Source of the DNA: a virus
Taxonomy: Duplodnaviria > Caudoviricetes
Length of the DNA: 64,000 nucleotides
Direction: 5' to 3' (one strand)
IMG/VR virus record: IMGVR_UViG_3300043384_000010
Span: 1 to 64,000 of that record
Made by a program: the position numbers and the translations under genes. Positions within the stretch are counted from its first letter, which is position 1. Each line of letters begins with the position of its first letter. Shown piece after piece: positions 1 to 64,000 of this stretch. Under the pieces are notes generated by a model, which was not told the origin of the DNA, did not search any database, and saw only the letters and a program-made list of their open reading frames with translations.

Positions 1-297
1 TGTTGGTGACGGCGCCCGTCGAGAACAGTGGCACCGACACAAGCGAATAGCAGGACTGGAACATGTAGCTCATGTTGGTGACGGCGCCCGTCGAGAACAG
101 TGGCACCGACACAAGCGAAGCGCAGGACTGGAACATGTAGCTCATGTTGGTGACGGCGCCCGTCGAGAACAGTGGCACCGACACAAGCGAAGCGCAGGAC
201 TGGAACATGGAGCTCATGTTGGTGACGGCGCCCGTCGAGAACAGTGGCACCGACACAAGCGAATAGCAGGAGTAGAACATGGAGCTCATGTTGGTGA
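1..297 (-). repeat. 72-bp coding tandem repeat (24 aa, TNMS[SY]MF[QY]SC[YA]SLVSVPLFSTGAV), at least 4 units
   Basis: Units start at 1, 73, 145, 217 and a partial at 289. Confidence 0.95.
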
Positions 298-970
298 ACG
301 TCGAGGTGCTCAACGCCACCGACATCAACTTGTAGCAGTACGCGAACAGATACGCGCCGCCCGTCGTGATCGCGTTCGCGTACAACCCGCACTGCTCCAG
401 CATCCCTACCCGCACCGTCAGCGATGACGCCCCGATCGTCAGCGACGACAGCGACGCTCCCGCCACGGCGATATCCAGCCAGCGGGACTCGTACGCCCCC
501 AACCCAGACCGGTTGTGCTTCACCTGCAAGTTCAGGCCGGTGAACGTCTGTCCTGACTGCGGGGTTACCGTCACAATGACTTGCTTGTACCCCCGCGTCG
601 ACAAGGTCCCCGCGTCGATCGCGGCATAGTCGTACCAGTGGTACGCGGTCACCCCGGACGCGACATCCGCCGAAGTGCCGTCACCCCAGTCGACGTGATA
701 GTTCCCCGCCGCAGAGATCGCCGAATAGTTCGAGGCGTCGTTCGTGACGGCCATCAGGCCAACGAATTTGTTGTCCGAGCCCGTCAACGTCGGCAGGGCC
801 AGCCAATCCGCGCACCGCACCCATGGGCTGGTCGGGGCAGGGGTTCCGACGCCCGGCCACTGGCCCGCCTGCTGTGCCCTGAACTGCTCCCCCAATGACA
901 CCATCCCAGACGTCGCCAACCGGGCCGGATGCGTCCCGATCCTGCCGTCCGCCGTGCGCGCGCCCGCCAT
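2..970 (-). CDS. BspA/DUF285-type repeat protein with N-terminal WGDG (PKD-like) motif; 3' partial; absent from the ORF track
   Basis: Manual translation from ATG 970 (TGATG overlap): MAGARTADGRIG...NYHVDWGDGTS...TNMSSMFYSCYSLVSVPLFSTGAV repeats; open to the window edge. Confidence 0.85.
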   Translation of the reverse strand, partial: MAGARTADGRIGTHPARLATSGMVSLGEQFRAQQAGQWPGVGTPAPTSPWVRCADWLALPTLTGSDNKFVGLMAVTNDASNYSAISAAGNYHVDWGDGTSADVASGVTAYHWYDYAAIDAGTLSTRGYKQVIVTVTPQSGQTFTGLNLQVKHNRSGLGAYESRWLDIAVAGASLSSLTIGASSLTVRVGMLEQCGLYANAITTGGAYLFAYCYKLMSVALSTSTFTNMSSMFYSCYSLVSVPLFSTGAVTNMSSMFQSCASLVSVPLFSTGAVTNMSYMFQSCASLVSVPLFSTGAVTNMSYMFQSCYSLVSVPLFSTGAVTN

Positions 971-1323
971 CAGTAGACGTCCTCCCACACGGCAACCGCC
1001 TCCAGGGTTGACGTCACGGAGGCGGTCACCCGCAACGTGTCCGCCTCCTCGACGAAGAGGGGAAGGTCCTTCCCGAGCAGGGGCAGGGTCGTCTTCGGCG
1101 GCACCGTCACCTGACAGGCGACCCGGTACGCGGTCGATGACCGGTACAGGTCGACGGTGATGTCCGCGGTCGCACCAGTTCCAACGTTGGAGACGATCAG
1201 GCCGATGACCTTCTTCAGGTGCCCGGACTCCCCCGTGACGATGGCCACCGCGGACGCGGTGACCGCGAGGGGCGTGCTGTGCCCGTAGACGTTCTGGGCG
1301 GTCGCGATGTTCGGCGCGGTCAT
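970..1323 (-). CDS. Putative virion structural protein
   Basis: 117 aa, beta-rich, Ala/Thr/Val-rich, coupled to its neighbours in the late operon. Confidence 0.6.
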   Translation of the reverse strand: MTAPNIATAQNVYGHSTPLAVTASAVAIVTGESGHLKKVIGLIVSNVGTGATADITVDLYRSSTAYRVACQVTVPPKTTLPLLGKDLPLFVEEADTLRVTASVTSTLEAVAVWEDVY

Positions 1324-1326
1324 GTG

Positions 1327-1677
1327 TCAGCTCCCGACGATGAGGCTCATGACGCGCGCACTCGCGTCCCGCTGCGTGATGTGCTCGGCGGTGAGGCTGG
1401 CGAACACGACGTCGCCGACGATGACGGTCCGGGCCGGTGTGCCGCGGGTCAGGGTGAGAGTGTCCGTCGACTTCCCCGTGCAGGTGGCGATCTCCGCGTT
1501 TGCGGGCGTCGGCAACGCACCCGCCGCAGCCACGGTCACCGGGTACGCGCCGACCGTGGCGGGGTCGGCAAACCGTGCCCCCTCACCGGTCGCCAGGACC
1601 AACGTCGTCCCCGACGTGGCCGGCGACGGGGCGGTCGCCACCGTCGCCACGGCCAGGTTCTGCACCGCGTACGGCAT
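1327..1677 (-). CDS. Putative virion structural protein
   Basis: 116 aa Ala/Thr-rich; late-operon position. Confidence 0.6.
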   Translation of the reverse strand: MPYAVQNLAVATVATAPSPATSGTTLVLATGEGARFADPATVGAYPVTVAAAGALPTPANAEIATCTGKSTDTLTLTRGTPARTVIVGDVVFASLTAEHITQRDASARVMSLIVGS

Positions 1678-1704
1678 CAGAAGTTCCTCCGGCCCTGCTC
1701 TGAT

Positions 1705-2253
1705 TTATGCACTAGTGTCGCCCTCGACGCGGAGTACGACGCCGTCCACGTCCAGGGCGGCGGTGTTCGCGGCAGTCCGCCGGACCCAGACCGCTTTGCA
1801 TTCCCCGGCCGGGATGTCACCCACGGCGAGGCCCGTGCCCTTCGACGTCGGCGCCGTGAACGACAGGCCGGATGGGGCGGTCAGTTCGTCCGCCACCTGC
1901 AGGGCCTGCGCCGCGGACGCCCCGATCGCCGATGCGGCCGTCGTGTCCACGGCGATCGCCGCCGACGCGCCACCCGCCGTCTCCGAGTACAGCCACACCA
2001 CCGGGGACGTGAGGGTGAGGGTGCCGTGCGCGTTGTGCACAAAAAGGCACCGGTACTCGACCGTGGACGCCGCGTTCTCGTCCCCACTGATGGCATCAAA
2101 GAGATTCGCCAGGGTGGCATCTACGATCTCGGTGGTACTGATGTACTTCCCGAGACTCCCCGCCGGGGTGCCCGCGGTCGAGTTCCCGGCCGCCCCGGTC
2201 TTGACCGACAGTTTGATCAACAGGTCGCTGGAAGCGATCGACAACTCACTCAA
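1705..2253 (-). CDS. Putative virion structural protein (NLFDAISG...VEYRCLFVHN motif)
   Basis: 182 aa; motif recalled from phage structural hypotheticals; GGAG upstream. Confidence 0.65.
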   Translation of the reverse strand: MSELSIASSDLLIKLSVKTGAAGNSTAGTPAGSLGKYISTTEIVDATLANLFDAISGDENAASTVEYRCLFVHNAHGTLTLTSPVVWLYSETAGGASAAIAVDTTAASAIGASAAQALQVADELTAPSGLSFTAPTSKGTGLAVGDIPAGECKAVWVRRTAANTAALDVDGVVLRVEGDTSA

Positions 2254-2296
2254 CTCCGCTCAGGGACAGGTGCCAGGTCATTTCGTGCGCCGATTG

Positions 2297-2563
2297 TCAG
2301 GCGAGCGTCGTTGTTGTCCCCTCCGCCAGAGAGTTCGCAGTGATGCTTTTAGTCATTATCAGCGCAACATTGCAGCCGGAATCCACGGTGACGTGGTTCA
2401 CCACCGACGCGCCCGGCGTCGTCTCTACCACCCGCTCCAGCACGACTCCGGAGGCGCTGCCGGTGACGGAGATGACATGCCCCGACCCAAGGTCCGACAT
2501 GAACCCCACCACGCCAACCCCCGACCCGCCACTGATCTTCAAGGAGTTGGTGCTGTTGTATGT
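2297..2563 (-). pseudogene. Start-less, beta-rich C-terminal fragment of a tail/spike-like gene
   Basis: Frame TYNSTNSLKISGGSGVGVVGFMSDLG...GTTTTLA follows the TAG of the 27-bp repeat; only a TTG at 2542 without an RBS. Confidence 0.45.
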
Positions 2564-2590
2564 CGACTCCTAACGGGTGACGTCGCCGAT
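2564..2590. repeat. 27-bp direct repeat, copy 1 (CGACTCCTAACGGGTGACGTCGCCGAT)
   Basis: Identical to 4386-4412. Confidence 0.95.
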
Positions 2591-2616
2591 ATCTGGATGG
2601 CCTCAACCCCCCGCCG

Positions 2617-2754
2617 TTATGCCGGATGCTGGTCAGGGTCCGACTGTGCCGCCGCGAGCTGCTGCCGGAGCCCGGAATTCTCCTGCTGCAGCGCCTGCAC
2701 CTGACCGGTCAGGCTGGACAACAGGGACAGGATCGCCACCGGGTCGACGTCCAT
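2617..2754 (-). CDS. Small coiled-coil protein (fibre chaperone-like)
   Basis: MDVDPVAILSLLSSLTGQVQALQQENSGLRQQL; TGATG coupling to the upstream gene. Confidence 0.6.
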   Translation of the reverse strand: MDVDPVAILSLLSSLTGQVQALQQENSGLRQQLAAAQSDPDQHPA

Positions 2755-4381
2755 CACGCCGCCCCGAGAGTGGTCACGGTGCCGGAGCTCCCCCGGTACT
2801 TGAGTGCTCCGGCATCGCAGTAGAGGACACCGCCGCCCGTAGGGTTGGTGGTGGGTACGGTCGTACAACTGGTGATGCCGATGACTCCTACCCCTCCACC
2901 GAAACTCTTTGTCCCGGACAGCAGTTGCAGGTTGGCCTGCGTGGCGTTCGAGTCGAACACGATGGACGTCTTACCGTCCGCGACGTTCCGGAAGTGCGCG
3001 TCATTGGTGGAGTCGTTGCGGAGTTGCCACGCCCACCGGTCGGCCCCCGCGGTGGCCAGGCTTATAGAGGCAAAGTTCGTCACGGCGCCGCGGTTCAGGC
3101 GTGCGTTGGCGGTGCCACTGCCGCCGATGTCGAGGCTGGCGGCCGGTGCGGTGTTACCGATGCCGACCTGCCCGTCCGAGCGTCGGACGAAAAGCGCGGC
3201 CTCGACAGCCGTCCCGGCGTCGTTGTAGCGGACGAGTTGCCAGTTGCTACCTGCGTTCGTTCCGCTCTCGGCGGTGGTGTCGGCCAGGGCCGCCCACCGG
3301 GTTCCGGCGGATTTCGGGACGTTCGTGCCGTCCGTGGTCGTCCAGCGCAACTGACGTGAGGATGCTGCCGCTCCCTCCACGATCATCGGGACGCCGCCAG
3401 CGATCAGGGACGCCGTCGCTCGGACGTACACGTCGGCTGCGGCGAGCCCGAACCCGTTCGCTGTGTCCCATTCCGCGTAGGGGATCTCCAGCGCGGTCTG
3501 CATCGCTCCGGTCAGATCGGGGACTTCGATCGACACGTGGTTGTGCCAGTGTGTGCCGTCGTTGGACAGGCCGTGTGCACCCATCCAAGCGACGGTGCGG
3601 GGGCTGCCCGGGGTCGTGAAGTTGTCGCGCCACGCGAGCATCCCCTTGGCGCCGGTCCGCTCCAGGTCGACCCGCAGAACCTCCGCGTAGTGGTGGGGGT
3701 AGACGGCCCGCTGGTGGGACTGCAGGGTAAGCCGGGACGTGCTGTCCGATGTGTCGCCGCCGCCGCTGTAGTCGCTCGTCCAGGTCGGCCGGGCCGCCCC
3801 GGATACCGGGGCATACGTGGTGGTCAGTGCGCTGTCGGCGGCGATCTGCGCGGTCGACATGACCGCAGCCGAGCCAAGGCCAAGGGCTGACCGTGCACCG
3901 GAAGCCGACGTCGCTGCCGTGCCTCCCTGCGCGAGCGGTAGAGCCTCCGCCAGGTGTGTCGTCACGACCGTCGGGGCGGTCGACGTACCCCCGATATCCC
4001 CGCCCACCTGGACGGCCGTGTCGGCCTTCCCCAGGGACGTCCGCACCCCAGACGACAAGTCCGTAAGGTCCGTCACACCGTCAGCGGCGCCCTGCGACCC
4101 AGCCCACGCCCGCAGGCCGACCAGCCGGAACGCCACCGTGCCGAGCGTGAGCGTCACCGATCCGGCGTCGTGCCGTTCAACGTCCACCCAGCCGGGACCG
4201 ACACCGTCACCGTGTGAGCGGACTCGTCGGCGCGGGTCACCGTATGTGTGGCCTCGTCAAGCCCGGACTTGTGCAACTGCCGGATCTGCAACCGAGGAAG
4301 GCTGAGCGTGACGTCCTCGTCCGTCGCATCGACGAGGACGTGCTTGTTGTACACGTTCGGGGTGATATTCTGGATGGACAC
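2754..4381 (-). CDS. Tail fibre/receptor-binding-like protein split by a 1-nt frameshift near 4170
   Basis: ORFs 4154-4381 and 2754-4187 join as ...GWTLNGTT-AGSVTLTL; Gly/Ala/Thr-rich; C-terminus TNPTGGGVLYCDAGALKYRGSSGTVTTL. Confidence 0.6.
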
Positions 4382-4385
4382 GTGC

Positions 4386-4412
4386 CGACTCCTAACGGGT
4401 GACGTCGCCGAT
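4386..4412. repeat. 27-bp direct repeat, copy 2 (end of the gp10-like gene plus the next RBS)
   Basis: Encodes IGDVTR-stop followed by GAG (TAGGAG). Confidence 0.95.
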
Positions 4413-4739
4413 GGCGCCGGTCATGATCAGTTGCGGGTGGATGCCCGTCTTGCGGGGCTCGGTGTGCGGGCACGGGGTCGGGGCAATCGGCAGTCTGCGC
4501 GAGCACGTGCCGTACTCCAGGAAGTTCGCATATGGGGCACCCGCCACCACCGCGGAACCGTGCTCGCCCCGGTCCTCCACCACCAGCAGCCGGACATACT
4601 CGCCCGTATCCCGGTGCGGCTCAGCCCGCCGCGCCGCAGCAGCATGCACCGCCACCGCAGCGTCATGAACACCAGCCATCACGGCAGGATTCCGGCGCAA
4701 CTCCCGCTCCAGGTCCGGGTTCACCCTGAACCTGGTCAT
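4392..4739 (-). CDS. HK97 gp10-like neck/tail-completion protein
   Basis: HRDTGEY...APYANFLEYGT motif; start reassigned to ATG 4739. Confidence 0.75.
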   Translation of the reverse strand: MTRFRVNPDLERELRRNPAVMAGVHDAAVAVHAAAARRAEPHRDTGEYVRLLVVEDRGEHGSAVVAGAPYANFLEYGTCSRRLPIAPTPCPHTEPRKTGIHPQLIMTGAIGDVTR

Positions 4740-5368
4740 GCCGTGCCTGGCCCGGTCCGGCGCATCGTGGCCGTCGAGTGGGTGCCACCCACATTGTCCG
4801 CGTGCACCAACGGATCCCCATCCAAGTGGAACAGCACCGACCCGAACAGAACCGTCGAGTAGGCGTCCACGCCCTGGGCTGCGAGGTCCCCGTCCACAGT
4901 CAACGTCCACGTCTGTGCGCGCCGCTGCCCATCCGCCGCAGACTCAGCGGACGACACCGGATCCACCCTGGCGGCCATGCTGGTCCCGGTCGCCGAGGGA
5001 ACCCTCCGCGTGGTGCCGTAGGCGTCCGTGCTGGTGGTCGACGGGTAGATCGTGACCGTGTCCGGCAGGTCACCCACCACGTCATGCCGGGTCGTGCAGT
5101 AGACGACCGTGTGCCGCATCCACGGGCCCGTCGTGTCCTGCACCCGGAACCCGCCGACTACACACGCGACACCCTTCACGGTGAGCGCGGCCAACAAGTC
5201 GGGCTCGGAACCGGCACGGCAGATCAGCTTCCGCGAGTAGGGGACCTTCATCCCGTCATCCGTCGTGAACGTCCCGCGCCCGCCCGCATCCGTCAGGACC
5301 ACCGCGCAGCGCAGAGACCCCGTCGGAGTGATCACCGTGTCCCGCAGGACCACCAGAGGCACGTCCAC
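4736..5368 (-). CDS. Head-closure (stopper)-like protein with N-terminal extension
   Basis: C-terminal half DTVTIYP...TDAYG...ARVDPVSSAE; position after the connector. Confidence 0.6.
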   Translation of the reverse strand: MDVPLVVLRDTVITPTGSLRCAVVLTDAGGRGTFTTDDGMKVPYSRKLICRAGSEPDLLAALTVKGVACVVGGFRVQDTTGPWMRHTVVYCTTRHDVVGDLPDTVTIYPSTTSTDAYGTTRRVPSATGTSMAARVDPVSSAESAADGQRRAQTWTLTVDGDLAAQGVDAYSTVLFGSVLFHLDGDPLVHADNVGGTHSTATMRRTGPGTA

Positions 5369-5369
5369 G

Positions 5370-5768
5370 TCAGGGCTGCCAAGGACCGGTCATGATCGGG
5401 TTACCCACCGAATCCACCGCGGTACGCAGCACCTCAACCGCGTCCGGTGCGACCCTCGACAGGCTCCCGCTGATGGACGGGCCGGACCCGACACTGATGG
5501 AATTCAGCCCGGAAGCCACCCCGGCCTCATCCCCGGTCTCCAGCCACCAGCAGGCTTGCGCGCACGTCGCATCCCGCACCGCCGTGACCACACCCGTGTC
5601 GGTGGGCATGCCGTCGTCGTCCACGTCATACACGGCCCGCAGGAGCAGGGTGTCGACGATCCGGGATGCACGCGACAGCAGCCGCGCAGCATCCCCACCC
5701 GTCGGGGCGGAGATCCCCGTGGGAAGGAAGTCGCTCGCCGCAAGCTCGGCCGCTGTCGCGTACGCCAC
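5370..5768 (-). CDS. Head-tail connector (adaptor)-like protein
   Basis: MAYATAAEL...LLSRASRIVD...VRDATCAQA. Confidence 0.7.
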   Translation of the reverse strand: MAYATAAELAASDFLPTGISAPTGGDAARLLSRASRIVDTLLLRAVYDVDDDGMPTDTGVVTAVRDATCAQACWWLETGDEAGVASGLNSISVGSGPSISGSLSRVAPDAVEVLRTAVDSVGNPIMTGPWQP

Positions 5769-5775
5769 CGGAACC

Positions 5776-6180
5776 TCAGAGGACCATCTGCGCGTGGATC
5801 GAGCACGTCACCGTCGGCGTGGACGTCCCACCGACCGTCGCCACATACCGGAAGTGCTCACCGACCGGCCGGTTCACCACCGCGTTCGCCGACGCGATAC
5901 ACCCCGGATACACGACCAGGGACGTCGCGCCAGGAGACCCAGCGCTGATCGCCGCCGTCGTCGCCCCAGTGATGTCCACCCAGCGTCCCGCGCCCGCGTC
6001 CGCCTGAGGCAGGAACTCCTGCAACTTCACGGTCAGGGTCGGCGACGTCCCGGTCGATGCGGTGATGTCGGCGACCAGGATCAGACCCCGGTACGCGGTC
6101 GAGTCCTGCCTCTCGCCGTTGTGCGCGCCGCTCGACAGGGTCCCGGACTGCAGGAGCGGGTACGTCTCATTCTCGGCCAC
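5776..6180 (-). CDS. Putative virion structural protein
   Basis: GGAG then GTG 6180; beta-rich (TGTSPTLTVKLQE). Confidence 0.6.
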   Translation of the reverse strand: MAENETYPLLQSGTLSSGAHNGERQDSTAYRGLILVADITASTGTSPTLTVKLQEFLPQADAGAGRWVDITGATTAAISAGSPGATSLVVYPGCIASANAVVNRPVGEHFRYVATVGGTSTPTVTCSIHAQMVL

Positions 6181-6191
6181 AGGGGCTCCAA

Positions 6192-7223
6192 TCAGGGTTG
6201 TTGGCGGGGGTCCCACCGTTCGGCGTTGGCTTGTGCTTGCTCCCTGGCTTTCGGTGTGAGCGCCACCCGCTGACGTCGCCGCCACGCCCGCGCGGTGCGG
6301 GACAGGTAACGCCGCTGCGCGCGGGCGACCCGATCCACAGACGGCGACGGACGCGACCTACGCCCACCACCCGGGACCACGGCGGTCAACCGGTGCTGAC
6401 ACCACGGATGCCACACCCCAGCCGCACGCGACTCAGGCAGAGTCCCAGCACACCGGACCTCCACCATCCGCCCAGCCGGGGAAGCGACCCAGTAGATGCC
6501 GGCAGGCGACCCGTCCAGGGAGACGGTCTTGCCCTCCCAGTCGCGGCACGCCTTGTGCAAGGTGTGGTTGACGCTGATCCGCGCGAACCTGACCCCAGCC
6601 GCCCGGCACACGTCCAGGTAGGCGTTGAGGGCGACCTCCGCGTACTGCGCCCGGACCGCCGTCTCCACGTAATGCTCCAGGCTCCAGTTCCGCCCGGCAG
6701 CGTCCGTGTACCCCGTGATGCCCCGGTCGGCGAGGTCATCCAAGACGCGCTGAATGTCGCGGGTCGGGTCACCCGTCGCTGTCTGGCCAGCCCGAACCCC
6801 CGCCCGGAACGCGTCCTCCATCACCGCTTGGATCCGCTGGTGGGAGGACGTCAGGACGGCCAGGACGGCGCGGACCGTGACCGGTGAGACGTCAGGGAGG
6901 GGTCCGTCCCAGCGGGCGTCAGCGGCAGCCTCACGGGCTGCGCGCTCCACGATGTCGGTCAGGTCCCGCTCCACCATCGGACCCAACCGGACCGTCAACT
7001 CCGTGAGTGCCCGCTGCACCTCGGTGCGGAACCGGGGAAGACGGCCGAGGACGCGGGTCGCCCACGACGGGATCGGAACCCCCGGGGTAGGAGCAAGGTG
7101 GGCGGCCAACACCGCCAGCAGGCCAGCGATCAGGGCCGCGTAGACGGCGGGCACACTGTCCGGCTGCGGCTCCCCGTCACCGGTCGTGCTGTACGGGTCG
7201 GTGACCGCAGGAGACAGCGACAT
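6192..7223 (-). CDS. Minor capsid protein (Phage_min_cap2 / MuF-like)
   Basis: GRNWSLEHYVETAVR...CRDWEGK...HPWCQHRL. Confidence 0.8.
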   Translation of the reverse strand: MSLSPAVTDPYSTTGDGEPQPDSVPAVYAALIAGLLAVLAAHLAPTPGVPIPSWATRVLGRLPRFRTEVQRALTELTVRLGPMVERDLTDIVERAAREAAADARWDGPLPDVSPVTVRAVLAVLTSSHQRIQAVMEDAFRAGVRAGQTATGDPTRDIQRVLDDLADRGITGYTDAAGRNWSLEHYVETAVRAQYAEVALNAYLDVCRAAGVRFARISVNHTLHKACRDWEGKTVSLDGSPAGIYWVASPAGRMVEVRCAGTLPESRAAGVWHPWCQHRLTAVVPGGGRRSRPSPSVDRVARAQRRYLSRTARAWRRRQRVALTPKAREQAQANAERWDPRQQP

Positions 7224-7444
7224 CGGACTAGCCAGTGATCCGGACGCCGAGAGGCTCCCGGATGTGACCCCGGCCGTACGTCTCGTTAGCCCACGCGACA
7301 GGTTGGAACTGGAAGTCAATCGGGAGCCCAGTGAACGCCTGCCCCCACGCCGAGACGGCCATGCAGAGGGCCGCGAGGACGAGGCTTCCCCACGCGTTCA
7401 GGATGAGGTGCTGCGGCGACCCGACGCCTTCACTACTCACGACA

Positions 7445-8689
7445 TCACGCCCGGTAGTGGTCGATGAGCTGCTGCTTGGTCATTCCGTCCACGGCGTCCC
7501 CGATGCCCGCCGTACGCCCGTAGGACCGCCACTCCTCCACCGACGCACGAACCGGCGGACGGGCCGTCAGATCCGAGTCATCCGCTGGGGCAGCCTCGAC
7601 GGGAGGGTCCGGGAGGGAGAACATCTCCACGACATCAGGCAGGTTCACCGTCTCCACGGGACGCGCACGGTCACGCATGATGCGCCCATCAGCCTCGGAG
7701 GCCGTCTCACCCTGAGGGTTGCTGACGGTCACAGTCCCGGACATGGGCGACCCGTCCGCGGACACGTAGCCAGCCACTGCCGCCGGGACAGTAACGGACC
7801 CGGTCTCGGTCTCGGCCTCGGTGAGGGCACGCCGGAAGTCGTCGTCCCGCAACGGATGCGGGGCAGGCTGCTCGATCAACACCCAGTTCCCGAGACGATC
7901 CAGCCTGTCGTTCCGCGACGGGAACTCGTGGGTAGACCCGTCGTTCCGGTTTCTGTACTTCCACATCGTGGTCTCCCTGGTCTCGACCTCGCGTCCAGCG
8001 AGGAACTCACGCATCCGGCCCTCACCCGCAGCCCGCGCGTACTCCGCCAGAAGACGCCGGCCCGCCACCGTGCCCGTCCCCCGCGGCGGCGCACACTCCC
8101 CGGACGCCATCTCCGGGGTCAGCCCGACCCGGTCCATCGGCGGATGCCACAGATGGAACAACGGTTCCGTGGACCGCCACGGCGGCCCGTACAGGGCGGT
8201 GAGGGCCACACCCCACGCCGCGTCCTCCTGACCCCAACCCACGAACCGCGGATCCAGGGGGCACGCCTCGTACACGTCCATGCGCAGCACGACACAGCCG
8301 CCGCCGACCATCCCGACATACGGGCGCTGCTCCACCCGCTGCTCAATCAGCGGGCCACCGAACACTTCCCGCCCAAGCATCACGTCGGTAGCACCCTTGG
8401 TGAGCCGGTGCACCAGCGTGTGAGGGACAGCCCACGCCGCACCCGACTCGACAGCCTCAACAGCCGCCACCACACCCGGACACCACACATCCGCGTCAGC
8501 TAAGACCAGGACATCCCCGGTCGCCCGGGACAGTGCATCCTCGACCGCGGCAGCCTTCACCCACGGGCCATCCGGACAGCCCCCCGCGATGACCTCCCAC
8601 CCGAGTCCGGCCCAACGCTCAGACAAGTGCGCCCACGCCCGGTCCCGCTCCGCACCATCAGGCCGGAACGGAACCAGGACAGTGGGCAT
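7445..8689 (-). CDS. GT-A fold glycosyltransferase fused in frame to a small head-module protein
   Basis: LADAD (DxD) and FVGWGQED; internal AGGGAG-N6-ATG at 7966 opens MWKYRNRND...MTKQQLIDHY. Confidence 0.8.
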   Translation of the reverse strand: MPTVLVPFRPDGAERDRAWAHLSERWAGLGWEVIAGGCPDGPWVKAAAVEDALSRATGDVLVLADADVWCPGVVAAVEAVESGAAWAVPHTLVHRLTKGATDVMLGREVFGGPLIEQRVEQRPYVGMVGGGCVVLRMDVYEACPLDPRFVGWGQEDAAWGVALTALYGPPWRSTEPLFHLWHPPMDRVGLTPEMASGECAPPRGTGTVAGRRLLAEYARAAGEGRMREFLAGREVETRETTMWKYRNRNDGSTHEFPSRNDRLDRLGNWVLIEQPAPHPLRDDDFRRALTEAETETGSVTVPAAVAGYVSADGSPMSGTVTVSNPQGETASEADGRIMRDRARPVETVNLPDVVEMFSLPDPPVEAAPADDSDLTARPPVRASVEEWRSYGRTAGIGDAVDGMTKQQLIDHYRA

Positions 8690-8694
8690 CAGGC

Positions 8695-9606
8695 TCAGCT
8701 GGCGTTCTGCCAGATCAGGCAGGCGCGCTCTGCCGCGAGCGTCTTCACACCGAACAGCAGGTCGATCGACAGGACATCCTTCTTGTGCGTGTAGTCGTAC
8801 GCCCACACACAACGCACCCCCACCCCGTCAGCCTCCTCATACCACGCCTTCGCGGACCCCTCCGGCAGCATCAGTGGGCGCGTCACGAACGCGACAGCGG
8901 TCCGGTGGAACGCGACACCGATCTCACTGTCACCACCCGTGACATGGGTCGTCTTGTACGGCTCGAACCCGAACAGCCGGTTCCCCAGGTACGCCTGAGT
9001 GCGGCCGACGATGTCACCGCGATCACTGGCCTTGGTGAGCAGGTCGTCACCCTGCCACTTCGCCGACGTGGTCGGGCCGACGACGACGAACCGCTCGTCC
9101 TCCGGGACGACCCGCGTGTCCAAGACACGCCCGGCGTCGATCATGACGCGGGGGTTGTCCCAATCCCACGCGTTCGTGCCGGAGACGCCAGTCGTGACAC
9201 TGCCCTTCGTGCCGACCTCCTGGACGATGTCGTTGCGGAACGCGAGGATCGCCTGGTCGACAGCCTTCGCGTGCGCCTGCATCACCGGGGTGATGACCTG
9301 CACCTGTAGATCCTTGATGTCGAGGGCGCGTTCCTTCGCACCGAACGAAATCGAGATGTCCTTGTGGGTGTTCAGGACGACAGGGATCGACGACTCGGTG
9401 ACGTTCTGGAGTTCGATCCCATCCGCCTCGACGAAGTCCTTCGCCTCGAACGTCGCCGGCTTGCGGATGGTGACAGTGTCACCGGCGCCCTGCACGAACT
9501 CCCGCTCGTAGTCGCGGTGGACCAGCCTGAGCATCGTGGACTGCTGGATCAGGTTCGCCAACGCGATCTTCGCCACGATCGACGGCTTGATGAATGTGTT
9601 CGCCAT
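8695..9606 (-). CDS. Major capsid protein (P22 coat-like)
   Basis: MANTFIKPSIVAK...RDYEREF...GDTVTIRKP...DLLFGVKTL; follows the scaffold. Confidence 0.9.
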   Translation of the reverse strand: MANTFIKPSIVAKIALANLIQQSTMLRLVHRDYEREFVQGAGDTVTIRKPATFEAKDFVEADGIELQNVTESSIPVVLNTHKDISISFGAKERALDIKDLQVQVITPVMQAHAKAVDQAILAFRNDIVQEVGTKGSVTTGVSGTNAWDWDNPRVMIDAGRVLDTRVVPEDERFVVVGPTTSAKWQGDDLLTKASDRGDIVGRTQAYLGNRLFGFEPYKTTHVTGGDSEIGVAFHRTAVAFVTRPLMLPEGSAKAWYEEADGVGVRCVWAYDYTHKKDVLSIDLLFGVKTLAAERACLIWQNAS

Positions 9607-9647
9607 GACGGCGTCCTCTCTCGGTTACCGCCGCTCTGGCGGGTTGA

Positions 9648-10403
9648 TCATCGGCGCTTCGTGAACCCGGCGTCGATGAGGTCGTCAACGGACATGTGGT
9701 CAAGGTCGCGGGGGGCAGTCCCGGCCGTAGTCGTCCCGCCAGACGCAGCGGCCGGGGCGGTCTTCTTGATGGCCTTCAGGTCGGGGTTCGCCTCAACCTC
9801 GGCCTCGACGAGTTCAGCGACGGCGACACGGAACGCCGCCTTGTCGGCGGAGTCGACCGCCGCGACCTTCGCCATGAAGGCGCGGGAATCCGTGAGCCTC
9901 CCCGGGGACGCGTCGTGCATTGCCGCCGCGTCCTGGACGGCGACCTCGCGGAGCAGTTCGAGGAGCTCATTGCCGCGGGCCTCAGCGTCCTTGCGTGCCT
10001 GGTCGCGTTCCTGCGTGATGCGTTCGGCGACCTGCTCGGGGGTGAGCGCCGGCTCGGCGTCGACGAGCCCAAGCGCCTTCGCGGCCCGGTCCTTCCACTC
10101 CTTGTCTCGGGCGTCGATCGCCGCCTTCAACTGCTGTTCACCTTCAGCGAGGGCAGCCAGCCTGGCTTCCTTCGCGGCCTGCTCCTTCGCGGTGGTGCGG
10201 GTCTTCGCGTTCTCCTTGCGGAGTTTGGCGATCTCCTTGCGGAGGTCATCTGCGGTGAGACCGTCGGTCGGGTCGCCCTGCGACCCCTCGTCGTTCTCGC
10301 CGTCCGTGTCGTCCGTGACCTGGACGGTCGCGTCAGGCTCCTGGCCCTCCACGGCGGTCGTGTCGTCCCCGGACTGGGTGGTGTCGTTCTCGGTGTAGGG
10401 CAT
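9648..10403 (-). CDS. Capsid scaffolding protein
   Basis: Acidic N-terminus, LRKEIAKLRKENAKTR coiled coil; lies between portal and capsid. Confidence 0.85.
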   Translation of the reverse strand: MPYTENDTTQSGDDTTAVEGQEPDATVQVTDDTDGENDEGSQGDPTDGLTADDLRKEIAKLRKENAKTRTTAKEQAAKEARLAALAEGEQQLKAAIDARDKEWKDRAAKALGLVDAEPALTPEQVAERITQERDQARKDAEARGNELLELLREVAVQDAAAMHDASPGRLTDSRAFMAKVAAVDSADKAAFRVAVAELVEAEVEANPDLKAIKKTAPAAASGGTTTAGTAPRDLDHMSVDDLIDAGFTKRR

Positions 10404-10493
10404 GCCTCGTCCACTCCTGGCGGGGTTGGCTGTGACCGGGCACGCGCCTGGCGTGACCGGTACTGGGGGGGAAGGTGATGCGGTGGTGCAGCC

Positions 10494-12080
10494 CTACCGG
10501 CGTCGTACGGCCGGAAGGGCGTTCGCTACCGGCCCGTCAGCCGGAACATCAGTGGGTGCATCCATGGGAGACGTGTCGTCGTGGACGAGAGCGACCGGGT
10601 CAGGGACGTTGCGGCCCTGCTCCCGCATGATCGCCTCAACCTCTTCGGCAACGGCCTCATCCGCCCATTCGGGGTTGAGGCGTTTCACCCGCGTCTTGAT
10701 CGACACGGCTTCGGCTTGGGCGAGGGTCGCCAGCGTCTGCGCGGTCTGAGCGTCCGACTCGGCGACCGTGTCCCCGAACACGATCTTGGGGCGTTCAGGT
10801 GTCACCTTCGACCCGAACACGGCGGCATCAACCTCAAGGAGCGTGTGCACTGAAGCCCTCAACGCGGACCCCCAATGCAGGGTCTGCATGCCCCGCGTCA
10901 GATACGACTGCGCGGAACGCTGCTGGATCTCCGTCGCTGTCGCCGCCGCCTGATCTGTCTGGCCGCGCCCGAAACTGTTGACGGAAAACCCGCAGGAACG
11001 GATGATCTCCTCGGTGAGGGCGCGGCACCCCGCAAGATGCTCCTCCACCCGAATCAACGGCTGAATCAACTCCACCGGTTTCATGCCCTGCTGGTTCGGG
11101 TTAATCCTCAACGGCATCAACAGTTCACGGTCATCGAACACGGCGCCCTGACCGGGACCCTGACTCTTCACCGCATCCTCAGTGATGACCGCGCGGGCCT
11201 TCGCCAGCCGGTACTCGCGGGCCAGACTCGACCACACCTCATCCAACTGGTCCATCAACCCCAACACTGCCGGGGAGAACAGGGACCGGCCTAGAGGCGA
11301 CCCCTTGTCGAGGCGGTTCGGTCGCAGATTCGGGACGTGCTGGATGAGGAGCCGGTCAACACCGGTCACCACCTGCTCCGGGAACCGTTCAGTGTCCTCG
11401 TGTTCCCGGAGGTCAACGAGGTGCCCGAGAGTGCTGACACCACCCACATACAGGCCGTGGAGGACGACGCCCCGTTCGTGGCGTTCGAGGTGCCGCCAGA
11501 TCTTCCCGTGGTCATCCTTGACGACCGTCCAGATCGTTGCCGCAGCGAGCATGCCAGCCCGGAACTCTGGGACCACGGCGTCGCCGTGGACGACGCGGAT
11601 CCACGGCTCATCCCGGATGGACGTGTCCCACGTCACGCACGGATACACGTCACCCAACGCGCCAGCAACGTCGGCGCCCTCAAGGAGCGTCGAATGCAGG
11701 CCCGTCAAGTCCGTGAGGACGTCGAGCCGGTCCTGTGTCTTCGCGTTCTCGACCGTCAACTTCGGGGGCTCCGCGAACAGCATGTTCGCGGACATCCCCG
11801 TAATGTCCGACGCCAACGGCAGGTGCAGTTTCGCCCGCAGTTCACCGTCCGGGGCGGGCTGACCCCAGAACCAGCGGGCCATCCTCCCGACCATCCCGCC
11901 GCGGAACTGGCTCGCCCGATACCGGGTGTCACCGCGAACCCAGCCCTGCCCGCCGTCATAGAGGCTGGACAACTGCTCCGGGTCGCCCGCCCACCACGTC
12001 GCGTTCGTCGCGTACTGGTCGTAGGCTGACTGCCACTTCTCGGGCGGCCACACAGTCTTCCCGGGGGGAGGCAACGACAT
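10494..12080 (-). CDS. Portal protein (SPP1 gp6/A118-like)
   Basis: 528 aa after TerL; KLHLPLASDI, TATEI, AVSIKTRVKRLNPEW. Confidence 0.9.
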   Translation of the reverse strand: MSLPPPGKTVWPPEKWQSAYDQYATNATWWAGDPEQLSSLYDGGQGWVRGDTRYRASQFRGGMVGRMARWFWGQPAPDGELRAKLHLPLASDITGMSANMLFAEPPKLTVENAKTQDRLDVLTDLTGLHSTLLEGADVAGALGDVYPCVTWDTSIRDEPWIRVVHGDAVVPEFRAGMLAAATIWTVVKDDHGKIWRHLERHERGVVLHGLYVGGVSTLGHLVDLREHEDTERFPEQVVTGVDRLLIQHVPNLRPNRLDKGSPLGRSLFSPAVLGLMDQLDEVWSSLAREYRLAKARAVITEDAVKSQGPGQGAVFDDRELLMPLRINPNQQGMKPVELIQPLIRVEEHLAGCRALTEEIIRSCGFSVNSFGRGQTDQAAATATEIQQRSAQSYLTRGMQTLHWGSALRASVHTLLEVDAAVFGSKVTPERPKIVFGDTVAESDAQTAQTLATLAQAEAVSIKTRVKRLNPEWADEAVAEEVEAIMREQGRNVPDPVALVHDDTSPMDAPTDVPADGPVANALPAVRRR

Positions 12081-12092
12081 CGTGGCCTCCTC

Positions 12093-13400
12093 TCAGGCGG
12101 CGTCAAGTAGTTGGTCTTTCAGGTCGTGACGCCATGACCACTCGGTGGTGAGAAGTCCATACCGCCCGGCGTCGAGAGCGTGGTCAGCGACCTTGACGGG
12201 CTGGTCGATGCCCTTCTCCGCGGCCTTCGCGTCCCACACGTAGCCGGGGCACTCCTCAATCCACCCCTTGCATGACCGGTGGACCTTCAGTTGCCCCTTG
12301 GCCAGCAGGTTCGAGATGAGTCGGATCCCGTCGAGGACCGCGTTGTCACCGGCGGTTGGCGAGACATCATCCCGCCACAGTTGGGTGATGAACGACGCCG
12401 CGGACGGGTCCACGATCCATCTCTCTGGGGTGACGCCCGGATGGTCAGCGCCCGGCCGGACGTAGCCAGCGGTCCAGTCGCGGACGGCCTGCGAGTACTC
12501 GCTGTCGGTCTTCTGTCGGCGTTCCTTGCGGCTGTCCCACCGGTACTCGCTGGCGAGGTAGAGGCACCCGTCGACGCCGAGGCCGAGGAGGAGTGCGTCG
12601 AGCGGGTTGACGGTGCCGTAGTCGATGCCCACGCAGATCCAGCGGAGGATCAACGGCAGTTCGTCGACGACGTGGGTTTCTTCGTCCCACATGTCGTAGA
12701 TGGCGCCCTCGGCTTGCACCCATTGACCGAGGATGAACCGTCTGAACCACAAGCCCGTGTACTGGCGACGCCAGAAGGCTTTCTTCGCGTCGGACAGGAC
12801 CGGGTTGTCGTCCATACCGAAGTGCCAGGACCGGACGTCCGGGTTGTCGTCGAGAAGTTCCTTCTTCACCCAATGCTGTGGGTTTTCCGGATTTGTCGTC
12901 GCGAACATAAGGGCGCCGTCGATGGAATGACGCCCAACGAGTTGATCCCAGAACGGCTTCGGGATGAGGGAAAGTTCATCCGTGTACGACCCGCCGCACG
13001 TGAACCCGCGGATCTTCGACTCCGCCTTCGCGTCATTCGCGCCGAGGACATGGACCACCTTGCCCATGATCCGAGCCGTCGGCGCCCCCGCCGAATAGTG
13101 CACATGCTGCGACAGTTCACCGAAGATGCTCGGATCCTGCATAGGCGCGAAACAGTTACGCGCCACCGTCGCCGTAGTCTTCCCGACCATGACAAGCTGC
13201 CCGCCGTGGTCGTGGTTCGCAACGTAATGCAGCCACCGCAGCAGCGACGAGATCGTCTTCCCCGACCGGATCGCACCTTCTGACAGATTTATCGCAGCAG
13301 TCGAGTTGGCGATATAGTCGATCTGCTTCGGGGACAGCGGCAGATCGGTCGGCAACTCACTCAGAGCCGCCGCCCCCACGCAACCTCGACATGAGGTCAT
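12093..13400 (-). CDS. Terminase large subunit (PBSX type); exact start uncertain
   Basis: Walker A EGAIRSGKT, Walker B YTDE, TTNP, GIDYGTVNP, DHALDAGRY. Confidence 0.95.
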   Translation of the reverse strand: MTSCRGCVGAAALSELPTDLPLSPKQIDYIANSTAAINLSEGAIRSGKTISSLLRWLHYVANHDHGGQLVMVGKTTATVARNCFAPMQDPSIFGELSQHVHYSAGAPTARIMGKVVHVLGANDAKAESKIRGFTCGGSYTDELSLIPKPFWDQLVGRHSIDGALMFATTNPENPQHWVKKELLDDNPDVRSWHFGMDDNPVLSDAKKAFWRRQYTGLWFRRFILGQWVQAEGAIYDMWDEETHVVDELPLILRWICVGIDYGTVNPLDALLLGLGVDGCLYLASEYRWDSRKERRQKTDSEYSQAVRDWTAGYVRPGADHPGVTPERWIVDPSAASFITQLWRDDVSPTAGDNAVLDGIRLISNLLAKGQLKVHRSCKGWIEECPGYVWDAKAAEKGIDQPVKVADHALDAGRYGLLTTEWSWRHDLKDQLLDAA

Positions 13401-13848
13401 TCAGCATCGACTTCGCGCCCTCAGCGCCCGTGCCCGCGTCGACCTTCTCCAGGTCACCGGCAGTCTTCGCATACGAGGCGAGAGCCCGCGACAGATGCAG
13501 CTCATCCTGCGGCGGCACAAACCCGAACTCCGCAGCCACCGGACCCTCCTGCGAGTTCCCGACCGTCTCGAACGTCGGCGCACCAAGGCGCTCCGCCAAC
13601 CTCAGACACCGCTCATACTGCCACTCCACGATCGCCGCGCGGCGCGCCCGGTTATCGGCCATCGCCGCGAACGTCGCCGCATCCGTCTGCGACCGGTCGA
13701 ACGTAAGCCCGAGTTCACCCGCGTGACGGGACACCGTCGACGGTGCCCGGTCAATCGCGTCAGCGACCTGCCGGACACTCTTGCCCTCCCCATGCAGGCG
13801 TACGATCTCCGCCCTCTCCTCAGCGGAGAGAGGGATGTTCGCGGCCAC
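13357..13848 (-). CDS. Terminase small subunit with N-terminal HTH
   Basis: GKSVRQVADAIDRAPSTVSRH; overlaps the TerL start. Confidence 0.8.
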   Translation of the reverse strand: MAANIPLSAEERAEIVRLHGEGKSVRQVADAIDRAPSTVSRHAGELGLTFDRSQTDAATFAAMADNRARRAAIVEWQYERCLRLAERLGAPTFETVGNSQEGPVAAEFGFVPPQDELHLSRALASYAKTAGDLEKVDAGTGAEGAKSMLNDLMSRLRGGGGSE

Positions 13849-14053
13849 ATCAGCCTCGCGCGTCTGCGACGGGAGAGAACGTTGCCGCGCTGTCGAGGGG
13901 GTTGCTGGTCATTGTGGTCTCCGCTCTGCCGGCTTCCCCGCTCCTGGCGGTGTCGGCGTCCCGCTCCTGGCGGGACCGGTCACGGTGGTGTGTCCGTGCA
14001 TGGGTGAGGGCACCGAGACCGGAGTCTGGGTGCCCTCAGGATTGGTGTTGCGG

Positions 14054-14467
14054 TTAGGTGGCCTTGACCACCCCGAGGATCATGTTGAAGGGGACCCGGC
14101 GGGGGCCCCATCCGTCATCGACTGTGACGGTGGTCTTGTTGACCTTGACGACTTGGTCCAGTCCGTGTCGGGTGCGGATGGTCTCGGCGCCCTTGAGGTC
14201 GTCAGCCGTGAGGGGGGCGGCTTTCGCTGCCGCGGATTCCTCGCGCGCCTTGGCGAGGGCGAGGTGGTGACGCTCACCGGCGATCCGGTCGTTGAGGTCC
14301 TTCCATCGGCGCATGTGCGCGTCGGAACGCGAGCGTTGCTGGTGGAGACCTGCGCCTGAGAGGCGGGCTACGGCCGGGTCTGGGCTGGACGTGTCGGTGA
14401 GTGCGTCGCGTTGGCGGGTGAGATCGTCGAGCCGGTCCTGGATGTCCGCCGCGGTGCGGGCGGTCAC
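14054..14467 (-). CDS. Hypothetical protein
   Basis: 137 aa, coupled to the upstream HTH gene. Confidence 0.6.
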   Translation of the reverse strand: MTARTAADIQDRLDDLTRQRDALTDTSSPDPAVARLSGAGLHQQRSRSDAHMRRWKDLNDRIAGERHHLALAKAREESAAAKAAPLTADDLKGAETIRTRHGLDQVVKVNKTTVTVDDGWGPRRVPFNMILGVVKAT

Positions 14468-14694
14468 CGGCAGACCGCCTTGACGGTGGCGACGTTGATT
14501 CCGGTCAGTTCGGCGACCTTCGGGATGCTGTGTCCCTTGCGGGCTTCCCTGAGGGATGTGTTGCGGAGGGTGCGGGCTTCACGGGCGCGCGCCTCGCAGT
14601 AGGTGGCGAACACGTCAGCGTCGATGGCCCGTTGGATCGGGTCGCGTAGGCGAGCGGTTTCCTCTAGGGGCTTCGGTTTCCGCTGGTCAGACAT
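14464..14694 (-). CDS. Small HTH protein, leaderless
   Basis: HSIPKVAELTGINVATVKAV; TATAAT 7 nt before ATG 14694. Confidence 0.65.
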   Translation of the reverse strand: MSDQRKPKPLEETARLRDPIQRAIDADVFATYCEARAREARTLRNTSLREARKGHSIPKVAELTGINVATVKAVCR

Positions 14695-14819
14695 GGTTAC
14701 CATTATAGCCGACTGGTGGGTTATCCGGGTAGTCCGATACCAGGCGCTTAGCCGAGGGTCCAGACGGTCGCCGAGACGGCCAGCTGCTGCCACTCCGCGA
14801 CCGTGAGCCACATGCCGCC

Positions 14820-15190
14820 TTGACATCCTCCCGGCCCTGAAGGACCGGGATTCCTGGGGGCTTCACGCGGCCACTCCAGAGGTTCCCGCTGCCGCTTGCG
14901 CGGGCTTACGCGATGCGTGACGGGCATAAACCCCATGTCCTGGGGCTGGCGCAGGGACGATCTCACCAGTGGTGAGGAGCAGTCCCCGGGCCAGGATGTT
15001 GCGGGCAGCGTTCCGGTCCGCGTGATCCGTGTGGCCACACGAGACACACAGGAAGACCGCTTGACTTTGACGGTTTTCCTTGGCGACGTGACCACACATA
15101 CGGCACTGCTGCGACGTGTACCGAGGATCAACCTCGACCACGGTGACACCTGACGCGGCGCCCTTCGCCTTCAGGCTGTATCGGCAGGCT
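14820..15190 (-). mobile_element. IS200/IS605 remnant: right end/omegaRNA region plus tnpB 3' fragment
   Basis: Right end GGAATCCCGGTCCTTCAGGGCCGGGAGGATGTCAA resembles the ends at 16884 and 44222. Confidence 0.85.
14863..15180 (-). pseudogene. tnpB: tnpB C-terminal fragment (Zn ribbon + RuvC-III)
   Basis: VDPRYTSQQCRMCG...CVSCGHTDHADRNAARNI; no RuvC-I/II upstream. Confidence 0.85.
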
Positions 15191-15218
15191 TGGTCCCGGG
15201 CTTGATCGGCCGGAAGGG

Positions 15219-15488
15219 TCAGCCTGGGCCGACGACCTTGCCGCGCGGCTTGTGGCCCATCTCCACCCTGTGGGCGTCAGATGCGGCCGAATGCCCGAAG
15301 ACCTCTGTGAACCACTTCGATGTGGTTGCGTCCAGTTCCTTCGGGTTCTGGATGTATTCCGCGAGGTGCCGGCGGAGGGTGCGCCAGGGGGTCGCCGACC
15401 CGCGCCACTTCGCGAGACCAGGACCGGCCACCCAGTAGGCGTGAAGGCGTGCCGCGCCCTCGGCGCCCTCGGGGGACTTGACGACCAT
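15219..15488 (-). CDS. Hypothetical actinophage protein
   Basis: RLHAYWVAGPGLAKW...PWRTLRRHL motif recalled from actinophage hypotheticals. Confidence 0.6.
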   Translation of the reverse strand: MVVKSPEGAEGAARLHAYWVAGPGLAKWRGSATPWRTLRRHLAEYIQNPKELDATTSKWFTEVFGHSAASDAHRVEMGHKPRGKVVGPG

Positions 15489-15494
15489 CAGAGG

Positions 15495-15662
15495 TCAGCA
15501 GCCCTTGCCCTTGCCGCGCTTCGGCATCCCGGCCGGGGGCATGGCGCCCTTCGATGCAGCCTTGCCCTTGGCTGCGAAGGGGGGCGCCTGCTTCCCGGCG
15601 AACGGGTTGGCCTTCTTCGCGGGAGGCTTCGGTGGGGCCTTCGCGGGCTTCTTGGCGGCCAT
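15495..15662 (-). CDS. 55-aa Lys/Ala/Pro-rich basic peptide
   Basis: MAAKKPAKAPPKPPAKKANPF...; GGAGGG RBS. Confidence 0.7.
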   Translation of the reverse strand: MAAKKPAKAPPKPPAKKANPFAGKQAPPFAAKGKAASKGAMPPAGMPKRGKGKGC

Positions 15663-15879
15663 CGTGCCCTCCGGGCGTGAGAAAGGCGGCCTACGAGGGA
15701 CCGCCTGGGCTTGAATGCCGCGAGCCTCAGGCCCCGCTACCGAGCGGGAACTCCTGAGGCTCACTTCCGGCCTGCACCGCAGTGGACCGGCTCCGATTCT
15801 GGGCAGCGTCTTCCATTGGCATCCGCTGCGCGTATCGTATCATCCCCACGTTGATCTGCTGCAACACCCGTCATGCATG

Positions 15880-16476
15880 TCACACGGACGGGCTAAGTCT
15901 GCTTGCGGTGTCTCCCTGGTCGAGACGTGCGCCATGCCTGGACGGCGTCGGTGTGCCAGCGGGACGCCCCGCCCGCCCGGACAGCCGCAGCCCCCGCGTG
16001 ATCAGCTCCTGCGGGGCATCGAGAGTGTCCGGCGACCGAACCCCAGCCAGCCGGCCAACCACAGGACGGGCAGCGTCAGCCAGCCGTGCGGACAGGTCCG
16101 AGGCGGTCATGCACGCCGACATCGGCAGCCCATGCCGGAGTCGGTACGCCCGAACCCCGCCGTGGATCATGCCGACATGCACAGCCAGCGCGATGTACGT
16201 CCGGCCGCAGTCGTGGCAGACCAGCCGGTCACCGTCGGCGGGGTCGACGTCGACGATCCCCCACCGGCCGTGACCGGCTGGGGACCCGATCGCCCGCTCG
16301 CCCAGGTCGAGGGTCCCGCCATGGGCGAGCCGCCGGTAGTGACGGCGGCACAAGCCCCGGCAGTGCACCGGGGCCGCGCAGGACGCCGGGCCGCACTCCT
16401 GCCCGCAGATGCGCCCGGCAGCGGGCATCCGGGCAGGCTCCCCAGGCCGGGTGACGGCACGCTCACGGCTGGCCAT
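15880..16476 (-). CDS. Zn-finger + Ros/MucR-like regulator
   Basis: LVCHDCGRTYIALAVHVGMIHGGVRAYRLRHGLP; N-terminal C..C...RGLCRRHY. Confidence 0.7.
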   Translation of the reverse strand: MASRERAVTRPGEPARMPAAGRICGQECGPASCAAPVHCRGLCRRHYRRLAHGGTLDLGERAIGSPAGHGRWGIVDVDPADGDRLVCHDCGRTYIALAVHVGMIHGGVRAYRLRHGLPMSACMTASDLSARLADAARPVVGRLAGVRSPDTLDAPQELITRGLRLSGRAGRPAGTPTPSRHGARLDQGDTASRLSPSV

Positions 16477-16481
16477 CCGGG

Positions 16482-16865
16482 TCAGCGCTTGCCGAGCCGC
16501 TCCCGGACCGTCATCCGGTCCAGGCCGAGGATGGCGGCCAGATGCGTCTCGGGGATCCCCTTACCGCCGTCATGGGCTGGCGGGATGATCGCCGTGGCCT
16601 GCTGCATGAGGTCGGCGACGGTCGCCCGGGCTACACGTAGAGCGTCCCCGATGCGCCGGGCCTCGGCGGTGATGTCGGTGTACTGCTCCGGGGCGAAGAC
16701 CTGGATCATGTAGAGCCCGCGGTCCTGGTAGCTCGCCTCACGGGCGGTGGCAAGGTCTGCGGTGACGGCGTAGCAGGCGTCGTGCTCATCGGCACGGATG
16801 GTCCCGCTGATGTGCCAGCGGGGGCCTCTGGCTGCCCGGTGGGCGATGACGGTGGTGGTCCTCAT
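16482..16865 (-). CDS. Small protein with C-terminal HTH
   Basis: PETHLAAILGLDRMTVRERL. Confidence 0.65.
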   Translation of the reverse strand: MRTTTVIAHRAARGPRWHISGTIRADEHDACYAVTADLATAREASYQDRGLYMIQVFAPEQYTDITAEARRIGDALRVARATVADLMQQATAIIPPAHDGGKGIPETHLAAILGLDRMTVRERLGKR

Positions 16866-16900
16866 GTTCGATCAGTCCTCGTCTTGACGTCCTCTCCGCC

Positions 16901-18118
16901 CTAAAGGACGGAGATTCCTACTGCAGCGGGGCTGCTTCGGTGGGTTCCTGCTTCGTCGCGCTGCGCCGGGACGAGTCCCGGTCTTACCTGCGCTCCACAG
17001 GCTCTGTCCGCCCGTCCGGCGGTGAGAATGTTCCGGGCCGCGTTCAGGTCCCGGTCGTGTGTGGTGTTGCAGTGCGGGCACGTCCACGTGCGGACCGAGA
17101 GGGGCTTGGGTCCGTCCTTGATCCCGCAGGTGGAGCACACCTGGCTGGTGGGCTCGAACCGTCCGATCCTGGCGAACGTCCGCCCCCACCGGGCCGCCTT
17201 GTACTCCAGCATGCCCACGAACGTGGACCAGCCCGCATCGTGAACCGACTTCGCGAGCTTCGTCCGGGCGAGACCGGCCACGCACAGGTCCTCGACGTAT
17301 ACCGCTTGGGTTTCGCGGATGACCGTCGTGGAAGCCTTGTGGAGCCAGTCCCGCCGGGTGTCCGCCACCCGAGCGTGCAGCCTTGCGACCTTCCGGACCT
17401 GCTTGGCCCGGTTCTTGCTGCTTTTCTGCTTCCGGCTCAGGGACTGCTGTGCCCGCTTCAACCGGCGTTCGGCCTTCCGCAGAAACCTCGGGTTGTCCAC
17501 CACCCTGCCCGACGAAAGGACCGCGAACGACGCCAACCCCAGGTCGATCCCCACCTCGGCATCCACCGGTGGGAGTGGCGCATCCTGCGTCTCGACCACG
17601 AATGAGGCGTGGTACCTGCCCGACGCATCGAGGATCACCGTCACCGACGACGGGTCCGACGGGAGGTCCCTGGACCACCGGACCGGGACGTCCCCGATCT
17701 TCGGGAGGCGCAGCTTCCCGCCCTCCGTGACCTTGAAGTTTGCGTTGCGGGTGAACCGGATCGCCTGCCGGTGGTCCTTCCGGGACCGGAACCTGGGCGG
17801 TGCGACTTTCCGGCCCTTCCGCTTCCCGGACATGGAGTTGAAGAAGTTCCGGTACGCGCCGTTCAGGTCGGCGACCGCCTGTTGCAGGACGACCGCCGAC
17901 ACCTCTGCGAGCCACTCCCGTTCCGGGGTCCGCTTCGCGTTTGTCGTGACCCGCTTCAACAGGTCCCCGTCCGAGATGTACGGCAGACCCTCGGCGTGCG
18001 CTTCGCGCCGTGCGGCGAGCCCGTCGTTGAACACCACCCGTGCGCACCCGAACGCCCTCGCCAGCGCCTGACGCTGACCTGGGCTCGGGTAGAGCCGGAA
18101 GTTGTACCGAAGCTGCAC
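16901..18118 (-). CDS. tnpB: RNA-guided endonuclease TnpB, catalytic residues intact
   Basis: GIDLG, VEDL, Zn ribbon, DRDLNAARN. Confidence 0.97.
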   Translation of the reverse strand: MQLRYNFRLYPSPGQRQALARAFGCARVVFNDGLAARREAHAEGLPYISDGDLLKRVTTNAKRTPEREWLAEVSAVVLQQAVADLNGAYRNFFNSMSGKRKGRKVAPPRFRSRKDHRQAIRFTRNANFKVTEGGKLRLPKIGDVPVRWSRDLPSDPSSVTVILDASGRYHASFVVETQDAPLPPVDAEVGIDLGLASFAVLSSGRVVDNPRFLRKAERRLKRAQQSLSRKQKSSKNRAKQVRKVARLHARVADTRRDWLHKASTTVIRETQAVYVEDLCVAGLARTKLAKSVHDAGWSTFVGMLEYKAARWGRTFARIGRFEPTSQVCSTCGIKDGPKPLSVRTWTCPHCNTTHDRDLNAARNILTAGRADRACGAQVRPGLVPAQRDEAGTHRSSPAAVGISVL

Positions 18119-18140
18119 GAGTACAGACTAGCATTGGTTT

Positions 18141-18557
18141 ATGGCTGATATGGAAGCGATACGCACTGGTCGGCACTGTGCCTTCCTCCTCCACGCACAC
18201 TTGGTTTTCGTGACGAAGTACCGGTACCGGGTGTTCACCGCCGAACACCTCACCCGCCTCGAACAGGTCATGCGGGACGTGTGCGACGACTTCGAGACAG
18301 AACTGGTCGAGTTCAACGGCGAGGACAACCACGTCCACCTGCTGGTGAACTTCCCTCCCAAGGTCGCTGTCGCCCGCCTCGTCAACTCCCTCAAGGGAGT
18401 GTCGTCGCGGCGGATGCGGCAGGAGTTCCCGGACCTGTCCCGCCGGTACTGGCGCCGGTCGAAACTGTGGTCCGGGTCCTACTTCGCCGGGTCCGTCGGC
18501 GGGGCGCCACTGGCGATCCTGCGGCAGTACATCGAGCAGCAGAACCGGCCGGTCTAG
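18141..18557 (+). CDS. tnpA: Y1 HUH transposase TnpA
   Basis: HLVFVTKYR, DNHVHLL, LWSGSYF, QYIEQQ. Confidence 0.97.
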   Translation: MADMEAIRTGRHCAFLLHAHLVFVTKYRYRVFTAEHLTRLEQVMRDVCDDFETELVEFNGEDNHVHLLVNFPPKVAVARLVNSLKGVSSRRMRQEFPDLSRRYWRRSKLWSGSYFAGSVGGAPLAILRQYIEQQNRPV

Positions 18558-18621
18558 GGCACGATCGGGCCTCGGCGGCCCTCCCTCGTGGGCTTTCACC
18601 ACCGCCCTGAAGGACGGCGCA

Positions 18622-18987
18622 CTAGCCCACATTTTGGTAGTCGTAGGTGTCGGCCCAGGCTGCGGTGTCGCAGTCGCAGTCATCGGTGCAGGGGGCGGTG
18701 GCGCCACCGACGCGGGCGGCGAACCGGTTGCCTGCGTCGGTGCGGTGCGCCTCGTGGGAGTGGCAGACCGGGAACATCGCGGTAGCGGCGTCCCAGAGGG
18801 CGGTGGCGTGGCCTTCCCCGCGGTGGGCGGGGAGGGTCTCGATCTGCCGGACCTCAAGGGTGTGCGTGTCGACGTACAGCTCGGAGATCGTGGCGCCGTT
18901 GGCGTCGAGGATCCGCCAGGAGTGGAGCGGCGTGGTCTCTCCGTGGTAGGGGCGGACCTCGTAGGTGATCGCCACTGTCGTCGTCAT
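18622..18987 (-). CDS. GNAT-like acetyltransferase, leaderless; last codons replaced by IS sequence
   Basis: IETLPAHRGEGHATALWDAA acetyl-CoA motif A. Confidence 0.7.
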   Translation of the reverse strand: MTTTVAITYEVRPYHGETTPLHSWRILDANGATISELYVDTHTLEVRQIETLPAHRGEGHATALWDAATAMFPVCHSHEAHRTDAGNRFAARVGGATAPCTDDCDCDTAAWADTYDYQNVG

Positions 18988-19024
18988 GTAGAAGACTCTA
19001 CACTCATACAGTAGATCTGTCTAC
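18987..19024 (-). promoter_or_regulatory. Two GTAGA-N4-TCTAC palindromes overlapping a leaderless promoter
   Basis: TGTAGAagacTCTACA 18987-19002 and GTAGAtctgTCTAC 19011-19024; -10 TAGAGT. Confidence 0.7.
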
Positions 19025-19030
19025 ATGAAG

Positions 19031-19945
19031 CTACGCGGTCTTGCGGCGGGGGCACCGCTGCCGGACCTTCTCGGCGTGCGTCAGCGCATCGTCCAGCAGA
19101 TACCGGACCGGGCCCGTACCCGCGTGCTGGACGTGGCCTTTCGCGGCCCACTCTCGCACGCTCGACTCTGGGATACGCCTACCCAGGGACGCGGTGACCC
19201 GCTCGATCTCCCGGGATGTCAGCCACATGTCTGCGGCCTGGTCGAGGAGGTCCCGGCGGCGGTCGTCCTGGTCGACTTCCCGGCAGCACGTGTCGCAGCG
19301 GGCGGGACGGGCTCCGACGGCGACCATGTGCCCGGTGCAGTCGGTGGCCCCGCCCAGGTTGCATGGGCCGAGGTAGTGGCGGTCCGCGGGCCGGTCGATG
19401 GCCTTCTCTGCGCCGTCCACGGCCCGCTGCAGCTCGGCGAGGAGGGTCGGGGCGGCAGGGTGGAGTCGGAGGCGCGCGAACCCGTCCAGCAGCCACTCGG
19501 CGGCGGTGGTGGTCTCTACGGCGAGGGGCAGGGCCATGACGCACATCTGCGCCGAGATGAGCTGGTTGGCGGCGGAGACGACGACGGCGTGCAAGCGGGT
19601 GGCGCGGTCGCCGGCCTTGGAGGGGAGCATGATCCGGGCGCCCGCTTTGCCGGTGTTGACCTTCTCGGATTGGGGGGCGAATTTGGCTTGGCGTCCTACT
19701 GCCTCGTCGAGGAGGCGGGGCATGGCGCCCTGCTCCCCGGCTGGGGTGTCCCAGCGGGAGGAGGGCTGGCGGCCCGCACGGTCGGTGAGGTGTGCGCCGT
19801 TGGCGAGGCGCAGGGTGCTGGGGACGGTGGAGACGAGGCGTCGGAGGAGGGCGTGCAGGGTCTGCTCTGCGTCGGGGCAGAGCGGGGTGTCACGGGTGGG
19901 TGCCCCGCAGTGGGGGCACGCGGCGGTGGTGGACTGGTGGGCCAT
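19031..19945 (-). CDS. Zn-ribbon/HTH protein, possible late regulator
   Basis: CPHCG...C, C...C...CDTC and C-terminal HTH (LTSREIERVT...SVREWA). Confidence 0.55.
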   Translation of the reverse strand: MAHQSTTAACPHCGAPTRDTPLCPDAEQTLHALLRRLVSTVPSTLRLANGAHLTDRAGRQPSSRWDTPAGEQGAMPRLLDEAVGRQAKFAPQSEKVNTGKAGARIMLPSKAGDRATRLHAVVVSAANQLISAQMCVMALPLAVETTTAAEWLLDGFARLRLHPAAPTLLAELQRAVDGAEKAIDRPADRHYLGPCNLGGATDCTGHMVAVGARPARCDTCCREVDQDDRRRDLLDQAADMWLTSREIERVTASLGRRIPESSVREWAAKGHVQHAGTGPVRYLLDDALTHAEKVRQRCPRRKTA

Positions 19946-20438
19946 GCTTCCTCCTCCTCGTGGCTAGCGGTTGCGTCGGTTGCGGCGGCGGCGGGCTAGG
20001 ACGCGGCGACGGTAGGCGCAATTGAGTGCCCGTTCCCTGGTGCGGAGTTGGCGGGCGAGGCGCCGGAGGCGACGACAGGTCCTGGGGGTGAGGTTGAAGG
20101 TGACCGTGACCGTCCGGGGCTCCAACCATGCAGCGAGGGTCGTGTACCCGACCTCTGGTGTGATCTCGTCCACGTAGACGGGGGTGAGGTCGGTGACCAG
20201 GCCGAGCGACTTCCACCCGTCGAGGCCGTCGAGGCTGGTGCCGACCGGGGCGGACCACGCCTGGCTCAAAGGACGGACCCCCATACGATCTGGACGAGTC
20301 GCACGAGCCCACCTACCACAAGGGCCGCCACGAGGGTGAAGACGCTCACCAACGCGACGACGCCGAAGATGCTGAATGCGCGGGCTGGGGCGTTCATCGT
20401 CCGCCACGAGGAGACGGGACGGGGTCGATCTCCCTGGT

Positions 20439-21482
20439 TCACGGTTTCAGCTCCATCACTCGGTCGAGGAACGTCCGGTAGACGGGTAGGAGTGCGTCCC
20501 ACGTCCACCTCGTGGCGATGTCCCGGGCGTCCTTGGCCCACTCCTGCACCAGCCCGGGATCGGCGTGGAGACGACGGACGAGGGCCTCTAGGGCGCCCAT
20601 GTCGGTCTGATACAGGTCGATCCTGGTCTTGGCCATGAAGGACCCGGACACAGCCGCTGGGATGAGCCACTCACCTGGGAGCCATGTCGTGTTGGGGTCG
20701 ATCCGGGGCATGATGACGGGCATGCCGGCGGTGACCGCCTCCCTCGCTGGCATGCAAAGCCCACCGAACCTTCGGGGTAGGACCATCACATCCCCCACCC
20801 TGTACAGGTCGGCAGGCTCCGGCATATCCGCCACGAGAGTGACGTCCGATCCGCGGAGCGCCCGGGTGATGTCCTCAGTGGGCGACTGGCAGGTGACGAC
20901 CCATTCGGCGTCCAGGTCGCGGCACCGGCCGGCGAGGTAGATGAAGTCGAGGCTGCCGTTCCGGTCGTAGGCGGCCGGGCGCCCGCCGATGTGCAGGAAC
21001 GTCCGCGCCTCGGTCACCTGCCGTTGCAGGATCCCGGTCGGGTCCACGGGGACCGGCAACTCCCAGACGATCGGGAATGGCCCCTGGCCCATCCGGTGCA
21101 CGTTCCACGGGGATGGGGCCGCGAACACTGTCGGCCGACTCAGCCACGGGTCCCTGAAGTAGTCGAGGAACTCGAAATTGTGCTGAAGGATCGAGCGGAT
21201 CCCCCGCTTGCGTGCCTGGTCGAACAGGGCGTAATTCGCTGGCGTCTCACACGCGAGGACCACGTCCAGGCCGTCCAAGAACGCGGCGATGTCCTGCATC
21301 GTCGGGGCGTCACGGACGACCTGCGCGCCCGGGAACCACTCCGGGTGCAGGGGGAGGCGCTTCCGGTGAGACAGGTCGATCAGGAGCGTTTTCGCCGGGC
21401 GCAGGTGGTCGTGTATCGCCTTGGTCTGGTATCCGAGACCGGTTGCGGTGCCGTAGGCGACGAGGCCGAGACGGGGGCTCAC
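20439..21482 (-). CDS. GT-B (GT4-like) glycosyltransferase
   Basis: DLYRVGDVMVLPRRFGGLCMPAREAVTAGMPVI. Confidence 0.85.
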   Translation of the reverse strand: MSPRLGLVAYGTATGLGYQTKAIHDHLRPAKTLLIDLSHRKRLPLHPEWFPGAQVVRDAPTMQDIAAFLDGLDVVLACETPANYALFDQARKRGIRSILQHNFEFLDYFRDPWLSRPTVFAAPSPWNVHRMGQGPFPIVWELPVPVDPTGILQRQVTEARTFLHIGGRPAAYDRNGSLDFIYLAGRCRDLDAEWVVTCQSPTEDITRALRGSDVTLVADMPEPADLYRVGDVMVLPRRFGGLCMPAREAVTAGMPVIMPRIDPNTTWLPGEWLIPAAVSGSFMAKTRIDLYQTDMGALEALVRRLHADPGLVQEWAKDARDIATRWTWDALLPVYRTFLDRVMELKP

Positions 21483-21678
21483 CTGGCGCCACCCTGGCGG
21501 ACCAGCCCCGAATCTGACGCGAGGTCAAGGCGCGGCCTGCATATCGGGTGGCCGCCGCACTCGGGTGGGCAGTTGCGTGAGCAGGCGGACTCGGTCCCCC
21601 ACGTCGTGCACACCGCCAGGTAATCCGCAGAGACAGGTTCGTTCCCGGCCCGGGTGATGCACGGATGCGGTTCACCGC

Positions 21679-23346
21679 TCACCGGTCTACCCACTTGCTG
21701 TCGTCTCCGCGCCCGTCGAGGTGCCAGGAGTACTTGATCCCGTGCTCCCCGTTGGGCTCCGTCAGGATCCACAGGTGATGGGCGCCCGGATCCGACTGCG
21801 CGACCGAATGCATCCGGTCCTCAAGCATCCACTTCTCGTCAGAGCCGAAGTGGTCGCGGAGAATGTCCCGGTAGTAGGCGGTCCGGGCGACGTGAGGTCG
21901 CTGCGACCACTGCCGGGTCGGCCTCATCCGGGCTCCCGCGACGTCCTCGTCTGGGCCGTCCATCAGGTATTCGTGGACGGGCAGGACACTGGCCTCATGG
22001 TGGAGACGGACAACGTCGGCCCGGTCCCCGCGGACGGCATGGGTGATGGCGGCCCACGAGATGTCGCCGAGGATCGGGCAGTCATGCTCGGCGAACATGA
22101 TGGTGGGGGTGGTGACCATGTTGAGGGCGTGGCGGGTCATCCCCGACTGGTGCCGGTGTTCCGGGTGGATGACGGGGAGGACGTTGGACCACTTCTCCCG
22201 GCAGAGCCGTACCAGCTCGTACAGGTACTCCTCGTACCGCTGCCGGTAGTGCTCCTGGGCGGGCCGTACCCCGTCGCACATGACCAGGATCTCCGCCCGC
22301 GGCAACTGAGCCCGGACCGAGTCGATCGTCTCCTCGATCACCGCAGTGGACGGGTGGGAGGGGATCGGGGAGGTTGGCATCAGGACGGTGATCTGGTCGT
22401 CCACGGACGGAGCAGGGGTGGGCGCACCGAGGTCCCGCAGATCCGCCACCAGGCGACGGGCCATGTCCCGCTGGTAGCGCATCCACCATGCTGCGGCGCG
22501 GGACGCCGGGGCTGGCCAGTCCGCGGTGATGTGGTCGACGTACGCCGCGAGCTCATCCCATCCGGAGACGACGGGGAACGCGGCGTCACTGCCGGGGAAC
22601 GTGGCGTCGCTTCCGATGACCTCCACCCAGTAAGCGACCCCGAGCCCCCCGCCTGGGGTGCGACCGTCGAGGACCGGGACGGCCCCCAACTCCATCGCCT
22701 CCCACGCCCGGAAGGAGTCGACACAGACCGGACCGGACGGGGCAGGGCACACCCGCGCCGATGCCATCAACGCCATGTACTCGGCGGGTTCGACTCCCTG
22801 CGTGAAGCCAGCAGTCCGGGTCAGGTGCCCTGGCCTGCCAGTGTCGAGGATCGCCTGGACGGCGTCCGCGCACTCGTGTCGGCGTGCGTGGGTGTCCTGG
22901 GCGAGGAGGACGACGTCCCTGGTCCGCTCACCCCACGGGGTGTCGTAGGCGAGGGTCGCGGGACCGTTGGCGAGGTACCGGGTGCCGGGCGGGTAGGTGC
23001 GGGTGGCGTCGGGGGTCTGCACCCATAGGCGCATGTTCGGGTGCTCGACGTGCCCGTACGGGTAGGAGTGCTCCTCGTCGCCGTTGAGGATGAGGAGCAG
23101 CCACGGGAGGGACGCGGTCGCCTCGTTGATGCGGCGCAGGTCATCCAAGGACGTGTGGTGCCTCGCGGGGAGCACCACCACCGCGCCCTCGGCGTCGGGG
23201 ACATCCGCGAGGGCGTCGTGGTGGACGAAGTCCGGCCAGCAGGGGGCGCGGTACCGACCGGCAAGCAGCCGCTCAATGATCGCCTGATCCCACACTCCCC
23301 GGTTGCACCCCTCCATGAGGGGCTCCCACACGACATGCACGCTCAC
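21679..23346 (-). CDS. Two-domain glycosyltransferase (exostosin/GT47-like + GT2-like)
   Basis: YMALMASARVCPAPSG...SFRAWEAMELGAVPV; ITVLMPTSP...MFAEHD. Confidence 0.75.
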   Translation of the reverse strand: MSVHVVWEPLMEGCNRGVWDQAIIERLLAGRYRAPCWPDFVHHDALADVPDAEGAVVVLPARHHTSLDDLRRINEATASLPWLLLILNGDEEHSYPYGHVEHPNMRLWVQTPDATRTYPPGTRYLANGPATLAYDTPWGERTRDVVLLAQDTHARRHECADAVQAILDTGRPGHLTRTAGFTQGVEPAEYMALMASARVCPAPSGPVCVDSFRAWEAMELGAVPVLDGRTPGGGLGVAYWVEVIGSDATFPGSDAAFPVVSGWDELAAYVDHITADWPAPASRAAAWWMRYQRDMARRLVADLRDLGAPTPAPSVDDQITVLMPTSPIPSHPSTAVIEETIDSVRAQLPRAEILVMCDGVRPAQEHYRQRYEEYLYELVRLCREKWSNVLPVIHPEHRHQSGMTRHALNMVTTPTIMFAEHDCPILGDISWAAITHAVRGDRADVVRLHHEASVLPVHEYLMDGPDEDVAGARMRPTRQWSQRPHVARTAYYRDILRDHFGSDEKWMLEDRMHSVAQSDPGAHHLWILTEPNGEHGIKYSWHLDGRGDDSKWVDR

Positions 23347-23589
23347 GCCGCGGCCTCCTTGGTTGCGGCAGGGTTGAAGGGATCCTCGGGGGTCATTCGG
23401 GCACCACCCAAGTAAGCCGCTCCCGGACTCTGGCCGCCTTCAGAAACGCATCCTCCGCATCCCAGGGGCCACACACAGTCGCGACTAGGCCACGCCGCCC
23501 GCGCCATCTGACGCGCCACAGACGGTGGCCGCGGATGCACCTACCCCAGGATGTGACACCGAAGCCCTCCTGGTCATCGAAGACCGCAG

Positions 23590-24360
23590 TCACGCGACGC
23601 CTCCGGGCGGGTCGAAATACCAGTGTTCCTCATGGTCTGTCGCCAAGTGGAACCCCGCATACCCCAGGTCGCCCATGAGGGCGTGCACGTCGGCTGGGGT
23701 GGCCCCGTAGTCGCGGGCCATCAGGTCCGGGTGGATCGACACCCACACATTGGGCCGGTCCTCCTCCAGGGTCCGGGCCGCTCCCTGGAGGACGAGGAGT
23801 TCCGCGCCTTCGACGTCGATGGTGATCGCGTCGGGGGCGCCAGCGAATGCGGCGAGGGCGTCGAGGGTGGTGGCTGGGACGTCGGCGGGGTTGTCGTGGA
23901 GGTACGTGTATGCCGTCTTCCCGATCATGGGGCCGTCGGTTGCGTCCGGCCATCCGTTCGAGGTGAGATGCCTGGCCGGGATGCGACCCGTCGCGGCACC
24001 GACGAGGCCGTGGAAGGTGGTGGACGGGAGCGCTAAGCCGTTCCGTTCCCACGTGGCCTTGATGCTCGGCCACATGGGAGTGCTCGGCTCGATGAGGACC
24101 ATGCTCTCGGCGCCGACCATGGATGCGTAGACGACGCTGAGCCACGCGAACTCGGTACCCACGTCGTACAGGCAGTCCCCGGGTTTCAGGACGGACGCCA
24201 TGTGCTCGGTCCTGGGGCGCTCCCAGTAGTCCCAGACATCCCAGTCTGCGAGGGGCCGTGGCAGTTGCAGGTGATACCGCCACTCGTGCGATTCGAACGG
24301 GCCAGCATCCGACGTCTTGATGTAGCCGACGTTCTTCCACTCCGTACTCAAGGCGCGCAC
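23590..24360 (-). CDS. FkbM-family SAM methyltransferase
   Basis: CLYDVGTEF, LIEPS, AITIDVEGAELLVLQGA. Confidence 0.85.
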   Translation of the reverse strand: MRALSTEWKNVGYIKTSDAGPFESHEWRYHLQLPRPLADWDVWDYWERPRTEHMASVLKPGDCLYDVGTEFAWLSVVYASMVGAESMVLIEPSTPMWPSIKATWERNGLALPSTTFHGLVGAATGRIPARHLTSNGWPDATDGPMIGKTAYTYLHDNPADVPATTLDALAAFAGAPDAITIDVEGAELLVLQGAARTLEEDRPNVWVSIHPDLMARDYGATPADVHALMGDLGYAGFHLATDHEEHWYFDPPGGVA

Positions 24361-25040
24361 CTTCCGCCGTTGGCTGCTGTCGGCCAGTACCAGATCGGGT
24401 TGTCCGGGTTGTTGAACGGCCTGCCATAGGCGGGCACGTCGCTCGCGCCAGGGTGGCGGCCCCACTTCCGGCGGAAGTAGTCGATCAGGTTGTTCGTCTC
24501 GGTCCGCACCCCGGCCAGGTGGATGCCGTGGGCCATCCCCGCATCCCGAACATCACACGGCACCTTCACCCAGAAGGGACGCCCATCCGCGGGGATCGAC
24601 ATGGCCCGTTGGATCCGCAACGACATGTCCAGGTCGCAGAACCCGTACGGGGTGAAGTTCTCATCCCACCTGCCCGCGGCGTCGATGGTGCGCCTGTGGA
24701 AGGCGATCAGATGCCACCCGTACACTCCCTGCCCACGCGAATCCGGGGTCCAGCATGGGCCCTCCAAGACGTCATGACCCGGGTTCGCGTCGAGATGTGC
24801 GATGAAGTCAAGGCCTCCCGGGGCGCCGAACCGGATCGCCGCGGACATGACAACCAGCCAATCCGCGCCCGTCTCCCGCATCCGGTCGACACCCAGGTTG
24901 TGCGCAGCCATGATCCCGATGTTGTGCTCGGTGTTGTCCACCCACAGCACGTTCGGCAAGAACGCGGGGTGCATCGTCGCCCGGCACTCCTCCATCCACG
25001 GGCGGTGAATGAACGGGACGACACCTACCCACGACGTCAC
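24348..25040 (-). CDS. GT2-like glycosyltransferase
   Basis: NIGIMAAHNLG, GRWDENFTPYGFCDLD. Confidence 0.7.
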   Translation of the reverse strand: MTSWVGVVPFIHRPWMEECRATMHPAFLPNVLWVDNTEHNIGIMAAHNLGVDRMRETGADWLVVMSAAIRFGAPGGLDFIAHLDANPGHDVLEGPCWTPDSRGQGVYGWHLIAFHRRTIDAAGRWDENFTPYGFCDLDMSLRIQRAMSIPADGRPFWVKVPCDVRDAGMAHGIHLAGVRTETNNLIDYFRRKWGRHPGASDVPAYGRPFNNPDNPIWYWPTAANGGRCAP

Positions 25041-25993
25041 AGGGCGCCCTCCACGCGGAGCAGGTCGAGCATCGCAGTCAACCGGTGCGTGTACGTGTGG
25101 TGCGCCTTGACATGCTCGTGGCCTGCGCGGCGGATGCGCTCCCGCTCGGCGTCGTGGGCCAAGTAGTGGTCGATCCGATCCCGCAGCCCGGACCAGTCGT
25201 TGAAGTCGTAGAAGGCCGTGTTGACACCCTCCACGTATCCGTCGTCAAGGCCGGCGATCCTCGGATGGACCATGAACCCGCCACGGCCCGGGGTCTCGAA
25301 TCGGCGATCCGAGCAATACCCCTCCCAGTCGAAGCCGACGACCAGGGAATCCCCCACCACGACCTTCGCCGATGCGTACAGGCGGTTCAACGCGTAACCG
25401 CGGATCGCCTGACCGCGGCCCCCGTAGTGGCTGAACCGTTGCCCGTAGGTGGAGGCCAGCCACCGGAGCAACTCACCCCGGTACCCCCATTCGCTGTGAT
25501 ACCCAGGCCCTGACCCAACGAAGATGACGTCCCGCTTCGGGCAGACGCCCTCCGCCACGTAGCACTCATCCGCGACGACGCCGGGGAGGATGTGCCGGTG
25601 GTTGATGCCGCGCCGCTGGAACTCTGCGGCTGAGCGGGGATTACCGTCCGGCGTGAACACGAAGTCGGTCCGCCAGAACGGGTCCGTGTCGATCCCGCCG
25701 TTCCGCTGCAACGGGACATACAGATCCAAGTGGTAGCTGACGGACGGGATGCCCCGGGACCGCAGCCAAGACAGGTGATCCTCGGTGACCGTGTGGCCCC
25801 ACGTCCTCGTGAAAAGGAACATGTCGGGGCGGTCCATCCGCTGCAACGCCTGCGTCAACCCGTCTGGGGAGAGGTCATCCTCCTGCAACCGGGTGACGGT
25901 GTGGCCCATCTGCGTCAGAGTCCGGGCGAGATGGGTTTCAGTGCTGTGCGACGGCTTGAAATTGCCACAGTAGGCGACACGGAGCCCGCTCAT
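25037..25993 (-). CDS. CgeB-like (Glyco_trans_1_2) glycosyltransferase
   Basis: LNRLYASAKVVVGD...SDRRFETPGRGGFM...GHEHVKAHHTYTHR. Confidence 0.85.
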   Translation of the reverse strand: MSGLRVAYCGNFKPSHSTETHLARTLTQMGHTVTRLQEDDLSPDGLTQALQRMDRPDMFLFTRTWGHTVTEDHLSWLRSRGIPSVSYHLDLYVPLQRNGGIDTDPFWRTDFVFTPDGNPRSAAEFQRRGINHRHILPGVVADECYVAEGVCPKRDVIFVGSGPGYHSEWGYRGELLRWLASTYGQRFSHYGGRGQAIRGYALNRLYASAKVVVGDSLVVGFDWEGYCSDRRFETPGRGGFMVHPRIAGLDDGYVEGVNTAFYDFNDWSGLRDRIDHYLAHDAERERIRRAGHEHVKAHHTYTHRLTAMLDLLRVEGAL

Positions 25994-26392
25994 GCGAAGC
26001 CTCCGACGAGGTGCGGGGAGAATCCGCGCGGCTGGTTGAAGCCCCGGCAAGTCCCGTGGTGGCGGCACCTCCCGCCGTTCGGGTGGTCGATCCGCTTGCA
26101 GTCGCACGTCTTGCACGTGGACGGTGGCGGAGGGGGGATCTGACCGGACGCCGGGCATCGGTTGTCCCGATCACCGCCTACCCACCCGTGGACACGGAAC
26201 TTGCCGGCCTTGGTGAGCGCGACGTGGGTACCGCACTCCGGGCAACGTGACTGCCCGTGGATGTGCACGCCCGTCATGGCGCGACCAAGGTAGTTATGGG
26301 GAGTGGCGGCACATGTCAAGACTAGCAGGTGGTGGCGGGCTATGCCGGGACCGTACCGGGCCGATCCGCTACGCCGAACGGCTCACCTCGGC

Positions 26393-26977
26393 CTATCCAG
26401 TGCTGGACCTGGCCCACTCCGCCCACATGGGCTCCGCCTCCACCAGCCCGACACCCGACCCGGTAGCGGCGAACGCTCCGTCATCCAGGCGAGTCGCCAG
26501 CCCCACAGAGATCAGGTATGCGAGGGTCATCCGGTCAACGTTCCCGGTCAGAGGCGGGAGGAGGTCACACCTCTTGAACTTCCCCGGATCAGGATCAGGC
26601 TTCGGAATCTCGCGGACCTTCCCGTCATAGATGCTGACGAGGGCTACCCACCGGAGACCGGTCATTCGGGGGCCAGGCAGGCGGCGTCGACGGGTGCCGG
26701 ACGCATACCACGCCTCGACATCCCCCCACCTGTAGATGGCCTCATGTGAGGGCGGGGTGCGTCGTACCGGCCGCGGGAAACGCTCCGTGTATGTGAGCAT
26801 GCGTTTCGAGGGCCAGTGGCTGACGGTGACTTCTGCGTAGCCGAGCCGCGCCGCAATGGCTGCGATCGCGACTTCGTCGCTGTCGGCCCATTCAGGGTGT
26901 TGGGACCGTAGCCAGGACGCCAACGCGTCCTGGCGCATCAGCATCCCGTCCACGGTCTCCCCTCCATCACTGCTCAC
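26393..26977 (-). CDS. HTH-containing hypothetical protein, leaderless
   Basis: IAAIAARLGYAEVTVSHW; TAGAAT 7 nt before GTG 26977. Confidence 0.55.
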   Translation of the reverse strand: MSSDGGETVDGMLMRQDALASWLRSQHPEWADSDEVAIAAIAARLGYAEVTVSHWPSKRMLTYTERFPRPVRRTPPSHEAIYRWGDVEAWYASGTRRRRLPGPRMTGLRWVALVSIYDGKVREIPKPDPDPGKFKRCDLLPPLTGNVDRMTLAYLISVGLATRLDDGAFAATGSGVGLVEAEPMWAEWARSSTG

Positions 26978-27011
26978 GTCGTGCATTCTACACTCTGGAC
27001 GCTTTCCGGGT

Positions 27012-27494
27012 CTACCGCAGTGCGCCGATGACCAGCGGGGACACGTCGACCCACGCCAGCCACACCGCCGCAGTCGCGAGCACAGGCGTAGCCGCCTGTT
27101 CGATCCGGCCACCCGTCTTCAACCCGAGACCAGCCCGACGCCACCCCCCGCGTTTCGGCCACACCGGGATCTCACCGAACACGGCGTCAGCCAGCACGTG
27201 CGACGCCCACGCCGCTGCGACCGCGAGCACCGCCCACCCGTATATCCCGGCATGGGTTGACCCCCACCAGATCAGGATCGGTAGCGGCCACCAATGGGTG
27301 ATGGCCCGATGCCCGCCCGGGATGAGTTTCGCGGACGCGCCCCGCTGGTCCGCGTCCGGGCTGAGCTTGCCGTCCCCGCACGCACCCGCGACCACCACGC
27401 CGGCAGCCAGTTGACGCCAGTCGTGGACGCCCAAGAGGGGGGCTGTGCCGAGCCATGCGGCGCAAGCGGCGGCACGATGCCCACCACCCATCAT
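27012..27494 (-). CDS. YdjM/DUF457-like membrane metal-dependent hydrolase
   Basis: GGGH...SPDAD...GHRAITH...SHVLAD with hydrophobic segments. Confidence 0.8.
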   Translation of the reverse strand: MMGGGHRAAACAAWLGTAPLLGVHDWRQLAAGVVVAGACGDGKLSPDADQRGASAKLIPGGHRAITHWWPLPILIWWGSTHAGIYGWAVLAVAAAWASHVLADAVFGEIPVWPKRGGWRRAGLGLKTGGRIEQAATPVLATAAVWLAWVDVSPLVIGALR

Positions 27495-28531
27495 GAGACA
27501 GCCCCGGTGGGGTACTCGTCCCACGTCATGCCGTCCAATAGGCGACCATTCGCCTTCGGAGTCCGGCCGCCCCACTGCTTGAACAGGAACGGGACACCAG
27601 CGTCAACGCACTGATCCCGGACCGTCCTCGCCCACCCTGGGTTCATCGGTCGGGCGCCGGGGCCGGACTCTCCGCCCGTCACAATCCACGAGAGTGGTTG
27701 ACCGTTCGGGCGCCCGTTCCCCGCATGGCTGCCCGACCAGTAGCCAGTCCTGTTGCAGGACGGGCACACCTCACGGTGGGGGCCTGAGAAGTAGTGCAGA
27801 CACCCTGAGCATTGCCATGAGGCGTGGCCGGGAGGCATCCACGCCGCGAAGTCGATCGGCCCGAGCATCGGTTCCGCACTCACCCACCTGACGGCGGCAG
27901 GGGTCAGGAGTAGCTCGGGGATGCGGCGGTCCGCCCAGTCCTGGCTCTCTGCGCTGACGCCGACCCACACGTTCGGAAGCGGCCACGGGACCAGACGCGC
28001 GAGCGGCGTCCCCGGGTTGGGTGGGTAACTGACGTACGCCTGAGCGGCCCGCCGCTGTGCTGGCCCAGCGACGTCCGGGTCCTCACCCATGGCGGTCAGA
28101 TACGTGAGGTCGAGGACGCGGATCAAGAACGTCGGGTCCGACAGGAGTGCCCGCATCCGGGGCGCCCGTTTGGTCAACACCTGGAACGTCAGGTGCGGCG
28201 CCAGCGCCATGACCGAGAACACGCGGGCGATGAACTCGTCGGACACATCGGAGTGGAACAGGTCCGCGAGGCTGCACACGAATATCCTCCGCGGCTTCCG
28301 CCAACGGAAGGGCTGGCTGAGCCGCTCTGGGTGCAGTTGAACCCCCGTGCTCGCCCCGACCATGTCCGAGGCGCCGTTGACGGGGTCGGGGTGCTGGAAT
28401 CGTCGGTGTGCCATCCGGAACGGCGGGGTCCGCTCGATGTAGCAGTTCAGGCACCCGTCGCTGATCTTGGTGCAGCCGGCGACCGGAGACCATGTTGCGT
28501 CCGTCCACTCGATACTGCTGCCGTCACTCAC
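27491..28531 (-). CDS. Phage Gp37/Gp68 (DUF5131) radical-SAM-like protein
   Basis: SIEWTDATWSPVAGCTKISDGCLNCY, IFVCSLADLF, FQVLTKR, GGESGPGARP, FLFKQWG. Confidence 0.92.
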   Translation of the reverse strand: MSDGSSIEWTDATWSPVAGCTKISDGCLNCYIERTPPFRMAHRRFQHPDPVNGASDMVGASTGVQLHPERLSQPFRWRKPRRIFVCSLADLFHSDVSDEFIARVFSVMALAPHLTFQVLTKRAPRMRALLSDPTFLIRVLDLTYLTAMGEDPDVAGPAQRRAAQAYVSYPPNPGTPLARLVPWPLPNVWVGVSAESQDWADRRIPELLLTPAAVRWVSAEPMLGPIDFAAWMPPGHASWQCSGCLHYFSGPHREVCPSCNRTGYWSGSHAGNGRPNGQPLSWIVTGGESGPGARPMNPGWARTVRDQCVDAGVPFLFKQWGGRTPKANGRLLDGMTWDEYPTGAVS

Positions 28532-28766
28532 GAGGCGTCTTCTCCTCTCGGGGTGGGGACCGACACGACGGTCTCCCCGGACAGTCCAGACGGGTTCAGG
28601 CGGGCCAGCTCCACCCACCCGGCGAGAGCGGCAGCCACATCAGCTACAGACGCGCCAGACGTCCACACGCGACCATCCACGACCCTGACCACGGGGGCCG
28701 GGTCGGTGAGGGCACGCCCGGCAGGGTGCGTACCGTACCGGCGGTGGCGCGGGAACCGGATCACTT

Positions 28767-29636
28767 TCACGGCTGCCCAGCCAGCGCCGCGTTGACGTCG
28801 ACGGGACGGGCGAACTCATCGACCTCGCGCAGCACAGTGCACCTGGCGGACTTGACCTTGTCGTCCAGGACAACCATTGCATCCACCGGGATGGCACATT
28901 CGAGGTAGCGCGGCACACCGTCGCCGTTGTAGTAGCGACGAGCATGCGACGGGGACACCCCGAAATGGAGACCGCCACCGCGTCGCGCAGTGGGATCCCA
29001 GTCGGGCGCCTCGACGGCACCACCGATTGGGTAGTTCGTCAGATTGTGGTGCTGGCCAGCGTCCATGTCGATGTCGACGGCCTTGTAGACGATGGCGTCG
29101 CCGGACCGGATCTCGATCCCACGGTAGGCGGCCCACATCTCGGGTGCCTTGAGGTCGATATCGGTGTGGTCGATGAGTACGCCGCCACTGATCTGGCAGC
29201 CGCCAGAATGGAGATGGACGGCGGTATGACTTCCTGCCCGGACCGTGCTGGAGTCGTACGCCCGGACCGTGCTGGAGTCGGACGCCTCGACCGTGCTGGA
29301 GTCGGACGCCTCGACCGTGCTGGAGTCGTACGCCCGGACCGTGCTGGAGTCGTACGCCCGGACCGTGCTGGAGTCGTACGCCTCGACCGTGCTGGAGTCG
29401 TACGCCTCGACCGTGCTGGAGCCGGACGCCCGGACCGTGCTGGAGTCGTACGCCTCGACCGTGCTGGAGTCGTACGCCTCGACCGTGCTGGAGCCGTACG
29501 CCTCGACCGTGCTGGAGCCGGACGCCCGGACCGTCAACCACACCCCCGCAGGATTGTTGATGATGACATAGTCGACGTCAGTGTCAGCCAATGCGGCTTC
29601 GAGTTGCTCCTGGTTAGCGACGGTCACGGTGGTCAT
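28767..29636 (-). CDS. 8-aa-repeat solenoid protein, paralog 1 (DUF7666-like C-terminus)
   Basis: 12 V[ER]A[YS][DG]SST units; C-terminus VYKAVD...YPIG...GLHFGVSPSHARRY. Confidence 0.85.
   Translation of the reverse strand: MTTVTVANQEQLEAALADTDVDYVIINNPAGVWLTVRASGSSTVEAYGSSTVEAYDSSTVEAYDSSTVRASGSSTVEAYDSSTVEAYDSSTVRAYDSSTVRAYDSSTVEASDSSTVEASDSSTVRAYDSSTVRAGSHTAVHLHSGGCQISGGVLIDHTDIDLKAPEMWAAYRGIEIRSGDAIVYKAVDIDMDAGQHHNLTNYPIGGAVEAPDWDPTARRGGGLHFGVSPSHARRYYNGDGVPRYLECAIPVDAMVVLDDKVKSARCTVLREVDEFARPVDVNAALAGQP
29238..29534 (-). repeat. 24-bp coding tandem repeat, about 12 units
   Basis: CCGTGCTGGAGTCGTACGCC(TCGA/CGGA) units. Confidence 0.95.
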
Positions 29637-29721
29637 GGCTGGTTACCTTTCCGGCGTGGCGGAGGGGGCGAGTTGGGGTGGGCGCGGCCCGGGAGTGGTC
29701 ACCGGGGCCGCACCCACGGTC

Positions 29722-31198
29722 CTAGGGGGTGACGCGGACACGGACCTCGGAACGGAACCCGATCACGATCCGGTCGGGGAAGGCGGCCATGAGAGCGTCC
29801 GTCGCCTTCGCCGCTTCGTATGGGTCGACGCCAGCCCGGATCCACTTGTAACCGCAGCCAGGGACAGTCCCAACGATCCCCGCCTCGATGCCTACCGTGG
29901 TGAGGACCCGGCGGACCGTGCTGGAGGTTGGTTTGAGGTCCGCGGTCTGCGTCGTCATAGGTAGAGACTACGCCCGAACCATGCCCCGGGTCAAGCGGTA
30001 CGTAGCGTGTCGACCACGCGACCTTACGGCACCGACCCCTTGCGCTCTTGCCCTGCCGGATCAGACGAAGTGGTGGAAGCCGTCAATGCCTCGTCCCTCC
30101 ACGGTCCGATGGTGACGGCACGCGAGACCAGCATGGTCTTGGCGATATAGTCGTCCGCACCGGCGGCGCGCATTCGCCTCGCTCGTCATGCGTTTCACGT
30201 CGCCGTTCTCGTACCGGACGCCCCATTCGGTCTGGGTCTTGGTGCCCGTCTGCAGTGTCTCAGTGCTCACGGCTTACCCTCCTCGGGCTTCGTAGGGGTC
30301 GGGGGCTACCGCTTGATCCACCGCTTGAGGGCGGCGATCTCGCGGAGGGTGGCGATGTTGCGGAGGTCCCATGCCGCGCGCTTCCGGGAGTAGGTGTCGC
30401 CCTGCCGGAGTTCCCAAGCGAGGGAGTCGACCAGGCGGGCGCCATCTCGGGACGCGGTGATCCGGTCGTAGACCTCACGGTCAGTCTCAGGCATCTGGGC
30501 CCTCCTTGGGGGGTTCGCTGATCCGGCGCTCGTGGTCCGCCTCCATTGCGGCCCCGAATGCTGCGTCGATCCACGACAGGACGTCCATGCGGCGGTAGAC
30601 GCTCAGGGCGTCGCGGACCGCGTCTCCGACCGGGGTGTTGGGACGGGATGGGTGCGGGGCGTACCCCGTGTCGGCCATGTGGGTGACGATGAAGTCGATC
30701 TTCGCAGCGGCACTGCGGAGTTCACTGGCGGCATGAGTGAGGTTGCGGGCGGCCTCGAATCGCATGGCCTCCTCGGCGTCACGGGCCTTTGATGCGCCAG
30801 GAACGGGGGTCTCAGGCATTGGTTCCGCACTCCCCGGGGTAGGTGGTGGCCATCGGTCAGTCCTCTCGTCCGCAGGTGCGGCAGGTGTTGATGTGTTCCC
30901 GCCATTCGGCCGGGTCGAGCAGCTCCGGGTAGCCACACTCGGGCCACGCGGAGGCTTCCACGGTCGCCTCGTCGAGGACGGCCTGTGCGGCGTCCGGGTC
31001 GGGCAGGTGCCCGGTGGTGGCGTAGACGGTGACGTCCTCTTCCTCCGCCTCGAGTAGGTCGGTGAGGGCCCGGGTCGCGTCGTCCTCGTCGAACCCGGCG
31101 TAGCGGACCATCGTGCCAGCCAGGATCGTGTAGGCGGTCCTGGTGTCTGCGGCGCCCCGTTGGGTGGGGAGGGTGAGGGTCCGCTCCGTCGTCGTCAT
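29722..31198 (-). other. Cluster of short early-type genes (29722-29958, 30061-30270, 30306-30494, 30487-30819, 30857-31198)
   Basis: Same strand and closely packed; two start leaderless from the conserved promoter. Confidence 0.6.
29963..29994 (-). promoter_or_regulatory. Conserved promoter TTGACCCG-N11-GGGCGTAGWCTCT, copy A
   Basis: ATG 29958 lies 6 nt after the -10. Confidence 0.85.
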
Positions 31199-31202
31199 GG
31201 TG

Positions 31203-31234
31203 AGAGTCTACGCCCGGGACGTACCGCGGGTCAA
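31203..31234 (-). promoter_or_regulatory. Conserved promoter, copy B
   Basis: TTGACCCGcggtacgtcccGGGCGTAGACTCT; ATG 31198 lies 6 nt after the -10. Confidence 0.85.
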
Positions 31235-31384
31235 GCGGGTGGGCCCGGGACCGTCCCGACATCCCGCGAACTTCCGCGAACATCCCACCCCAACATCCCC
31301 CAACATGCCACCCTGGACACAGGCAGGCAGACCGGGATACCCCCCGTACCCGAGACGCAGCCCAACCAGGTTCCCCTGGGAACC

Positions 31385-31430
31385 CAAGAGGGCCCCTCCG
31401 CCATACCCGTAGGCGGAGGGGTTCCTCTTG
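31385..31430. terminator. Long GC-rich hairpin
   Basis: CAAGAGGGCCCCTCCGCC...GGCGGAGGGGTTCCTCTTG. Confidence 0.65.
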
Positions 31431-31828
31431 CGAACGTCCAGGCAGGCTAACCCCAGTCCTCACACGGACCACACACCCACCCCGGCCAGCGCGGATCCAG
31501 CCGACCAGCCGCCACAACCACCACACGCCCGCACCACCCGCACTCGACCACGACGGGCCGGGTGGCAGCGTCCGCATCCTCGGCCGTCGATGTCGACCAG
31601 ACCGCCGCGGACGTCCCGGTCAAAGCGGCCACCCCGTGACGGCCCTACGGACAACACCCTCGAAACCTCCCTCGGTCAGCCGCCAGAGGACGTCTCCCGA
31701 CGCCATCCGCTCAGCCACCCGCAACACATCCTCGGCGTCGTAGTGGGCGCGGACATCCTCCGTCTTCGTGATGAGCGCATTGTCGGTGTGGGTGATCACC
31801 CAAGACCCATCGTCGATGTGCTTAACGG

Positions 31829-32050
31829 TCAAACTGATGGTGTACACGACTCTTCCCCCTTCTTGTTCTTGGCGGTCTTGTCCGTACGTGGCCGTCCACC
31901 ACCCGAGCCCTTACCGGGCCGGGACGCCTGCCACGCGTCCAGGGTCGCCGGGAGCCAGCGCGGGGACCGACCCAACGTGACGTCCGGACCCGGGAAGACC
32001 CCCCACGACCGGTAACGGGTCACCGTGCCCGGACGGACCCCGGTCGTCAC
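31829..32050 (-). CDS. AlpA/excisionase-like HTH
   Basis: GVRPGTVTRYR...PRWLPATLDAWQASRPG. Confidence 0.7.
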   Translation of the reverse strand: MTTGVRPGTVTRYRSWGVFPGPDVTLGRSPRWLPATLDAWQASRPGKGSGGGRPRTDKTAKNKKGEESCTPSV

Positions 32051-32328
32051 GCCTGCCTGGCGATGTCGATCAGACGTCCCGGGGTGATTCCGGGGGTGAC
32101 GATGGTCTCCATCTTGGTCTCCTTTTTCTTCGGTCGGCCGGTGCGCCCAGGCCGTGAGGCCTTCCACGCCTCGACGGCGGCGCGGTCCCGGACCGGCGAG
32201 CCGCAGCACGGGCAGGCGACGGCGGTCGGGTAGTCGTCGTGCCGGATCCGGTAGCGGGTCACCGACTCCGGGGTGACGCCGAGCAGGGCAGCCTCTGCCG
32301 CCCTATTCAGGTAGCGGGGCTCGCTCAC
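32047..32328 (-). CDS. AlpA/excisionase-like HTH, paralog of its neighbour
   Basis: AALLGVTPESVTRYR...AVEAWKASRPG. Confidence 0.7.
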   Translation of the reverse strand: MSEPRYLNRAAEAALLGVTPESVTRYRIRHDDYPTAVACPCCGSPVRDRAAVEAWKASRPGRTGRPKKKETKMETIVTPGITPGRLIDIARQA

Positions 32329-32650
32329 GAGTTGAGCTGGTCGCGCAGGACGTCGATCTCCTCGCGGGTGAACAGGTTCTCCGGTCCGTCGGACTCGATC
32401 GTCAGGCCGGACTCGATGAGGCTGTCGATCGCGGCTAGCACATCGGTCTTGTCGTGGCCCGCAGCGGTCAGCATTCCGATGACGCTGGCTGGCCGGTAGA
32501 TGTTGGCGGTCATGGTGTCCTCCGTGCGGTTCGCTGTCCTGCTGACAAGGACAACTATTGCAGCCCGGCAGGATGTTGTCAACCATGCGCGGACAACGAA
32601 AGCGGCCCCCGCCCCACCGTGAGGTGAGACGAGGGCCGCCGCCAGCCCAG

Positions 32651-32974
32651 CTACCCCCCGTGCCCCCGCTCATGCTCGACCCGCCACCGCTGCAACTCCG
32701 CCACATCCGCCGCCAACACCGCCAGAGACGGCGGGCCCTCCACCGAGGGCGGGACCGGAGCAGCCACCACCCGCACACCCCGGCCAGGCTCACCCACCAC
32801 CAGACCCTCAGCCCGCAGCAACGCAGTCGCACGCTGCACCGGACCCTGCGACACCCCGAACTCCTGCCCGAGCGCCGTAGTGGACGGGATGAGAGCCCCG
32901 ACAGGGTAGGTGCCTGACGCGATCCGGGTACGGATCGTGTCGGCGATGTCCTGCCAGGACGACGCGGCGGTCAC
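32651..32974 (-). CDS. GntR-family repressor (KorSA-like position)
   Basis: WQDIADTIRTRIASGTYPVGALIPSTTALGQEFGVSQGPVQRATALLRAEGLV; divergent from the transfer-like module. Confidence 0.9.
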   Translation of the reverse strand: MTAASSWQDIADTIRTRIASGTYPVGALIPSTTALGQEFGVSQGPVQRATALLRAEGLVVGEPGRGVRVVAAPVPPSVEGPPSLAVLAADVAELQRWRVEHERGHGG

Positions 32975-33080
32975 GTGGTGACCTGCGCAGACGTGGGACG
33001 CATGCCGTACATGCTGCACCAACACGCCGCGATCTCCTACGCCACCCGGGCGCCTCTCCTGCCCGGTTTCTGGACAACCA

Positions 33081-33106
33081 CGGATACCTAGTGCACCCTG
33101 TATCCG
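33081..33106. promoter_or_regulatory. Inverted repeat CGGATAC-N12-GTATCCG between the divergent genes (candidate operator)
   Basis: Seen directly; function inferred. Confidence 0.5.
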
Positions 33107-33126
33107 TGACCACAGGAGAGGCACCA

Positions 33127-33321
33127 GTGGTGAAACGGACAGAACGGTCCCCCCTATGGCCGGCGCTTCTCCTCGTCTCCGAAGCCGCCGAACTGCTCCG
33201 TGTTCACACCTCAACCGTCTACCGGTGGTGCCGGGCCGGGACCATCCCCTCACTCCGGGTCGGTGGGTCCGTCCGGATCCACGCCGACCACATCCGGACC
33301 CACCTGGAGGGTGCCTCGTGA
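33127..33321 (+). CDS. Excisionase-like HTH_17 protein
   Basis: LLLVSEAAELLRVHTSTVYRWCRAGTIPSLRVGGSVRI. Confidence 0.85.
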   Translation: MVKRTERSPLWPALLLVSEAAELLRVHTSTVYRWCRAGTIPSLRVGGSVRIHADHIRTHLEGAS

Positions 33322-33824
33322 GTACCACCGCCGACACCGCAGACTGCAGTGCCAACCTCACAATCAGGCAGGTCGCCCGGGCCTGCGCAGCGTCCGTCAC
33401 TGCCGTTGCCCGGATGGTCCGGGAGGGTCTAATCAAGGCCCACCGCGACCCGATCGACGGCACGACGTGGCGGATCCCTCAGACGGAGGTCGCCGAGGTC
33501 GTCAAGATCAGGGCCGAGTGGAGGGTGTCCGGTCCTGGGGTCGCCAACCGGCGGACCGCCCCGCCGGTTGGGGGCCTCGACTGGCAGGACGACGGAAAGT
33601 GCCGGGACCGACCCGACCTGTACATGGGTCCGTACGGGGAGTCGGCACCACGGAAGCGGCGCCGGGAGTCGGCTGCGGTCGCGATCTGCGCCACATGCCC
33701 GGTCATGGAGACGTGCCGCAGTTACGCCCTCGCCGGGAGTGAGAGGTACGGAGTCTGGGGTGGCCTCACTCAGGAGGCGCTGAGGGCGGCCGTGAAGTTG
33801 AGGTACAAGCAGGTGGCGGCGTGA
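33318..33824 (+). CDS. HTH (MerR/xis-like) fused to a WhiB Fe-S domain
   Basis: LTIRQVARAC...; four Cys C...CATCPVMETC and GVWGG. Confidence 0.85.
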   Translation: MSTTADTADCSANLTIRQVARACAASVTAVARMVREGLIKAHRDPIDGTTWRIPQTEVAEVVKIRAEWRVSGPGVANRRTAPPVGGLDWQDDGKCRDRPDLYMGPYGESAPRKRRRESAAVAICATCPVMETCRSYALAGSERYGVWGGLTQEALRAAVKLRYKQVAA

Positions 33825-34043
33825 CCCCGCTCCCGTGGCGGGGCCGGGGCGCCATCCGTCCCGGCGACGCGCTACCGCCGCGACGGGCAGCGCGTCGGCA
33901 GTGCGCGTGCCCGGTCGAGCACGGCACCCACATCCCCGGGCAGTGCCGTCACACCGTCACCGACGGGCCCCTCACCACCGGATGTCCCTGCGGGACCGCA
34001 TCAGACCACCACACACCACTCAAGGGCGGGTGACCCAAACATC

Positions 34044-34436
34044 ATGTTCGTGACCCTCGGCGGGGCGGCTGTCGCCCTCATCGTGGCCGCTGTCGCGCGC
34101 AGGTCCGGTCTCCGGGCAGCCGAGGAGGAGGCGGACCTCACGGTCGAGCGGATCGCCTGGAACATCGAGTTCGGTCACCCACTCGGGTCCACCCCTACCG
34201 GGGCGACACCCCGGAAGCGGCTGCGGGCTGACCTGCCCCCATGTCACGGGAAGCTCCTCGTCCATGAGGACGGTCACCAGACCTGCGTGGGCGGCCGGGA
34301 CGACTGCTGGCCCGAGCATGAGACCACCTACAGCCACCGCCGCACCGCCGCATGCAACGCACAGAACCACGGGTGCGGCACCTGCCAGACGCCCGGCTAC
34401 CAGCCAGCCGCAGGACCCGACCGCAGCCACTATTGA
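34044..34436 (+). CDS. Membrane-anchored Cys/His-rich protein
   Basis: N-terminal hydrophobic helix; CH...H..C...C...H...H...C...CGTC. Confidence 0.55.
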   Translation: MFVTLGGAAVALIVAAVARRSGLRAAEEEADLTVERIAWNIEFGHPLGSTPTGATPRKRLRADLPPCHGKLLVHEDGHQTCVGGRDDCWPEHETTYSHRRTAACNAQNHGCGTCQTPGYQPAAGPDRSHY

Positions 34437-34450
34437 ACTGAGGAGTCAAG

Positions 34451-34975
34451 TTGAACGAGCAATGGAATGCACTTCTGATGTCGGGAGGGTGGGTCTACCT
34501 TCTGCCTTTCGTGGCGGTGATCACCGCTGCTGTGGGCTACATCCGCAGCATCCAAGTCACCACGGATCCCATGCCCCTGCCCCCATCCAGGATCATCCAC
34601 GGCGACGAGTTGACCGATGGGATGACGGTCCTCCTCGACTGCCGGGGCAGCCGCTGCCTGTACGCGGGTGACCACGGCCCGACGGCCGTCCATCCGTTGA
34701 CGGTGATCCGCATGCGCCTGTCTGGCGCCTACCGGTACCCGGTGCTGTCTGACCTGTCTGGGACGGAGCACGACATGGCCCCGGTCTACCGGCACGCGAC
34801 TGTCCGGGTCGCTGGGGGACCTGTCCAGACAGTCAGCCTCAACCTGTCTGGGACCTGTCTGGCAGACAGGGCCGACCTGTCTGCCGACCTGTCTGCCGAC
34901 CTGTCTGCACCGCCGAGCACCAACCTGTCTGCCAGACAGGCAGACCTGTCTGCCCGACCTGTCCACGCCGACTGA
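34451..34975 (+). CDS. Membrane protein whose C-terminus is encoded by the 8-mer array
   Basis: TM WVYLLPFVAVITAAVGYI; DLSADLSADLSA tail. Confidence 0.55.
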   Translation: MNEQWNALLMSGGWVYLLPFVAVITAAVGYIRSIQVTTDPMPLPPSRIIHGDELTDGMTVLLDCRGSRCLYAGDHGPTAVHPLTVIRMRLSGAYRYPVLSDLSGTEHDMAPVYRHATVRVAGGPVQTVSLNLSGTCLADRADLSADLSADLSAPPSTNLSARQADLSARPVHAD

Positions 34976-35007
34976 CCGCAGACAGCCCGACCTGTCTGAC
35001 CTGTCTG
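34744..35007 (-). repeat. Array of 12 RGACAGGT 8-mers on the minus strand (ACCTGTCY on plus)
   Basis: Copies at 34752, 34819, 34842, 34853, 34875, 34887, 34899, 34923, 34944, 34957, 34990, 34999. Confidence 0.95.
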
Positions 35008-35296
35008 CCACCCACCAGCCCTGAGGGACCGATCGTGACTCGCATCCGCATCATCGACACCGCCAGGCCAGGGCGCCGGCTCGAACCGGAGTCATCCGCG
35101 GACGTCACACCGACGGACGTCCCAAAGCTGATGCAGATCCTCCAGGGGCGTCGCGCAGTCCGGCCGGACTGGAGGGGACGCCGGCTGGCGATCGAGGCGT
35201 ACGACCGGCGCCATGGCTGGCTCAGGTACGAGCAGCCCCTCTGACATGCCCCCGGGCACCCCTCGAACCCCCTCTCGACCCTCGTTACTCCAAACA

Positions 35297-35377
35297 GGGG
35301 GGTAGGGGGGTAGGGGGTAGGGGAGCAGGGCTCAAACGCGTAGGCGAGAGGGGGGTACCCCCTACCCCCTACCCCCC
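35297..35377. other. G-tract/C-tract inverted repeat (G-quadruplex or hairpin)
   Basis: Four G runs separated by TA, then complementary CCCCCTACCCCCTACCCCCC. Confidence 0.75.
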
Positions 35378-35421
35378 TCACAAACCAGCACCAACCGTCA
35401 CAAACTAGGAAAGGACCACCA

Positions 35422-35874
35422 GTGACTACCTGGCAGTACGTGGGGGCCTTCCTGGTCCTCGGATGGATCTTCCTCGGCATCTGCGTCGGCCTCGACCTCG
35501 GCGGCGTCAAGTCGATCGCGGTCGACGTCTTCGAGGTCATCGGCGCCGCGTCCGTCCTCACTGCGGGCGCACACCTCGCCCGCGGGACGTGGGCATACCG
35601 CTTCATCGGGTGGATCGTCCACATCCACCCGGTCGCCGGATATGTGGCGTTCCTGGCGATCCTCGTCGGGATCGTCCTGTTCGTCGTGGCTGTCCTCCCG
35701 GCGCGGGTGTACAGCGCCACCTCGGTGACGATGTCCATCGCCGTGTTCGGGGTGTTCCTGCCGTCGCTGCTCGTCCAGGTCAATCTCCCCGGGACGTGGG
35801 GTAGCGCGATCAGCGACGCCTGCGCGGTGCCCATCGGGTTCTTGGTTCAGGTGACCGGGGGTGCATGGGGGTGA
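35422..35874 (+). CDS. Multi-pass membrane protein (Spd-like position)
   Basis: 150 aa, about 4-5 hydrophobic helices. Confidence 0.75.
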   Translation: MTTWQYVGAFLVLGWIFLGICVGLDLGGVKSIAVDVFEVIGAASVLTAGAHLARGTWAYRFIGWIVHIHPVAGYVAFLAILVGIVLFVVAVLPARVYSATSVTMSIAVFGVFLPSLLVQVNLPGTWGSAISDACAVPIGFLVQVTGGAWG

Positions 35875-35877
35875 CGT

Positions 35878-36088
35878 GGACAGGTCCGGCACAGCCAGAC
35901 AGGTGGTCGTGGACAGGTCGCAGACAGGTCCCGTGGACAGGTGCAGACAGGTCAGACAGGTAGTGCCAGACAGGTCCCAGACAGGTCGGTGGACAGGTCA
36001 TGGACAGGTCCGGCAGACAGGTTCCAGACAGGTAGGCAGACAGTCAGACAGTCAGTCCCAGACAGGTAGAGCAGACAGCCAGACAGGT
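35878..36088 (+). repeat. Non-coding array of 15 RGACAGGT 8-mers plus 3 variants on the plus strand
   Basis: Copies at 35878, 35897, 35911, 35922, 35935, 35945, 35954, 35968, 35979, 35991, 36002, 36015, 36026, 36060, 36081. Confidence 0.95.
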
Positions 36089-36093
36089 GGTCA

Positions 36094-37308
36094 GTGATGG
36101 ACCTACTCCTCCTCATCCTCGTCTCCACGGGGATCGTGACGTGGCTGAGCGCAGAGCCGGACGGGGTCGCCGCTGGCGTCCGCGGCGCAGCCACCCGGGC
36201 GTTCAGCGAGGGATGGTCGGCGGGCAGCCAGTCCGCCGCGCGCCGCTGGCAGGCAGGTGAGGCCGACAGGGCAGGACGCCGGAAAGTAAGACACAAGCGG
36301 TGGCGAAAGACACGGAAGGGTCGAGCGTTAATCGCCGCCGACAGGGCAGGACGGGCCACAGTCGGGGCCACCGTCAGAGGCGCCCGACTGGTCATCCCCG
36401 CTACAGCAGACGCCATCGGAGCAGCCCGGCGTGCAGCACCACAGGGCTGGGCAGAGCGCCGCGAAGAGCGGCGGACACGCCAAGAAGAGAAGGAGTCGAA
36501 GGAGAAGCGGGAGCGGAAGGCCAAGAAACACCGCGAGACCGGGCGCGCCGCTCAGCCGGAAACCCCCGACATCACCACTCGACCAGGAGCCGCGGAGATC
36601 GACCCGCAGCTCATCGAATGGGCCAAAGCACCCGACCCGGCGGCGGCCGGGGTGACGCGCCCCGCTGCCACGCCCGACCCCATGACTCCGGACGCCGTCC
36701 GACCGGAGATGACAGACCCGACGGCAGCCCGGACCTGCTGGCGCCGCGGATGCGACCAGCAGGCTGGCGACTCCGGTGTGTGTCCGGAGCACGCACCAGT
36801 CACCGTGGAATGCCCGCACTGTGAGAAGACGCAACTCGTGCGCCGTGAACACGCCGACGCGGCTAGGCAGGCGATGGCCGAGGGGTGCCCGCAGCGGCCC
36901 GGCTACAACCCATCAGCAGACACCCGGCACCCCGCCGGGTCAGCTAAGGGAGGAACACCAGTCATGGGAGAAATCGGCAACCACACCGATCTGCAGATGG
37001 AACTCCAGAACAAGCTGGAGGCGCTCGAAAGTCTCGTCGCGGACGTCAAGCAGATGATCAGCGCGGCAACAGAGGAGGCAGAAGCCACGGTCAAGCAAGC
37101 CCAGGGCTACGCCGAGTCCCTGGATGGCGGGCGGTTCGGTGAGATCGTCCACAAGGCGATCGGGACCGTCATGGAAGCCGCTGGGGCGGTGCTGAAGCAG
37201 GTCACCGCGATGCGCGAAGCCGGGGACGGCTTTGAGAAGTCGACCGGCGAGTTGGGGGACGCCATCGGAGCGGCGGAGAAGGAGACGGTCGCCGCCGTCG
37301 GCGCCTGA
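36094..37308 (+). CDS. Membrane-anchored protein with basic region, Cys motifs and C-terminal coiled coil (probable internal start near 36964)
   Basis: N-terminal TM; GGAGG RBS before MGEIGNH; helical acidic C-terminus. Confidence 0.65.
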   Translation: MMDLLLLILVSTGIVTWLSAEPDGVAAGVRGAATRAFSEGWSAGSQSAARRWQAGEADRAGRRKVRHKRWRKTRKGRALIAADRAGRATVGATVRGARLVIPATADAIGAARRAAPQGWAERREERRTRQEEKESKEKRERKAKKHRETGRAAQPETPDITTRPGAAEIDPQLIEWAKAPDPAAAGVTRPAATPDPMTPDAVRPEMTDPTAARTCWRRGCDQQAGDSGVCPEHAPVTVECPHCEKTQLVRREHADAARQAMAEGCPQRPGYNPSADTRHPAGSAKGGTPVMGEIGNHTDLQMELQNKLEALESLVADVKQMISAATEEAEATVKQAQGYAESLDGGRFGEIVHKAIGTVMEAAGAVLKQVTAMREAGDGFEKSTGELGDAIGAAEKETVAAVGA

Positions 37309-37332
37309 CCAAGTCGGCCTGCGAGAGGTTAG

Positions 37333-39314
<1,982 letters not shown>

Positions 39315-39315
<1 letters not shown>

Positions 39316-40298
39316 TGTCCGACTACACCGATCCGTCTCTCGCTGACGAGGAGGGGGTTCTGGCGAAGACTGGGTGGCCGATGGCGTCCGCTATCGGCGT
39401 GGTCGCGGCAGCGGCCATGGTGGAGGCCGGATACAACCTCGGCTGGTTCGTCGGTCACACCCTGCACCTCCCGGCGCCCCTCGCGGTCATGTTCCCGTTG
39501 ATCATGGAGACGGTCGCGGGCACGCTCGCCATCCAGGACCTGAGAGACCGCCGCAGAGGACACGACAGCACAGCAATGAGGGCCGCGACCTACGCCACCC
39601 TGGCGCTGTCGTCCGTGATCAACGGACTTGTCGGCGCAGCATCCTACGGCCCCGCGGGGCTCCTGGAGATCCTGCCCCCGCTAGTCCTCGCCCTGGTGAT
39701 CCACCTCCATGGCGACCGGGCCACCAGGGCGTGGCATTCCCGGGCCGTCACCCGCCCCGAATGGCGTGCAGCCCGGCACCGGGAGGCGCGCGTCGACTCC
39801 GTCCTCGCCGTCCTCCCGCTCCTCCTCGGTGACGACGAACACGGCAAGGCCACTGTCGCGCTGCTCCGCCGCCGGCTGGAGTCGTGCACCCTGGAGCCGG
39901 GCCATGCACTGGTCTCCGCCGGGTGGGGTGACCGGGTAGCCCGGATTGAGTCCCCGTCAGCTCTGCGACGGCTGGAAACGATCGCCGACACAGTGTGGGG
40001 TGACGGTGAGCGGCCCGCCGGGGCGCAACCCGAGGTACAGCCTGCCCCCACCCAGAGGGAGCCAGCGCCCCACACGTCAGACGTGAACTCTCCGACGGCG
40101 CCGCCAGCCATCGGAGTGGATCGCCGGGGCGCCACCGACGACGAGATCCGCGCCGTCCTCGCCGAGGCGGGATGGCCCGGCCGAACCATCGCGGCAAGAC
40201 GCCTGACGGACGCTGGTCTCCCATGCGACACTGGACGTCTCGCGGACATCCTCCGCGAGCACAAGGCGGGCCCGACACTGCGGGCCATCGCCCTATGA
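39315..40298 (+). CDS. DUF2637 / SpdA-like membrane protein with C-terminal HTH-like segment
   Basis: Four TM helices, LAVMFPLIME...LPPLVLALVIH; coupled to the translocase. Confidence 0.75.
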
Positions 40299-40385
40299 TC
40301 GTCCGCTGGTAGCCATCCGGCACCCCGCAACCTCGAACGAGAACCCTCGGGCAGTCCACCCGTCGGGGATCTCGTATCGCTTCAT
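40293..40385 (-). pseudogene. Probable tnpB N-terminal remnant
   Basis: MKRYEIPDGWTARGFSFEV recalls mycobacterial TnpB N-termini; leaderless; frame ends after 30 codons. Confidence 0.5.
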
Positions 40386-40403
40386 GGTGATAGGGTACCA
40401 CAC

Positions 40404-40604
40404 ATGAGGTACGACACGGAACGGAAGACAGGTAAGCTGCCCCAGGTCAGGATCACCGAGCGTATGCAGGAGGAGATCCGCGCGGCGTGCACCGACCTGC
40501 GCCGACCGGTCGCATGGGTGGTCACCGAAGCGCTCCGGGCGTGGCTGGATGAGTACCAGAGCACGCCAGACGTCGCTCATGCACGCTCGGAACGCAACAG
40601 TTGA
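40404..40604 (+). CDS. Ribbon-helix-helix protein, leaderless
   Basis: PQVRITERMQEEIRAAC...PVAWVVTEALRAWL; TAGGGT 7 nt before ATG. Confidence 0.7.
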   Translation: MRYDTERKTGKLPQVRITERMQEEIRAACTDLRRPVAWVVTEALRAWLDEYQSTPDVAHARSERNS

Positions 40605-40606
40605 TG

Positions 40607-40633
40607 CCCCCGCCCGGAAAGGGAGGGCGGGGG
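40607..40633. other. Hairpin resembling an IS200/IS605 end (or a terminator)
   Basis: CCCCCGCCC-N9-GGGCGGGGG directly after the RHH gene. Confidence 0.5.
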
Positions 40634-40908
40634 TTCGGCCGTTTGGATGACAGGTGGGTGTGACCTGCGTCAAGATAGGAAGTCATACCCCGGCCCGCCA
40701 CCCCGGAGGACATCTTGACAACCAAGCGCACCCCACCGATCACTAGGAGGGCACTCCTAGTCGACCAGGACGGGACGGTAATCGACCAGATCGAGGTCCG
40801 TATCTACGCCGGACGCGCCCCGTTGTACCTCGGGATCGGCCAAAAGAACTGGCTGCTCCACGAGACCCTACACGACGGGGTACCCCGGTATATGGCGGCC
40901 TAGGAACG

Positions 40909-40953
40909 CCAGATAGGCCGGGCACCCTGAATGCGGGTGCCCGGCCTATCTGG
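40909..40953. terminator. Perfect 19-bp hairpin between convergent genes
   Basis: CCAGATAGGCCGGGCACCC-N7-GGGTGCCCGGCCTATCTGG. Confidence 0.8.
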
Positions 40954-41455
40954 TCTGCCGTGCGGTCAGAACGGAGGGTCCTCCGTTGCCCACCCGGGGA
41001 TCACCGGGCACCCACCCGAAGCACCGCGGACGCGATCCCCGTCAGATGCGCGGCACACGCCGAGCATGGACGGTCCACACAGTCCTTGCACCCGTTGTCG
41101 CCGCGCGCCATCCATGCGGCCATCAAAGCTGCATCGGGGACGTCCGGGACCATAGGAACAGCCGCGTATGCCGTGACAGTCCATGTGACGCCATTGAGCG
41201 TGAGGTCGGCCTGGTATGACCCGTACGACACGCCCTCACACTTCGCCCGGACGGGCCCGGAACCCAGATCACCTAGGAGTGTGTACACGGACGCCTCGGA
41301 CGCATAGAAGCCGTCCTGCGTCTTCGGCCACAGCGTCAGCCTGTGTCCGCCGTTCGTGGTGAGACTGTCGATGTCCACCCCGGCCTTCTCGGCCACGCGG
41401 AACATCTCGGCCTGGACGGTGAGGCGATCCGCGTATCGGGTCGGGAGATCGGCGG

Positions 41456-42577
41456 TCACTCGGTCACCTTCGTGGCGGTCTCGACCGGGTCCCCGTGCAT
41501 GTCCACCTCGCGGACTACGGTGCATGAGCGTGCCTTGCACTTGCCTTCCAGCCCGACCAGGTCCTCGACCGGGACGGCCACCTCCAGAAACCGAGGCGCA
41601 CCGGCCCCGTTGAAGTATCTGCGCGCATGCGACGGGGACACCCCGAAGTGCAGGCCGTGCCCGCACCGACCCGACGCCTCCCAGTCGCGAGCGGTGACGG
41701 TTTCGCCGATCGGGTAGGCGGTGGAGATGTAGTCCTGCCCGGCTCGCAGGTCGGCGTCGACGGCCTTGTAGAGGACTGCCGCCCCGTCGGTCACGGTGAC
41801 GCCATGGAAGTCGAGCCAGGTGGTCGGGTCGGTCATGTCCAGTTGGGTGAGGTCGATGACGACTCCGCCGGACAGGGTGACGCGGGTGGAGTGGAGGTGG
41901 ACGGCGACGTACTTCCGCGCCTCGACTCTGCTGGAGTCCCACGCCTCGACGCTGCTGGAGTCCAGCGCCTCGACGCTGCTGGAGTCCCGCGCCTCGACGC
42001 TGCTGGAGTCCCACGCCACGACGCTGCTGGAGTCCCGCGCCTCGACGCTGCTGGAGCCCCGCGCCTCGACGCTGCTGGAGCCCCGCGCCTCGACGCTGCT
42101 GGAGTCCCACGCCACGACGCTGCTGAAGCCCCACGCCACGACGCTGCTGGAGCCCCGCGCCACGACTCTGCTGAAGTCCCGCGCCTCGACGCTGCTGGAG
42201 CCCCGCGCCTCGACGCTGCTGGAGTCCCGCGCCTCGACGCTGCTGGAGTCCCACGCCTCGACTCTGCTGGAGCCCCGCGCCACGACGCTGCTGGAGCCCC
42301 ACGCCTCGACTCTGCTGGAGCCCCGCGCCTCGACTCTGCTGGAGCCCCGCGCCTCGACTCTGCTGGAGCCCCGCGCCACGACGCTGCTGGAGCCCCGCGC
42401 CTCGACTCTGCTGGAGCCCCGCGCCTCGACTCTGCTGGAGCCCCGCGCCACGACGCTGCTGGAGCCCGTCTGGTTGATTTGGAGCCAGACTCCGGCGTCG
42501 GAGCGGATGTCGATCTGGGCGGCCTTGTCGGCGAGGGCATTGTCGAGTTCGGCCTGTGTGGTGACGGTGGTGGTCAT
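41456..42577 (-). CDS. 8-aa-repeat solenoid protein, paralog 2
   Basis: 22 V[EV]A[RWL][GD][SF]S[SR] units; same N- and C-terminal domains as 28767-29636. Confidence 0.85.
   Translation of the reverse strand: MTTTVTTQAELDNALADKAAQIDIRSDAGVWLQINQTGSSSVVARGSSRVEARGSSRVEARGSSSVVARGSSRVEARGSSRVEARGSSRVEAWGSSSVVARGSSRVEAWDSSSVEARDSSSVEARGSSSVEARDFSRVVARGSSSVVAWGFSSVVAWDSSSVEARGSSSVEARGSSSVEARDSSSVVAWDSSSVEARDSSSVEALDSSSVEAWDSSRVEARKYVAVHLHSTRVTLSGGVVIDLTQLDMTDPTTWLDFHGVTVTDGAAVLYKAVDADLRAGQDYISTAYPIGETVTARDWEASGRCGHGLHFGVSPSHARRYFNGAGAPRFLEVAVPVEDLVGLEGKCKARSCTVVREVDMHGDPVETATKVTE
41930..42467 (-). repeat. 24-bp coding tandem repeat, about 22 units
   Basis: CGCCTCGACGCTGCTGGAGCCCCG-type units. 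Confidence 0.95.
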
Positions 42578-42610
42578 GGATCCAACCTTTCCGTGGCGGT
42601 TCTGCTACCT

Positions 42611-42642
42611 AGAGTCTACGCCCTGTTGCGCTAGCGGGTCAA
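42611..42642 (-). promoter_or_regulatory. Conserved promoter, copy C
   Basis: TTGACCCGctagcgcaacaGGGCGTAGACTCT upstream of solenoid paralog 2. Confidence 0.85.
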
Positions 42643-43045
42643 CCGGACCGACCCGGTTCCATCACGGAACCACGCGCCCGGGACGCTCACCGCTCACCGA
42701 CCCCAGCCACCGCGTACTGCGATCTGATGCTGGCGCCGACGCTCTGCCACGCACGCAGCTCCGCGTCCAGGGCCTTCGCCTGACGTTCCGCATGCCGGTA
42801 CGCCACATCCGCTACATCGCGGGCTGTCCGCTCCACCGCGGTCGCCAGTTCCGCGACGTACTTCCGTTCGTGCGCCGGCCGGTCCTTCGCTCCGAGGTAG
42901 GCGCGGGCCTCCGCCAGGTCACAAGCGTGGTCGGCGGCGAGGAACGCCGCATACCGGTCGGCGCACACCCTGACCCCGTTGGCGATCCGGTTGGACACGT
43001 CCCGGATCTTCCCCTCAATCTGGACCGGAGTGAGATCCTCAACGC

Positions 43046-43585
43046 TCATGGCGCCTCCCAGGGCATGACGGGTCGGGGACGGTCCAAGGTGACAGCGTCA
43101 AGGCCGCCGTCCGGCAGGAGCAGATACCAGCCCGCCGGGAGGGGCGGACACGCTGGGGCCAGCCACACAGGCTCGGCCGCGGGGTCCTGCCATGACCGCA
43201 GCCGCCATCCGCCCGCGCATGCGAGGGTGATCCACCGACCTGTCCACGTGTGACACCCCGGGTCACCGGACCCGAGGGAACACAGGCCCAGCCCGTTGAC
43301 GGGGCTCCACGGGCCTCCCTGGGAGCGGGCGACACGGTGGGACCAGGACTGCGCGGGACGTCCGCAGCCGAGCTCGCACCAGCCTCCGGAGCGCTCCTTG
43401 ACGACAGCCCTAGCCCGGCGTTCGTCCGGGGTCACCTGGGGGTGGACGGTGGTCAGGCTGGACTGTCGCATCGGGACGCCAGGACTTCCCTCCCGGGGGG
43501 AAGTCCTGGCCTTGAGTTGTCCGCGGGCCAGACCCTGGCCTCTAGGCAGGGGGGCGGTACGGGCAGGCATGGCGGAGCGTTTCAT
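43046..43585 (-). CDS. HNH endonuclease-like protein
   Basis: CELGCG...SHRVARSQGG...NGLGLC...CH. Confidence 0.7.
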   Translation of the reverse strand: MKRSAMPARTAPLPRGQGLARGQLKARTSPREGSPGVPMRQSSLTTVHPQVTPDERRARAVVKERSGGWCELGCGRPAQSWSHRVARSQGGPWSPVNGLGLCSLGSGDPGCHTWTGRWITLACAGGWRLRSWQDPAAEPVWLAPACPPLPAGWYLLLPDGGLDAVTLDRPRPVMPWEAP

Positions 43586-43616
43586 CAGGTTCACCCGTTC
43601 GGCGTAGCCCCCGGAC

Positions 43617-43654
43617 TTGACACTGTAGATACATGCGGGCAGTCTGTAGATACA
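43617..43654 (+). promoter_or_regulatory. TTGACA promoter with two CTGTAGATACA operator-like repeats
   Basis: Copies at 43623 and 43644; palindromic core TGTA-GA-TACA; heads an operon ending in an RHH gene. Confidence 0.7.
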
Positions 43655-44262
43655 CACCGAGCCACGGGAGACGCCATGAACACCATCACCACCTACACCG
43701 GAGCCAACGGGACCACCTACGTCCCCTGCACCATCGACGCCGATGGGACCGCCCGGTTCCTGTCCGGCAAGCCCCTCCCGACAGACGCCCGGACCCTCGA
43801 AGGCCGCGAACTGGCCGACTACCTCGCAGGGAAGTGACCCACCGTGGACGCCGCATCGACCGCGACCTTCGAGACCGCCATGACCACGATCGACCACGCC
43901 GACCCGCAGGCCCGCGCCGCACTCAAGGCCGGGGTTATCTCCGGGAACGTCAAGGCATGGGTGGAGTCCCTCGGCATCACGTGGCCGGAATGGCGGGCAC
44001 TGCCCGTCCCCGCCCGTGACCGCCTCACCCTCCGCGCGTACCGGGGCTGACCTGATGCCGACCATGCCGCGCTCAATGCGCATCGACGAGGCCATCTGGG
44101 GGGCCGCCGTGGCCAAAGCGCGGGCCGAGGGGACCTCTGTCACGCAGATCGTGGAGGACTTCCTCCGCGCATACACCTCGCCGTCGCACATGACCGAGAC
44201 CGCCGTCTGCAACGCGCGTGGTTGACGTCCTCCCCGCCGTGAACGACGGGGATTCCAACTGC

Positions 44263-45462
44263 TTACGCGACGAGTTGCCGCGCGCGTTGGGGTTCGCGCT
44301 TCACGGACCGGGCCGACTTCACCCTGTCTCCACGCGCTGCCACCGCACGTCCTGCGGCGGGTGTTCGATCTGCGATGTTGCGTGCCGCATTCACGTCCGC
44401 GTTCGCCTGGTGCCCGCAAGCCACGCACCGGAACACCGCTTGACTCTCGCGGGATTCTCGGGCGACATGCTTGCAGGCGTTGCAGGTCTGCGACGTGTAC
44501 GCGGGGTTGACCTTCTCGATCCGCCCGAGGGCCTTCTGTTCGGTGCGGATCAGGAGCAGTGTCCAGCCTGCGGCGAGGATCCCCCGGTTGAGTCCGGCCT
44601 TCTGCCGGACGTTGCGGCCCGGAGCCTCCAAGGTGCCACGGGCGGACCGGGTCATCGCCTTGACGTTGAGATCCTCGAACCGGACCACGTCGAAGCGTCG
44701 GGCGAGGTCGGTGCTGGTCTTCTCGGCCCAGTCCTTCCGCCGGTCGCCGTCGCGGGCATTCAGCCGGGCGATGGCCATCTTCACCCCGGTGCGCCGGTTC
44801 GAGCCCCGCTTGGCTCGGGCGAGGCGTCGTTGCAGGCGCAGGAGTCTCTCGGCTTCCTTGGGTCGCAGTCCGGCGGGGCTGGTCATTTCCCCGGTAGACA
44901 GGGCGACCGCGGCCTTCACGCCCCGGTCGACGCCGACGATCTCTCCGGTGCCGGGTGCGGGGATCGGGTCCGGGATCGCAGCGAACGCCACATGCCAGCG
45001 GCCCGCACGGTCCCGGGTCACCCGGTACGACTTCGCGTCCGGGACCTGCCGGGAACGCTTGAACCGCACCCATCCGACCTTCGGAACCCACACGCTGGAC
45101 CATTTCGCGTTGTCCTGCCGGACCCGGAAGTCCTTCCCGACAACCCGCAACCCTTCCGACTGGCCGCGTTTCCGCCACGTCGGCCGGTCGTGGGTGCCTG
45201 CGAAGAAGTTCCGCCACGCCTGGTCCAGGTCCCGCAACGCCTGCTGCTGCACACCCTGCGGGCCGTCCCGCAGCCACGGTTCCGCGGCGCGGGCTTCGGT
45301 GAGTTGACGGCACTGCTCCGCGAACCCTGGGGTCGGGCCCTGCCAGCGGCGCCACATCAGGCGCTGCTCCAAGCCGAGGTTCCACACGTACCGGGCGTGT
45401 CCACAGATCTCCAGCAGCAGGACCTCCTGCGCTGGGGACGGGTACAGCCGGTAACGACTCAC
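44263..45462 (-). CDS. tnpB: RNA-guided endonuclease TnpB, catalytic residues intact
   Basis: GVDRG, FEDL, Zn ribbon, NADVNAARN. Confidence 0.97.
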   Translation of the reverse strand: MSRYRLYPSPAQEVLLLEICGHARYVWNLGLEQRLMWRRWQGPTPGFAEQCRQLTEARAAEPWLRDGPQGVQQQALRDLDQAWRNFFAGTHDRPTWRKRGQSEGLRVVGKDFRVRQDNAKWSSVWVPKVGWVRFKRSRQVPDAKSYRVTRDRAGRWHVAFAAIPDPIPAPGTGEIVGVDRGVKAAVALSTGEMTSPAGLRPKEAERLLRLQRRLARAKRGSNRRTGVKMAIARLNARDGDRRKDWAEKTSTDLARRFDVVRFEDLNVKAMTRSARGTLEAPGRNVRQKAGLNRGILAAGWTLLLIRTEQKALGRIEKVNPAYTSQTCNACKHVARESRESQAVFRCVACGHQANADVNAARNIADRTPAAGRAVAARGDRVKSARSVKREPQRARQLVA

Positions 45463-45511
45463 AACCGTGAGTATACCCCATGCGGGGACGTTCCGGGGTC
45501 ATACTGTCCCC

Positions 45512-45664
45512 ATGAAGGAACTCAAGGTCCGCGTCCCCGACACCCTCCACGACCAGCTGAAGGCACTCGCCGCCAGCGAACACCGATCCATCAACGCGCA
45601 AGTCACCCTCCTCATCGAACAAGCCGTGCAAGGTCAAGACCGGTCCGATTCACCCCCGCCCTGA
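45512..45664 (+). CDS. Arc/FitA-like ribbon-helix-helix protein, leaderless
   Basis: MKELKVRVPDTLHDQLKALAASEHRSINAQVTLLIEQAV. Confidence 0.85.
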   Translation: MKELKVRVPDTLHDQLKALAASEHRSINAQVTLLIEQAVQGQDRSDSPPP

Positions 45665-45835
45665 AGGACGGAGCCCCCTCGGACCAACTCGGTGGGAGCA
45701 GGCCACGGCGAAGGTCCCCGACGACCGGTGCCCGACGTGCGGGCAGGAAGAGGTCAACTACTTCACCCGCACCGACTGACCCGACCGCCCCCGCCCCTGT
45801 GCCCCTCCCCGCGAGGGGCACAGTCATGTCCGGGG

Positions 45836-47104
45836 TCATGACGCCACCCGCCGATCAGCGAGGACGGACACGTCAGCACCGACAGCGGCAGCGATCACAT
45901 GGGCAGCTAGCAGGGGTGGGACCGCGTCACCGATCTGCCGGAACTGCGCGGACCGTGTCCCGGCCCACGGGTAGCCCTCCGGGAACGACTGGAGTGCAGC
46001 CGCCTCCTCAACCGTGACCCGGACAGCGTTCGTGAACATCGGCTCTGGATCCTTCCCCCGGCAGCATCCGGGAGCCATGCACCGGTGTCCGGGCGCCGCG
46101 ATGCGCGGGTCGCCCTGAACGGTCGTGGATGGCCGTTCCTGCGCCCACCGCCAGTTGCCGTTGTCCATCGCAGCAGGGATCGTCGCCGACGGTGACCCGG
46201 CGGGGCGGACGGTCCCCTTGGCGGTCTTCACATCCCCCATCACCCATGAGCGGGTCGTCTCCGTGAGCGCCCACGAGGGCCGGTTCATGGAGAACTCGTT
46301 CCCGCCGGGCGTGGTCCGGTTCCCTCTGGTGTTGACAACACCAGAGGGAACCGGACCACGCCCAAGCGCGTCAGCCATCGACACCCATGGCTGCAGGCCG
46401 GTCCCGAACAGGGAATCGTCGGTTCCGTGCCAGCGGCCACCGTCCGGCAGTGTCGGATCGTAGGCAGTGTGTGTCGCCTGGGGGGGGGCAACCGGGTGGG
46501 TTCGGGAGGCGATGAGGATTGCCCGCCCCCTCGTCTGGGGAACCCCGTACCGCTCAGCCGACAGGACTCCGGCCCACGCCACGTACCCGAGAGATTGGAG
46601 CCAGCGGGTGAGCATCCGCCAGAACGGGAGAACAGCCGGTACCTGCTCCAGGGCGATGTTCTCCGGCCTCGTGGCGAGAACCCACCGAATCACTTCAAGG
46701 ACGAGAGGGGACCTGTAGTCATGCCAGGTGCCGGCCTGGTCGCCTTCCCCTGCCGGGAGCGGCCCCTCCTGCCCGTACGGCTCCCATTGGCCGGACGCGA
46801 TGACCCGGGAGGCGTGCGCGTAGATGGCGGCCTGGTCGAGGATCCCGAGCCGCTTCCCAGCCTTGGACCACGCCTGGCAGGGAGGGCTGAACAGCATCAG
46901 CCACACGAGCTCACGGAAACCGTCGAGGCAGAAGTCCCGGACATCCGCCCGGACACGGGTGTGCCCGGCAGATGACGCCGTCTGACATGCGGCCATGTCC
47001 CACTCGATGCCGACGTCCGGGACGTCGGGGAGGCCGAGCATGCGCAGTCCCGTCCCCCAACCCCCGGGGCCTGCGCAGCCCTCGAGAACGACCCTGCGGT
47101 TCAC
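45836..47104 (-). CDS. C5-cytosine DNA methyltransferase
   Basis: CAGPGG (motif I variant), SPPCQ, LEQV, YGVPQTRGR, QIGDAVPP. Confidence 0.9.
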   Translation of the reverse strand: MNRRVVLEGCAGPGGWGTGLRMLGLPDVPDVGIEWDMAACQTASSAGHTRVRADVRDFCLDGFRELVWLMLFSPPCQAWSKAGKRLGILDQAAIYAHASRVIASGQWEPYGQEGPLPAGEGDQAGTWHDYRSPLVLEVIRWVLATRPENIALEQVPAVLPFWRMLTRWLQSLGYVAWAGVLSAERYGVPQTRGRAILIASRTHPVAPPQATHTAYDPTLPDGGRWHGTDDSLFGTGLQPWVSMADALGRGPVPSGVVNTRGNRTTPGGNEFSMNRPSWALTETTRSWVMGDVKTAKGTVRPAGSPSATIPAAMDNGNWRWAQERPSTTVQGDPRIAAPGHRCMAPGCCRGKDPEPMFTNAVRVTVEEAAALQSFPEGYPWAGTRSAQFRQIGDAVPPLLAAHVIAAAVGADVSVLADRRVAS

Positions 47105-47365
47105 GGTCGCGCCGCCGGAGTGTAGTAGCGGCGGACCGGGATCCCTGCATCCTCGGCCCATCCGGTGATCAGGACCCTCACGACGCCCACCCGATCCCCT
47201 CGATAGAGGCATGCCAGGACGTGCGCCAGGAGTGGCCACATGCTGGGCAGGCGTAGTGGCCGACCCCACCCACATCGGTGTCAGCCCACAACCACGGCGA
47301 CGCCACCACGGTCCGATTCAAGTCGGGGACACGGCACGCCCTCGGGCAGCCATCAGGGCGAGGCA

Positions 47366-48670
47366 TCATGACGCCGCCATGTCCACGAAGCGCGAGAAGT
47401 GGAGTTGCGCGGCGAGGACGACCGTTGTCGGTTCGCCCTTGCGTACCTTGTCGAAGATCACATCGACCTCTCCAGCCCGCGGGCTTTCCTTCTCGTACAC
47501 GTCCTCCCGGTACAGCAGGACGACGACATCCGCGTCCGATTCCAGCGACCCCGATTCGCGTAGGTCGGCCATCATGGGCCGCTTGTCCTGCCGCATCTCC
47601 GGGCCGCGGTTCATCTTGGACACCACCATGATCGGGACGTGTTCGGCCATCGCCGTTGTCTTCAACCCGCGGGAGATCGCACCCACGGCTTCCTCCCGCT
47701 TCCCAGCACCTGGGGGGGTGGTCATCAGTTGGAGCTGGTCGACGATCACCAGGTCGGGGCGGTGGCGGCGGATAGACGCCCGCAGCGCGGGGAGCGTCAA
47801 CTCCGCCGTGTCGTCGATGATCAGGTCAGCGCCGTCCATGTCCTGGCGTGCCCTCGCGATCCTCTCCCACTCCCTGGCGTCCAGGGCGTGCTTCTGGATG
47901 CGCTCGTGGGACACTCCGGCCGCCAGGGCGACGATGCAGTCCTCCGTGTCCTCCCGGTCAACCTCCAGGGTGTGCAAGAGGACCCGCCTGTGTTGTTTCA
48001 TCGCCACATGCGCGGCGATCCCCCGGACCAGCGTCGACTTGCCCATACCAGGACGAGCGGACACGACGATGAGCTGGCCGCCAGACATGGGGCGGACCTT
48101 CCGGTCCACATCGATCCACCCCCACGACAGACCCCCGACGTCGGTCCCGGTCTCAATCCGGTCGAGGATCGAATCGACCTCCCGGCCGAAGTTCGTGGCC
48201 TGCCCGGTCATCGCGAACGACTCGGCGACCGCGGTGATCTCGGCCCCGGCGGCGGACACCAGGTCGTCGAGGTCAGCTCCGTCTGGGGAGTACCCGGACT
48301 GGGCGATCCGTGTCCCGGCCTCGATGAGACGCCGGAGGACCGCGCACTTCCTGACGATCTTGGCGTAGTAGCCGGCGCTAGCAGCCGTCGGGACCGACGA
48401 GAGGATCTCGTGCAGGTAGGCGGCCCCACCGACCCGGGACAGTTCCCCGAGACCTTGGAGTTCGGCGCACACCGCTACTGGGTCGGTTGGGGCGTCCCGG
48501 CCGTCGAGGTCGACGATCGCGTCGAAGATGGTGCCGTGTGCTGGCCGGTAGAAGTCCACACCGGAGAGCAGCGAGACAACATCGGTGATGGCTGTCCGGG
48601 ACATGAGCATCGCGCCTAGGACGGACTGCTCGGCAGTGACGTCCTGCGGTGGGATCCGGCCCTCAGTCAT
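47366..48670 (-). CDS. dnaB: Replicative helicase DnaB
   Basis: AEQSVLGAML, ARPGMGKST, IVDQLQL, DLRESGSLESDADVV. Confidence 0.97.
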   Translation of the reverse strand: MTEGRIPPQDVTAEQSVLGAMLMSRTAITDVVSLLSGVDFYRPAHGTIFDAIVDLDGRDAPTDPVAVCAELQGLGELSRVGGAAYLHEILSSVPTAASAGYYAKIVRKCAVLRRLIEAGTRIAQSGYSPDGADLDDLVSAAGAEITAVAESFAMTGQATNFGREVDSILDRIETGTDVGGLSWGWIDVDRKVRPMSGGQLIVVSARPGMGKSTLVRGIAAHVAMKQHRRVLLHTLEVDREDTEDCIVALAAGVSHERIQKHALDAREWERIARARQDMDGADLIIDDTAELTLPALRASIRRHRPDLVIVDQLQLMTTPPGAGKREEAVGAISRGLKTTAMAEHVPIMVVSKMNRGPEMRQDKRPMMADLRESGSLESDADVVVLLYREDVYEKESPRAGEVDVIFDKVRKGEPTTVVLAAQLHFSRFVDMAAS

Positions 48671-49067
48671 TCGACGCCCCGATCTCGGATGGGGCCGGGA
48701 CGGCGCCGATCGCCTGCGGGATGGTCGCCCCGTCCGCGATCCGCGCCTTCCGGGACCGGAGGATCGCCACCCACTGAACGCCCGGGGTTGATTCGTCCAC
48801 CCCGGCCATCAGTTCGGAGTCGGTCACATTGTGGAACCGCTCAGACCGGATGCTCCGGACGCCCGCCGCGACGTGCGACGGCTTGCACCAGTCGGTTGTG
48901 CCCGCGTGGTGTACCCGGACGGCCTGGAGTGCGTCCTCCCGTGATGTGACTCCCGCGATCTTCAACGCGTCGAGCCATGCCTGGATGTCGAACTTCCCGA
49001 CGGTCCGCCGGTCGTAGGCGGCGCACAGGGTGAGGACGTCCACGACGTCGTCCCATTCGAGGCTCAC
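48663..49067 (-). CDS. Helicase loader/inhibitor-like protein
   Basis: Between initiator and dnaB; LTLCAAYDRRTVG...AW. Confidence 0.55.
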   Translation of the reverse strand: MSLEWDDVVDVLTLCAAYDRRTVGKFDIQAWLDALKIAGVTSREDALQAVRVHHAGTTDWCKPSHVAAGVRSIRSERFHNVTDSELMAGVDESTPGVQWVAILRSRKARIADGATIPQAIGAVPAPSEIGASND

Positions 49068-50215
49068 GCGCCTCCTCCGATCGCGAGCAGGTGTGGCGGG
49101 TGGGTTGTGCCGCGCTTGAGTGATTGCGCCTGCATGACCCTGTCAGTGGTTGTGGATCCGGAACTGGGACCTGGCTTGGGTGCTATCGAGGCGATGGCCT
49201 TGAGGCGGAGTTGGTCGTATTGGGCGCGGAATGTCGGCATTGACTGGATGTTGGATCGCCAGAACGGGTCGGCTTGGCACCAGCGGATGAGGTTCGCTGC
49301 CTTGACGGGGTCGCGCCTGTCGGTGTCGATCATCAGTCGGGCGTTGTCGAGCCACTTGACGGTGATCGTTGGGCGTTTGCAGCCGTTGGCTGCCATGAGG
49401 TCTGCCAGGAGGTCGCACAGGCTGTGGATGTCCTGGCGGGCGTTCTTGTCGGTCTTGGCCGAGGAGGAGGCAGAGTTGTCGTCGGTCGGGTCGCCTCCGT
49501 CGCGGGTGTCGTCGATCTCCTGGTCGGTGGTCGCGTCAGCGGCTTCCGACGAAGAGAGGTTGTTGTTGTTTGGTTGCAGGTTGCTAGGTGCAGGAGTAGG
49601 TCTAGGAGTGGGGCTTGGGTTTCCCGATGGGTTCCCCGAACCCTTCGGCTCATCCCTTCCGGAAGGGTTTCTGGAAGGGTTTCCGTGAGGGTTTCCGAGA
49701 GGGTTTCCGAGAGGGTTTCCGAGAGGGTGGGTGGATGGGTCGATCGCCTCCCTGGACACCATGTCCGACAGGAGTTCCTTGCTGGCCTTGGCCCCCCACG
49801 AGGTCAACTCGGGATGGTCCTCAGCGAGCCGCTTCACCTCGTGGACGATGACCCCGCGCAGCACGGACGACGCGACCGCCATGTGCGCGGAGTGCATCGC
49901 CACGGCCATGTTTGGCTGCTTCATCAGCCCGTCATGCCGGACGAACGAGCGCACTAGGACCTCCTCTGTGCCCTCATCCACCAGCACGTACATCTCGGCC
50001 TGCAACTGCGCTGCGGCCTGCTCCACCCTCTCTGGTGTCCAGTCGGGGCCGATGAGCGCGGCTAGACGCTTCGGGCGCCAGTCGGCCACCCCACAGTGAG
50101 TCAGCGACGGGTGGGTGAGCAGGACGAAGTAGAGGAGCTTGGAGTCGCCGCACAGACCCCGGAAGTCGTCGTCGGCCCAGATGGACAGCCGGATCGGCGC
50201 ATACTCACGCGCCAT
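49064..50215 (-). CDS. Replication initiator protein containing the origin
   Basis: N-terminal wHTH-like IWADDDF...; internal iterons; C-terminal WCQADPFWRSNIQS..FR..YD. Confidence 0.75.
   Translation of the reverse strand: MAREYAPIRLSIWADDDFRGLCGDSKLLYFVLLTHPSLTHCGVADWRPKRLAALIGPDWTPERVEQAAAQLQAEMYVLVDEGTEEVLVRSFVRHDGLMKQPNMAVAMHSAHMAVASSVLRGVIVHEVKRLAEDHPELTSWGAKASKELLSDMVSREAIDPSTHPLGNPLGNPLGNPHGNPSRNPSGRDEPKGSGNPSGNPSPTPRPTPAPSNLQPNNNNLSSSEAADATTDQEIDDTRDGGDPTDDNSASSSAKTDKNARQDIHSLCDLLADLMAANGCKRPTITVKWLDNARLMIDTDRRDPVKAANLIRWCQADPFWRSNIQSMPTFRAQYDQLRLKAIASIAPKPGPSSGSTTTDRVMQAQSLKRGTTHPPHLLAIGGGA
49614..49730. repeat. 12-bp iterons G(A/T/G)(G/A)AGGGTTTCC, 5 full + 1 partial, with inverted copies (candidate ori)
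   Basis: Units at 49661, 49673, 49685, 49697, 49709, 49721; palindrome CCCTTCCGGAAGGG. Confidence 0.75.
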
Positions 50216-51015
50216 CAGATCGTGGCCTCGTTATGCCTGACCCGGTAGTCCGGAGTGCCCCAGTGGTAGCCGTCGTCCCACTCAACGTCGACGGGCCCCT
50301 CATACCCGTCGGGGTCGCCGAGGCCAACGTCGTGGCTGGTGTCGGTGAGCCCCACCGCGTTGATCCACTCCGCGGCGTAGCAGTGCTGGTCGAAGAGTGG
50401 TCCATGCTCGCAAGAATCACCGGACCACTCCTCACAGGTCTGGTCTGGGCAGCCCATCCGGCAAGGGGAGCAGGGGGGTGCCTCGCAGGTGAGCTGCCCG
50501 TCCCGGACGAAGTGGACCGGGGCGGCCATCAGGCCACGTCCGCGGTACGCGACCGGGCTATGGTCCTGGCGATGACCAGTTGGACCCCACGATGGGTGAA
50601 GCCGATCAGCCTCCCGAGTTCCGCGTAGCTGATCCCGGCGTCATGACCGGCGACGAGGTCCCGGTCGCGGGCTGCCCGGAGGTCGTGGAGTTGCCGCGTG
50701 CGGTCGCGGATGCGCTGGGCAAGTTCGGGTTGGCCGAGGGGGCAGTCTTGGGGGTTCGTCTGTGAGAGACTCACAGGTAGCCCTCTCCTTTCCGTGGTGG
50801 AGATCGGGTCAGGTGAGGTCAGTGCGTCCGAGCACTGGCCTCATCGTCTTGTTACACGGTAGCAGCTTCGTGGCGGGCTGTAACGGGTCGGTGCCGGGAT
50901 TTCACGCTACCGCCCGTAGCCGCCGATCACAGCCGGTCGCCGCCGTCCAGCACCCAAACGGGAGGGGCGGCCGGGATCCGGAGACCCCAACCACCCGCTC
51001 CGCCTGCATATCAGC

Positions 51016-52140
51016 TCAGCCGATACGCACCGGCATGATCAGGTGCCGGTACGCCGGGTCATCCTCCCCGGACGCCTCCACCTGCCCGGTGAGGACGGCC
51101 GGCTTCTGTGGCTGGGTGAACGACACCCGGACGGACGGTGTGGTAAGTGCGGCAAGCCCATCGAGCAGGAAATGCGGGTTGTACGCCTGTGTGATGTCAG
51201 GGCCGTCCATAGTGCAGTCCACGGACTCCACCGCCTGCGCGTCCTCCCCGGCGCCCGCCTCCACAGTCACAGACCCGGACGTGAACGACATCCGTGCCGG
51301 GGTGTTGCGTTCCGCGACCAGGGCGACCCTACGGACGGCGTCCGTGAGGGCCGCAACCTCCACAACCGCGCACCCGGTCGACTCGGCCGGGAACAAGGCA
51401 CGCACCTTGGGATAGTCGCCATCCACAAGCAGGGACGTGGACCGGCGGGACCCCACCTGGAATCCGACCATGCCGTTCCGGTCGTCGTCGGTAAGGGAGA
51501 GGGTCACGTCCCCGACTGCGGCGATCCCGCGGGCCACGTCGGTGAGTGTGCGCGCCCTCACGAGCGCCGAGGAAGGGACGTCGGCGCCGTTCGGTGTCCA
51601 CGGAATCTCCCGCAACGCCAGCCGGTACCGGTCGGTCGCCATCAGGGTGAGTTTCCCGCCGTCGATCTCGACCAGCATCCCCGTCAGAATCGGGAGGGTT
51701 TCGTCCTTCGATGCGGCTACCGCCACCTGGGCGACTGCATGCGCGAACACCGGCCCCGCGACGACACCCACATCTGGGGGCATGTCCGGCAGTGTCGGGT
51801 ACTCACCTACCGGCATCGTGAGGAGCGTGAACTTCGACGCCCCACACTTGATCGTCACCCGGGACCCGTCCAACATCATGTCGACGGGACGGTTCGGGAT
51901 GGCTTTCGCGATCTCCGCGAGCAGCCGACCGGACACGAGGACGGTCCCCGACTGTAGGACGTCGGCGGGGGCATCGACCCGCGCCGACGTCTCGTAGTCG
52001 AATGCGGACAGGCTCAGGGTTCCGTCCTCGGCGGTCAAGTGCATACCAGCCAGGACAGGCATGGCGGCCTTCGATGGGAGCGTCTTCGCCGCCCACGCGA
52101 CAGCGTCAGCGAACACGTCACGCTCGATACGGATCTTCAC
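51016..52140 (-). CDS. dnaN: DNA polymerase III beta sliding clamp
   Basis: AFDYETSA, LVSGRLLAEIAK, ATDRYRLA, GDYPKVRALFP, YNPHFLLDGL, LIMPVR. Confidence 0.97.
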   Translation of the reverse strand: MKIRIERDVFADAVAWAAKTLPSKAAMPVLAGMHLTAEDGTLSLSAFDYETSARVDAPADVLQSGTVLVSGRLLAEIAKAIPNRPVDMMLDGSRVTIKCGASKFTLLTMPVGEYPTLPDMPPDVGVVAGPVFAHAVAQVAVAASKDETLPILTGMLVEIDGGKLTLMATDRYRLALREIPWTPNGADVPSSALVRARTLTDVARGIAAVGDVTLSLTDDDRNGMVGFQVGSRRSTSLLVDGDYPKVRALFPAESTGCAVVEVAALTDAVRRVALVAERNTPARMSFTSGSVTVEAGAGEDAQAVESVDCTMDGPDITQAYNPHFLLDGLAALTTPSVRVSFTQPQKPAVLTGQVEASGEDDPAYRHLIMPVRIG

Positions 52141-52310
52141 AGGGACACCTCACCATCAGCGATCAGGTCGAACAGGGACGGGTCCTGGGCGGTGTCCTCG
52201 TCCACCGCAGCCAGGTTTTTGACGGCCTGTTGGTAGTAGGACGGTTTCAGTTCGGCGCCGACCCCCTTCCGGCCCAACTCGACCGCCGCATACGGCTGGC
52301 CAGGACACAC
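52137..52310 (-). pseudogene. C-terminal remnant of an amino (N4/N6) DNA methyltransferase
   Basis: YAAVELGRKGVGAELKPSYYQQAVKNL with no upstream catalytic domain. Confidence 0.65.
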
Positions 52311-52868
52311 CCGTGTCCGTCGGTGGCCACCACGGCCCGCAGGCACCCGCAGCAGGCGTACCCGTACTCCCGGTCCGCAGCCTCAAGTACGGCCAAGGAG
52401 GCGGTCAGGTGCGCGGGGGTGGGACGAGCCGCAACCTCGCCCCGGTCGGGACGTCAGGCGCCACCGGGGGCGTCCACCAGGGGCGCGCCCACTGATACAG
52501 GGCGTCCATGTCGAGGTCCGGGAACACGGCGGCCAGCACCCCGCCCTTGCCGGCATGCGGGGCGTCCGTGAACACCGCGGACCGCATCCGGGCCATACTG
52601 CCGCCGTCCGGGAACGCCGCCCCCACCAGCGCGCCCGGGGGGACCTCGTCGCCGCCGTTACGGCCCAACACGTCCAGGTCGATCGCCCACGAGAGCGCGA
52701 CCCCGAGAGGCATGACGTCCGCGAACGTCCTGCCCTCCACGACGCTGTACCGGGGTAGTGCCATCGTCCACACCCGGGTCAGGTGGCCGACCCTCCGGGC
52801 ATGCTCGACGAGACGCATCCTGTCGGTGGCCAGTGGTATCGACGGCGCGGCATGGACCGCCACCACGG

Positions 52869-53543
52869 TCACCGGGGTGGCCTTTCGCGCATGCCCTTGA
52901 CGGCGCCCTCAGGTCGGTCATCTCGACTGTCGATGTCGACCCACGCGCCCGGCGGCGTCCAGCCCCGGTCGACCGCGTTCCGGGACGCCGCATCCGACGG
53001 CCCCGGGCACAACCACAGTCCGCGGTACAGGCCGCGGATAGCGGCGTCCATCCGGGCAGACACACCCACATACCGGCCGGATTGGACGTGAGAAACCGTC
53101 GAGCAGGACACCCCGAGACGCGCCGCGAGATCCCTGGTCGACCACCCCTGCCAGGCGAGACCCTGCAACCTGCGCCGGGCAGGCCACGCAGGGAGTTTCC
53201 CGACTCGCGGCCTACGGACCGGACCGGCGAGGACGATCCTCGCCGTCCCGACACCGGGCAGGGAGTCGCGGACACCCACGTACCGTTCGATGATCTCTTT
53301 CGTGAGGCCGTAGGCGTCGGCGACCGCCGTGCAGGACCATCCGTCGTCCACGAGTTGTTGGATGACGCGCTGTGCCGCCTGGCGGATACGGAGGCTCGTC
53401 GCGGTGGGGATCTTCCCTGCCCGCCACATTTTGGCCATTTTGAGGCGGCCGGGACGGCAGCATGGGCCGTCGCAGTTTGTCCAAGTGGAGTGTTTGCGGC
53501 GCCTGCATTCCTGTGGTCTGGCGTTGATCGGTTCGGCGGTCAT
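52869..53543 (-). CDS. HTH-containing phage protein
   Basis: Two HTH-like segments; RRRLQGLAWQGWSTRDLAARLGV. Confidence 0.6.
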   Translation of the reverse strand: MTAEPINARPQECRRRKHSTWTNCDGPCCRPGRLKMAKMWRAGKIPTATSLRIRQAAQRVIQQLVDDGWSCTAVADAYGLTKEIIERYVGVRDSLPGVGTARIVLAGPVRRPRVGKLPAWPARRRLQGLAWQGWSTRDLAARLGVSCSTVSHVQSGRYVGVSARMDAAIRGLYRGLWLCPGPSDAASRNAVDRGWTPPGAWVDIDSRDDRPEGAVKGMRERPPR

Positions 53544-53796
53544 GACGCGGCGTCCCGTGCGTGGCGGGTGACCGGGTCACGTTCCACCGCCGGTTTCGGT
53601 GACGGGGCGATCCCCAGCATCTGCAACGCCCCCGCCAGGTCATCCCACGTGCTGGTGTCGGAGCGTTGCCACGCCTCGACGAGAGCGATCCCTGCCCGCC
53701 GCTTGTCCGCCTCGGATGGGTCGACGACCCGCTGGGACATGAGGTCTCCGTCGGTGCCGACCTGCGATTTCGGGATCACCCGGCCGTCCGCCCGGC

Positions 53797-54327
53797 TCAC
53801 CGCGGGCCCCCAGTCGCAGCCAGTGCGGCACCCATCCGGGCGATCCTGGGGGCGGCGATGGACACGTCCCATGCGCTCCGGCAGTGCCTGATCGTCGCGG
53901 ACTGGCCCGCCTTCCGGTTGAGCCCGCCCCGCCGCTCCGCGTCGGTTACGAGCCCGTCCGGGTAGCTGGCTAGCAGCCCGGACCCGTTCCCGCCCGGCGG
54001 GACCACGACGGCGGCCGGGAACTCCAGGAGGATGGCGCCGAGGACGATCCCGGCCCCGATGATCGCTGATGGGTCGGTGAGACCCAGGTGGGGGCACGGC
54101 TTCTTTACGCCCTCAACGGCCACCTCAGCCAAGCCCATGAGGTTCGCGGCCTTCACGGCCATGGCCATCACATCGTTGAGGTAGTCGGCGGTGACGGTGG
54201 ACGGGTCGCCCTGCCGGTAGTACCAGTTGGTGACGACCTCTGCGAGGAGGAGGGCTGTCCCGTCCCGGAGGATGACCCCGGTCTCCTTGGCGCCCGGGTC
54301 GATCCCGACCCACATGTGGCCGTTCAC
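53797..54327 (-). CDS. RuvC-like Holliday junction resolvase
   Basis: VGIDPGAKETG, VAVEG. Confidence 0.7.
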   Translation of the reverse strand: MNGHMWVGIDPGAKETGVILRDGTALLLAEVVTNWYYRQGDPSTVTADYLNDVMAMAVKAANLMGLAEVAVEGVKKPCPHLGLTDPSAIIGAGIVLGAILLEFPAAVVVPPGGNGSGLLASYPDGLVTDAERRGGLNRKAGQSATIRHCRSAWDVSIAAPRIARMGAALAATGGPR

Positions 54328-54858
54328 GCGGCACCCCCTCGACGCCAGCGGGTGGCCACCGTCGAGTTGTGCCTGTTGTCGTGCTCTCCGCAGCGAACCC
54401 CGTTCGCTGCGGCGACGGCAGCGTGGTCATCGCACACGTACGCGACCCGCAGCCCACCACCAGGGCAGGACAGGATCACATCCCACACTGCGGGGGAGCC
54501 GCACGGGACAGGGACGTACTCCGGGCTGATCTCCCGCAGGGAGCACGTCACGGCGGGTTCCAGGAGTTGCCCGAATGGGCTGAGGTAGGTGTCGAGTAGG
54601 TCCATGGTTATGCCCCCCACGGGTCGTCTAGTGGCTGGTCGAGGCCGAGCCTCGCCAGTGATGCGGCAGCCCGGTCTTCTGCCTGCGCGGCGCGTTCCGC
54701 GGCGTCCACACAGGAGGCGCATCCGTCGCCTGCGCCTGGGGCGTCGAGGATCCGACGCAATTCCTGCAGGTGCGCGTGGTTGAGGCGGCCAGCCACCAGG
54801 AGGCCATGCTCGACGCCCTCCACCACCCGCAGCACCTCCCCGAGCTTCTCGGCGTCGG

Positions 54859-55224
54859 TCAACAGGCACGCATCCTCAGGTAGATGTTCTGTCCGCCCTG
54901 GACCATGACGGTCCGGACCTCCCCGTGCGGGAGACCCATGGCGGTCTCCCGGGACACCACCGACGCGGGCAGTCCCGTCGGCAGGACCTCCCCGATGTCC
55001 GCGCCATACCAGGCGACAAGGTCGAGGAGCGTCCCGATCCTGGGCTGCCTGTCGGCGCGCTCCCACGATCCGACCGCATATTGCGTCCAAACGCCGCCTG
55101 ATTTCTCCTCCACCTCGGCGCGGGACATGTTCCGCTGTTGGCGGATCAGCCTCAGCCGCCGCCCAACCTCGGCGGCGCGCTCCTTGTCGCGCACGGCGGC
55201 TGCGACCTCTTCGGCGGTGGCCAT
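54859..55224 (-). CDS. XRE HTH resembling the BldD DNA-binding domain
   Basis: GRRLRLIRQQRNMSRAEVEEKSGGVWTQYAVGSWERADR...LVAWYGADIGEVLP. Confidence 0.75.
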   Translation of the reverse strand: MATAEEVAAAVRDKERAAEVGRRLRLIRQQRNMSRAEVEEKSGGVWTQYAVGSWERADRQPRIGTLLDLVAWYGADIGEVLPTGLPASVVSRETAMGLPHGEVRTVMVQGGQNIYLRMRAC

Positions 55225-55339
55225 CAGGCGCTCACCTCAGACAGTGCCCGCAGCGGCCAGTCGCCGCACACGTCATCGGCTGGCTTTCCTACGCTCCGCA
55301 GGTAGGCCGCGAACGACGCCTGCCGTTCCGCATTCCAGC

Positions 55340-55918
55340 TCACGACTGGACCTCAGACATGTCCACGGTGACCTTCGCGGTCAGGGCGCCCGGCTTCACC
55401 CGGATCCCGGGGACAACCTCCCCGGATGAGGTGTCGATGACCTGACCGTCGTCGGTCGCGGTGAGTGCCCGCTTGGCGTCGCCGAGGGCGAACCGCTCCT
55501 CAACCTTGACCAGCTCCGGCCGGTGGGCCAGAGCCCACGTGATGGCCATGTCGGTGTCAACTTCCCAGCCCCCTCCCACGGTGGTGGTCCGGATCGTCGC
55601 GTATGGGGTGCTGACCGACTTCTGTCGCCCCCCGGACTGCTCCCGGACCCACAGGGCATAGTCGGTGAGGAGATGCTCGAAGAACGCGGCGTCCCGGGCC
55701 AGTGCCTCGTCCCGTGCGGCACCCCACGCCTGCGCCCGCTCCACCTCAGCGGCCACGACAGCGGCGATCTCCCGGCGCCTGAGCTGCACATCCCGGAGCT
55801 TCCGGCTCGCCCACACGGCCTTGCCGAGGACGTCAACCCGGAACCCTTCCCGATCCGCATCGGTGACGGGGACCTCGTACAGGTCCGGAGCCGACGTCAG
55901 ATCATCCACGGCGGTCAT
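55340..55918 (-). CDS. Mu Gam-like DNA end-protection protein
   Basis: A.WA.RKL...FFEHLLTDY...KSVSTPYATIRT. Confidence 0.75.
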   Translation of the reverse strand: MTAVDDLTSAPDLYEVPVTDADREGFRVDVLGKAVWASRKLRDVQLRRREIAAVVAAEVERAQAWGAARDEALARDAAFFEHLLTDYALWVREQSGGRQKSVSTPYATIRTTTVGGGWEVDTDMAITWALAHRPELVKVEERFALGDAKRALTATDDGQVIDTSSGEVVPGIRVKPGALTAKVTVDMSEVQS

Positions 55919-56937
55919 GCCGCACCCGCCAGAGCCTCAGTCTTGGACCGCAGCGACTCCAGGACAGCCCGCAGGCCATCCATGTCTGACGTGTCACCGA
56001 TCCGCTCACCCCCGTGGGCTTTACCCCAGTCCTCGGCGACCTGATCCTTCGTGACGTTCACTGCGGCGCAGGCGTCACCGATCTGCGCGAGCAGAAGCGC
56101 CTTCGGATCGACCACCTTCACCCCAGAGTGCTGCCGATCCCCAACCTGCGCGTCCCTCAGGCCGAGGTCACGCCACAGTTTGTCGACCATGAACTTGGGG
56201 AGTGGGATCCGCTCCGGGATGTTCATGCGGGTCGTCCGAACCCCGGTCAGGTACGCCTTGCCGCGCTCCGGCATCTGCACGATCCCGCCCACGTCGTACG
56301 GGAGGGACTTCTCGGCCTTCACCTTGAGCCCCTTCGACCCGTCCCGGGCGGGCTGCCCGTTGACCATCACGGCGACCTCCTCCAACCGTGCCGTCACCAG
56401 TGAGGGGCCCTGGTGGGCGCGGATGGCGTCCATGACGTTCGCCCACCGCCCCTTCGCGACGTTCCACAGGTCCATGTGGATGTCGGCCTCATCGGCGGGC
56501 GCTGGACGGTTCGCCTTCCGGGCCTTCTCCGCAGCCCGTCGGTTCGCCGCGTCCTGCGCCATGTCGCACAGGAGATCCCACAGGCGGGTCATCGAGTCGA
56601 CGACGATCAGGTTGGGTTTCCCGTCCACCTGCGGCTGTTGGGTGGCCCATTCGACGGCGGCGAGGATGTCCCGGTAGGTGCCGTCATGTTCGACGATCTC
56701 GAAGTTGGCGCCAGTGACGTTGCCGTACTCGTCGGGGTCGTCCTCGCCGATGCCGATCCACAGGGTGCGGCCGATCAGGTCGGACCCGGACGCCTGAGCG
56801 CATGAGTAGCTCTTGCCGCTCTTCTCTGCGCCTGCGAGGAGGAGGATCGGCCAGGATGGGAGGCCGGTGGGGCGGCGGGTGCGGCGGTCCCGTTGACGGG
56901 CCAGCGCTGCCGCTGGCGCTGCGGTGGTGACGGTCAC
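55915..56937 (-). CDS. Sak4-like AAA recombination ATPase
   Basis: Walker A LLAGAEKSGKS, Walker B IVVDS; adjacent to Gam. Confidence 0.75.
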   Translation of the reverse strand: MTVTTAAPAAALARQRDRRTRRPTGLPSWPILLLAGAEKSGKSYSCAQASGSDLIGRTLWIGIGEDDPDEYGNVTGANFEIVEHDGTYRDILAAVEWATQQPQVDGKPNLIVVDSMTRLWDLLCDMAQDAANRRAAEKARKANRPAPADEADIHMDLWNVAKGRWANVMDAIRAHQGPSLVTARLEEVAVMVNGQPARDGSKGLKVKAEKSLPYDVGGIVQMPERGKAYLTGVRTTRMNIPERIPLPKFMVDKLWRDLGLRDAQVGDRQHSGVKVVDPKALLLAQIGDACAAVNVTKDQVAEDWGKAHGGERIGDTSDMDGLRAVLESLRSKTEALAGAA

Positions 56938-57479
56938 GACTGGTCTCCTCGGATGGTGACGTACGGGGTGAGGGGACGGCATGGGACGTACACCCATGTG
57001 CCGTCGGGGGTGCGGCCGCTGTATTCCCGGCCATGCAGCTCCTCGGCGGCGTTGATCTCGGTGGCGTGGAGGTCTCGGAGGATGCGGGCTGCGTCCCGCG
57101 ATGGGCGGGTGTCCTGTAGGGAGATGACCTGGACCCCGGTGCCGCCGAGGTAGGCCACGGTGTGACCGGCGGCGCGGAGCCGCATCGCCGTGGTGGCGGC
57201 GGTCACCGGGTGACCCCGGTCCGGTCCGTCTGGTGACGTCCGGGCGTGGGGCGGTCTCCGGTCTTGGCTGGTCCGTCCGCGCGGTGTTCAGGTCGGGACG
57301 CCTGCGTGAACCAGGGTCCGGTGGCGCTGGTGGTGTCGGTCATGGGATGCTTCCTCCTGAGGTGGTTCGGAAGAGGGCTGTGGCGGTCCTTGGAGGGGTC
57401 CTGGTTGAGGCGGTAGGTCGCCTCCTGGGGCCCCTCCTGCCGTACCGGGGGCGTGTTGCGTTGTACCGCCATCATACCG

Positions 57480-57650
57480 CTACGGAGCGACACCTTCTAG
57501 AGACACACCGTGTGTAATCGCAGGTCACAGCCCGTGACCGGTATGCGCGTCAAGTCCGGTATGCTTGACCCGCCGCCCCCCTCCGCGCCACCATGCAAGG
57601 GATTATCCCGTCACAACCACAGGCCGAACCGCCACGGAGGCGAAACCAAA
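57480..57650. promoter_or_regulatory. Divergent immunity/switch region
   Basis: Strand switch; CCGGTATGC x2, GTCAC-N5-GTGAC, ACACACCGTGTGT, TTGACCCG at 57565. Confidence 0.6.
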
Positions 57651-57651
57651 C

Positions 57652-58098
57652 GTGCCCACGAACCACCCGAATAGCCCAACCTGGCGGCGCATCGAAGACG
57701 TCCCCCGCGGGTCTGCATGGCAACGCCTCGGGAAGGCAGCCAACGAACGACTCCGCCTACTCCGGGCATCGGGAACCCGGATCAGCCAAGAAAACCTCAG
57801 CGCGGACGGCGGTCCCTCTGGCGCATGGTTCAGACGCATGTGCAACACCGGCCAGCCCCTCGCCACCCCATTCGTGGAGGGCATCGAGAAGTCCATCGGC
57901 TGGCCCGCAGGGCAAGCCCTCAAGATCCTCAATGGGGGCGCAGATGACGCACCCCTGCCCACCCAGGACGACACCCTCAACCTGGTGTTCCCGCCAGACA
58001 CACTCCCGGACGACCCCAACGACAGAGAGGACGTCCGCATCGCCGCCTACCGGGCCGCGTCCGCCCGGGTCGCCGAGCTGCGCAGGGACGGCACCTGA
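57652..58098 (+). CDS. Immunity repressor-like XRE protein
   Basis: WQRLG...SQENLSADGGPS...IEKSIGWPAGQALKILNGG; GGAGG RBS. Confidence 0.75.
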   Translation: MPTNHPNSPTWRRIEDVPRGSAWQRLGKAANERLRLLRASGTRISQENLSADGGPSGAWFRRMCNTGQPLATPFVEGIEKSIGWPAGQALKILNGGADDAPLPTQDDTLNLVFPPDTLPDDPNDREDVRIAAYRAASARVAELRRDGT

Positions 58099-58592
58099 CC
58101 AGGGCGCGTCGCCGTCAGTCGCCTCCCGTCACCCGGGGTAGTGTCCACCCGTGCGCCGCTCCGACAGCGGCCCCGGACGAAGGAGCACCCCCGTGGACGA
58201 CGACGGACACGACAACATCCCCGCCCCCCTGGTATTCGTGTGGGACGCGGCAGGGGAGACCCTCGACGTCGTCCCCGGATGCCTCGCAGGCCTAACGATG
58301 GTCGACGGGGCCGCGCTGGAGGACGCCACTGCACGGGCCGTCACCCGGATCAGCGAGGCGAACCCCCCCACCAAGTCTCGGTGATGCCTACCGATCATCC
58401 CGGGATGGTCACGGGATACGGCCCGGCCGCCCTATTCTGGGTCGTGCTTGTAATTGCTGGGGTCGCGGTCGCCTTGTGGCGGCCCTGGCGCCCGCGCTGA
58501 CTGCATGGCCTCCCCGACGGTGGGCGGGAGGAATCCACCCGTCCCGGCACAGATACCGGGACGGGCAACCGACTGGAAGGACCCCTCATCCC

Positions 58593-59210
58593 GTGTTCCG
58601 CAACAAGATCGCCGTCGTCGTCGCTGCTCTCGCTGTCGTCGCCGCTGGTGTCGGTGTCGCCGGGTACGCGTCCGCGACCGCGAAGGCGGGCCCGAACGTG
58701 TGCCGCGCCAAGTCCGACGACAGCCTCCACGCCCGGTCTGTCTGTCAGTCGGGCGAGGTGCCGTTCAGTGTCGCCGGGAAGGGCGCCAAGGGTGACCCGG
58801 GCGTCCAGGGCCCGGACGGCCCCGCGGGCAAGGACGGCGACAACGCCATCAAGGTCACCAGCAGCACGATCACGCTGAACGCGGACTTCACCAACGCTGG
58901 CTCTGAGGCTGGTATCGACCCGGCGAAGATCCCCGCCGGTCACGTGTGCCGTTACCTCACCATCTCCGGGCTGCCTGCCTACTCCAGCACGGTGTCCGAG
59001 CTGGAGTTCGACAACTCTGGAAGCGCTGACGTGTCCGGGGCGTCGGTCATCGTTCGCAACGTCGGCGATGCGGCCGGGGTGAACACGCTGCCCAAGGTCC
59101 CGGGGCAGACCGCCGGGACGGCCACACGGAAGTTCGAGGTGTGCGGCAAGGACTTCGTCCAGCAGCGTTCCTTCACCGTGCGCGCCTCGGTGCTGAGCAT
59201 CGTCGGCTGA
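58593..59210 (+). CDS. Secreted protein with a short collagen-like segment
   Basis: Signal peptide ending AGYASA; GKGAKGDPGVQGPDGPAGKDG. Confidence 0.75.
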   Translation: MFRNKIAVVVAALAVVAAGVGVAGYASATAKAGPNVCRAKSDDSLHARSVCQSGEVPFSVAGKGAKGDPGVQGPDGPAGKDGDNAIKVTSSTITLNADFTNAGSEAGIDPAKIPAGHVCRYLTISGLPAYSSTVSELEFDNSGSADVSGASVIVRNVGDAAGVNTLPKVPGQTAGTATRKFEVCGKDFVQQRSFTVRASVLSIVG

Positions 59211-59369
59211 CCTTCCCTACCGGCTGGCACTTGGGGGGCCGTCACCTTCGGGTGGCGGCCCCCAACTGTCGTCGGACGTGGGGTCCGGGGCGGCCAGTTG
59301 ATGGCCGTAAGGGCCCGGAGCCGCTCCCCACGATGCGTGAGGTTGCGGTGTCATGCCGGGCTAGTCCGG

Positions 59370-59401
59370 TTGACCCGCCACGGGTGTGGGGCGTAGACTC
59401 T
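59370..59401 (+). promoter_or_regulatory. Conserved promoter, copy D
   Basis: TTGACCCGccacgggtgtgGGGCGTAGACTCT; ATG 59406 lies 6 nt after the -10. Confidence 0.85.
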
Positions 59402-59992
59402 ACGCATGACGCCAGCCGCTGCCGTGTTCCGGGCCAACACACTGACCCACCCGAACCGTGCCCGCCACGACGGCCGACAGGTCGCCGAAATCGTGGACCA
59501 CCGCGGAGTCTCCCCCGCGCTGGCGGCTCTCGACCCGCGGCGCCCCAGCCCGGCAGACCACGTCAGGTATGGCGTCCGTTTCGCCGGGGGGTCCTGGGAC
59601 CAAGACGGGTCGACCTGGGCCACCCCCAGGGAGATCGGCCGGACCACCTAACCACCCGACAGGAGACAACTGATGCCCGAGGATCATCCCCCCGCAGACC
59701 CCTACCGGCACCTCCGGGTGTTCGCCGCAGCCGTCATCATCAACGTCCGGGAAGGGCTCGACGAGGACGCCACATATACGGGGACCGCCCTGAACGTCCA
59801 CCTGACCGGGCTGGCGAACGGGGTACTCTCCGGGACCGCCGAACTCCCCGAGTTCAAGGGGGTGAACTAGTGATCATCGGCGCGGCCGTCCTTGGCCTAA
59901 CATTCGCCTACTACATCGTGAAGGACCTGGCCGGAAAGGGCTGACCCGCCCCACCTTTGACCATCAGCCAACCAAAGGAAGGGAAGCAAGCA

Positions 59993-60469
59993 ATGCGCAA
60001 CCGTGAGAGAACCCCCTGGTACGAATCCGACAACCCTGGGGCTTTCACCCGGGGTGCCGGATGGCGCGCCGGACTCATCATCGTCGCAACCGTCGCGTTC
60101 TTCATCCTCCTCGGCGCCGGCATCTGGGCGTTCGCGGTCGCCACCTCCGACGTTAAGGGCCGTGGGGACGCCACCCGCACCGTCAACTCCGGCGACAATC
60201 GCCTCGCCCAACAGGCGTACTTCGAGCAGACCTATGCGGACATCAAGGCCGCCGACCGGAAGTTGGACCAGCTTGCCGCCGACAAGGCGTCGAAGGTTGA
60301 TGGCGCCGACATTCGCTACTCCGGGGCCGTCAACTACTGCCAAGGCCTAGTCGGCGACTACGACGCTGCCGCCCGCAAGCAGGTTGCCGCGAAGTTCCGC
60401 GCCGTCGACCTGCCAGCATCCATCGACCAGACCGACCCCACCAGCGACTGCAAGGAGTCCTCGAAGTGA
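59993..60469 (+). CDS. Single-pass membrane protein
   Basis: TM AGLIIVATVAFFILLGAGIWAF followed by a helical domain. Confidence 0.75.
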   Translation: MRNRERTPWYESDNPGAFTRGAGWRAGLIIVATVAFFILLGAGIWAFAVATSDVKGRGDATRTVNSGDNRLAQQAYFEQTYADIKAADRKLDQLAADKASKVDGADIRYSGAVNYCQGLVGDYDAAARKQVAAKFRAVDLPASIDQTDPTSDCKESSK

Positions 60470-61011
60470 ACGCACGCCGCACCGCCGCCACCGCCATCTC
60501 TCTCATCGCAGCCATCGGCATCCTCACCGCGTGCGCCGGCAGTGCCCCAAAGTCCAGCGCCCAGAAGCAGGGGCAGGAGCAGACCGAGACCGCATTCAAG
60601 CAGCAGTCGGCCGCTGTCCCCTACCCGGCATCCCAACTCACCGACAGCCTGGAGCGCCGCAACATCAGGGAGCGCCTCCTACGCCAGAACAAGCCCAACA
60701 CGATTGGTTACGTGTACGTGCTCGGCATGAACGGCACCTACGTCGGCTACTACGCGATCAAGGGGAAGGTGTCGTCCACCCAGTCCCAGATGACGACCAC
60801 CGACCTCATTCAGTCCTGCGGACAGGGCAGCAGCTACTCGTGCGCGGTCACGGTCCCGGCGCCCGGCGACGACGGCTCCTACGGCCAGAACGAGCCCGGG
60901 ATCTTCTTCTTCACGACGGAGAACGTGATGGTCACGACGTCGATGGACTACATCGCCTCCGACCAGCCGCTACCGGTGAACGCGCCGAATCTGAACCCGA
61001 CGAAGCCCTGA
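60466..61011 (+). CDS. Lipoprotein
   Basis: Lipobox LTAC; coupled to the upstream membrane gene. Confidence 0.8.
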   Translation: MNARRTAATAISLIAAIGILTACAGSAPKSSAQKQGQEQTETAFKQQSAAVPYPASQLTDSLERRNIRERLLRQNKPNTIGYVYVLGMNGTYVGYYAIKGKVSSTQSQMTTTDLIQSCGQGSSYSCAVTVPAPGDDGSYGQNEPGIFFFTTENVMVTTSMDYIASDQPLPVNAPNLNPTKP

Positions 61012-61083
61012 CCCCTCTAGGTCGCCGTGCGGGGGCACGGCGCCCCCTCATCCGCCACTCCAGGAAAGGACCAGCACGCCGCC

Positions 61084-61329
61084 ATGGACACCACCCTTCG
61101 TCCTGAGCCGGGGCAGATCTGGGACCAGAAGCCCACCGCGGGCATGATCCGGGACCGTGTCACCCGGACCGTTCGGGTTGAATCCGTCGACATCCGGTGG
61201 GTGTACGTCGCCCCAGCCGAGGGGAAGGGGCGACGCACGCACGTCGAGATCCCGAGCTTCCTCCGGAAGTTCACCCTCCGTCCACACTACGTCGACCCTG
61301 ACGTCCCGGCACCCGCTGACACCAACTGA
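61084..61329 (+). CDS. Small SH3-like hypothetical protein
   Basis: PGQIWDQK...RTVRVESV; GGAAAGG RBS. Confidence 0.55.
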   Translation: MDTTLRPEPGQIWDQKPTAGMIRDRVTRTVRVESVDIRWVYVAPAEGKGRRTHVEIPSFLRKFTLRPHYVDPDVPAPADTN

Positions 61330-61641
61330 CCAGGAAGGACCCAATCAGGAAGGAACTATCAACTCCGCCATGGCCGAATCCAGTGTCACCGCCGACCGAC
61401 TCGCCACCCACACCAAGCCCGTCCGGGCCATCCTCGACCGCTTCGAGGCTCGACTGTTCGAGGAACTCGCCAACTACGCCTCCCGTCACAGCCTGACCGA
61501 CCAGGACATCGAACTCCTCCTCGACGGCGACCTTCACGAGACGGACATGGCCGAGAAGTACGGCAACTGGGCCGAGGAGGGCTGACCCGCCATGCCCTAC
61601 ACCAGCCACGGTCACCCGTACGGGGAGACCAGCCCAGACAA

Positions 61642-62283
61642 TTGGAGGTAACCGTGCCTGACCGCGGCTGTGACGGTGAGCGGGATGCCCTGGTCACGCG
61701 GCTAGCCCTCCTGCTCGGCGACCAACTGGTGGATGCCGGGGCAACAGTGGCGACCGGGTACGTGCTGAATCTACAGCGGGCAGCCGGGTCCCTCCTCAAC
61801 CTCCTGGAAGCCTCAGGGTGGGGTGACATCAAAGCAGCCACGGAGGCCCTGGACTTCCGGGTCGAACTGCAGGCCGACGCCCTTCACCGACTCGGCCACG
61901 ACCGGGACGGGGAGATCATGCCGCTGGCCCGGCACCGGGCTGTCGTGGCGCAACTCCAGGCATTGCGCGCACGCGATGAGGTCGAAGCTGGGCGGATCCG
62001 GCAGGCGTACGACGTCCTCTCCCATGAGGTGGAGCAGACCCTAGGGAAGGCACTCCACTACCCCGCCTACGGGCCGGACTGGTTCGATGACGGTCAGCCG
62101 GACGGGTCTGTGTGCGTCGGCGACCACGTCCCGGAGTCCTTGGCCTGCGAGGCTGCGGAGACGATCGAGCGGCTGCGTGGTCTGCTCTCCCAAGCCTGCG
62201 ACGAGATCGACGACCAGCGGGATACACCGTCAGAGGTCGCCGCCGCACTCCGCCAGCAAGGCGGCATCGCCACCCATGGCTGA
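61642..62283 (+). CDS. Hypothetical coiled-coil protein
   Basis: 213-aa ORF in a co-oriented run. Confidence 0.55.
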   Translation: MEVTVPDRGCDGERDALVTRLALLLGDQLVDAGATVATGYVLNLQRAAGSLLNLLEASGWGDIKAATEALDFRVELQADALHRLGHDRDGEIMPLARHRAVVAQLQALRARDEVEAGRIRQAYDVLSHEVEQTLGKALHYPAYGPDWFDDGQPDGSVCVGDHVPESLACEAAETIERLRGLLSQACDEIDDQRDTPSEVAAALRQQGGIATHG

Positions 62284-62615
62284 TAACTCAGGATCCGACG
62301 CGGGCTATGGGGGTAAGTTGAGTCAGTTGATCTCTCGGTTCGCGTGCAACGAGATCGACCAGGAGGAGTTCCTCACCGGCGTTGAGGGCATCGGGGATCC
62401 GCCGCCAGAGTCACCGATGCCCAGGCTTGCGGAGACTCCCACGTCTACGCATGGGATCTCCCGCCCGCAAGATCTCCGAGATCGGGGTGCGTTGGTCGCA
62501 GCCCGGATCCGGCATCTGTGAACCTCACCCGAATAACACCTGTGGTTACCTAGCGCCGATCGTTCCACAACGACAGACGCTAGACTTCCCGGGATGTTAC
62601 GGGAGGTCAACGCGC

Positions 62616-63998
62616 ATGTTAGGTCAAGGACGCGCCAGACGGGCGATCATCTACGCCCGTCAGTCCATCTACCGGGAAGAGTCTGCCAGCCTCGAAACAC
62701 AGGTGGAGCACTGCCGGCAAGCGTGCGCTAGGTCAGGGTATGTGGTCGTCGGTGACCCGGTAGTCGACGCCGACCTGTCCGGGAGGTCGTTCAAGCGGCG
62801 GTCAATCGGCCCGATCATCGACCGGGTCCGTGAGGGCGCCGCCGATCTGGTGGTCGTGTGGAAGTGGTCCCGGTGGGGTCGGAACACGAGGGAGTCCCTC
62901 AACTGGCTGGCCGAACTGGAGGAGGCCGGGGGGCGGCTCGAAGCCGCAACGGAGGCACTCGACTCGACGACCCCCGTCGGCAAATTCAGCGTGACCCAAA
63001 TGCTGGCTGTCGCGCAACTCCTGTCCGACCAGATCGGTGACTCGTGGCGTGACGCCAGGCTCGGGATGGTCGTACGGCGGGCGCTCCCGCCAACCGGCGG
63101 CCAGCGACTGGGCTACGTCTATGACCCTGCCACGAAGCTGTACGCCCCCCACCCGGTCGCCGGGCCAGCCATAGCTGACGCATACGACCGGTACGTCCAC
63201 GGCGCGTCCGCGTGGGCGATCACCCTGCACCTGCGCGGGCGAGGCGTCACCACCACCCGGGGTGGGGTGATCACCGAACCGAGCGTGCGAGTCGCCCTCG
63301 ACTCGGGGTTCGCTGCCGGAATGATCCGCCTCAACAATCCGGGCCGGATCTTCACCCCGGAGCAACTCGACAGCCTCGGGGTGGACGGGGACGGCCCAGT
63401 CTGGATCCCCAACCATCTCCCAGACGGGGGCCGGTCATGGGAACCTCTCATCGGCCAGGACGTGTGGGAGCAGTACCGGACCAAGCACACCGAGCGGAAA
63501 GTCCTACCGCCGAGGACCCGGAACCCGCGGCAGGCCCTCGCTGGGCTCCTGCGGTGCGCTGGATGCAACCGGCCGATGGCCTACCGTCCGGACCGAGGCA
63601 GGTGGCGGTGCCCGCACGAGCCCGTGAAGAGCCAGGGGGAGTCATGCCCGGTGCGGGTGACGATCTCCGGTGCAGATGCCACCGATGCGGTGCGGGCGTG
63701 GCTGGCCGCCAGACATGACCAGTCACGGGACCTGTCCGGGGAGGTGGCGCGGCGGATGAAGGGGGTCTCGGCGGTCGGGGACGTCGCTGCGATCGAGCGC
63801 GCCTTGGCCGACCAGGGGCGGCAGAAGGACCGGCTCGTCGCCGCAGTCCGGGACGGGCTCCTCGATGCGGACGACATCCGGGCGCAACGCGCCGCTATCG
63901 GGGATGCGGTGGAGAGGCTCACCGCGGACCTTGCGGCGGCCCGACGCAGGTCGGTGACGGCTGCTGTCGTGCCACGGGAGGTGTACGGGCTGCTCCTG
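62616..63998 (+). CDS. Large serine recombinase (integrase), 3' partial; absent from the ORF track
   Basis: Manual translation: AIIYARQS...DADLSG...VWKWSRWGRN, recombinase domain, CAGC Zn ribbon, coiled coil; GGAGG RBS. Confidence 0.95.
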   Translation, partial: MLGQGRARRAIIYARQSIYREESASLETQVEHCRQACARSGYVVVGDPVVDADLSGRSFKRRSIGPIIDRVREGAADLVVVWKWSRWGRNTRESLNWLAELEEAGGRLEAATEALDSTTPVGKFSVTQMLAVAQLLSDQIGDSWRDARLGMVVRRALPPTGGQRLGYVYDPATKLYAPHPVAGPAIADAYDRYVHGASAWAITLHLRGRGVTTTRGGVITEPSVRVALDSGFAAGMIRLNNPGRIFTPEQLDSLGVDGDGPVWIPNHLPDGGRSWEPLIGQDVWEQYRTKHTERKVLPPRTRNPRQALAGLLRCAGCNRPMAYRPDRGRWRCPHEPVKSQGESCPVRVTISGADATDAVRAWLAARHDQSRDLSGEVARRMKGVSAVGDVAAIERALADQGRQKDRLVAAVRDGLLDADDIRAQRAAIGDAVERLTADLAAARRRSVTAAVVPREVYGLLL

Positions 63999-64000
63999 GA

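Follow-up and report, generated by a model that had tools for sequence, protein, structure and literature searches.

A DxD glycosyltransferase joined in frame to a small head-module protein is encoded directly after the major capsid gene in the window (the whole stretch of 64,000 nucleotides that was analysed). The fusion, proposed in the initial annotation, is genuine and evolutionarily conserved. The transferase belongs to a Che8-type cassette and, with its head-associated module, probably glycosylates virion proteins, the C-terminal serine of the capsid protein being the most likely site. The phage, which is known from a contig of a soil metagenome, is one of a soil actinomycete. Glycosylation of phage virions was first shown in 2023 and affects the recognition of therapeutic phages by antibodies; to our knowledge, it is not known how the enzymes responsible find capsid subunits. 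At this locus a transferase and a head-module protein are physically linked and have conserved signals for nested translation, and an acceptor can be predicted, the capsid C-terminal Ser, whose presence follows that of the enzyme family even among distant capsids, that of Che8 included. The locus also gives a first way into the function of the small post-capsid proteins, a family that is widespread but uncharacterised. Beyond mycobacteriophages, the virion glycosylation system would also include temperate phages of Streptomyces and Streptosporangiales.

The fusion gene and its start signals

The head genes around the fusion, and the translation signals within it, are arranged as follows.

6192-7319, minus strand: MuF / minor capsid protein 2 gene, downstream of the fusion (PF06152, 4e-23)
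7445-8689, minus strand: fusion ORF, glycosyltransferase then post-capsid module, 414 amino acids plus stop (from the sequence)
7964-7966, minus strand: internal in-frame ATG, Met242, predicted start of a 173-aa short isoform (sequence and conservation)
7972-7977, minus strand: internal Shine-Dalgarno-like GGGAGA, 5 nt 5' of the internal ATG (duplex -8.5 kcal/mol)
8690-8694, minus strand: 5-nt spacer between the capsid TGA and the fusion ATG (from the sequence)
8695-9606, minus strand: major capsid protein gene, 303 aa, P22-coat/HK97-fold type (Pfam PF11651, 2.9e-30; phrog_283, 4.2e-50)

The locus is present as annotated initially, with the addition that it lies on the minus strand, which had not been stated. 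The capsid frame runs from 9606 to 8695 and ends in ...QNAS, the serine codon AGC (8698-8700) and the TGA together occupying 8700-8695. The distance of 5 nt to the glycosyltransferase is also as given before: bases 8694-8690 lie between that TGA and the ATG at 8689-8687, which opens a frame of 414 codons closed by TGA at 7447-7445. In the public annotation this ORF is called as P0003, with 371 aa and a start at residue 44. Position 8689 is the better start, because P0003 drops the conserved residues P7, R15, G41 and W43. Homology of the downstream MuF ORF starts only at about residue 33-56, and its true start is probably below 7319. A search of this phage's contig for a major tail protein (tail-tube) gene identified none.

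Third-position GC content is high (0.70-0.88) in a single frame across the entire fusion ORF, which rules out a hidden frameshift. In the source run the stretch lies in one contig at about 210x depth with no differences, in support of the fusion. A diverged copy was found in an independent 2019 soil run; it carries 188 substitutions over 2.2 kb, and the indels inside the gene are confined to +6 and -12 nt, both in-frame. No RNA run was listed as containing the stretch. A frameshift or an assembly error as the origin of the fusion was ruled out by the codon-position bias, the read depth and the in-frame indels of the independent contig. More than 20 relatives, down to 33% identity, have the same fusion, with homologues at 88, 79, 73, 54 and 33%. 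Eleven of the fused loci are in IMG/VR and others are in Streptomyces prophages, and prophage relatives occur in Streptomyces caniscabiei NE06-02D and S. neyagawaensis JCM 4796 (L086 and L088); a search for related loci with P0001 among genome contigs gave no match. On the glycosyltransferase tree the fused state needs about six changes, of which at least two are forced.

The 173-aa domain has the ribosome-binding site and ATG of its own that were originally described, namely GGGAGA (7977-7972), a 5-nt spacer and ATG (7966-7964). The duplex energy of this site is in the top 7% of codon positions in the fusion ORF. By the same calculation, the anti-Shine-Dalgarno duplex is -10.2 kcal/mol at the capsid gene, -7.7 at the scaffold gene and just -1.9 at the fusion ATG (8689). 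The lack of a Shine-Dalgarno sequence at the ATG of the long form makes translational coupling to the capsid gene likely. All 12 of the fused ORFs first examined have an ATG 1-4 codons ahead of the mini-domain motif described below, and in 11 of them the Shine-Dalgarno energy at that ATG ranks among the top 2-9% of codon positions. In the exception, L008, the site at the motif-proximal ATG is weak (-3.5) and a strong one (-9.1) serves an ATG eight codons upstream. In further fused loci the codon is ATG or GTG and the energies lie between -6 and -9.8, so that the junction carries both a start codon and a Shine-Dalgarno site in every fused ORF with readable DNA.

These signals are kept although the surrounding peptide varies by lineage (TRETTM, LKGTPM, LEGSPM, EETPIM, LEDACM), and this comparison gives good support to the long and short isoforms that had been suggested. 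Two products from the fusion gene are accordingly a prediction from conserved start signals. The conservation could partly reflect repeated recent fusions, as opposed to retention over long periods, because of the number of changes that the tree requires.

The two halves of the protein

The features of the enzyme and of the module, which makes up the last 173 residues, are listed in order along the protein.

7994-8689, minus strand: GT-A glycosyltransferase domain, aa 1-232, of the Che8 gp109 / phrog_1721 family (phrog_1721, 6e-9)
8489-8497, minus strand: DxD motif, D65-A-D67 (invariant in alignment A1, at least 90% in A2)
8222-8239, minus strand: GWGQED motif, aa 151-156 (invariant or nearly so in A1 and A2)
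8144-8155, minus strand: HLWH motif, aa 179-182, candidate third metal ligand (H179, L180 and H182 invariant in A1)
7871-7963, minus strand: mini-domain of the module, aa 243-273, beta-beta-alpha-beta, with the motif YRNxNxG...RLxxLxNW (pLDDT 92-97)
7541-7870, minus strand: acidic Pro-rich linker of variable length, aa 274-383, mostly disordered (pLDDT 33-40 over aa 325-372)
7448-7540, minus strand: three-helix HeH/SAP-like tail, aa 384-414, with the signature ...EW..Y.R...DGMTKxQLIxxY (phrog_2322, phrog_12035)

The model of residues 1-232 has a Rossmann-like GT-A fold with AF2 pLDDT mostly above 90. The DxD motif of the initial annotation is there, and both aspartates are invariant among the 14 sequences of A1. 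The score against Pfam PF00535 was 18.9 bits, under the gathering threshold of 23.3, and the family assignment consequently rests on the fold, the motifs and the match to phrog_1721. PHROGs places that family in the category moron/auxiliary. Foldseek returned 109 PDB matches at E<=1e-3, headed by B4GalT7, B4GalT1 and K4CP, the first two being the best at E 1e-5. These two enzymes (CAZy GT7) have DxD and WG.ED-type motifs in common with the phage domain, and GWGQED resembles the WGGED acid loop of beta-4-galactosyltransferases. The HLWH motif may bind metal. Identity to B4GalT7 and B4GalT1 is, however, just 10-18% and whole-model TM-scores are low, a level at which donor, acceptor and stereochemistry cannot be read across. 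Both enzymes extend a sugar acceptor rather than bare protein; the closest folds thus lend no support to the priming role that had been proposed for the phage enzyme.

The module consists of the β-rich mini-domain, the acidic disordered linker and the HeH-like tail. The mini-domain is modelled with pLDDT 92-97 in the full protein and 95-96 when the module is folded alone, and Y4, N6, N8, R21, L22, L25, N27 and W28 are invariant in alignment A3. Its motif also occurs in P0126, P0127, Galactica gp9 and about 40 stand-alone genes. Linkers in relatives are 21-106 aa long and mostly acidic, with net charges from -24 to +1. The tail matches phrog_2322 (1.2e-5) and phrog_12035 (4.7e-4), and its helices have pLDDT 87-97. 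For this domain, too small to give decisive scores, VIA-align gave Z of 2-3.5 to Rho-N (3.1 for 1a62, residues 1-40), LEM and SAP (2.2-2.7 for the last two), and the ESM-atlas neighbours were Rho_N and HeH at 0.82. Pfam, including PF12949, PF02037 and PF07498, gave no match at E<=10 for the module or its last 60 residues; Foldseek of the module found none at E<=1e-3 in PDB and weak matches alone in BFVD; and the NCBIfam search gave no useful match. Hmmsearch of A3 against PDB sequences produced one chance match. A phmmer search of the module against 1.8 billion representatives returned 8 matches only, the A3 profile search, saturated by low-complexity words, 2, and tblastn against cultured phages none. 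The tail is neutral to acidic in 12 of the 13 sequences. DNA binding by the HeH tail was set aside, as the net charge is mostly 0 to -5; the charge argues against DNA as a partner and does not point to the capsid either.

As the initial annotation had surmised, many actinomycete phages and prophages encode the C-terminal part as a separate protein directly after the capsid gene. Using a degenerate DNA pattern, about 40 loci were found with a gene of 95-125 aa bearing the same two motifs, either 27-44 nt or about 470-510 nt past homologous capsid genes (37-51% identity). They belong to Streptomyces, Nonomuraea and related prophages and to Streptomyces phage Galactica (gp9). In Gordonia phage Attis and Streptomyces phage Austintatious, the gene directly behind that of the capsid encodes the HeH tail only. 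In the window, the fused glycosyltransferase domain alone separates the module from the capsid gene. The PHROG families 12035, 2322 and 23232, small post-capsid actinophage proteins, occupy the same position and all match the module through the HeH-like tail; phrog_12035 covers the mini-domain too in stand-alone relatives. Proteins of these families stand alone and have no experimentally known function, whereas the module here is the C-terminal part of an enzyme. The label "head-tail connector" attached to phrog_2322 derives from gene position, and the family is often mislabelled in this way. At three loci (L114, L126 and L148) the same mini-domain is fused to another sugar-transferase-like domain (phrog_7999, weakly Stealth-like). 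That assignment is a weak one, with Pfam E of 0.0025 to Stealth, below threshold, and PDB E of 0.26, both for L114.

The glycan cassette and the capsid C-terminus

20439-26158, minus strand: five-gene glycan cluster, the displaced remainder of the cassette (Pfam matches, synteny in relatives)

The cluster contains genes for a GT1-like transferase, a 555-aa GT2-like transferase, an FkbM methyltransferase, a 230-aa ORF (24348-25040) which matched no Pfam family, and a CgeB-like glycosyltransferase. Five of the six cassette genes are thus 12 kb from the head module in the window. In L008 homologues of the cluster genes, arranged in the same order, separate the capsid gene from the glycosyltransferase-module gene, and in L030, L041, L045 and L048 they are directly upstream of the glycosyltransferase homologue. 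Other glycosyltransferase and methyltransferase genes fill the slot between capsid and fusion in L006 and L046.

The glycosyltransferase-domain profile matched Che8 gp109 at E 2e-20 in hmmsearch, positions 2-219 aligning with residues 2-229; by blastp the identity is 25% (E 1e-8). The capsid of Che8 is described as glycosylated (Freeman et al. 2023, Cell Host Microbe 31:1216, cited in PMC11256854 and PMC11600133). Both phages have several glycosyltransferases (virion glycosylation in Che8 is assigned to gp108-110), with a methyltransferase as well in the window phage, and in both the terminase genes are immediately preceded by most of the cassette genes. In Che8, gp109 is a separate enzyme of 232 aa encoded at the far end of the genome, whereas the window enzyme directly follows the capsid gene and, unlike gp109, carries the 173-aa head-module extension with its own start signals. 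No such module follows the capsid gene of Che8.

All 18 distinct capsids with this glycosyltransferase nearby end in Ser, mostly as Gly-Ser, compared to 3 of the 32 without, absence being judged within 8-14 kb of DNA per locus. Four of four independent contrasts on well-supported branches agree with this co-variation (sign test, p = 0.125). The window capsid ends in Ala-Ser, not Gly-Ser. The Che8 glycans are reportedly attached at the C-terminus, and the capsid and tail tube of that phage also end in Ser (...KTGS and ...SDGS, respectively); in prophiGD91-2 the corresponding ends are ...SSGS and ...EEAS. The capsid C-terminal Ser would most likely be the glycan acceptor, judging from these C-termini. 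Taken with the homology to gp109 and the syntenic cassette, the Ser-ending capsids strongly suggest the link to virion glycosylation that had been raised initially.

Proposed function and alternatives

The fusion gene would encode a cytoplasmic GT-A enzyme of the Che8 gp109 family and be the last gene of a virion-glycosylating cassette, activity and acceptor site both being predictions from sequence. The cassette may have entered the gap between the capsid gene and its normal downstream neighbour, the small bipartite gene; the last transferase of the cassette would then have lost its stop codon, and hence reads into the module. A long form, enzyme plus module, is predicted at low abundance. 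It should depend on ribosomes leaving the capsid gene, because its ATG is 5 nt past the capsid stop and has no Shine-Dalgarno sequence. The short form, the module alone, is predicted to be more abundant, being made from the conserved internal signals. The module common to both would bring the enzyme to the site where the module acts, probably the assembling head; binding to the head is suggested by gene position and by analogy with lambda.

Phage lambda provides two parallels to such a design. The C and nu3 genes place an enzyme and a small head-assembly protein in one frame with one C-terminus, as in the fusion gene, and the lambda annotation has the small protein made from an internal in-frame start, for which the fusion gene has a predicted equivalent. 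The C protease is targeted via its Nu3 scaffold sequence, and analogous targeting is proposed for the glycosyltransferase. The lambda proteins are unrelated to those of the window, however, where the enzyme is a glycosyltransferase and the two products are predicted from sequence. The second parallel is gpFI, which mediates contact of the DNA-terminase complex with procapsids (Popovic et al. 2012, as described in PMC4493119). Like the module, it is a small protein of two small domains and a flexible acidic linker, whose gene comes directly after that of the major capsid protein and ahead of the head-closure gene. Comparison of the two by hhalign detected no homology (probability 7.2%, 12 aligned columns, MTKDELIARL-like), and the domain order is apparently reversed, so that the resemblance is one of functional analogy only.

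The fusion could instead be a tolerated accident of adjacency, in which the stop codon was lost, the halves work independently and the module is of no use to the long form; the internal Shine-Dalgarno sequence and ATG would persist solely since the module is still needed at its normal level. We regard this as rather unlikely, though a serious alternative. Both halves are common as stand-alone versions, the six changes of the fused state are scattered on the glycosyltransferase tree, and the junction is short and not conserved, all as an accident would have it. Against this, a glycosyltransferase with its own stop followed by a separate module gene was not found among about 145 loci, and wherever this glycosyltransferase directly precedes the module the two are fused. 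The fusions also persist down to 33-40% identity, and a second, unrelated enzyme-like domain is joined to the same mini-domain.

A target outside the virion, with the capsid adjacency incidental, is improbable. Many phage glycosyltransferases modify DNA or O-antigen, and the host envelope, spore polysaccharide, DNA or a small molecule might be the substrate here; the PHROGs category and the 12-kb separation of most of the cassette from the head module are in keeping with that. The enzyme is nonetheless homologous to a glycosyltransferase of a phage with a glycosylated capsid, the cassette is inside the head module in relatives, and capsid C-termini vary in step with the enzyme. No membrane, lipid-carrier or flippase family came up when the cassette genes were scanned against Pfam, in which the 230-aa ORF had no match. 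It is about as improbable that the module is itself the glycan acceptor or carrier, with the short isoform a head decoration on a glycosylated flexible stalk: mucin-like stalks are typical O-glycan carriers and the window linker is predicted to be disordered with 16% Ser + Thr, but linkers vary in length (21-106 aa) and in Ser/Thr content (0.03-0.17), most are Pro- and acid-rich, modules without any nearby glycosyltransferase are common, and what co-varies with the enzyme, as in Che8, is the C-terminal Ser of the capsid.

The targeting of a capsid-modifying transferase by its module can be put more broadly. Virion-glycosylating enzymes of actinophages might reach their substrate by being built as N-terminal extensions of a gpFI-like head chaperone, itself also made alone from a nested start, and might recognise a (Gly/Ala)-Ser code at the capsid C-terminus. 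At L114 and L148, where the weakly Stealth-like domain is the one fused to the mini-domain, the capsids end in GESSESGSGS. This generalisation is tentative and we would not yet bet on it; if true, phages would have a general way of targeting protein glycosylation, reached independently by at least two enzyme types, the Che8 gp109-like GT-A and the Stealth-like domain.

The fusion gene and its locus

The best-supported reading of the 414-codon gene at 8689-7445 (-) is that its enzyme would be a capsid-glycosylating transferase of the Che8 gp109 family, now an N-terminal extension of the usual small post-capsid protein (the module, starting at Met242), with conserved signals that would also allow the module to be made alone. 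The source viral contig is 90 kb, with 68% G+C and a CheckV completeness of 100%. The head module is arranged as follows.

Head-module genes, in order
13848-13357 (-), small terminase
13400-12093 (-), large terminase
12080-10494 (-), SPP1-type portal
10403-9648 (-), scaffold-like protein, 251 aa
9606-8695 (-), P22-coat-type capsid protein, 303 aa
8689-7445 (-), fusion gene
6192-7319 (-), MuF / minor capsid protein 2, next after the fusion gene
Head-closure Hc1, last, after MuF

The capsid gene ends AGC-TGA and is followed, after 5 bases, by the ATG of the fusion frame. GC3 is 0.70-0.88 in that single frame from start to stop. A single contig of the source soil run, about 210x deep, contains the stretch without any difference, and a diverged copy from a second, independent soil run carries indels of only +6 and -12 nt inside the gene. 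The initial annotation had described a glycosyltransferase reading in frame into the module, and this is therefore confirmed; there is no stop before 7966, the internal ATG, and the frame is open through it. The public gene call for 7445-8689 (P0003, 371 aa) begins at residue 44, and therefore omits the enzyme's conserved first strand.

A 70-codon ORF (7228-7440, -; GC3 0.83) that includes a hydrophobic stretch sits between the end of the fusion frame and MuF, whose longest possible start it overlaps; it matched no PHROG family. The MuF gene follows the capsid and glycosyltransferase genes here and in three relatives (L001, L008 and L046); the order in most relatives is portal-MuF-scaffold-capsid.

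The module and its internal start

The junction between the enzyme and Met242 is short and unconserved. It is followed by a 30-residue mini-domain (beta-beta-alpha-beta, motif YRNxNxG...RLxxLxNW), modelled with pLDDT >90 both in the full protein and with the module folded alone. The linker varies across relatives (21-106 residues) and is Pro-rich and mostly acidic, with a net charge of -24 to +1. The three-helix C-terminal tail (...EW..Y.R...DGMTKxQLIxxY) matches no Pfam model, and resembles the helix-extended-helix domains of Rho-N, LEM and SAP; the scores are weak, which is normal for so short a stretch (35 residues). Twelve of 13 sequences have a neutral to acidic tail; it is therefore regarded as a probable protein-binding, rather than DNA-binding, element.

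The proposed likeness of the module to small post-capsid actinophage proteins held up, because the module stands alone after capsid genes in many loci. A search with a degenerate DNA pattern based on the mini-domain retrieved 65 loci (hosts Streptomyces, Nonomuraea, Actinomadura, Nocardiopsis and Streptosporangium). About 40 of these encode the module on its own, as a protein of 95-125 aa, at a distance of 27-44 nt or about 470-510 nt 3' of a capsid gene whose product is 37-51% identical to that of the window. In the cultured Streptomyces phage Galactica it is gp9, the second gene after the capsid gene. Gordonia phage Attis (phrog_2322, labelled 'head-tail connector') and Streptomyces phage Austintatious (phrog_23232) have a tail-only protein directly after the capsid gene. 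Galactica gp8 (L081:6545-6976), a small annotated methyltransferase between capsid gene and module, occupies the slot of the glycosyltransferase cassette elsewhere. L089 (SCTK01000024.1), a contig assigned to a Burkholderiaceae MAG, has an actinophage-type head module that includes the module and a capsid protein with 44% identity to that of the window; it was probably mis-binned or comes from an unusual host.

The module occupies the position of lambda FI, between capsid and head-closure genes, and like gpFI is small, with two domains and a flexible linker. Profile comparison of the two (hhalign) gave no homology. PMC4493119 describes gpFI as bridging the terminase-DNA complex and proheads. 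The enzyme may plausibly be tethered to assembling heads through the shared module. The N-terminus of gpFI (L150:1503-1898), MTKDELIARL..., resembles the last helix of the tail, a match not significant by hhalign; its N-terminal helical domain may be HeH-like, with the domain order reversed relative to the module.

Full-length fused homologues were found at 88, 79, 73, 54 and 33% identity, and fused ORFs occur in IMG/VR contigs and Streptomyces prophages. An in-frame ATG lies 1-4 codons before the mini-domain motif in all 12 fused ORFs first examined, and in 11 a GGAGG-like element stands 5-9 nt upstream of it, whose predicted anti-SD pairing ranks among the strongest 2-9% of all codon positions. 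L008 is the exception: the SD is weak (-3.5) at the ATG nearest the motif, and the strong element (-9.1) belongs to another ATG, eight codons 5' of it. Junction amino acids vary between lineages. In further fused prophage copies the internal start is ATG or GTG, and the energies, -6 to -9.8, are in the range of genuine stand-alone module genes. No locus with the glycosyltransferase followed by a separate module gene was found among about 145 loci. The fused state changes about six times on the enzyme tree, at least two changes being forced, so repeated fusion may account for part of the conservation; a neutral fusion of enzyme and module is less well supported.

SD energies in the window are -8.5 kcal/mol for the internal site, -10.2 for capsid, -7.7 for scaffold and -1.9 for the long-form ATG. 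The weak site close behind the capsid stop and the strong internal one therefore predict little of the long form, whose synthesis would be coupled to capsid translation, and much of the short form. Lambda C/nu3 follows the same logic.

The enzyme, its cassette and a candidate acceptor

An AlphaFold2 model from 46 sequences gives residues 1-232 a GT-A fold with high confidence; D65-A-D67, G151-W-G-Q-E-D156 and H179-L-W-H182 are all invariant or almost invariant in alignments of relatives. PHROGs places the domain in phrog_1721, 'galactosyl transferase' (6e-9); its Pfam GT2 match scored below threshold. Among solved structures, beta-1,4-galactosyltransferases 7 and 1, chondroitin polymerase and LARGE1 come nearest (E about 1e-5). 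Since these nearest folds extend sugars, the glycan-priming role initially assigned is not supported.

Glycan cluster
20439-26158 (-), five genes; Pfam: GT1-like, GT2-like, FkbM methyltransferase, CgeB-like GT

In L008, homologues of this cluster stand between the capsid and fusion genes with their order preserved; those in L030, L041, L045 and L048 are directly upstream of the glycosyltransferase homologue. The same slot holds a CgeB-like GT and an FkbM methyltransferase in L006, and several GT2-type and methyltransferase genes in L046. This synteny indicates that the fused enzyme is the last gene of a cassette inserted between capsid gene and module, the window's cluster being the displaced part of what relatives keep there. 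The remainder lies upstream of the terminase genes in the window, Che8 and prophiGD91-2 alike. An IS605-type TnpB gene (16901-18118; OrfB_IS605, 5.8e-29) lies between cluster and terminase region.

A profile of the enzyme gives a full-length match to Che8 gp109 (E 2e-20). PMC11256854 and PMC11600133, citing Freeman et al. 2023, state that glycans are covalently attached to the Che8 capsid. The Che8 capsid protein ends ...KTGS and the tail tube ...SDGS; in prophiGD91-2 they end ...SSGS and ...EEAS. The Che8 glycans are reportedly at the C-termini of capsid and tail tube subunits.

C-termini were compared in 50 distinct capsid proteins; the pattern described here concerns window 8698-8700, the terminal Ser codon, and L085-L149, L151 and L154. 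All 18 with a glycosyltransferase homologue nearby end in Ser, mostly as Gly-Ser (Ala-Ser in the window), against just 3 of the 32 without; the rest of these end ...KGAD(V/A/Q)(A/P/V). Galactica, Attis and Austintatious, whose capsids end in A, A and T respectively, were absent among phage matches to this enzyme. In a capsid tree that leaves out the last eight residues, C-terminal Ser and glycosyltransferase presence each undergo six changes. Four independent contrasts fall on well-supported branches and all of them agree, but four do not suffice for significance (p = 0.125). A C-terminal Ser, usually Gly-Ser, may be a simple acceptor code for gp109-type enzymes; outside this lineage, capsid and tail tube of both Che8 and prophiGD91-2 fit it too. 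That the module itself is the glycan acceptor is less well supported, as is a target outside the virion.

Two of the three Ser-ending exceptions (L114 and L148, both ending GESSESGSGS) have another, enzyme-like domain fused to the same mini-domain. This fusion (L114:2274-3653; also L126) lies about 1.5 kb after the capsid gene. The L114 domain falls in phrog_7999 (E 6e-46), with weak matches to Stealth_CR2 and GlcNAc-1-phosphotransferase.

What the first reader, a model, noticed from the sequence alone, without database searches (positions are those of the whole stretch)
34744..36088. Two opposed arrays of RGACAGGT (12 + 15 copies): candidate clt/TRS loading site
27 perfect copies fall within 1.35 kb, all on the minus strand at left and all on the plus strand at right, 1.3 kb upstream of the translocase. 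TraB of pSVH1 is established to bind 8-bp direct repeats (GACCCGGA) in clt through its winged helix, as FtsK reads KOPS. A divergent, bipartite polarity would suggest bidirectional loading or convergence on the centre. Alternative: a centromere-like site, although no ParA/ParB was seen.
Basis: partly seen in the sequence, partly recalled or inferred. Interest (0 to 1): 0.8.

Follow-up and report, generated by a model that had tools for sequence, protein, structure and literature searches.

The report
Docking-site arrays of a phage DNA-transfer module
Two real, opposed arrays of one 8-base word flank the core of a plasmid-type DNA-pump module in a temperate actinomycete phage, but comparison with relatives suggests that the DNA-binding tail of the neighbouring membrane protein reads them, not the pump's winged helix.

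Summary
In detail: RGACAGGT occurs 12 times on the minus strand (34752-35006) and 15 times on the plus strand (35878-36088). The window holds 38 copies against 5 expected.

The arrays lie in a 90-kb tailed temperate phage. They sit inside an operon that encodes a membrane-anchored FtsK/TraB-type translocase and a DUF2637 membrane protein. Twelve related modules carry short-repeat arrays in or next to the same genes, usually at the same gene boundaries, but the repeated word differs between them. So the arrays are a conserved cis element of the module, built like a plasmid clt.

A relative (L372) has a translocase 91% identical to this one, with the same recognition helix and nearly the same wing, yet carries GCG[T/G]TCA[C/G] arrays. 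The word instead tracks the C-terminal three-helix tail of the DUF2637 protein. I predicted this for L372 before fetching its contig, and the prediction held.

Best reading (about 0.5): the arrays are multivalent docking sites that tether the phage DNA to the membrane transfer complex through the DUF2637 tail. Binding and transfer are untested. Earlier notes of this scan reached a similar view on other genomes. I rate it a new variant of a known kind, interest 0.6.

The parts
34752..35006 (-). Left array: 12 perfect RGACAGGT on the minus strand, plus about 4 degenerate plus-strand copies
35878..36088 (+). Right array: 15 perfect RGACAGGT on the plus strand, plus 3 degenerate copies. It ends 5 bp before the next start codon.
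   Evidence: Homology with L372 begins exactly at its end.
35035..35244 (+). 69-codon ORF between the arrays, conserved in relatives. Confident small alpha/beta fold with no recognisable DNA-binding fold.
35296..35385 (.). Purine-rich long hairpin with a conserved apical CGCG-nAGG-CG(C/A)G, at the centre between the arrays
   Evidence: -29.8 kcal/mol, z -3.75; 9 of 25 pairs with compensatory changes in 5 loci
35422..35874 (+). 150-codon multi-pass membrane protein, conserved in relatives
36094..37308 (+). 404-codon protein: N-terminal membrane helix, basic region, Cys-rich insert, C-terminal helical region. It is 79% identical in L372 despite the different array.
37342..39315 (+). Membrane-anchored FtsK/TraB-type translocase: membrane segments, Walker A GGGKGS, Walker B LDE, C-terminal winged helix
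39315..40298 (+). DUF2637 membrane protein. Its start overlaps the translocase stop by one base.
40137..40268 (+). C-terminal three-helix tail of the DUF2637 protein (residues about 275-318), the proposed reader of the arrays
32651..32970 (-). Short GntR-type winged-helix regulator, divergent from the operon (true start uncertain). The probable operator palindrome GGATAC..GTATCC at about 33082-33108 is unlike the octamer.
33156..33824 (+). HTH_17-WhiB fusion at the head of the operon

Best explanation
The two arrays are multi-copy docking sites for the C-terminal helix-turn-helix-like tail of the DUF2637 membrane protein. That protein is made from the gene translationally coupled to the TraB-type translocase gene. 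Many tails, each on a long Pro/Ala-rich linker from a membrane core, would bind copies spaced about one helical turn apart. This would hold the phage DNA at the membrane next to the pump, with the segment between the arrays (small ORFs and a conserved hairpin) presented to it. In function this is a clt-like 'choose my own DNA' site, but with the sequence reader on a partner protein.

Shown here:
- the arrays
- their conservation in place
- their change of word between relatives
- the mismatch with the pump's winged helix
- the match with the DUF2637 tail

Inferred:
- binding itself
- membrane tethering
- a role in moving phage DNA between hyphal compartments or cells
For: 1. The arrays are far beyond chance and largely non-coding.
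2. Related modules carry arrays in or beside the same genes but with other words:
   - L001: GCGTTCA[CC/GG], 10 copies
   - L004: GCGTTCAGGT, on both sides of the same central unit
   - L003: GGTGACCCC/GGGGTCA
   - L006 and L007: inside the linker codons of a DUF2637-like gene
   - L373: CCGAACAA, 7 copies
   - L374 and L375: TTGCCCACC
   - L010 and L011
3. Natural experiment, W against L372. Identities are translocase 91% (same helix 3, wing nearly identical), ORF404 79% and the downstream small ORF 77%, but DUF2637 only 60%, with a changed tail. The array is entirely replaced (25 GCG[T/G]TCA[C/G] in 270 bp; 27 in the locus against 2.7 expected). DNA homology resumes exactly at the array's end.
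4. Tail type tracks the word.
   - L001, L004 and L372 all have the tail S-C-G-G-x-R-[LI]-Q and CGTTCA-type arrays.
   - L004 is only 35% identical to W in the translocase.
   - W has P-C-D-T-G-R-L-A and GACAGGT.
   - I predicted the L372 array from its tail before reading the DNA.
5. L374 and L375 have similar tails and the same word.
6. DUF2637 homologues keep a 55-70% identical membrane core but carry several different tail types. This is what a specificity module would look like.
7. The tail models as three helices with pLDDT about 80. There is a weak HTH_21 match for the L372 tail.
8. In several loci the array lies in or directly after the DUF2637 gene itself.
Against: - No binding data exist.
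- The contigs of L001 and L372 end at the array, so genes upstream of it are unseen there. These would be the homologues of the 69-, 130- and 174-codon ORFs and of the HTH-WhiB fusion, and any of them could have changed together with the array.
- The co-variation rests on two word classes in four loci, plus one further related pair.
- The fold search of the tail gave nothing significant. The top rows are small HTH domains at E of 2 or more.
- SpdB2 of pSVH1, the plasmid spread protein that DUF2637 proteins may correspond to (relationship not tested here), is reported to bind DNA non-specifically (PMC4447253).
- The array words resemble repeats that TraA/TraB proteins were shown to bind in plasmids (TGACACC, PMC3583192).
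Confidence: 0.5

Rival explanations
1. Classical clt/TRS: the translocase itself reads RGACAGGT through its C-terminal winged helix and assembles on the arrays. The two polarities would load two motors in opposite directions.
For: - The architecture is TraB-like: membrane segments, an FtsK-type ATPase and a winged helix.
- Plasmid clt loci are clusters of 7-9 bp repeats bound by TraB/TraA, with similar words: TGACACC, CCGCACA[CG][CG] (PMC3583192, PMC4447253).
- In L011 and L373 the array lies at or just after the 3' end of the translocase gene, as in plasmids.
Against: - W, L372 and L001 have the same helix 3 and the same or nearly the same wing, but different array words.
- L001 and L004 share a word but differ in helix 3.
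- Strict opposite polarity is not conserved in relatives.
Confidence: 0.12
2. The arrays are bound by another product of the module encoded upstream (the HTH_17-WhiB fusion, the Cys-rich 130-codon ORF, the 174-codon membrane ORF or the 69-codon ORF). They would act mainly as operators or roadblocks that hold down the potentially lethal pump genes.
For: - Both arrays sit directly before start codons inside one operon.
- HTH_17/Xis-type proteins are known to coat direct repeats (my own knowledge).
- The upstream genes are unseen in L001 and L372.
Against: - The 69-codon ORF has a confident alpha/beta fold with no DNA-binding match.
- The GntR operator-like palindrome is unlike the octamer.
- 27 sites is far more than operators need.
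- In relatives the arrays lie inside coding linkers rather than at promoters.
- This reading gives no explanation for the tail/word match.
Confidence: 0.2
3. The arrays are iterons of a replication origin or a centromere for maintenance of the prophage as a plasmid.
For: - Inverted blocks of GACAGGT or CGTTCASS repeats next to VapE/DUF5906/PriCT primase-helicase genes are common in unrelated viral contigs and look like origins.
- P4 ori/crr uses TGTTCACC (my own knowledge).
- Membrane tethering by a DNA-binding membrane protein could also serve segregation.
Against: - The phage has its own lambda-O-like initiator, with a 12-bp tandem array inside the gene at 49645-49740. That is the likelier origin.
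- No primase-helicase of the VapE type and no ParA/ParM was found among the ORFs scanned.
- The phage has two integrases.
- The arrays travel with the transfer module, not with replication genes, in all 12 relatives.
Confidence: 0.1

Closest known systems
clt loci with TraB/TraA recognition repeats of Streptomyces conjugative plasmids (pSVH1, pJV1, pWTY27, pIJ101)
   Same: - Clusters of 7-9 bp repeats close to a membrane-anchored FtsK-like translocase gene.
- The word differs between elements.
- The words are of similar type (GACA/TCA followed by CC or GG).
- A GntR repressor and small membrane 'spread' genes are in the same module (PMC3583192, PMC4447253, PMC4170104).
   Different: - Here there are 27 copies in two blocks 870 bp apart with opposite polarity, instead of 4-9 direct copies in one block.
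- They lie upstream of the pump gene.
- The pump's winged helix does not co-vary with the word.
- The element is a tailed phage.
SpdA2/sps of pIJ101 (PMC4170104)
   Same: A small DNA-binding protein of the transfer/spread region binds repeats that lie inside or next to its own gene. The sites are written into coding sequence, as in L003, L006 and L007.
   Different: sps is a 12-bp palindrome in 1-3 copies, conserved between plasmids. Here there are many copies of a word that changes between close relatives. No SpdA homologue was identified here.
SpdB2 of pSVH1 and its homologues in actinophages (PMC4447253)
   Same: A multi-pass membrane protein encoded beside TraB that interacts with TraB and binds double-stranded DNA. 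The paper notes homologues in actinophages that might help phage DNA to spread.
   Different: The reported DNA binding is non-specific. I did not test whether DUF2637 proteins and SpdB2 are homologous.
Streptomyces plasmid-phages such as pZL12 (Zhong et al. 2010, cited in PMC4487206 and PMC3583192)
   Same: A tailed-phage genome that also carries plasmid-type transfer genes.
   Different: pZL12 is maintained as a plasmid with ParAB. This phage has integrases and no ParAB in the ORFs scanned. No sequence match to GenBank phages or PLSDB plasmids was found.
KOPS/FtsK-gamma and SRS/SpoIIIE; RacA/ram (my own knowledge)
   Same: Short oriented words are read by a DNA-binding domain to orient or anchor DNA at a membrane machine. 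RacA/ram is a many-site anchor.
   Different: KOPS are scattered over the chromosome and read by the motor itself. Here the words are concentrated in two arrays and apparently read by a partner protein.

Membership tests
clt/TRS of TraB-type conjugation | Cluster of short (7-9 bp) repeats next to the translocase gene | tested here: met
   The same holds in 12 related modules.
clt/TRS of TraB-type conjugation | Repeats are recognised by helix 3 of the translocase's C-terminal winged helix | tested here: not met
   Tested by co-variation only. W and L372 have the same helix 3 and nearly the same wing, with 91% identical pumps, but different words. The same holds for L001.
clt/TRS of TraB-type conjugation | Required in cis for transfer | not testable with these tools
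   Needs a mating assay.
TraB/FtsK-like conjugative translocase | N-terminal membrane segments, FtsK/SpoIIIE-type ATPase, C-terminal winged helix | tested here: met
   - Walker A and B motifs are present.
- The family profile hits FtsK/SpoIIIE/EccC ATPases (4nh0 E 1e-21, FtsK 2ius E 3e-6) and winged helices.
- FtsK_SpoIIIE Pfam matches appear in 4 of 40 members.
- The window's own protein is below Pfam threshold.
Iteron origin of the P4 / VapE-D5 primase-helicase type | Arrays adjacent to the cognate initiator gene with an origin-binding domain | tested here: not met
   No such gene was found among the ORFs scanned. The phage initiator has its own internal 12-bp repeats at 49645-49740.
Plasmid centromere (ParR/parC, ParB/parS, omega/heptads) | Partition NTPase and centromere-binding protein encoded beside the repeats | tested here: inconclusive
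   None in the module. The whole genome was not scanned gene by gene. L011, L374 and L375 do have a ParA gene nearby.
GntR (Kor/TraR) operator | The same word at the repressor's own divergent promoter | tested here: not met
   The promoter region has GGATAC..GTATCC and no RGACAGGT.
SpdA2/sps | 12-bp palindrome CGTCACGTGACG within or next to a spdA gene | tested here: not met
   That palindrome is absent from 34500-36400. SpdA homology was not tested.

The most novel reading that the evidence does not exclude
In this family of TraB-type modules the choice of which DNA to move is made by the changeable HTH tail of a DUF2637 membrane partner, not by the pump. The tail docks on large arrays of a private word. 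Tail and word would evolve together as an identity code, so that each phage or element moves only its own DNA. The two opposed arrays around a conserved hairpin would present a defined DNA loop to the pump.
Probability: 0.35. Interest if true: 0.75.

Novelty: new variant of a known kind. Interest (0 to 1): 0.6.

Why it matters
How a hexameric double-strand DNA pump selects and threads a specific circular molecule in actinomycete conjugation is still open. The accepted answer is that TraB's own winged helix reads the clt repeats. Here closely related natural variants separate the pump from the repeat word and tie the word to a partner membrane protein. That gives a concrete pair of proteins and DNA sites (W against L372) for direct binding and swap tests. 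It also adds to the evidence that tailed phages of mycelial actinomycetes carry machinery to move their DNA without virions.

Tried and rejected
- **Searches for more relatives of the translocase.** Searches with A1 in viral, genome and metagenome contigs found nothing. A2 was too diverse for the tool. A3 gave three loci.
- **The genome search.** It could not be used for a virus record.
- **Scans for GACAGGT and CGTTCASS arrays**. They returned hundreds of unrelated loci, none with a module protein. The high-GC ones turned out to be origin-like arrays beside primase-helicase genes. This raised the origin reading, which I rejected for this phage.
- **Extra DUF2637 loci.** The DUF2637 profile and a conserved DNA pattern found no further viral loci.
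- **GenBank phages and PLSDB plasmids.** No match to the module. There were only two weak partial translocase hits.
- **Domain and fold searches.** Pfam, NCBIfam and PHROGs give nothing for the 69-, 130-, 150-, 174- and 404-codon ORFs. Foldseek gave nothing significant for the DUF2637 tail or the 69-codon ORF.
- **RNA-level reading** (a protein-titrating transcript like CsrB). I considered and dropped it, because relatives have the word in both orientations and inside coding frames.
- **KOPS-like genome-wide polarity.** The 13 copies outside the arrays are biased (6 of 7 plus on the left, 5 of 6 minus on the right). They point towards the arrays while the arrays point away, and the numbers are small.
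- **Lost tool.** The Python box was lost, so later comparisons were done with the other tools only.

Full report
**Observation.** RGACAGGT occurs 38 times in the window against 5.1 expected (sd 2.3, largest shuffle 11). Twelve copies lie on the minus strand at 34752-35006 and fifteen on the plus strand at 35878-36088. The whole genome is one contig of 90,316 b with the window as its first 64 kb, and it holds only 13 further copies. Spacing is mostly 9-14 bp. The sequence shows a longer consensus, Y-R-GACAGGT, and some degenerate copies. Four of these lie on the opposite strand inside the left array. Third-position GC shows that coding signal fades inside both arrays. The left one forms the tail of ORF 34451-34975 and ends 28 bp before a 69-codon ORF. 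The right one ends 5 bp before the 404-codon ORF.

**Setting.** The genome is a tailed temperate phage. It has:
- a portal, a large terminase and a head morphogenesis protein
- a DnaB helicase, an O-like/DnaD-like initiator and a sliding clamp
- a serine and a tyrosine integrase

The tool itself treats it as a virus record. The arrays lie in a plus-strand operon, opposite to the flanking phage genes:

| Coordinates | Feature |
|---|---|
| 32651-32970, minus strand | divergent short GntR regulator |
| 33156-33824 | HTH_17-WhiB fusion |
| 34044-34436, 34451-34975 | two ORFs without family |
| 34752-35006 | left array |
| 35035-35244 | 69-codon ORF |
| 35296-35385 | long purine-rich hairpin |
| 35422-35874 | 150-codon membrane protein |
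| 35878-36088 | right array |
| 36094-37308 | 404-codon protein |
| 37342-39315 | 657-residue translocase |
| 39315-40298 | DUF2637 membrane protein; its ATG overlaps the translocase stop |

The translocase has N-terminal membrane segments, Walker A and B motifs and a C-terminal winged helix. The window's protein is below Pfam threshold for FtsK_SpoIIIE. However, a profile of the family hits FtsK/SpoIIIE/EccC ATPases (4nh0 E 1e-21; FtsK 2ius E 3e-6) and winged-helix domains in the PDB. So the TraB-like architecture is confirmed.

**Relatives.** An exhaustive profile search found 343 relatives of the translocase. I fetched DNA for twelve modules. All carry arrays of a short word in or next to the same genes, but the word differs.

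| Locus | Array word and place |
|---|---|
| L001 | GCGTTCA[CC/GG], ten copies, directly before the homologue of the 404-codon ORF |
| L004 | GCGTTCAGGT in both orientations, on both sides of the same unit (69-codon ORF, hairpin, membrane ORF) |
| L003 | GGTGACCCC/GGGGTCA inside the open frame of the 404-type gene |
| L006 | CCGATCG in linker codons of a DUF2637-like gene placed upstream |
| L007 | TGGCCCA in linker codons of a DUF2637-like gene placed upstream |
| L009 | GC-rich words (CCGGGCC/CGGCCCG) inside the 404-type ORF; a weaker case |
| L010 | GGACA[GG/CC] |
| L011 | three GGGGTGTC then three GACACCCC, in the linker codons of the translocase |
| L373 | seven CCGAACAA at 11-12 bp, just after the translocase gene |
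| L374, L375 | TTGCCCACC in both orientations around a CGCG-rich centre, just after the DUF2637 gene |
| L372 | GCG[T/G]TCA[C/G], 25 copies in 270 bp before the 404-type ORF |

L008 showed no clear array. The arrays are therefore a conserved, rapidly re-written cis element of the module. The central hairpin is also conserved. In five loci the stems differ but stay paired (9 of 25 pairs have compensatory changes), and the apical CGCG-nAGG-CGCG is nearly invariant.

**Who reads the word.**
- L001 (53% identical pump) has the same helix 3 (D-G-A-Y-A-R-K-L-L) and the same wing as the window, but a different word.
- L004 shares L001's word but has a different helix 3.
- By contrast, the last helix of the DUF2637 tail is alike in L001 and L004 (S-C-G-G-x-R-[LI]-Q) and different in the window (P-C-D-T-G-R-L-A). 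This holds although the window and L004 are the closer pair overall, 54% against 37%.

A search for DUF2637 homologues showed a well-conserved membrane core with several unlike tail types. One homologue, P0162, is 60% identical to the window's protein and has the S-C-G-G tail. I therefore predicted CGTTCA-type arrays for its contig.

The contig (L372) confirmed this. It has 25 copies of GCG[T/G]TCA[C/G] in the 270 bp before the 404-type ORF, and 27 in the locus against 2.7 expected. Yet its translocase is 91% identical to the window's, with the same helix 3 and a nearly identical wing.

| Gene | Identity, window against L372 |
|---|---|
| translocase | 91% |
| 404-type protein, including its Cys-rich insert | 79% |
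| downstream small ORF | 77% |
| DUF2637 protein | 60%, with the differences concentrated in the tail helices |

Nucleotide homology between the window and L372 starts exactly at the end of the array. L374 and L375 add a further pair with similar tails and the same word, though they are related throughout.

The tail models as three helices at pLDDT about 80. One tail has a weak HTH_21 match. The fold search found nothing significant, and its top rows are small HTH domains.

**Other candidates.**
- The GntR promoter region carries a GGATAC..GTATCC palindrome and no octamer.
- The 69-codon ORF has a confident alpha/beta fold (pLDDT 91) with no DNA-binding match.
- The 404-codon protein and the translocase are excluded as specificity determinants by L372.
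- The upstream HTH_17-WhiB fusion and the 130- and 174-codon ORFs cannot be excluded, because L001 and L372 end at the array.

**Origin or centromere.** Pattern scans showed that inverted blocks of GACAGGT or CGTTCASS repeats are common next to VapE/DUF5906/PriCT primase-helicase genes in unrelated viral contigs. They probably serve there as origins. From memory, P4 ori/crr uses TGTTCACC. This phage has no such gene among those scanned. Its O-like initiator gene contains its own 12-bp tandem array at 49645-49740, the usual place for a lambda-type origin. No partition ATPase is in the module.

**Comparison with what is known.** Plasmid clt loci are clusters of 7-9 bp repeats bound by TraB/TraA. 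The repeats are TGACACC in pWTY27, CCGCACA[CG][CG] in pJV1 and 8-bp TRS in pSVH1, read by helix 3 of the winged helix (PMC3583192, PMC4447253, PMC4170104). The window's arrays have this format and even a similar word type. They differ in four ways:
- copy number, 27
- the split into two opposed blocks 870 bp apart
- position upstream of the pump gene
- above all, the lack of co-variation with the pump's winged helix

Related precedents:
- SpdB2, a membrane partner of TraB, binds DNA and has homologues in actinophages (PMC4447253).
- SpdA2 binds repeats inside its own gene (PMC4170104).
- Plasmid-phages such as pZL12 carry transfer genes (cited in PMC4487206).

Earlier notes of this scan on other genomes describe similar phage-borne TraB modules. 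One (e1-3826237) reached the same conclusion, that the array is the docking site of the membrane protein's tail. I reached it independently, before reading that note.

**Verdict.** The clt-like nature of the arrays is supported. The mechanism I think most likely (0.5) is multivalent docking of DUF2637 tails on the arrays. This would tether the phage DNA to the membrane pump complex and mark it as the substrate. Binding, tethering and transfer are all inferred. The strict divergent polarity is real here but not general, so I give little weight to bidirectional loading.

Noticed in passing
window 35296-35385; also L004:6428-6505, L006:6487-6562, L007:6578-6645, L009:181-250: Long purine-rich hairpin between the 69-codon ORF and the membrane ORF. 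The stems differ between loci but stay paired (9 of 25 pairs compensatory), and the apical CGCG-nAGG-CGCG is nearly invariant. It is a candidate conserved cis site of the module, possibly the target of the conserved winged helix, or a terminator.
   Followed up: partly
window 49645-49740: Six to seven tandem 12-bp units (TTCCGnGAGGGT) inside the O-like/DnaD-like replication initiator gene (49064-50215, minus strand). This is the probable phage replication origin.
   Followed up: partly
L105:7540-7839, L188:1698-1974, L042:12317-12578, L115:3957-4118, L111:535-682; L295:4483-4750, L310:2900-3197, L318:1302-1644: In unrelated viral contigs, inverted blocks of GGGACAGGT or CGTTCASS repeats lie directly beside VapE/DUF5906/PriCT primase-helicase genes, often around an AT-rich centre. 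They look like origin iterons. The words are the same as in the transfer-module arrays, which may point to a shared type of DNA-binding domain or to chance.
   Followed up: partly
whole genome G000 (window 2264-63730, plus 67396 and 73031): The 13 RGACAGGT copies outside the arrays are biased in orientation: 6 of 7 on the plus strand left of the arrays and 5 of 6 on the minus strand right of them. They point towards the arrays while the arrays point away.
   Followed up: no
window 62382-64000 (continues to 64331 in G000) and G000 70154-71161: A large serine recombinase and a tyrosine integrase in one phage genome.
   Followed up: no
window 29240-29640 and 41900-42400: Two dense in-frame tandem repeat fields (words such as GTGCTGGAG and GACGCTGCTGGAG, about 12 copies each) inside ORFs 28767-29636 (minus strand) and 41796-43253 (plus strand).
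   Followed up: no
window 44263-45462 and 16901-18118: TnpB/OrfB_IS605-type genes (Cas12f-like TNB domain) inside the phage genome.
   Followed up: no
L374:15319-17931 and L375:15753-18429: In two long contigs the DUF2637/translocase module lies directly upstream of a canonical ftsK (4TM, alpha, motor and gamma domains) and dnaB. There the pump has two tandem C-terminal winged helices.
   Followed up: no
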